Of a stretch of DNA of 11,604 bases, positions 1 to 11,604 are shown in pieces. The stretch is from positions 1 to 11,604 of the forward strand of contig CAVUXE010000072.1 in NCBI GenBank assembly GCA_963745235.1, read 5' to 3'. Position numbers and translations under genes: made by a program. The notes beneath the pieces were generated by a model, which was not told the DNA's origin, ran no database searches, and was given only the letters and a program-made list of their open reading frames with translations. This stretch comes from an uncultured Spirochaetota bacterium. Its GTDB lineage: Bacteria > Spirochaetota > Spirochaetia > SZUA-6 > Fen-1364. Each line of letters begins with the position of its first letter. Positions within the stretch are counted from its first letter, which is position 1.

Positions 1-405
1 ACTGAGGAGTCTCCAGAAGGAGCTTGAAGGCGCTCTCGCTCGTGATTTCAAAACGAAGTCAAGTTCCGCTGGATGAAATCGAGGTAAGGGGCGCCGCCCT
101 GTCGTTGGCTTCACTGTATAACGGAATGGAAAAGGTTCTGACGCAAATTCTGAGACCGCAGCGAAACCTTAGGCGAGAGCCCCAACTTGCATGCTGAACT
201 CCTTCAAAGGTCGCATTCACTCGGAGTAGTCACTGCCAAGACAGTGCAGGACTTGAAGGGTTTTCTGAGTTTTCGGCATTTCGTTCGTCACGCGTACAGC
301 TTCGAAATAGACACCAAAGCAATTGATGCCAGACTAGGCGCTGCACCCGATGTGCTGAAGCGTTTCATCACAGAAGTGCGGGCCTTTCTCGGTTACGAGG
401 GATAG
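1..405 (+). pseudogene. Frameshifted HEPN-domain ribonuclease toxin (HepT-like, MNT-HEPN toxin-antitoxin type); 5' end disrupted or outside the window
   Basis: Frame 3 (6-150) reads ...VPLDEIEVRGAALSLASLYNGMEKVLTQIL, matching the HEPN 'LxxxYNGxExI' helix. The reading then shifts near 150-154 to frame 1: DRSETLGESPNLHAELLQ...FLSFRHFVRHAYSFEID..., which contains the RX4HXY motif (RHFVRHAY). Stop TAG at 403-405. Frame 3 also has TGA at 3-5. Confidence 0.8.
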
Positions 406-600
406 CTGCCAATCCTTGACAATCGGGCATCTACCAAGTTGAAGTGAAGTCTGACCACTCCCTGGCATGTTGGACAATGAGAGCTTATATAACATTCGAA
501 TCGGCACACGTGGCGTTGTTCATAAGGGAGCCTGGGTGCCGATGTATGGGCTGCCCGGGGGCTGATAGAGGGTGGCGGCCAATTCTCTGGTGATTCGGAG

Positions 601-622
601 ACGCACCCGGCGTGTTTTTTTT
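601..622 (+). terminator. Weak intrinsic terminator-like hairpin followed by a T8 tract
   Basis: ACGC(601-604)/GCGT(610-613) stem with a 5-nt loop, then G and TTTTTTTT (615-622). The stem is only 4 bp. Confidence 0.25.
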
Positions 623-847
623 GGTGCTCATGCCCTCGCTATAGGGTAGGGTGGTAACACGGTTTCTTGCGATAAACAGTCAATCCATCTTCTCCTATCA
701 GCCAGCTGTCGAAACGGGCAAAAAGACATGGCAAAGCGGGCTTTTGGAGTGAAGTTATTTTTGACCAGTTCCCCTATCCTCGCGTATCTCCAGGCGAATC
801 CCCCAGTCGCGACGCTTGCACGAACTTTACTTGGGACGGTGAGAGAT

Positions 848-1912
848 TCAGTCGACCTTGCGTATTTCAGGCGAGGAAACGACGCCGGCCACCTGCTCGC
901 CGCAAGAGCCCCTCACGATTAGTTCGGGTCGGAGGATGATGTCCTCCGAGAGATCGCTTTTGCTCTTTCCGTGGATTTGGCTAATTAGGGTTTGTGCTGC
1001 AATAGTCCCGACAGAATAACTGGGCTGTCGGATCGCCGTCAGGCAAGGTTGGAGAATCGCGGCCCACTGCGGATCGTCAAAGCTGACAATGCCGATGTCT
1101 TCAGGAATCCTAAGGCCGCTTTCCGTTATCGCCAGGAGGGTGCCCACGATCATGGATTCGCAACTAATGAACAGGGAGTCAGGCCTGTTCTTCATCTCCA
1201 GGAGCTCAAGAGTCTGCTTCTTGCTGATTTCAGTATTGAGCTCGCCATATTTGACGAGTTGCGGGTCATATGGGATCCCCTCAAGTTTGAGAGCCTCCTT
1301 GTAGCCTAGAAATCGGTCTTCCAAGGAAGCGATGCCGGGAAGCCCTTTCATTATTGCGATGCGACGGTAACCGTGTCGCGCAAGGTGCAGAACGCCTTCA
1401 CGGCTGCCCAGGCGGTTGTCTACGGTGATGGAGACGGCGTCGAGCTGCTTGAGTTTCCTGTCCACCAGCACAAGGGGCATCCCGGCGCGTTCGATCATCT
1501 TCAAGCGATGGATGTTCCGCTCGGTGGGGCAGAGGATGATCCCGTCGACCTTCCTGTTCCACAATTCCTCGAGGTGGTCCCTCTCCTTCTCAGGGTTTTC
1601 ATCGCTGTTGCATACGATGAGGTGGTAGCCGTTTTGGCGCGCAATGTCGTCAGCGCCGCGCGTCAGAAGGGTGAAAAAGTTTGTCGTGATATCGGCGATC
1701 ACCACCCCAATGCAGGAGGTGTTGTCCGTCTTCAGGCTTCGCGCGAGAATGTTGGGCGAGTAGCCGAGCCTCTTCGCTGTAGAGCGGACCCTTCTTTTTT
1801 TCTCGTCACTCACGTATCCATGGTTGCCCAGCACCCTGCTTGCGACCGTCACCGAGACCTTTGCTGCCTTGGCCACCTCGCGCAAGGTGACCTTTTTTAG
1901 GCGCGTTTTCAT
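848..1912 (-). CDS. LacI/GalR family transcriptional regulator
   Basis: N-terminal HTH VTLREVAKAAKVSVTVASRVL, hinge YSPNILARSL, and a periplasmic-binding-protein-like sensor domain (IGVVIADITTNFF, VDGIIL, IPEDIGIVSFDD, LTAIRQPSYSVG, ELIVRGSC). Divergent from the operon. Start is ATG 1912 or GTG 1918. Confidence 0.95.
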   Translation of the reverse strand: MKTRLKKVTLREVAKAAKVSVTVASRVLGNHGYVSDEKKRRVRSTAKRLGYSPNILARSLKTDNTSCIGVVIADITTNFFTLLTRGADDIARQNGYHLIVCNSDENPEKERDHLEELWNRKVDGIILCPTERNIHRLKMIERAGMPLVLVDRKLKQLDAVSITVDNRLGSREGVLHLARHGYRRIAIMKGLPGIASLEDRFLGYKEALKLEGIPYDPQLVKYGELNTEISKKQTLELLEMKNRPDSLFISCESMIVGTLLAITESGLRIPEDIGIVSFDDPQWAAILQPCLTAIRQPSYSVGTIAAQTLISQIHGKSKSDLSEDIILRPELIVRGSCGEQVAGVVSSPEIRKVD

Positions 1913-1968
1913 TACCACAGGATCTTAACACGTTTCGGTAATCCTAAGAAAGCTAAGAAAGTGGGCCG

Positions 1969-1998
1969 TTGACAGGAGCGAGAGAAGTGTGCTAAGGA
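1969..1998 (+). promoter_or_regulatory. Candidate sigma70 promoter for the operon
   Basis: Perfect TTGACA at 1969-1974. TG at 1990-1991 and a weak -10 (TAAGGA, 1993-1998) at 18-bp spacing, in the divergent intergenic region. Confidence 0.4.
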
Positions 1999-2004
1999 AA
2001 ATTG

Positions 2005-2018
2005 TGCCAACGATACCA
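2005..2018. promoter_or_regulatory. Candidate LacI-family operator
   Basis: TGCCAACGATACCA is a 14-bp imperfect palindrome (8/14 symmetric) with the central CG typical of LacI-family sites. It lies just downstream of the candidate promoter. Confidence 0.45.
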
Positions 2019-2089
2019 TATTATTCCACAAGATGCTTCTCGAGGCGGAGCGGTACGTGTGCCATGATGCGTTTTGGGGGGAACCAGCC

Positions 2090-3442
2090 ATGAAGATGAA
2101 AGAGCTATACGAGCGGGCGCAGGCGTCCTTCTTGTACGGGACGTGTGCGGCGGGACGCTACCATGCTGGGCTGGGGATGCCCCTCTATCTCAAACGAGCC
2201 GACGGCCCCTACCTCTACGATGTGGAAGGTGGCGAGTGGATCGATTTCAACACCTCCGCGGGCGCGGCATTTTTCGGGTACAACAACCCCCGTATCCGCG
2301 ACGCCGTCGAGAGATCGCTTCAGATGGGTTTTTTCATGAACTATGAAAGCGAGTATCACTACCAGCTCGCCGACCAAATCTGCCAGATCGTCCCGAGCGC
2401 CCAAAAGGTGCGTTTCTCCAACACGGGAACCGAGGTGACAATGGGGGCAGTTCGGCTGGCGCGAGCTTATACGGGAAGAGAGAAGGTCGTCCATTTCGAG
2501 GGCCACTTTCACGGGATGAATGAGCTCGTTTTCTACAACCACGGCACTCTGGGTGACATGGACTCCCATGGGGAGGTGACACCGAAGGCGGATAGCGCAG
2601 GCTTCCCGGCGAGCTATGCCGAGCCGATGATCGTCGTTGAGTTCAATCGCATCGATGCTCTCGAACATGTGGCGAAAAAGTATCGTGGCCAGATCGCCAC
2701 CGTAATCATGGAGGCGGTCTCTTACAACTGCGGCTGCATGCCCGCCTACAAGGAATACCTCCGGCAGGTCCGCGAGCTTTGTACCAGAGAGAACATCGTT
2801 CTCATTTTTGACGAAGTGCTTACCGGGTTTCGTCCTGGAATCGGCGGGGCGCAGGAGTACTACGGGGTGACCCCCGACCTGACGACGATCGCCAAGGCCC
2901 TCGGAGGGGGATTCCCCATCGCTGCTCTGGTAGGAAAACGCGAAGTTATGGAGGCGCTTAATCCTGGCGGCCCGACGGTGATGAGCGGGACATACACCGG
3001 CTCGCTCATGCCAGTGCTTGTCGCCATGGAGTGCATCGCCATGATGCGCGAGGCAGGCTTCTACCAGAGGCTCAACTCTTTGTCTCAACGGCTCTATGAC
3101 GGTATGAACAGCCTGCATCGCAGATATAAAGTCCCCGGTCATGTTCACGGGCTCGGAAACAGGTTTGCGACATATTTCGGAATCGAGAACGAAGAGGACG
3201 ATTACCATTTCAGGAAGATCGTCGAGCATTTCAACGGAGAGCTCTACAACAGGTTTGTCGCGAAGGTGCTGGAGAAGAAGCTCTATTTCCACCTCTCGGG
3301 CTGGGCCGGAAAGGGCATTTCACTTCCCACGCACTGCGGCACGACTTCAGCGCATACGGAAAAGGAGATCGATGCAGCACTCGACCGGATGGAAGGCGTG
3401 TTTAAGGAGCTTGGCAACGACCGCGCAGCTTCAAAGCGATAA
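2090..3442 (+). CDS. Class III PLP-dependent aminotransferase, glutamate-1-semialdehyde aminomutase (HemL)-like but probably not HemL
   Basis: Motifs GPYLYDVEGGEWIDF, RFSNTGTEVTMGAVRLARAYTGREK, FEGHFHG, LIFDEVLTGFR, PDLTTIAKALGGGFPI (PLP lysine) and SGTYTGS. ATG 2090 follows the SD-like GGGGGGAA; ATG 2033 is less likely. Confidence 0.92.
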   Translation: MKMKELYERAQASFLYGTCAAGRYHAGLGMPLYLKRADGPYLYDVEGGEWIDFNTSAGAAFFGYNNPRIRDAVERSLQMGFFMNYESEYHYQLADQICQIVPSAQKVRFSNTGTEVTMGAVRLARAYTGREKVVHFEGHFHGMNELVFYNHGTLGDMDSHGEVTPKADSAGFPASYAEPMIVVEFNRIDALEHVAKKYRGQIATVIMEAVSYNCGCMPAYKEYLRQVRELCTRENIVLIFDEVLTGFRPGIGGAQEYYGVTPDLTTIAKALGGGFPIAALVGKREVMEALNPGGPTVMSGTYTGSLMPVLVAMECIAMMREAGFYQRLNSLSQRLYDGMNSLHRRYKVPGHVHGLGNRFATYFGIENEEDDYHFRKIVEHFNGELYNRFVAKVLEKKLYFHLSGWAGKGISLPTHCGTTSAHTEKEIDAALDRMEGVFKELGNDRAASKR

Positions 3443-3459
3443 CGAGGGAAGGCACGAGA

Positions 3460-4635
3460 ATGAATCGCCAGACTTTGATCCAGCAATTCCTTGGAAGCCG
3501 CGAGCTGGACGGGCTTCTTCTTTTTCTTCCCGAGAACATCCTCTTTGGCAGCGGCTACTGGCCGAGCACGTCGGCCGCCCTGTACATCCCGGCGTCTGCT
3601 CGAGCCACTCTTGTTGTCCCAAAGCCCGATGAGGCGTTCGTGCCTGCCTCCTGGGAGGGGAATGTTCGGGTATACGATACGCGCCTCGATGACGATCCTA
3701 CAGACCTTTTCATGACGAAGCTTCTGCGAGACGCGATGGGAGGTGGAGCTGGTCAGAAGCTGCGATGCGGGTGCGACCGCTCCATGGAGACCATCGCGGG
3801 AACGCATATCGGCGGCGAGGCGCGTGTCCCTGGCCCACTCTTCTATGAGCTTCTATCGCGGACGATGCCTGCGATCGCTTACGTCGATGTCACCTCGTGG
3901 GTCTATGAAGCACGCATGGTCAAGAGCGATGAAGAAATCAGCGCCCTGAGGAGATGCGCCGAGGTGGTGGACAAGGCGCTTGATCTGGCCAGGGTCAAGC
4001 TCGCACCCGGGATGAAAGAGACGGAGCTCTCGGCGATCATCGAGGGGGCGGTCCAAACCTTGGGCGTCGGCTACAAGGGTACGCGGCGAGCTCGCGGTTT
4101 TGCCTTTGTGATGTCGGGTCCGCAGAACACCGCTGGCGCATGGGCGGCCTACAACATCTCCACCGACCGCATAATCTCACAGGGGGATCTCATTCTCATC
4201 GAGCTGGACAGCCACGTCGAGGGCTACTGGTCTGACATCTCACGGACGTGGGTTGTCGGAAAGCCATCGAGCCGACAGCACGAAGTCTGGAGCGCCGTTC
4301 GCGAGTGTCAACAGCGCACCGTGGAGTCTTTGAAGGTCGGCTTGAAAATATCACACGTCGATGCCACGGCGCGTGACATCCTAACCGCAAAGGGCTATGG
4401 CCCAAATTTCCTTCATCACGTGGGTCACGGAGTCGGCTTTGCGTTCCATGAGATGCCCTACCTGGATCCCGCCTCGCACGTATCGACAGATTGGGAGCTC
4501 CAGGCGGGGATGGCCCTTGCAATCGAGCCGGGCGTCTATATCGATGGTTGGGGAGCTGTCCGGATCGAAGACAACGTCGTGCTCACGGGCAAGGGGAATG
4601 CAGAGTACCTCTCAAAAGCGGACCAGAGCCTCTGA
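3460..4635 (+). CDS. M24 family metallohydrolase (Xaa-Pro peptidase/creatinase-like, pita-bread fold)
   Basis: Creatinase_N-like start (LDGLLLFLPENILFGSGY), RMVKSDEEI, GYWSDISRT, HHVGHGVG, FHEMP, AIEPGVY and VRIEDNV. Starts 17 bp after the aminotransferase stop, with SD-like GAGGGAAGG. Confidence 0.92.
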   Translation: MNRQTLIQQFLGSRELDGLLLFLPENILFGSGYWPSTSAALYIPASARATLVVPKPDEAFVPASWEGNVRVYDTRLDDDPTDLFMTKLLRDAMGGGAGQKLRCGCDRSMETIAGTHIGGEARVPGPLFYELLSRTMPAIAYVDVTSWVYEARMVKSDEEISALRRCAEVVDKALDLARVKLAPGMKETELSAIIEGAVQTLGVGYKGTRRARGFAFVMSGPQNTAGAWAAYNISTDRIISQGDLILIELDSHVEGYWSDISRTWVVGKPSSRQHEVWSAVRECQQRTVESLKVGLKISHVDATARDILTAKGYGPNFLHHVGHGVGFAFHEMPYLDPASHVSTDWELQAGMALAIEPGVYIDGWGAVRIEDNVVLTGKGNAEYLSKADQSL

Positions 4636-4737
4636 GCGACGGTGGAGCGATCCCTCGCGAAGGGCAACGCAGATTGAGGAAAAGGGCTGGAGCATAAGGG
4701 CTTCAGACTTAAGAATCCTACCTGAAGGAGGTAGAAC

Positions 4738-5736
4738 ATGAAGCGTTTCGTGCGTTTTATGTTGGTGGCCATTGCGATCGTCGCAGTGGCAGGTGTCGCG
4801 AGCGCCGGCGGGACCAAGGAAGGAGCTGGCCCTGCCAAAAAACTCGTTATTGCGTTCTCGCCGGGAGTGACGACCAACCCCTTCTATGTCGCCATGCAGT
4901 ATGGGGCAGTCACGGCGGCGAAGAAGTACAACGTCAGCCTGATCTGGCAGGGCTCTCAGCAGTGGGACTTCAACCAACAATCGGTCGTCCTCCAGTCTAT
5001 GCTGACGCAGAAGCCCGATGCTTTGATCCTGTCTCCGACTGATCCTGATGCCTTGAAACCCCTTTTGCAGCAGGCTGTGAGTCAGGGAGCTCTCGTCATC
5101 ACAACGGACACCGACATTAACGATCCGACCTTTGCCATCAGGAAGCAGTGGATTGGCTCGGACAACGTGAAGGGTGGGCAGATGGCGGGAGAAGCGCTTG
5201 CGAAAGCCCTGAACGGCAAGGGCGATGTCGCCCTCATGGGCTCGCTGGTCGGGGTGACGACCAACGAGGATAGGTACAAAGGCTTCAAGGATGCTCTGGC
5301 GAAGTATCCCGACATCAAGATTGTGACCACGCAGTACAGTAACGACGACCAAGCCACAGCAGCCTCGCAGATGCAGTCAGTGCTTCTGTCCAACCCGAAT
5401 CTCGCAGGGGCATTTGGAGTGGACACTCCAACGGCACACGGGGACGCCGTCGGAATTAAGAACGCCAGCATGGGCGGCAAAGTCGTGTTGGTCGGCTTCG
5501 ATTCACAGCCGCTTGAGGTTGATGACCTGAAGGCGGGCCTGATTACCATGCTGGTAACCCAGGGGCCCTATCAGATGGGCTACCTCGCGGTGGAGAACGC
5601 CTATAAGTACCTGACAGGCCAGACGAAGGAGCTTCAGCAGAAAATCACGACAGACATGTACGTCATTACGTCGCAGAACGTGAACGATCCCGAAACTGCG
5701 AAGTGGGTCTACCAGACTTCTTTGCCGAGCAATTGA
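4738..5736 (+). CDS. Sugar ABC transporter substrate-binding protein (CUT2, RbsB-like class I periplasmic binding protein)
   Basis: Signal peptide MKRFVRFMLVAIAIVAVAGVASA, then GGTKE. Motifs NPFYVAMQYGA, KPDALILSP, IGSDNVKGGQMAG, RYKGF, VGFD and QGPYQMGY. SD AGGAGGT at 4726-4732. Confidence 0.95.
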   Translation: MKRFVRFMLVAIAIVAVAGVASAGGTKEGAGPAKKLVIAFSPGVTTNPFYVAMQYGAVTAAKKYNVSLIWQGSQQWDFNQQSVVLQSMLTQKPDALILSPTDPDALKPLLQQAVSQGALVITTDTDINDPTFAIRKQWIGSDNVKGGQMAGEALAKALNGKGDVALMGSLVGVTTNEDRYKGFKDALAKYPDIKIVTTQYSNDDQATAASQMQSVLLSNPNLAGAFGVDTPTAHGDAVGIKNASMGGKVVLVGFDSQPLEVDDLKAGLITMLVTQGPYQMGYLAVENAYKYLTGQTKELQQKITTDMYVITSQNVNDPETAKWVYQTSLPSN

Positions 5737-5744
5737 TGTTCTGC

Positions 5745-5773
5745 GAAGGGGGTATCCATCCGGTACCCCCTTC
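5745..5773 (+). other. Intercistronic stem-loop after the binding-protein gene (mRNA stabiliser or attenuator)
   Basis: Perfect 10-bp stem GAAGGGGGTA(5745-5754)/TACCCCCTTC(5764-5773) with a 9-nt loop and no strong U tract. Confidence 0.7.
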
Positions 5774-5813
5774 CTGCTATTATTTCGACAAAGATCGGCA
5801 AGGGTGGTGAGCA

Positions 5814-6773
5814 ATGGGGAAGTTATCGAACAAGTGGATTTTCTTTATTCTGGTCATCTTCGTCATCTTCTTTTCGATTACTGCCCGTGGCTTCTTCTCG
5901 CTTCTCGGTCTGCGCAACATTGCGGTCTTCGTCTCTGAACCCCTGCTTCTCGCAGTCGGCGAGACCTTCGTCATTATATCGGGCGGAATCGACCTTTCCG
6001 TTGGGGCTGTTCTGGGCTTCACCGGGGTTGTTGGGGCTTTGATCATGCGGGGGATCTGGGTGTCGACCCAGAGTATAGCCTTAAGCATCATCGTCGCCAC
6101 GCTAGCGGGTCTGGCGATCGGCACGGCAATAGGAACGATCAACGGCCTCATCATTGCCAAGCTGAGGGTCCCTCCCTTCGTGGTCACCCTGGGGATGCTC
6201 GGCATTGCTCGCGGGATCACCTTCGTTATTACCTCCGGACAAGCGATCATTGGGCTTCCCGACGCACTTGGTGCGATCGGCAATCTGAACTTTTTCGGCT
6301 TTCTTCCCGTCACGACGCTCGTGGCAATCCTCATCATCCTGCTTGCCTCCCTTGCCCTTTCCCGGACGAGGGTTGGCCGCTACGCGTATGCCATCGGTGG
6401 CAACAGGCAGGCAACTGTTCGCGCCGGCGTTCCTGTAGCGCGCTACACGATCATCATCTACGCAATTTCCGGCTTTCTGGCAGGCTGCGCGGGCTTCATG
6501 CTGCTTGCGCGTTTCGCAACGGGATCGCCGCTCGCCGGCCAGAACTCCGAGCTCAACGCCATTGCCGCGGCGGTCATCGGCGGTACCAGTCTTTTCGGCG
6601 GGATCGGCTCGATTGGGGGGACTGCCGTTGGCGCTCTCATCATCGTCGTGCTTCTTGTCGGTCTTGTCATCCTGAATGTCCAGCCGTACTGGCAGATGGC
6701 AGCCGTTGGCGCTATCCTTATCCTGGCGGTTTTTATCGACAACCTACGCTTTGGTCGGGGACTCGAAGAATGA
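5814..6773 (+). CDS. Sugar ABC transporter permease (RbsC-like)
   Basis: Highly hydrophobic. Motifs GETFVIISGGIDLSVG, VPPFVVTLG, RTRVGRYAYAIGGNRQATVRAGV (EAA loop) and ELNAIAAAVIGGTSLFGGIGS. Confidence 0.96.
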   Translation: MGKLSNKWIFFILVIFVIFFSITARGFFSLLGLRNIAVFVSEPLLLAVGETFVIISGGIDLSVGAVLGFTGVVGALIMRGIWVSTQSIALSIIVATLAGLAIGTAIGTINGLIIAKLRVPPFVVTLGMLGIARGITFVITSGQAIIGLPDALGAIGNLNFFGFLPVTTLVAILIILLASLALSRTRVGRYAYAIGGNRQATVRAGVPVARYTIIIYAISGFLAGCAGFMLLARFATGSPLAGQNSELNAIAAAVIGGTSLFGGIGSIGGTAVGALIIVVLLVGLVILNVQPYWQMAAVGAILILAVFIDNLRFGRGLEE

Positions 6774-7534
6774 GGGAAGAAGGCATGGCGGAGAGTGAGA
6801 CTATTCTTCGCGTGGAGAACATTTCCAAGAACTTCGGCGGGATCCAAGCTGTCCAGGGCGTTAGCTTCGACGTGCACAAGGCAGAAGTTGTGGGGTTGCT
6901 TGGCGACAACGGAGCCGGCAAATCGACGATAGTGAAGATGATTTCTGGTGTTTCGCGGCCGACACAAGGCTCCATTTACTTCATGGGGGAGCGTGTGGAT
7001 TCAGCCTCGCCCTGGGAGATTCGTGAGCGGGGGATCGAAACCATTTACCAGGATCTGGCGCTTGCCGACAACTTGGAGATCACGGCAAATATGTTTTTGG
7101 GGCGCGAGCACCTAAGGCGTGTTTTTGGTTTGTCTTTTCTGGATGAAAAAAAGATGCGGGGGCAGGCGGAGGAGATACTAAAGAAGCTCAAGATCGACTT
7201 ATCGCGTCCGCGGGCCCGCGTCCGTGATCTCTCTGGAGGGCAGCGGCAATCGGTCGCCATCGGACGCGCGATTTTTTGGAAAGCGAAGCTCGTCATTCTC
7301 GATGAACCGACCGCGGCCCTGGGAGTCCGTGAACGGGCCAATGTGTTGGAGCTGATAAAATCTCTCAAGAAGGAAGAGGTCTCCGTCATCCTCATCAGCC
7401 ATAACCTGACCGATGTGTTCGAGGTGACTGACAGACTTGTCGTTCTGCGTCGTGGTGAGAAAATTCGCGAACTTCGGACCAAGGAGACCACAGAGCACCA
7501 AGTGGTGCATCTTATGATTGGTTCGGAGAGCTGA
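6770..7534 (+). CDS. Sugar ABC transporter ATP-binding protein (single nucleotide-binding domain)
   Basis: Walker A GDNGAGKS, Q-loop IYQDL, signature LSGGQRQ, Walker B ILDEPT and H-loop ISHN. ATGA overlap with the permease stop; alternative start ATG 6785. Confidence 0.96.
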   Translation: MREEGMAESETILRVENISKNFGGIQAVQGVSFDVHKAEVVGLLGDNGAGKSTIVKMISGVSRPTQGSIYFMGERVDSASPWEIRERGIETIYQDLALADNLEITANMFLGREHLRRVFGLSFLDEKKMRGQAEEILKKLKIDLSRPRARVRDLSGGQRQSVAIGRAIFWKAKLVILDEPTAALGVRERANVLELIKSLKKEEVSVILISHNLTDVFEVTDRLVVLRRGEKIRELRTKETTEHQVVHLMIGSES

Positions 7535-7975
7535 GAGGGGAGTCCATTTCATTCGTGACATTTCTTGACCGAAGGCATAGAACTGATGAAGAGCGGGGTC
7601 GATTGAATCGAAGACAGCTTTTGGCGGCGAATGGACGACCGCAAGGCGCATGATCTGCCGGGCTGCCTCAGGGATAAGCTCCTCGAGCTCCGGCAGATTT
7701 TTTGCGATCTTTGCGATCCGGGCGGCGATCGGTGCACGCAACGAATACCTGAAGTGGACCAACCGGAAGATATAGGGAGGGTTGACGGAGAGTTCCAAAA
7801 TTGGTGCTCAAAATGGCCTATTTATGGAACCTCAGAACCTCAGAAGTTGGCAAGCCAAAACGGCCAGCGGCGGCCCGCTTCTAAACTAATAGCAAGAGTT
7901 CCTTTCTTTAGGAGGACCTGGAAATGACTTCATAATCGTTCTCCTTGCCGTGTTGTACGCCCGCCCGTCAACTAA

Positions 7976-8682
7976 GAGCGCGTCCCTAAAGCCATACGCG
8001 TGTCATCCTGAAGCAAATAATCGCGTTTGCGAACTGGACAAGTGCTTCATAGTTGATCGCTTTGCGGCAGTAACGAATTTTTAGTTCACGAAATAGATTC
8101 ACCCAACGACCCGTTCGTTCAACAACCCAGCGGCGGGAAGGATGCTTTGTCCGATTGGTTTCGATCCCCAGTCCTCTGTTTGCTGCCCAGCTTCCCTCGA
8201 TCAGTTGGGTTTTTCCCTATTTTTTTCCCCTTTTTCGGGAGCCGACACCGTATGGCTGTCCAGAATCTGCCCACCGCCAAGCGATCCCTCTCAGCTCGTC
8301 ATACTCGCGCAGGCAGTGTTCCCACATTTTTCTGAACACCCCTTGAACAGCCCATTTCTGGAAATAGCGGTGAGTCGTGCTGCCCGAGTAGTATTCCCGG
8401 GGAAGCATTTTCCACTGACAGCCCGTGCGCAGAAGGTAGAAGATCCCATTAAGGACTTTTCGCGCATCTGCTGGCGGCCTTCCCCCCGGCCCCCTCTTCG
8501 GTTTTTGCTTCGGAATGAATTCTTTGACCTCTTCCCAAAACTCATCACGAATGTCTCTCCAGCCTGGTCGCCGCGGAAGCGGCTGACGGTTCTCCTTCCT
8601 TCGCACAGTGGTTCCCCTCCCACGAAGGGAACGTTAGCGAGAAATCTCCAAAAGTTCTAGATATTAGTTTTGGGACGCACTC
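7976..8682 (-). mobile_element. IS5-family insertion sequence (IS427/IS1031-like), 707 bp, internally deleted and non-autonomous
   Basis: Terminal inverted repeats GAGCGCGTCCCTAAA (7976-7990) and TTTTGGGACGCACTC (8668-8682) match at 13/15. Flanking 3-bp direct repeats TAA (7973-7975, 8683-8685). Encloses transposase remnants. Confidence 0.9.
7986..8606 (-). pseudogene. IS5-family transposase, frameshifted with a central deletion
   Basis: OrfA: WEEVKEFIP..GGRPPADARKVLNGIFYLLRTGCQWKMLP..STTHRYFQKW, ending RGKK* at an A7 run (8220-8226). The QILDSHTVSAP motif is out of frame. OrfB GKNPTDRGKLGSK is joined near 8178 to the C-terminal RRWVVERTGRWVNLFRELKIRY...FRMTRVWL*, with the stop inside the IR (7986-7988). 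Confidence 0.88.
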
Positions 8683-8720
8683 TAAGCGGGAGAAGGACGT
8701 TAGAGGGAAAACTTCATAAT

Positions 8721-10442
8721 CAGGCTGTCGAAAAACCCTGGTCTTCCAGAATAATCATTGTTTGGCGCTACGGCAGGATGTAGAATGAGGAGTCGAATCC
8801 GCCATTGGTGAGGCACGGGAGGGACTTCATGCCGGCATTCCTCATTCCGAATCGATCCCAGATGCTGCTGCTCACACAGGTTGACCTTTCGACTGTCGCT
8901 CTTGAGGGGAGCGCGGTGCGTATCATAGACGACCTGGTGGATTCTTTGGACACCCGTGCAATCGAAGAATCCTATGAGGTGGGTAGTGACAATGGACGAC
9001 CACCTTTTCATCCGAAAACTCTTCTGAAAGTCGCTCTGCTGGCGATTCATAGCTGCCGGTTCTCGCTGCGAAAGATTGAAGAAGACACAATCAACAACCT
9101 GGCCTATAAGTGGTTGACCGGCGATATGACAATCGATCATTCAACGATGGGACTTTTTCTGGCACGATTTGTCGAGGAAATCGTGGAGTTGTTCAGCCAA
9201 GTTGTTGCCAGTTGTGCAGAACAGAATCTGATCGAATTCGACCTTCTGGCCATAGACACCGTGAAGCTGCGGGCCAGTGCCAACTACAAGCAGAGCAAAA
9301 CCCTCGAGGGGATCACGAAAGAAGAAAACAAGATTGCAGAGCGTCTGAAGGAAGTGCTGGAGACCGCCTCGGATGCGAAGAGCGCCGAGGTGGAGGAAGT
9401 GCTGGCGTTGAAACGGCGTGCGCAAAGGGTACAGGAAGCCAGGAAGGTTCTCCTGCAACGATTGGCAGAGAAGAGCCGCGAGGCGGGAGAGAAAAAAAAG
9501 CAAGCGCTTCTCGAAAAGGAGAAGGTCAACATCACCGACCCGGACGCACATATCATGCAACAGGCGAATGGGGAGAAGAACCCAGCGTTTTCGATTACCA
9601 CGACGACGGATGTGGGCCACGATATTGTTACACACTTCCAAGTGAACGCGCAGAACGATGATGTGGCAGCGTTGCCTGAGGCGATTGAGGGCAGCCGTCA
9701 GAACACCGGTGAGAAGCACCGTGAGGTAGAAGCGGACTCCGGATTTGCCAGCATGGAGAACTACGAGAAGCTGGAATTGGATGGGCAGGAGGCACTGATC
9801 CCCGATCTGCACATGGAAGTAGAGGAAAGGGGAACGATGGCGAGAGGGGAGTATGATCGCTCGAAGTTCAGTTTTCGAGCGAAGAGCGACAGCTATCGTT
9901 GTCCGAGCGGATGGATATTAAGAAATACAGGTTCTGTTGAAGTTCACGGCCGGCTTCGTGACCGCTACGAGAATCCGAGTGCCTGCGCTAGATGTGCCGT
10001 TCGCAGCAAATGCGCGAAGGGGACGCACCGGCGGGTGTTCCGGGATCGCAATGAAGAAGTGCGAGACCGGATGCGGACGAAGCTTGAAAAGAAAAGGTCA
10101 CACGGCAGGTACAACAAACGTGCGCACGCTGCAGAGTCGCCGTTCGGCAATATCAAATGGAACCTGAAGTTTCGCGCGGTGATGCGCAGGGGCATAGGAA
10201 AGGTGCGCATGGAGGCGGCGCTGTTGTTCATGCTGCACAACTTCATGAAAATGGCGGCAGCGCCTGCCTAGTTCCGAGAGGGATCGCGGATAGCCGCCTT
10301 TAGGGGCCTACGAAAGGCTGGGATGGAGCACAGCTATGAAAAATCACAGGCGGACTCCGTACCGCCGTCGAATACTCATTACAAGCCTGCGATCACGATA
10401 CATCCCCAGGTCCGTGCGCATATCGGTTTTTTCGACAGCCTG
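8721..10442 (+). mobile_element. IS1182-family insertion sequence, 1722 bp, apparently intact
   Basis: IRL CAGGCTGTCGAAAAACCC (8721-8738) and IRR GGTTTTTTCGACAGCCTG (10425-10442) match at 17/18. 3-bp direct repeat AAT (8718-8720, 10443-10445). Single transposase ORF. Confidence 0.93.
8829..10271 (+). CDS. IS1182-family DDE transposase
   Basis: DUF772-like N-terminus (GRPPFHPKTLLK..SLRKIE..YKWL..IDHST). D1 AIDTVKLRASAN, TDPDA, D2 ADSGF, Cys cluster (YRCPSG..CARCAVRSKC) and E in AESPFGNIK. SD GGAGGGA precedes ATG 8829. Confidence 0.95.
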   Translation: MPAFLIPNRSQMLLLTQVDLSTVALEGSAVRIIDDLVDSLDTRAIEESYEVGSDNGRPPFHPKTLLKVALLAIHSCRFSLRKIEEDTINNLAYKWLTGDMTIDHSTMGLFLARFVEEIVELFSQVVASCAEQNLIEFDLLAIDTVKLRASANYKQSKTLEGITKEENKIAERLKEVLETASDAKSAEVEEVLALKRRAQRVQEARKVLLQRLAEKSREAGEKKKQALLEKEKVNITDPDAHIMQQANGEKNPAFSITTTTDVGHDIVTHFQVNAQNDDVAALPEAIEGSRQNTGEKHREVEADSGFASMENYEKLELDGQEALIPDLHMEVEERGTMARGEYDRSKFSFRAKSDSYRCPSGWILRNTGSVEVHGRLRDRYENPSACARCAVRSKCAKGTHRRVFRDRNEEVRDRMRTKLEKKRSHGRYNKRAHAAESPFGNIKWNLKFRAVMRRGIGKVRMEAALLFMLHNFMKMAAAPA

Positions 10443-10517
10443 AATATGAATGTTATGGCCAAAGTACTTATCGCTCCTGACAGGCGGAATGAAAGGGCCG
10501 ATAGGAGAGACTAGTAA

Positions 10518-10793
10518 ATGCTCTATCGAAGAATAGCCTGGAAGAACATTAGATTACTAAAAAGCACCGATAGAACCTACGCGATGATCTGTTCGAGGCA
10601 CTTCAAAAACGACAAGCAAACGGTCGCCAAGCAACACAGAAACATCACGAAGCATGCAAACCAGATCGCATATTCGATCCGCCAGGCAGAAGAGTATTTT
10701 GAGTCCGCTTCGGTCGTAAGTCTTGCTACCGAGCCGCTCTTGCATTCGGCTGGGCAACCACGCTACTTTCAATTTGTTCTCGCGTCTTCCTAG
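10518..10793 (+). pseudogene. N-terminal fragment of a YaaC-like family protein, truncated near 10742
   Basis: SD AGGAGA at 10503-10508. IAYSIRQAEEYFESASVVSLATEPLL matches, from recall, the YaaC-like 'QAxEYFxxAxxxSLxTxPLLxYYG' motif. The expected YYG and the remainder of the protein are missing; only about 91 aa are present. Confidence 0.65.
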
Positions 10794-10821
10794 TCTTGCT
10801 TTCCATATCATTCCCTCTTCA

Positions 10822-11604
10822 TCAACGCCTGGTCAAACGGGCCGAGGCGCTTATTGCCAACACTAGCAAAGCCATAAGAGCCAACCCGAACGCAAGATTG
10901 GAGAGCTTGGCAACGCCACCGATGATTGCCGGTCCCAGGAGAATCCCTGTGTAGGCAATCGTGCTGACGACAGATACCGCTTGGTTAACCGGCATCACAC
11001 TTTGCTTCCCTATGAGGGAAAAGAGGACGGGGACGATATTAGACATCCCCAGACCGATCACTCCGAATCCGACGAAGGTCATCCACCAGAAGGGGGCGGT
11101 GATAACTACGCCGAATCCTAAGGCGCCTATCAATCCGCCGAACAGTAGGACGCGGAAGCCGCCCAGCGTACGTACAATTGCATCTCCTGCGAGGCGGCAG
11201 AACAACATAATGACAGAGAAGGCTATGTAGCCCATCCCGGCCAAGGATATGGCCACGTTTTTGTTCGACGACAAGAAGACTGCCCCCCAATCCAGTACGG
11301 ATCCTTCGGCCATGAACGCGATAAAGCAAAGCACCCCGACCCCGAGGACCATTCCATGAGGGAACTTCATTCTTTCTTTCTTCGGCGAAGGGCTACCATA
11401 TGGTAACAGTCCCCTCGAAGACATGAAGTGAAGAAGTACGACAGCTATGACTGGGACCAAGACGGCAGCCCAAGGGACAAAGCCGAGTGCGAACAAACCC
11501 AGCAACAAACCCGATCCCGCGAACCCGCCGATGCTCCAGCCTGCATGGAAACCTGACATCAAGGGTCGGCCACTCGCCTTCTCGACGATTACGGCCTGGA
11601 TATT
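10822..11604 (-). CDS. MFS transporter, YbjJ-like (partial; 5' end beyond the window)
   Basis: Open from the window edge: NIQAVIVEKASGRPLMSGFHAGWSIGG, then FMAEGSVLDWGAVFL, RLAGDAIVRTLG, GLGMSNIVPVLFS and YTGILLGPAIIG. Multiple TM helices. Stop TGA at 10822-10824. Confidence 0.93.
   Translation of the reverse strand, partial: NIQAVIVEKASGRPLMSGFHAGWSIGGFAGSGLLLGLFALGFVPWAAVLVPVIAVVLLHFMSSRGLLPYGSPSPKKERMKFPHGMVLGVGVLCFIAFMAEGSVLDWGAVFLSSNKNVAISLAGMGYIAFSVIMLFCRLAGDAIVRTLGGFRVLLFGGLIGALGFGVVITAPFWWMTFVGFGVIGLGMSNIVPVLFSLIGKQSVMPVNQAVSVVSTIAYTGILLGPAIIGGVAKLSNLAFGLALMALLVLAISASARLTRR

What the first reader, a model, noticed from the sequence alone, without database searches (positions are those of the whole stretch)
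848..7534. LacI-controlled aminotransferase + M24 hydrolase + sugar ABC operon: candidate undescribed amino-sugar or aminocyclitol conjugate catabolic pathway
Seen: five tightly co-oriented intact genes divergent from a LacI regulator. The only enzymes act on C-N bonds, while the transporter and regulator are sugar-type. The operon has no kinase, NagA/NagB, isomerase or dehydrogenase. Known: HemL-like class III enzymes include aminoglycoside amino-sugar transaminases (NeoB/BtrB, GenB). Pita-bread hydrolases include non-peptidases (creatinase, ectoine hydrolase DoeA, agropine synthase/cyclase-type enzymes). An M24 plus class III aminotransferase pair (DoeA/DoeD) degrades ectoine. Inference: the cell imports an N-acyl/aminoacyl or cyclic amino-sugar or aminocyclitol, hydrolyses the amide, and transaminates the product to a keto-sugar or inosose, possibly for nitrogen scavenging.
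Basis: partly seen in the sequence, partly recalled or inferred. Interest (0 to 1): 0.75.

Follow-up and report, generated by a model that had tools for sequence, protein, structure and literature searches.

The report
Sugar-type operon with amide hydrolase and transaminase
This is a real, rare gene cluster, conserved across phyla, that probably imports a sugar-like nitrogen compound, cuts an amide bond and then removes the amino group; no described pathway was found that matches it, and its substrate is still unknown.

Summary
A LacI gene (848-1918, minus strand) faces five co-oriented intact genes: a HemL-like class III aminotransferase (AT), an M24 hydrolase, a CUT2 sugar-binding protein, a permease and a single-domain ATPase (2033-7534).

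- **Conservation:** The same six genes recur at 62-74% identity in two metagenome contigs. AT-M24 pairs recur in Verrucomicrobiota and gut Bacillota.
- **Not housekeeping:** The AT is not the genome's hemL; a separate hemL lies on another contig.
- **The M24:** It keeps five metal ligands. It belongs to a non-canonical subfamily that lacks the conserved prolidase His and has its own Arg-x-Arg motif. Its fold is as close to creatinase and ectoine hydrolase as to prolidases.
- **Related loci:** These add glutamate dehydrogenase, mannonate dehydratase and oxidoreductase, tagaturonate epimerase, a gluconate-5-dehydrogenase-like SDR, a hexonate epimerase, a kinase and gnd. In some loci the M24 is replaced by M81, Amidohydro_2 or caprolactamase-like hydrolases.

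Best reading: uptake of a sugar-shaped amide or lactam of an amino-aldonic acid, hydrolysis, then transamination to a 5-keto-hexonate. The logic resembles the ectoine and caprolactam pathways, but this cluster is a member of neither. The substrate is inferred, not shown. Eight literature searches found no description. The cluster is rare: no counterpart at the set thresholds in 40 relatives or in two samples of 400 genomes.

The parts
848..1918 (-). LacI-family transcriptional regulator (356 aa), divergent from the operon
   Evidence: LacI HTH 50 bits, Peripla_BP_3 92 bits; every NCBIfam equivalog is below its cut-off (best CcpA 202 vs 442). Orthologues at 68-77% identity occupy the same position in L095, L097 and L098.
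2005..2018 (+). Candidate LacI-type operator TGCCAACGATACCA, inside a 28-bp stretch conserved with L097/L098
   Evidence: Sequence read and alignment. The pattern is unique in the window (expected 0.04). Among 145 loci it is found only upstream of the AT gene in L097, L098 and the window's own copies. The pattern was derived from these same sequences, so this is a lead and not proof. Its resemblance to the cre/LacI consensus is recalled from memory.
2033..3442 (+). HemL-like class III (PLP) aminotransferase; probable start at 2090 (450 aa)
   Evidence: PF00202 222 bits; hemL TIGR00713 339 bits vs cut-off 527; NF000818 347 vs 398. PLP lysine K288 is invariant in 27 homologues. Best solved relatives are GSA aminomutases (262 bits), followed by chains named only aminotransferase and then D-phenylglycine aminotransferase.
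3460..4635 (+). Non-canonical M24 'pita-bread' metallohydrolase (391 aa)
   Evidence: Searches give the family hits. D250, D259, H323, E356 and E370 align with the metal ligands of prolidase 1pv9; the prolidase 'PHG' His is Tyr here; subfamily motifs are R210-x-R212 and N26/W34. Model pLDDT is 92.7. Fold ties: creatinase Z 39.2, prolidases Z 38, EutD/DoeA Z 35.7.
4738..5736 (+). CUT2 periplasmic sugar-type binding protein with a signal peptide (no lipobox Cys)
   Evidence: Model pLDDT 93.7. Best structure is 5dkv: Z 39.3, 39% identity. The orthologue group runs down to 47% identity and then drops to 40%.
5814..6773 (+). CUT2 ABC permease
   Evidence: BPD_transp_2 128 bits; ribose permease model 197 vs 398. 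It is 67% identical in L097/L098.
6770..7534 (+). ABC ATPase with a single nucleotide-binding domain (254 aa)
   Evidence: it matches only the first half of the ~500-aa CUT2 ATPase models. The same short form occurs in L097/L098 (256 and 249 aa), so the nearby IS element did not truncate it.

Best explanation
The window holds a LacI-repressed catabolic operon for an imported, sugar-shaped nitrogen compound that carries an amide (C-N) bond.

**Proposed steps**
1. The CUT2 binding protein, permease and ATPase take the compound up.
2. The non-canonical M24 metallohydrolase cleaves an amide. This is either a ring lactam or an N-acyl/aminoacyl group, and cleavage exposes a free amine.
3. The HemL-like PLP enzyme acts as a true transaminase. 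It passes the amine to 2-oxoglutarate and leaves a keto compound that general metabolism can use.
4. LacI, probably bound at 2005-2018, is released by the substrate or an intermediate.

**Favoured substrate class:** an amide or delta-lactam of an amino-aldonic (amino-hexonic) acid, with a 5-keto-hexonate (5-keto-gluconate, fructuronate or tagaturonate) as the transamination product.

**Shown:** gene content, conservation, family and fold assignments, and the contexts of relatives.

**Inferred:** every chemical step, the order of hydrolysis and transamination, and the substrate. I give about 0.45 to the general mechanism and about 0.2-0.25 to the amino-hexonate subtype for this window.
For: **Conserved unit**
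- LacI-AT-M24-SBP-permease-ATPase recurs in L097 and L098. Identities for the six genes are LacI 68-70%, AT 73-74%, M24 62%, SBP 71%, permease 67% and ATPase 65%. L095 holds LacI-AT-M24, and L096 holds AT plus an M24 stub.
- In the AT tree of 70 rows, the window sits in a 7-row clade (SH-aLRT 97). Six of the seven have a full M24 next to the AT, and the seventh (L096) has the M24 stub.
- AT and M24 identities to the window fall together: 81/70, 73/62, 59/43, 52/28.
- The AT, M24 and SBP hit lists share exact longest-contig lengths in six cases: 647005, 37750, 43114, 21542, 3911 and 27957. This is indirect evidence of co-location.

**Transaminase rather than HemL**
- The AT scores below the hemL cut-off, and a separate hemL-like gene lies on contig C33.
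- Glutamate dehydrogenase lies in the AT-M24 clusters L030, L020 and L099.

**The M24**
- The AT-linked M24s fall in one M24 subfamily. That subfamily excludes 5 of 6 prolidase-like paralogues sampled from the window's own genome and three carrier genomes.
- The window's protein retains its metal ligands but has an altered substrate-side motif.
- Its fold ties with the small-molecule C-N hydrolases creatinase and EutD.
- Fusions to a xylose-isomerase-like TIM barrel exist (P0232, P0238).

**A hydrolase beside the AT is the rule**
- The hydrolase is M24, M81/MlrC, Amidohydro_2 or caprolactamase-like HyuAB, depending on the lineage.
- L097 and L098 carry LacI-HyuA-HyuB divergent from AT-M24.

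**Sugar-acid exit in M24-linked relatives**
- L019, L020 and L099 carry UxuA; L019 and L099 also show a mannitol-dehydrogenase-family enzyme next to it (L020 ends before that position). No UxaC was seen among the ORFs scanned.
- L035 and L032 carry a gluconate-5-dehydrogenase-like SDR, a PfkB kinase and gnd. L035 also has a LarA-type putative hexonate epimerase (589 bits vs cut-off 500).
- L017 has tagaturonate epimerase (636 bits) directly upstream of the AT, plus D-mannonate oxidoreductase (426 vs 281).
- Both mannitol-dehydrogenase-family enzymes and gluconate 5-dehydrogenases act on the carbon next to the terminal CH2OH (established knowledge, recalled). That points to a 5-keto-hexonate.
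Against: - No downstream sugar-acid gene lies in the window itself or in its closest relatives (L095-L098).
- The sugar-acid inference comes from loci whose AT is only 49-54% identical and whose M24 is about 28% identical to the window's.
- M24-linked ATs form two separate clades in the AT tree (at least 3 changes), so the pairing may have arisen twice, possibly for different substrates.
- The wider AT family also sits in clearly different contexts: TRAP transporters, corrinoid methyltransferase modules and aldehyde dehydrogenases. Specificity therefore varies within the family.
- The Verrucomicrobiota partners carry Asn, and the Bacillota partners Gly/Ala, at the first metal-ligand position. 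The chemistry may differ between clades.
- CUT2 binding proteins usually bind neutral monosaccharides. The closest solved relative is an ordinary sugar binder at 39% identity.
- The M24 still scores best against prolidase models (160.7 bits).
- No experiment and no expression data exist.
Confidence: 0.45

Rival explanations
1. The substrate is a neutral N-acyl/aminoacyl amino sugar or an aminocyclitol (inosamine) conjugate. M24 removes the acyl group, and the AT yields a keto-sugar or inosose that enters central or inositol catabolism encoded elsewhere.
For: - The transporter and regulator are of neutral-sugar type.
- No sugar-acid genes lie in the window or in L095-L098.
- The Verrucomicrobiota cluster L030 holds two GFO/IDH/MocA oxidoreductases (IolG model 136 bits, below cut-off), a GMC oxidoreductase and a glucose-1-dehydrogenase-type SDR.
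- M24 fusions to a xylose-isomerase/IolE-like TIM barrel exist.
- Weaker solved relatives of the AT include aminoglycoside C-6' aminotransferases at 125 bits.
Against: - No iol, nag or aminoglycoside-type genes were seen in any of the AT-M24 loci scanned.
- The rhizopine binding-protein model scores 73 vs 420.
- All five Bacillota AT-M24 loci carry hexonate/hexuronate genes instead.
Confidence: 0.2
2. A peptide or amino-acid module that merely sits with a sugar transporter. M24 would be a dipeptidase for an unusual dipeptide, and the AT would deaminate a released non-proteinogenic or omega-amino acid. The ABC system would import that peptide-like compound or an unrelated sugar.
For: - The best M24 sequence matches are prolidases (150 bits to 1wy2; PepQ model 160.7 bits).
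- All five metal ligands are present in the window protein.
- In other lineages the AT sits beside M81/MlrC peptidases and Dpp-type (SBP_bac_5) transporters.
- Many AT relatives are evidently omega-amino-acid transaminases, judged by neighbouring aldehyde dehydrogenases and TRAP systems.
Against: - The CUT2 binding-protein orthologue group tracks AT and M24 on the same contigs.
- The regulator is LacI-type.
- The M24 subfamily lacks the conserved prolidase His and excludes 5 of 6 prolidase-like paralogues sampled from the window's own genome and three carrier genomes.
- Sugar-acid genes sit in the related operons.
Confidence: 0.12
3. The HemL-like enzyme works as an aminomutase rather than a transaminase. 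It would shift an amino group between C1 and C2 of an amino sugar or amino uronate (2-amino-aldose to 1-amino-ketose or the reverse), by analogy with GSA to 5-aminolevulinate. The M24 would act before or after that step.
For: - The closest curated families and solved structures are GSA 2,1-aminomutases (347 bits, 262 bits).
- 2-amino-2-deoxy-aldoses are alpha-amino aldehydes like GSA (chemical reasoning, not tested).
Against: - Scores fall below both hemL cut-offs.
- Glutamate dehydrogenase in three related clusters fits 2-oxoglutarate/glutamate cycling by a transaminase.
- The downstream genes expect a nitrogen-free keto-hexonate.
Confidence: 0.06

Closest known systems
Ectoine degradation (EutD/DoeA M24 hydrolase, DoeB deacetylase, DoeD class III transaminase)
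   Same: An M24 pita-bread enzyme opens or cleaves a small-molecule C-N bond, and a class III transaminase then removes the freed amine. The fold match to EutD is Z 35.7 over 363 residues.
   Different: - DoeA models score 67 and 52 bits against cut-offs of 575 and 613.
- The diaminobutyrate transaminase model scores 148 against 753.
- The window has no DoeB or DoeC.
- Its transporter and regulator are sugar-type.
Caprolactam / valerolactam catabolism (ATP-dependent lactamase of the oxoprolinase family plus an omega-transaminase)
   Same: Ring amide hydrolysis is followed by class III transamination. I saw this only in the search listing and abstract start of PMC6061476. Caprolactamase-like HyuA/HyuB lie next to the LacI gene in L097/L098, and with an SDR and the AT in Rhizobium L029 and L033.
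   Different: - The window has an M24 hydrolase and no HyuAB.
- The best HyuA in its own genome is 36% identical and lies elsewhere.
- HyuA/B scores (507-541 and 227 bits) are far below the caprolactamase cut-offs of 1000.
Xaa-Pro dipeptidase (prolidase, M24B) and creatinase
   Same: The two-domain Creatinase_N plus pita-bread fold is shared, with Z 38-39 to both. The five metal ligands of prolidase are kept.
   Different: - The PepQ equivalog model scores 160.7 against 630.
- The conserved 'PHG' His is replaced.
- The subfamily has its own R-x-R and N-terminal motifs.
- Creatinase is metal-free (recalled), whereas this protein keeps the ligands.
Hexuronate/hexonate routes with UxaE, mannonate oxidoreductase, LarA-type gluconate/mannonate epimerase and gnd (Thermotoga-type)
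   Same: Related AT loci carry exactly these genes. The LarA paper (passages read) shows D-gluconate 2-epimerases and proposes that group 18 acts on a hexonate.
   Different: - The usual entry enzyme UxaC was not seen among the ORFs scanned, and the AT (with a hydrolase) stands in its place.
- None of these genes is in the window itself.
Ribose/monosaccharide CUT2 ABC importers (RbsB-type; PDB 5dkv)
   Same: Fold and family match: Z 39.3 and 39% identity to 5dkv.
   Different: - All NCBIfam equivalogs are below their cut-offs (best RhaS 109 against 342).
- The ATPase has one domain, not two.
- The ligand of 5dkv could not be read from the truncated title. I recall it as a tagatopyranose complex, unverified.

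Membership tests
Glutamate-1-semialdehyde 2,1-aminomutase (HemL) | Score at or above the curated equivalog cut-off (TIGR00713, 527.3 bits) | tested here: not met
   339.4 bits. The subfamily model NF000818 scores 347.2 against 398.
Glutamate-1-semialdehyde 2,1-aminomutase (HemL) | It is the genome's hemL (the tetrapyrrole housekeeping copy) | tested here: not met
   A separate hemL-like gene lies at G000:C33:18452-19715. It reads in two frames (263 + 343 bits).
Class III PLP aminotransferases (PF00202) | Pfam gathering score and a conserved PLP lysine | tested here: met
   222 bits against 30.5. K288 is invariant in 27 homologues.
Xaa-Pro dipeptidase / M24B | Five metal ligands (Asp, Asp, His, Glu, Glu) | tested here: met
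   D250, D259, H323, E356 and E370 align with 1pv9 positions 209, 220, 284, 313 and 327. That these are the ligand positions is recalled from memory.
Xaa-Pro dipeptidase / M24B | Curated equivalog score, and the conserved substrate-side His of the 'PHG' motif | tested here: not met
   NF040821 scores 160.7 against 630. The His is Tyr in the window and is absent throughout the subfamily. The role of this His is recalled from memory.
Ectoine hydrolase DoeA/EutD | Curated model score; DoeB/DoeC/DoeD partners | tested here: not met
   67.4 against 575 and 51.8 against 613. No deacetylase or dehydrogenase lies in the window. Fold similarity only, Z 35.7.
Creatinase | Metal-free active site (recalled); fold | tested here: inconclusive
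   The fold is at the top of the list, tied with prolidases (Z 39.2). The window protein keeps the metal ligands.
CUT2 sugar ABC importer | Peripla_BP_4 binding protein plus BPD_transp_2 permease plus ATPase | tested here: met
   207, 128 and 114 bits.
CUT2 sugar ABC importer | Fused two-domain ATPase of about 500 aa | tested here: not met
   The ATPase is 254 aa and matches only the first half of the 500-aa models. L097/L098 have the same short form.
LacI/GalR regulators | N-terminal LacI HTH plus a periplasmic-binding-protein-like effector domain | tested here: met
Rhizopine (moc) catabolism | Rhizopine binding-protein equivalog | tested here: not met
   NF052284 scores 73.1 against 420.
Caprolactamase-type lactam pathway | HyuA/HyuB-like ATP-dependent lactamase in the cluster | tested here: not met
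   Absent from the window. Present beside the orthologous cluster in L097/L098.

The most novel reading that the evidence does not exclude
The AT-hydrolase module is the core of an undescribed catabolic route for aza-sugar-derived lactams (nojirimycin-type hexono-delta-lactams) or other amino-aldonic acid amides.

In this route a sugar transporter imports a pyranose-shaped lactam. An M24, Amidohydro_2, M81 or caprolactamase-like enzyme, depending on the lineage, opens it to a 5-amino-5-deoxy-hexonate. The HemL-like transaminase then converts that to 5-keto-gluconate, fructuronate or tagaturonate, so the amino compound joins the hexuronate pathway without UxaC.

If true, this would be the first degradation pathway for iminosugar-type glycosidase inhibitors, and a new non-peptidase activity for the M24 fold.
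Probability: 0.12. Interest if true: 0.8.

Novelty: new variant of a known kind. Interest (0 to 1): 0.52.

Why it matters
If the reading is right, the cluster defines a new entry point into hexuronate/hexonate metabolism, in which an amide hydrolase and a transaminase replace the uronate isomerase. It would also define a new small-molecule activity for a widespread but unstudied M24 subfamily, with members in Bacteria and Archaea, including gut Bacillota.

It would name a nutrient, or a glycosidase inhibitor being detoxified, that rare members of soil, sediment and gut communities compete for.

More practically, it gives a compact set of four soluble proteins (LacI, binding protein, M24, AT) whose ligands can be screened directly.

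Tried and rejected
- **Relatives:** No orthologue was found. 0 of 40 relatives had a hit above 39% identity. 0 of 400 other genomes of the same phylum matched at E <= 1e-120. 0 of 400 other genomes of the phylum of L030 matched its M24 at E <= 1e-90. These are samples, so this means 'not found in those searched'.
- **Literature:** Searches found nothing that describes the cluster. One search gave only the LarA paper.
- **Earlier findings of this scan:** Searches returned nothing relevant.
- **ESM Atlas for the M24:** Only generic M24 clusters.
- **Inverted-repeat search in the intergenic region:** Found none.
- **Promoter scan:** No sigma-70-like site upstream of the operon.
- **Own genome:** The HyuA search found only a 36% relative elsewhere. 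No gluconate-5-dehydrogenase equivalog scored above cut-off. A UxuA is present on C15 but is split across frames.
- **Cluster-member look-up:** Gave no organism names for the closest homologues.
- **Sequencing runs:** No RNA holder listed.
- **Ligand of 5dkv:** Could not be read from the truncated title.
- **Considered and set aside as sole explanations:**
  - N-acetyl-D-glucosaminate from oxidised chitin. Transamination would give 2-keto-gluconate, which fits the 5-keto-type reductases and UxaE less well. The cluster's rarity also argues against such an abundant substrate.
  - Amadori compounds, which have no amide bond for a hydrolase to cut.
  - N-acetyl-aminouronic acids, which would need an extra reduction step not seen in the clusters.

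Full report
**What is in the window**

The window is a whole 11.6-kb contig (C72) of a 5.85-Mb metagenome-assembled genome, 86% complete with 5.9% contamination.
- a LacI-family regulator on the minus strand (848-1918);
- divergent from it, a class III aminotransferase (AT; ORF 2033-3442, likely start 2090);
- an M24 hydrolase (3460-4635);
- a CUT2 binding protein (4738-5736);
- a permease (5814-6773);
- an ABC ATPase (6770-7534).

The genes are tightly spaced, and the last two overlap by 4 bp. No kinase, deacetylase of the NagA type, deaminase, isomerase or dehydrogenase lies in this stretch.

Downstream are two ORFs without family hits (7631-7927, 8142-8660). Next comes an IS1182-family element (8713-10450) with 26-nt inverted ends. 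Six full-length relatives of that element, at 84-89% identity, lie on other contigs of the same genome. This mildly supports the contig belonging to this bin.

**Is the cluster a unit?**

Yes.
- A scan of metagenome contigs gave 8 loci. L097 and L098 hold all six genes in the same order and orientation: LacI 68-70%, AT 73-74%, M24 62%, SBP 71%, permease 67%, ATPase 65%.
- L095 holds LacI-AT-M24, and L096 holds AT plus the first 34 residues of M24. Both are cut by contig ends.
- Of 79 loci from species-representative genomes, 6 have an M24 directly after the AT. These are two Verrucomicrobiota (L016, L030: AT 58-59%, M24 43%) and four Bacillota (L019, L020, L032, L035: AT 49-52%, M24 about 28%). 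Many of the other loci end close to the AT.
- In a 70-row AT tree the window falls in a 7-row clade (SH-aLRT 97). Every member of that clade has an M24 or an M24 stub next to the AT. The Bacillota pairs form a second clade, so the label needs at least three changes.
- The hit lists for AT, M24 and the binding protein share exact longest-contig lengths six times, and pairwise about a dozen more times. This is indirect evidence that the three genes travel together, down to about 55/40/50% identity, including one archaeal MAG.
- The binding-protein orthologue group ends sharply at 47% identity, with the next hit at 40%.
- A 28-bp stretch upstream of the AT gene is 24/28 identical between the window and L098 in an otherwise diverged spacer. 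Its core, TGNCAACGNTACCA (window 2005-2018), is unique in the window. Among 145 loci it occurs only at that place in L097, L098 and the window's own copies. I read it as the LacI operator. The pattern was derived from the same sequences, so it is only a lead.

**How common is it?**

The cluster is rare.
- 0 of 40 relatives hit the AT above 39% identity.
- 0 of 400 other genomes of the same phylum match at E <= 1e-120.
- 0 of 400 other genomes of the phylum of L030 match its M24 at E <= 1e-90.

It is therefore a sporadic accessory module, here sitting next to an IS element.

**The aminotransferase**

- It is HemL-like but scores below both hemL cut-offs (339 against 527; 347 against 398).
- The genome has a separate hemL-like gene on C33, read in two frames.
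- The PLP lysine K288 is invariant.
- Solved relatives are GSA aminomutases (262 bits), followed by chains named only aminotransferase and then D-phenylglycine aminotransferase.
- Glutamate dehydrogenase sits in three AT-M24 clusters (L030, L020, L099). This fits a transaminase that cycles 2-oxoglutarate and glutamate.

**The M24**

- Aligned with prolidase 1pv9, the window protein keeps all five metal-ligand positions (D250, D259, H323, E356, E370) and the HxxGHxxGxxxHE block. The ligand numbering is recalled.
- The conserved His of the prolidase 'PHG' motif is Tyr here and is missing throughout the subfamily.
- The subfamily also has its own nearly invariant R210-x-R212 and N-terminal PEN..SGYWP motifs.
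- The first ligand is Asn in the Verrucomicrobiota partners and Gly/Ala in the Bacillota partners.
- A confident model (pLDDT 92.7) is equally close to creatinases (Z 39.2), prolidases (Z 38) and ectoine hydrolase EutD (Z 35.7).
- In an M24 tree, all AT-linked M24s lie in one subfamily (SH-aLRT 88). That subfamily excludes 5 of 6 prolidase-like paralogues sampled from the window's own genome and three carrier genomes.
- Two actinomycete members are fused to a xylose-isomerase-like TIM barrel.
- The protein is thus a metallohydrolase of a non-canonical kind, and not a demonstrated peptidase.

**What the relatives' neighbourhoods say**

I clustered 871 neighbouring ORFs and annotated the recurrent clusters.

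The AT family is almost always beside a hydrolase, but the fold of that hydrolase changes with lineage:
- M24;
- M81/MlrC;
- Amidohydro_2;
- a caprolactamase-like HyuA/HyuB pair, as in Rhizobium L029 and L033, whose cluster also holds LacI, a class IV aminotransferase, a gluconate-5-dehydrogenase-like SDR and the AT.

L097 and L098 themselves have LacI-HyuA-HyuB on the strand opposite to AT-M24.

The M24-linked Bacillota clusters end in sugar-acid genes:
- L019, L020 and L099 carry mannonate dehydratase; L019 and L099 also show a mannitol-dehydrogenase-family enzyme next to it (L020 ends before that position). No UxaC was seen among the ORFs scanned.
- L035 and L032 carry a gluconate-5-dehydrogenase-like SDR, a PfkB kinase and true gnd. 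L035 also has a LarA-type 'putative hexonate epimerase' above its cut-off.
- L017 (AT 54%) has tagaturonate epimerase directly upstream of the AT, with D-mannonate oxidoreductase, a kinase, gnd and the same epimerase.
- The Verrucomicrobiota clusters add a glucose-1-dehydrogenase-type SDR, GMC and GFO/IDH/MocA oxidoreductases and a CUT1 transporter.

The LarA paper (passages read) shows gluconate/mannonate 2-epimerases and proposes a hexonate for group 18. I could not see its Table S1.

Mannitol-dehydrogenase-family enzymes and gluconate 5-dehydrogenases act next to the terminal CH2OH, and UxaE acts on tagaturonate/fructuronate (recalled knowledge). These contexts therefore point to a 5-keto-hexonate as the AT product, and so to a 5-amino-5-deoxy-hexonate as its substrate.

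The simplest precursor that needs a hydrolase and suits sugar-type uptake is a hexono-delta-lactam or an N-acyl form.

**Limits**

- None of these exit genes is in the window or in L095-L098.
- The inference is carried over from loci at 49-59% AT identity.
- The wider AT family clearly has other substrates in other contexts: TRAP systems with GlcD/F-like oxidases and FGGY kinases, corrinoid methyltransferase modules and aldehyde dehydrogenases.
- The binding protein is a typical monosaccharide binder by fold (Z 39.3, 39% identity to 5dkv).
- There are no expression data.

**Comparison with known systems**

The logic (C-N hydrolase, then class III transaminase) is that of ectoine degradation and of caprolactam/valerolactam degradation. 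Every membership test against those families, and against HemL, PepQ, DoeA and the rhizopine system, fails on curated scores or partners. Eight literature searches found no description. I therefore class it as a new variant of a known kind of catabolic module, with substrate unknown.

**Verdict**

The unit, the non-peptidase M24 and the non-HemL AT hold up. The likely chemistry shifts from amino sugar or aminocyclitol towards an amino-aldonic acid amide or lactam.
- Interest is moderate: a clean, testable, cross-phylum orphan pathway, but not a surprise in kind.

Noticed in passing
window 8713-10450: An IS1182-family element. The transposase (8805-10271) scores 314 bits against a cut-off of 270, and the element has 26-nt terminal inverted repeats (92%). 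Six full-length relatives at 84-89% identity lie on other contigs of the same genome, often near contig ends.
   Followed up: yes
window 187-405 (and 24-197): A 72-aa ORF with a HepT-like (HEPN toxin) domain (PF20797, 37.5 bits). It matches only the C-terminal half of the profile, so it looks like a broken or truncated toxin-antitoxin remnant at the contig start.
   Followed up: partly
window 6770-7534; L097 11633-12403; L098 14764-15513: The CUT2-type ATPase has one nucleotide-binding domain (249-256 aa), whereas the Bacillota counterparts have the usual fused ~500-aa form. The short form is conserved, so the IS element did not truncate it.
   Followed up: partly
G000:C33:18452-19715; C15:106134-107186; C10:114034-115447: The genome's hemL-like gene, a UxuA and an SDR each read in two or more frames. 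This suggests indel-type assembly errors (or pseudogenes) in this MAG.
   Followed up: no
L127 (G000:C53:330000-349000), about 5128-10896: The window's own genome has a second M24 of the same non-canonical subfamily (337 aa). It lies after two SDR genes, with a GFO/IDH/MocA oxidoreductase, a thiolase-like gene and an alpha/beta hydrolase nearby. This may be another small-molecule pathway.
   Followed up: partly
proteins P0232, P0238: M24 subfamily members fused to an AP_endonuc_2 / xylose-isomerase-like TIM barrel (630-632 aa), in records named Nocardia and Sciscionella.
   Followed up: no
L098 3366-8601 and L097 260-5498: Next to the orthologous cluster lie a caprolactamase-like HyuA/HyuB pair and an MttB-family (trimethylamine methyltransferase-like) gene. 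L098 also carries MTHFR, MetH-like and MetE genes.
   Followed up: partly
L022, L025, L027, L028, L082-L086: Another recurrent AT context in gut Bacillota combines a TRAP transporter, a second class III aminotransferase, a GlcD/GlcF-like FAD oxidase, an FGGY kinase, ETF and RpiR. It is probably a different amino-hydroxy-acid pathway.
   Followed up: no
window 7631-7927, 8142-8660, 10822-11562(-): Three ORFs (98, 172 and 246 aa) have no Pfam or NCBIfam hit. The first two lie between the operon and the IS element and are not conserved in L097/L098.
   Followed up: partly
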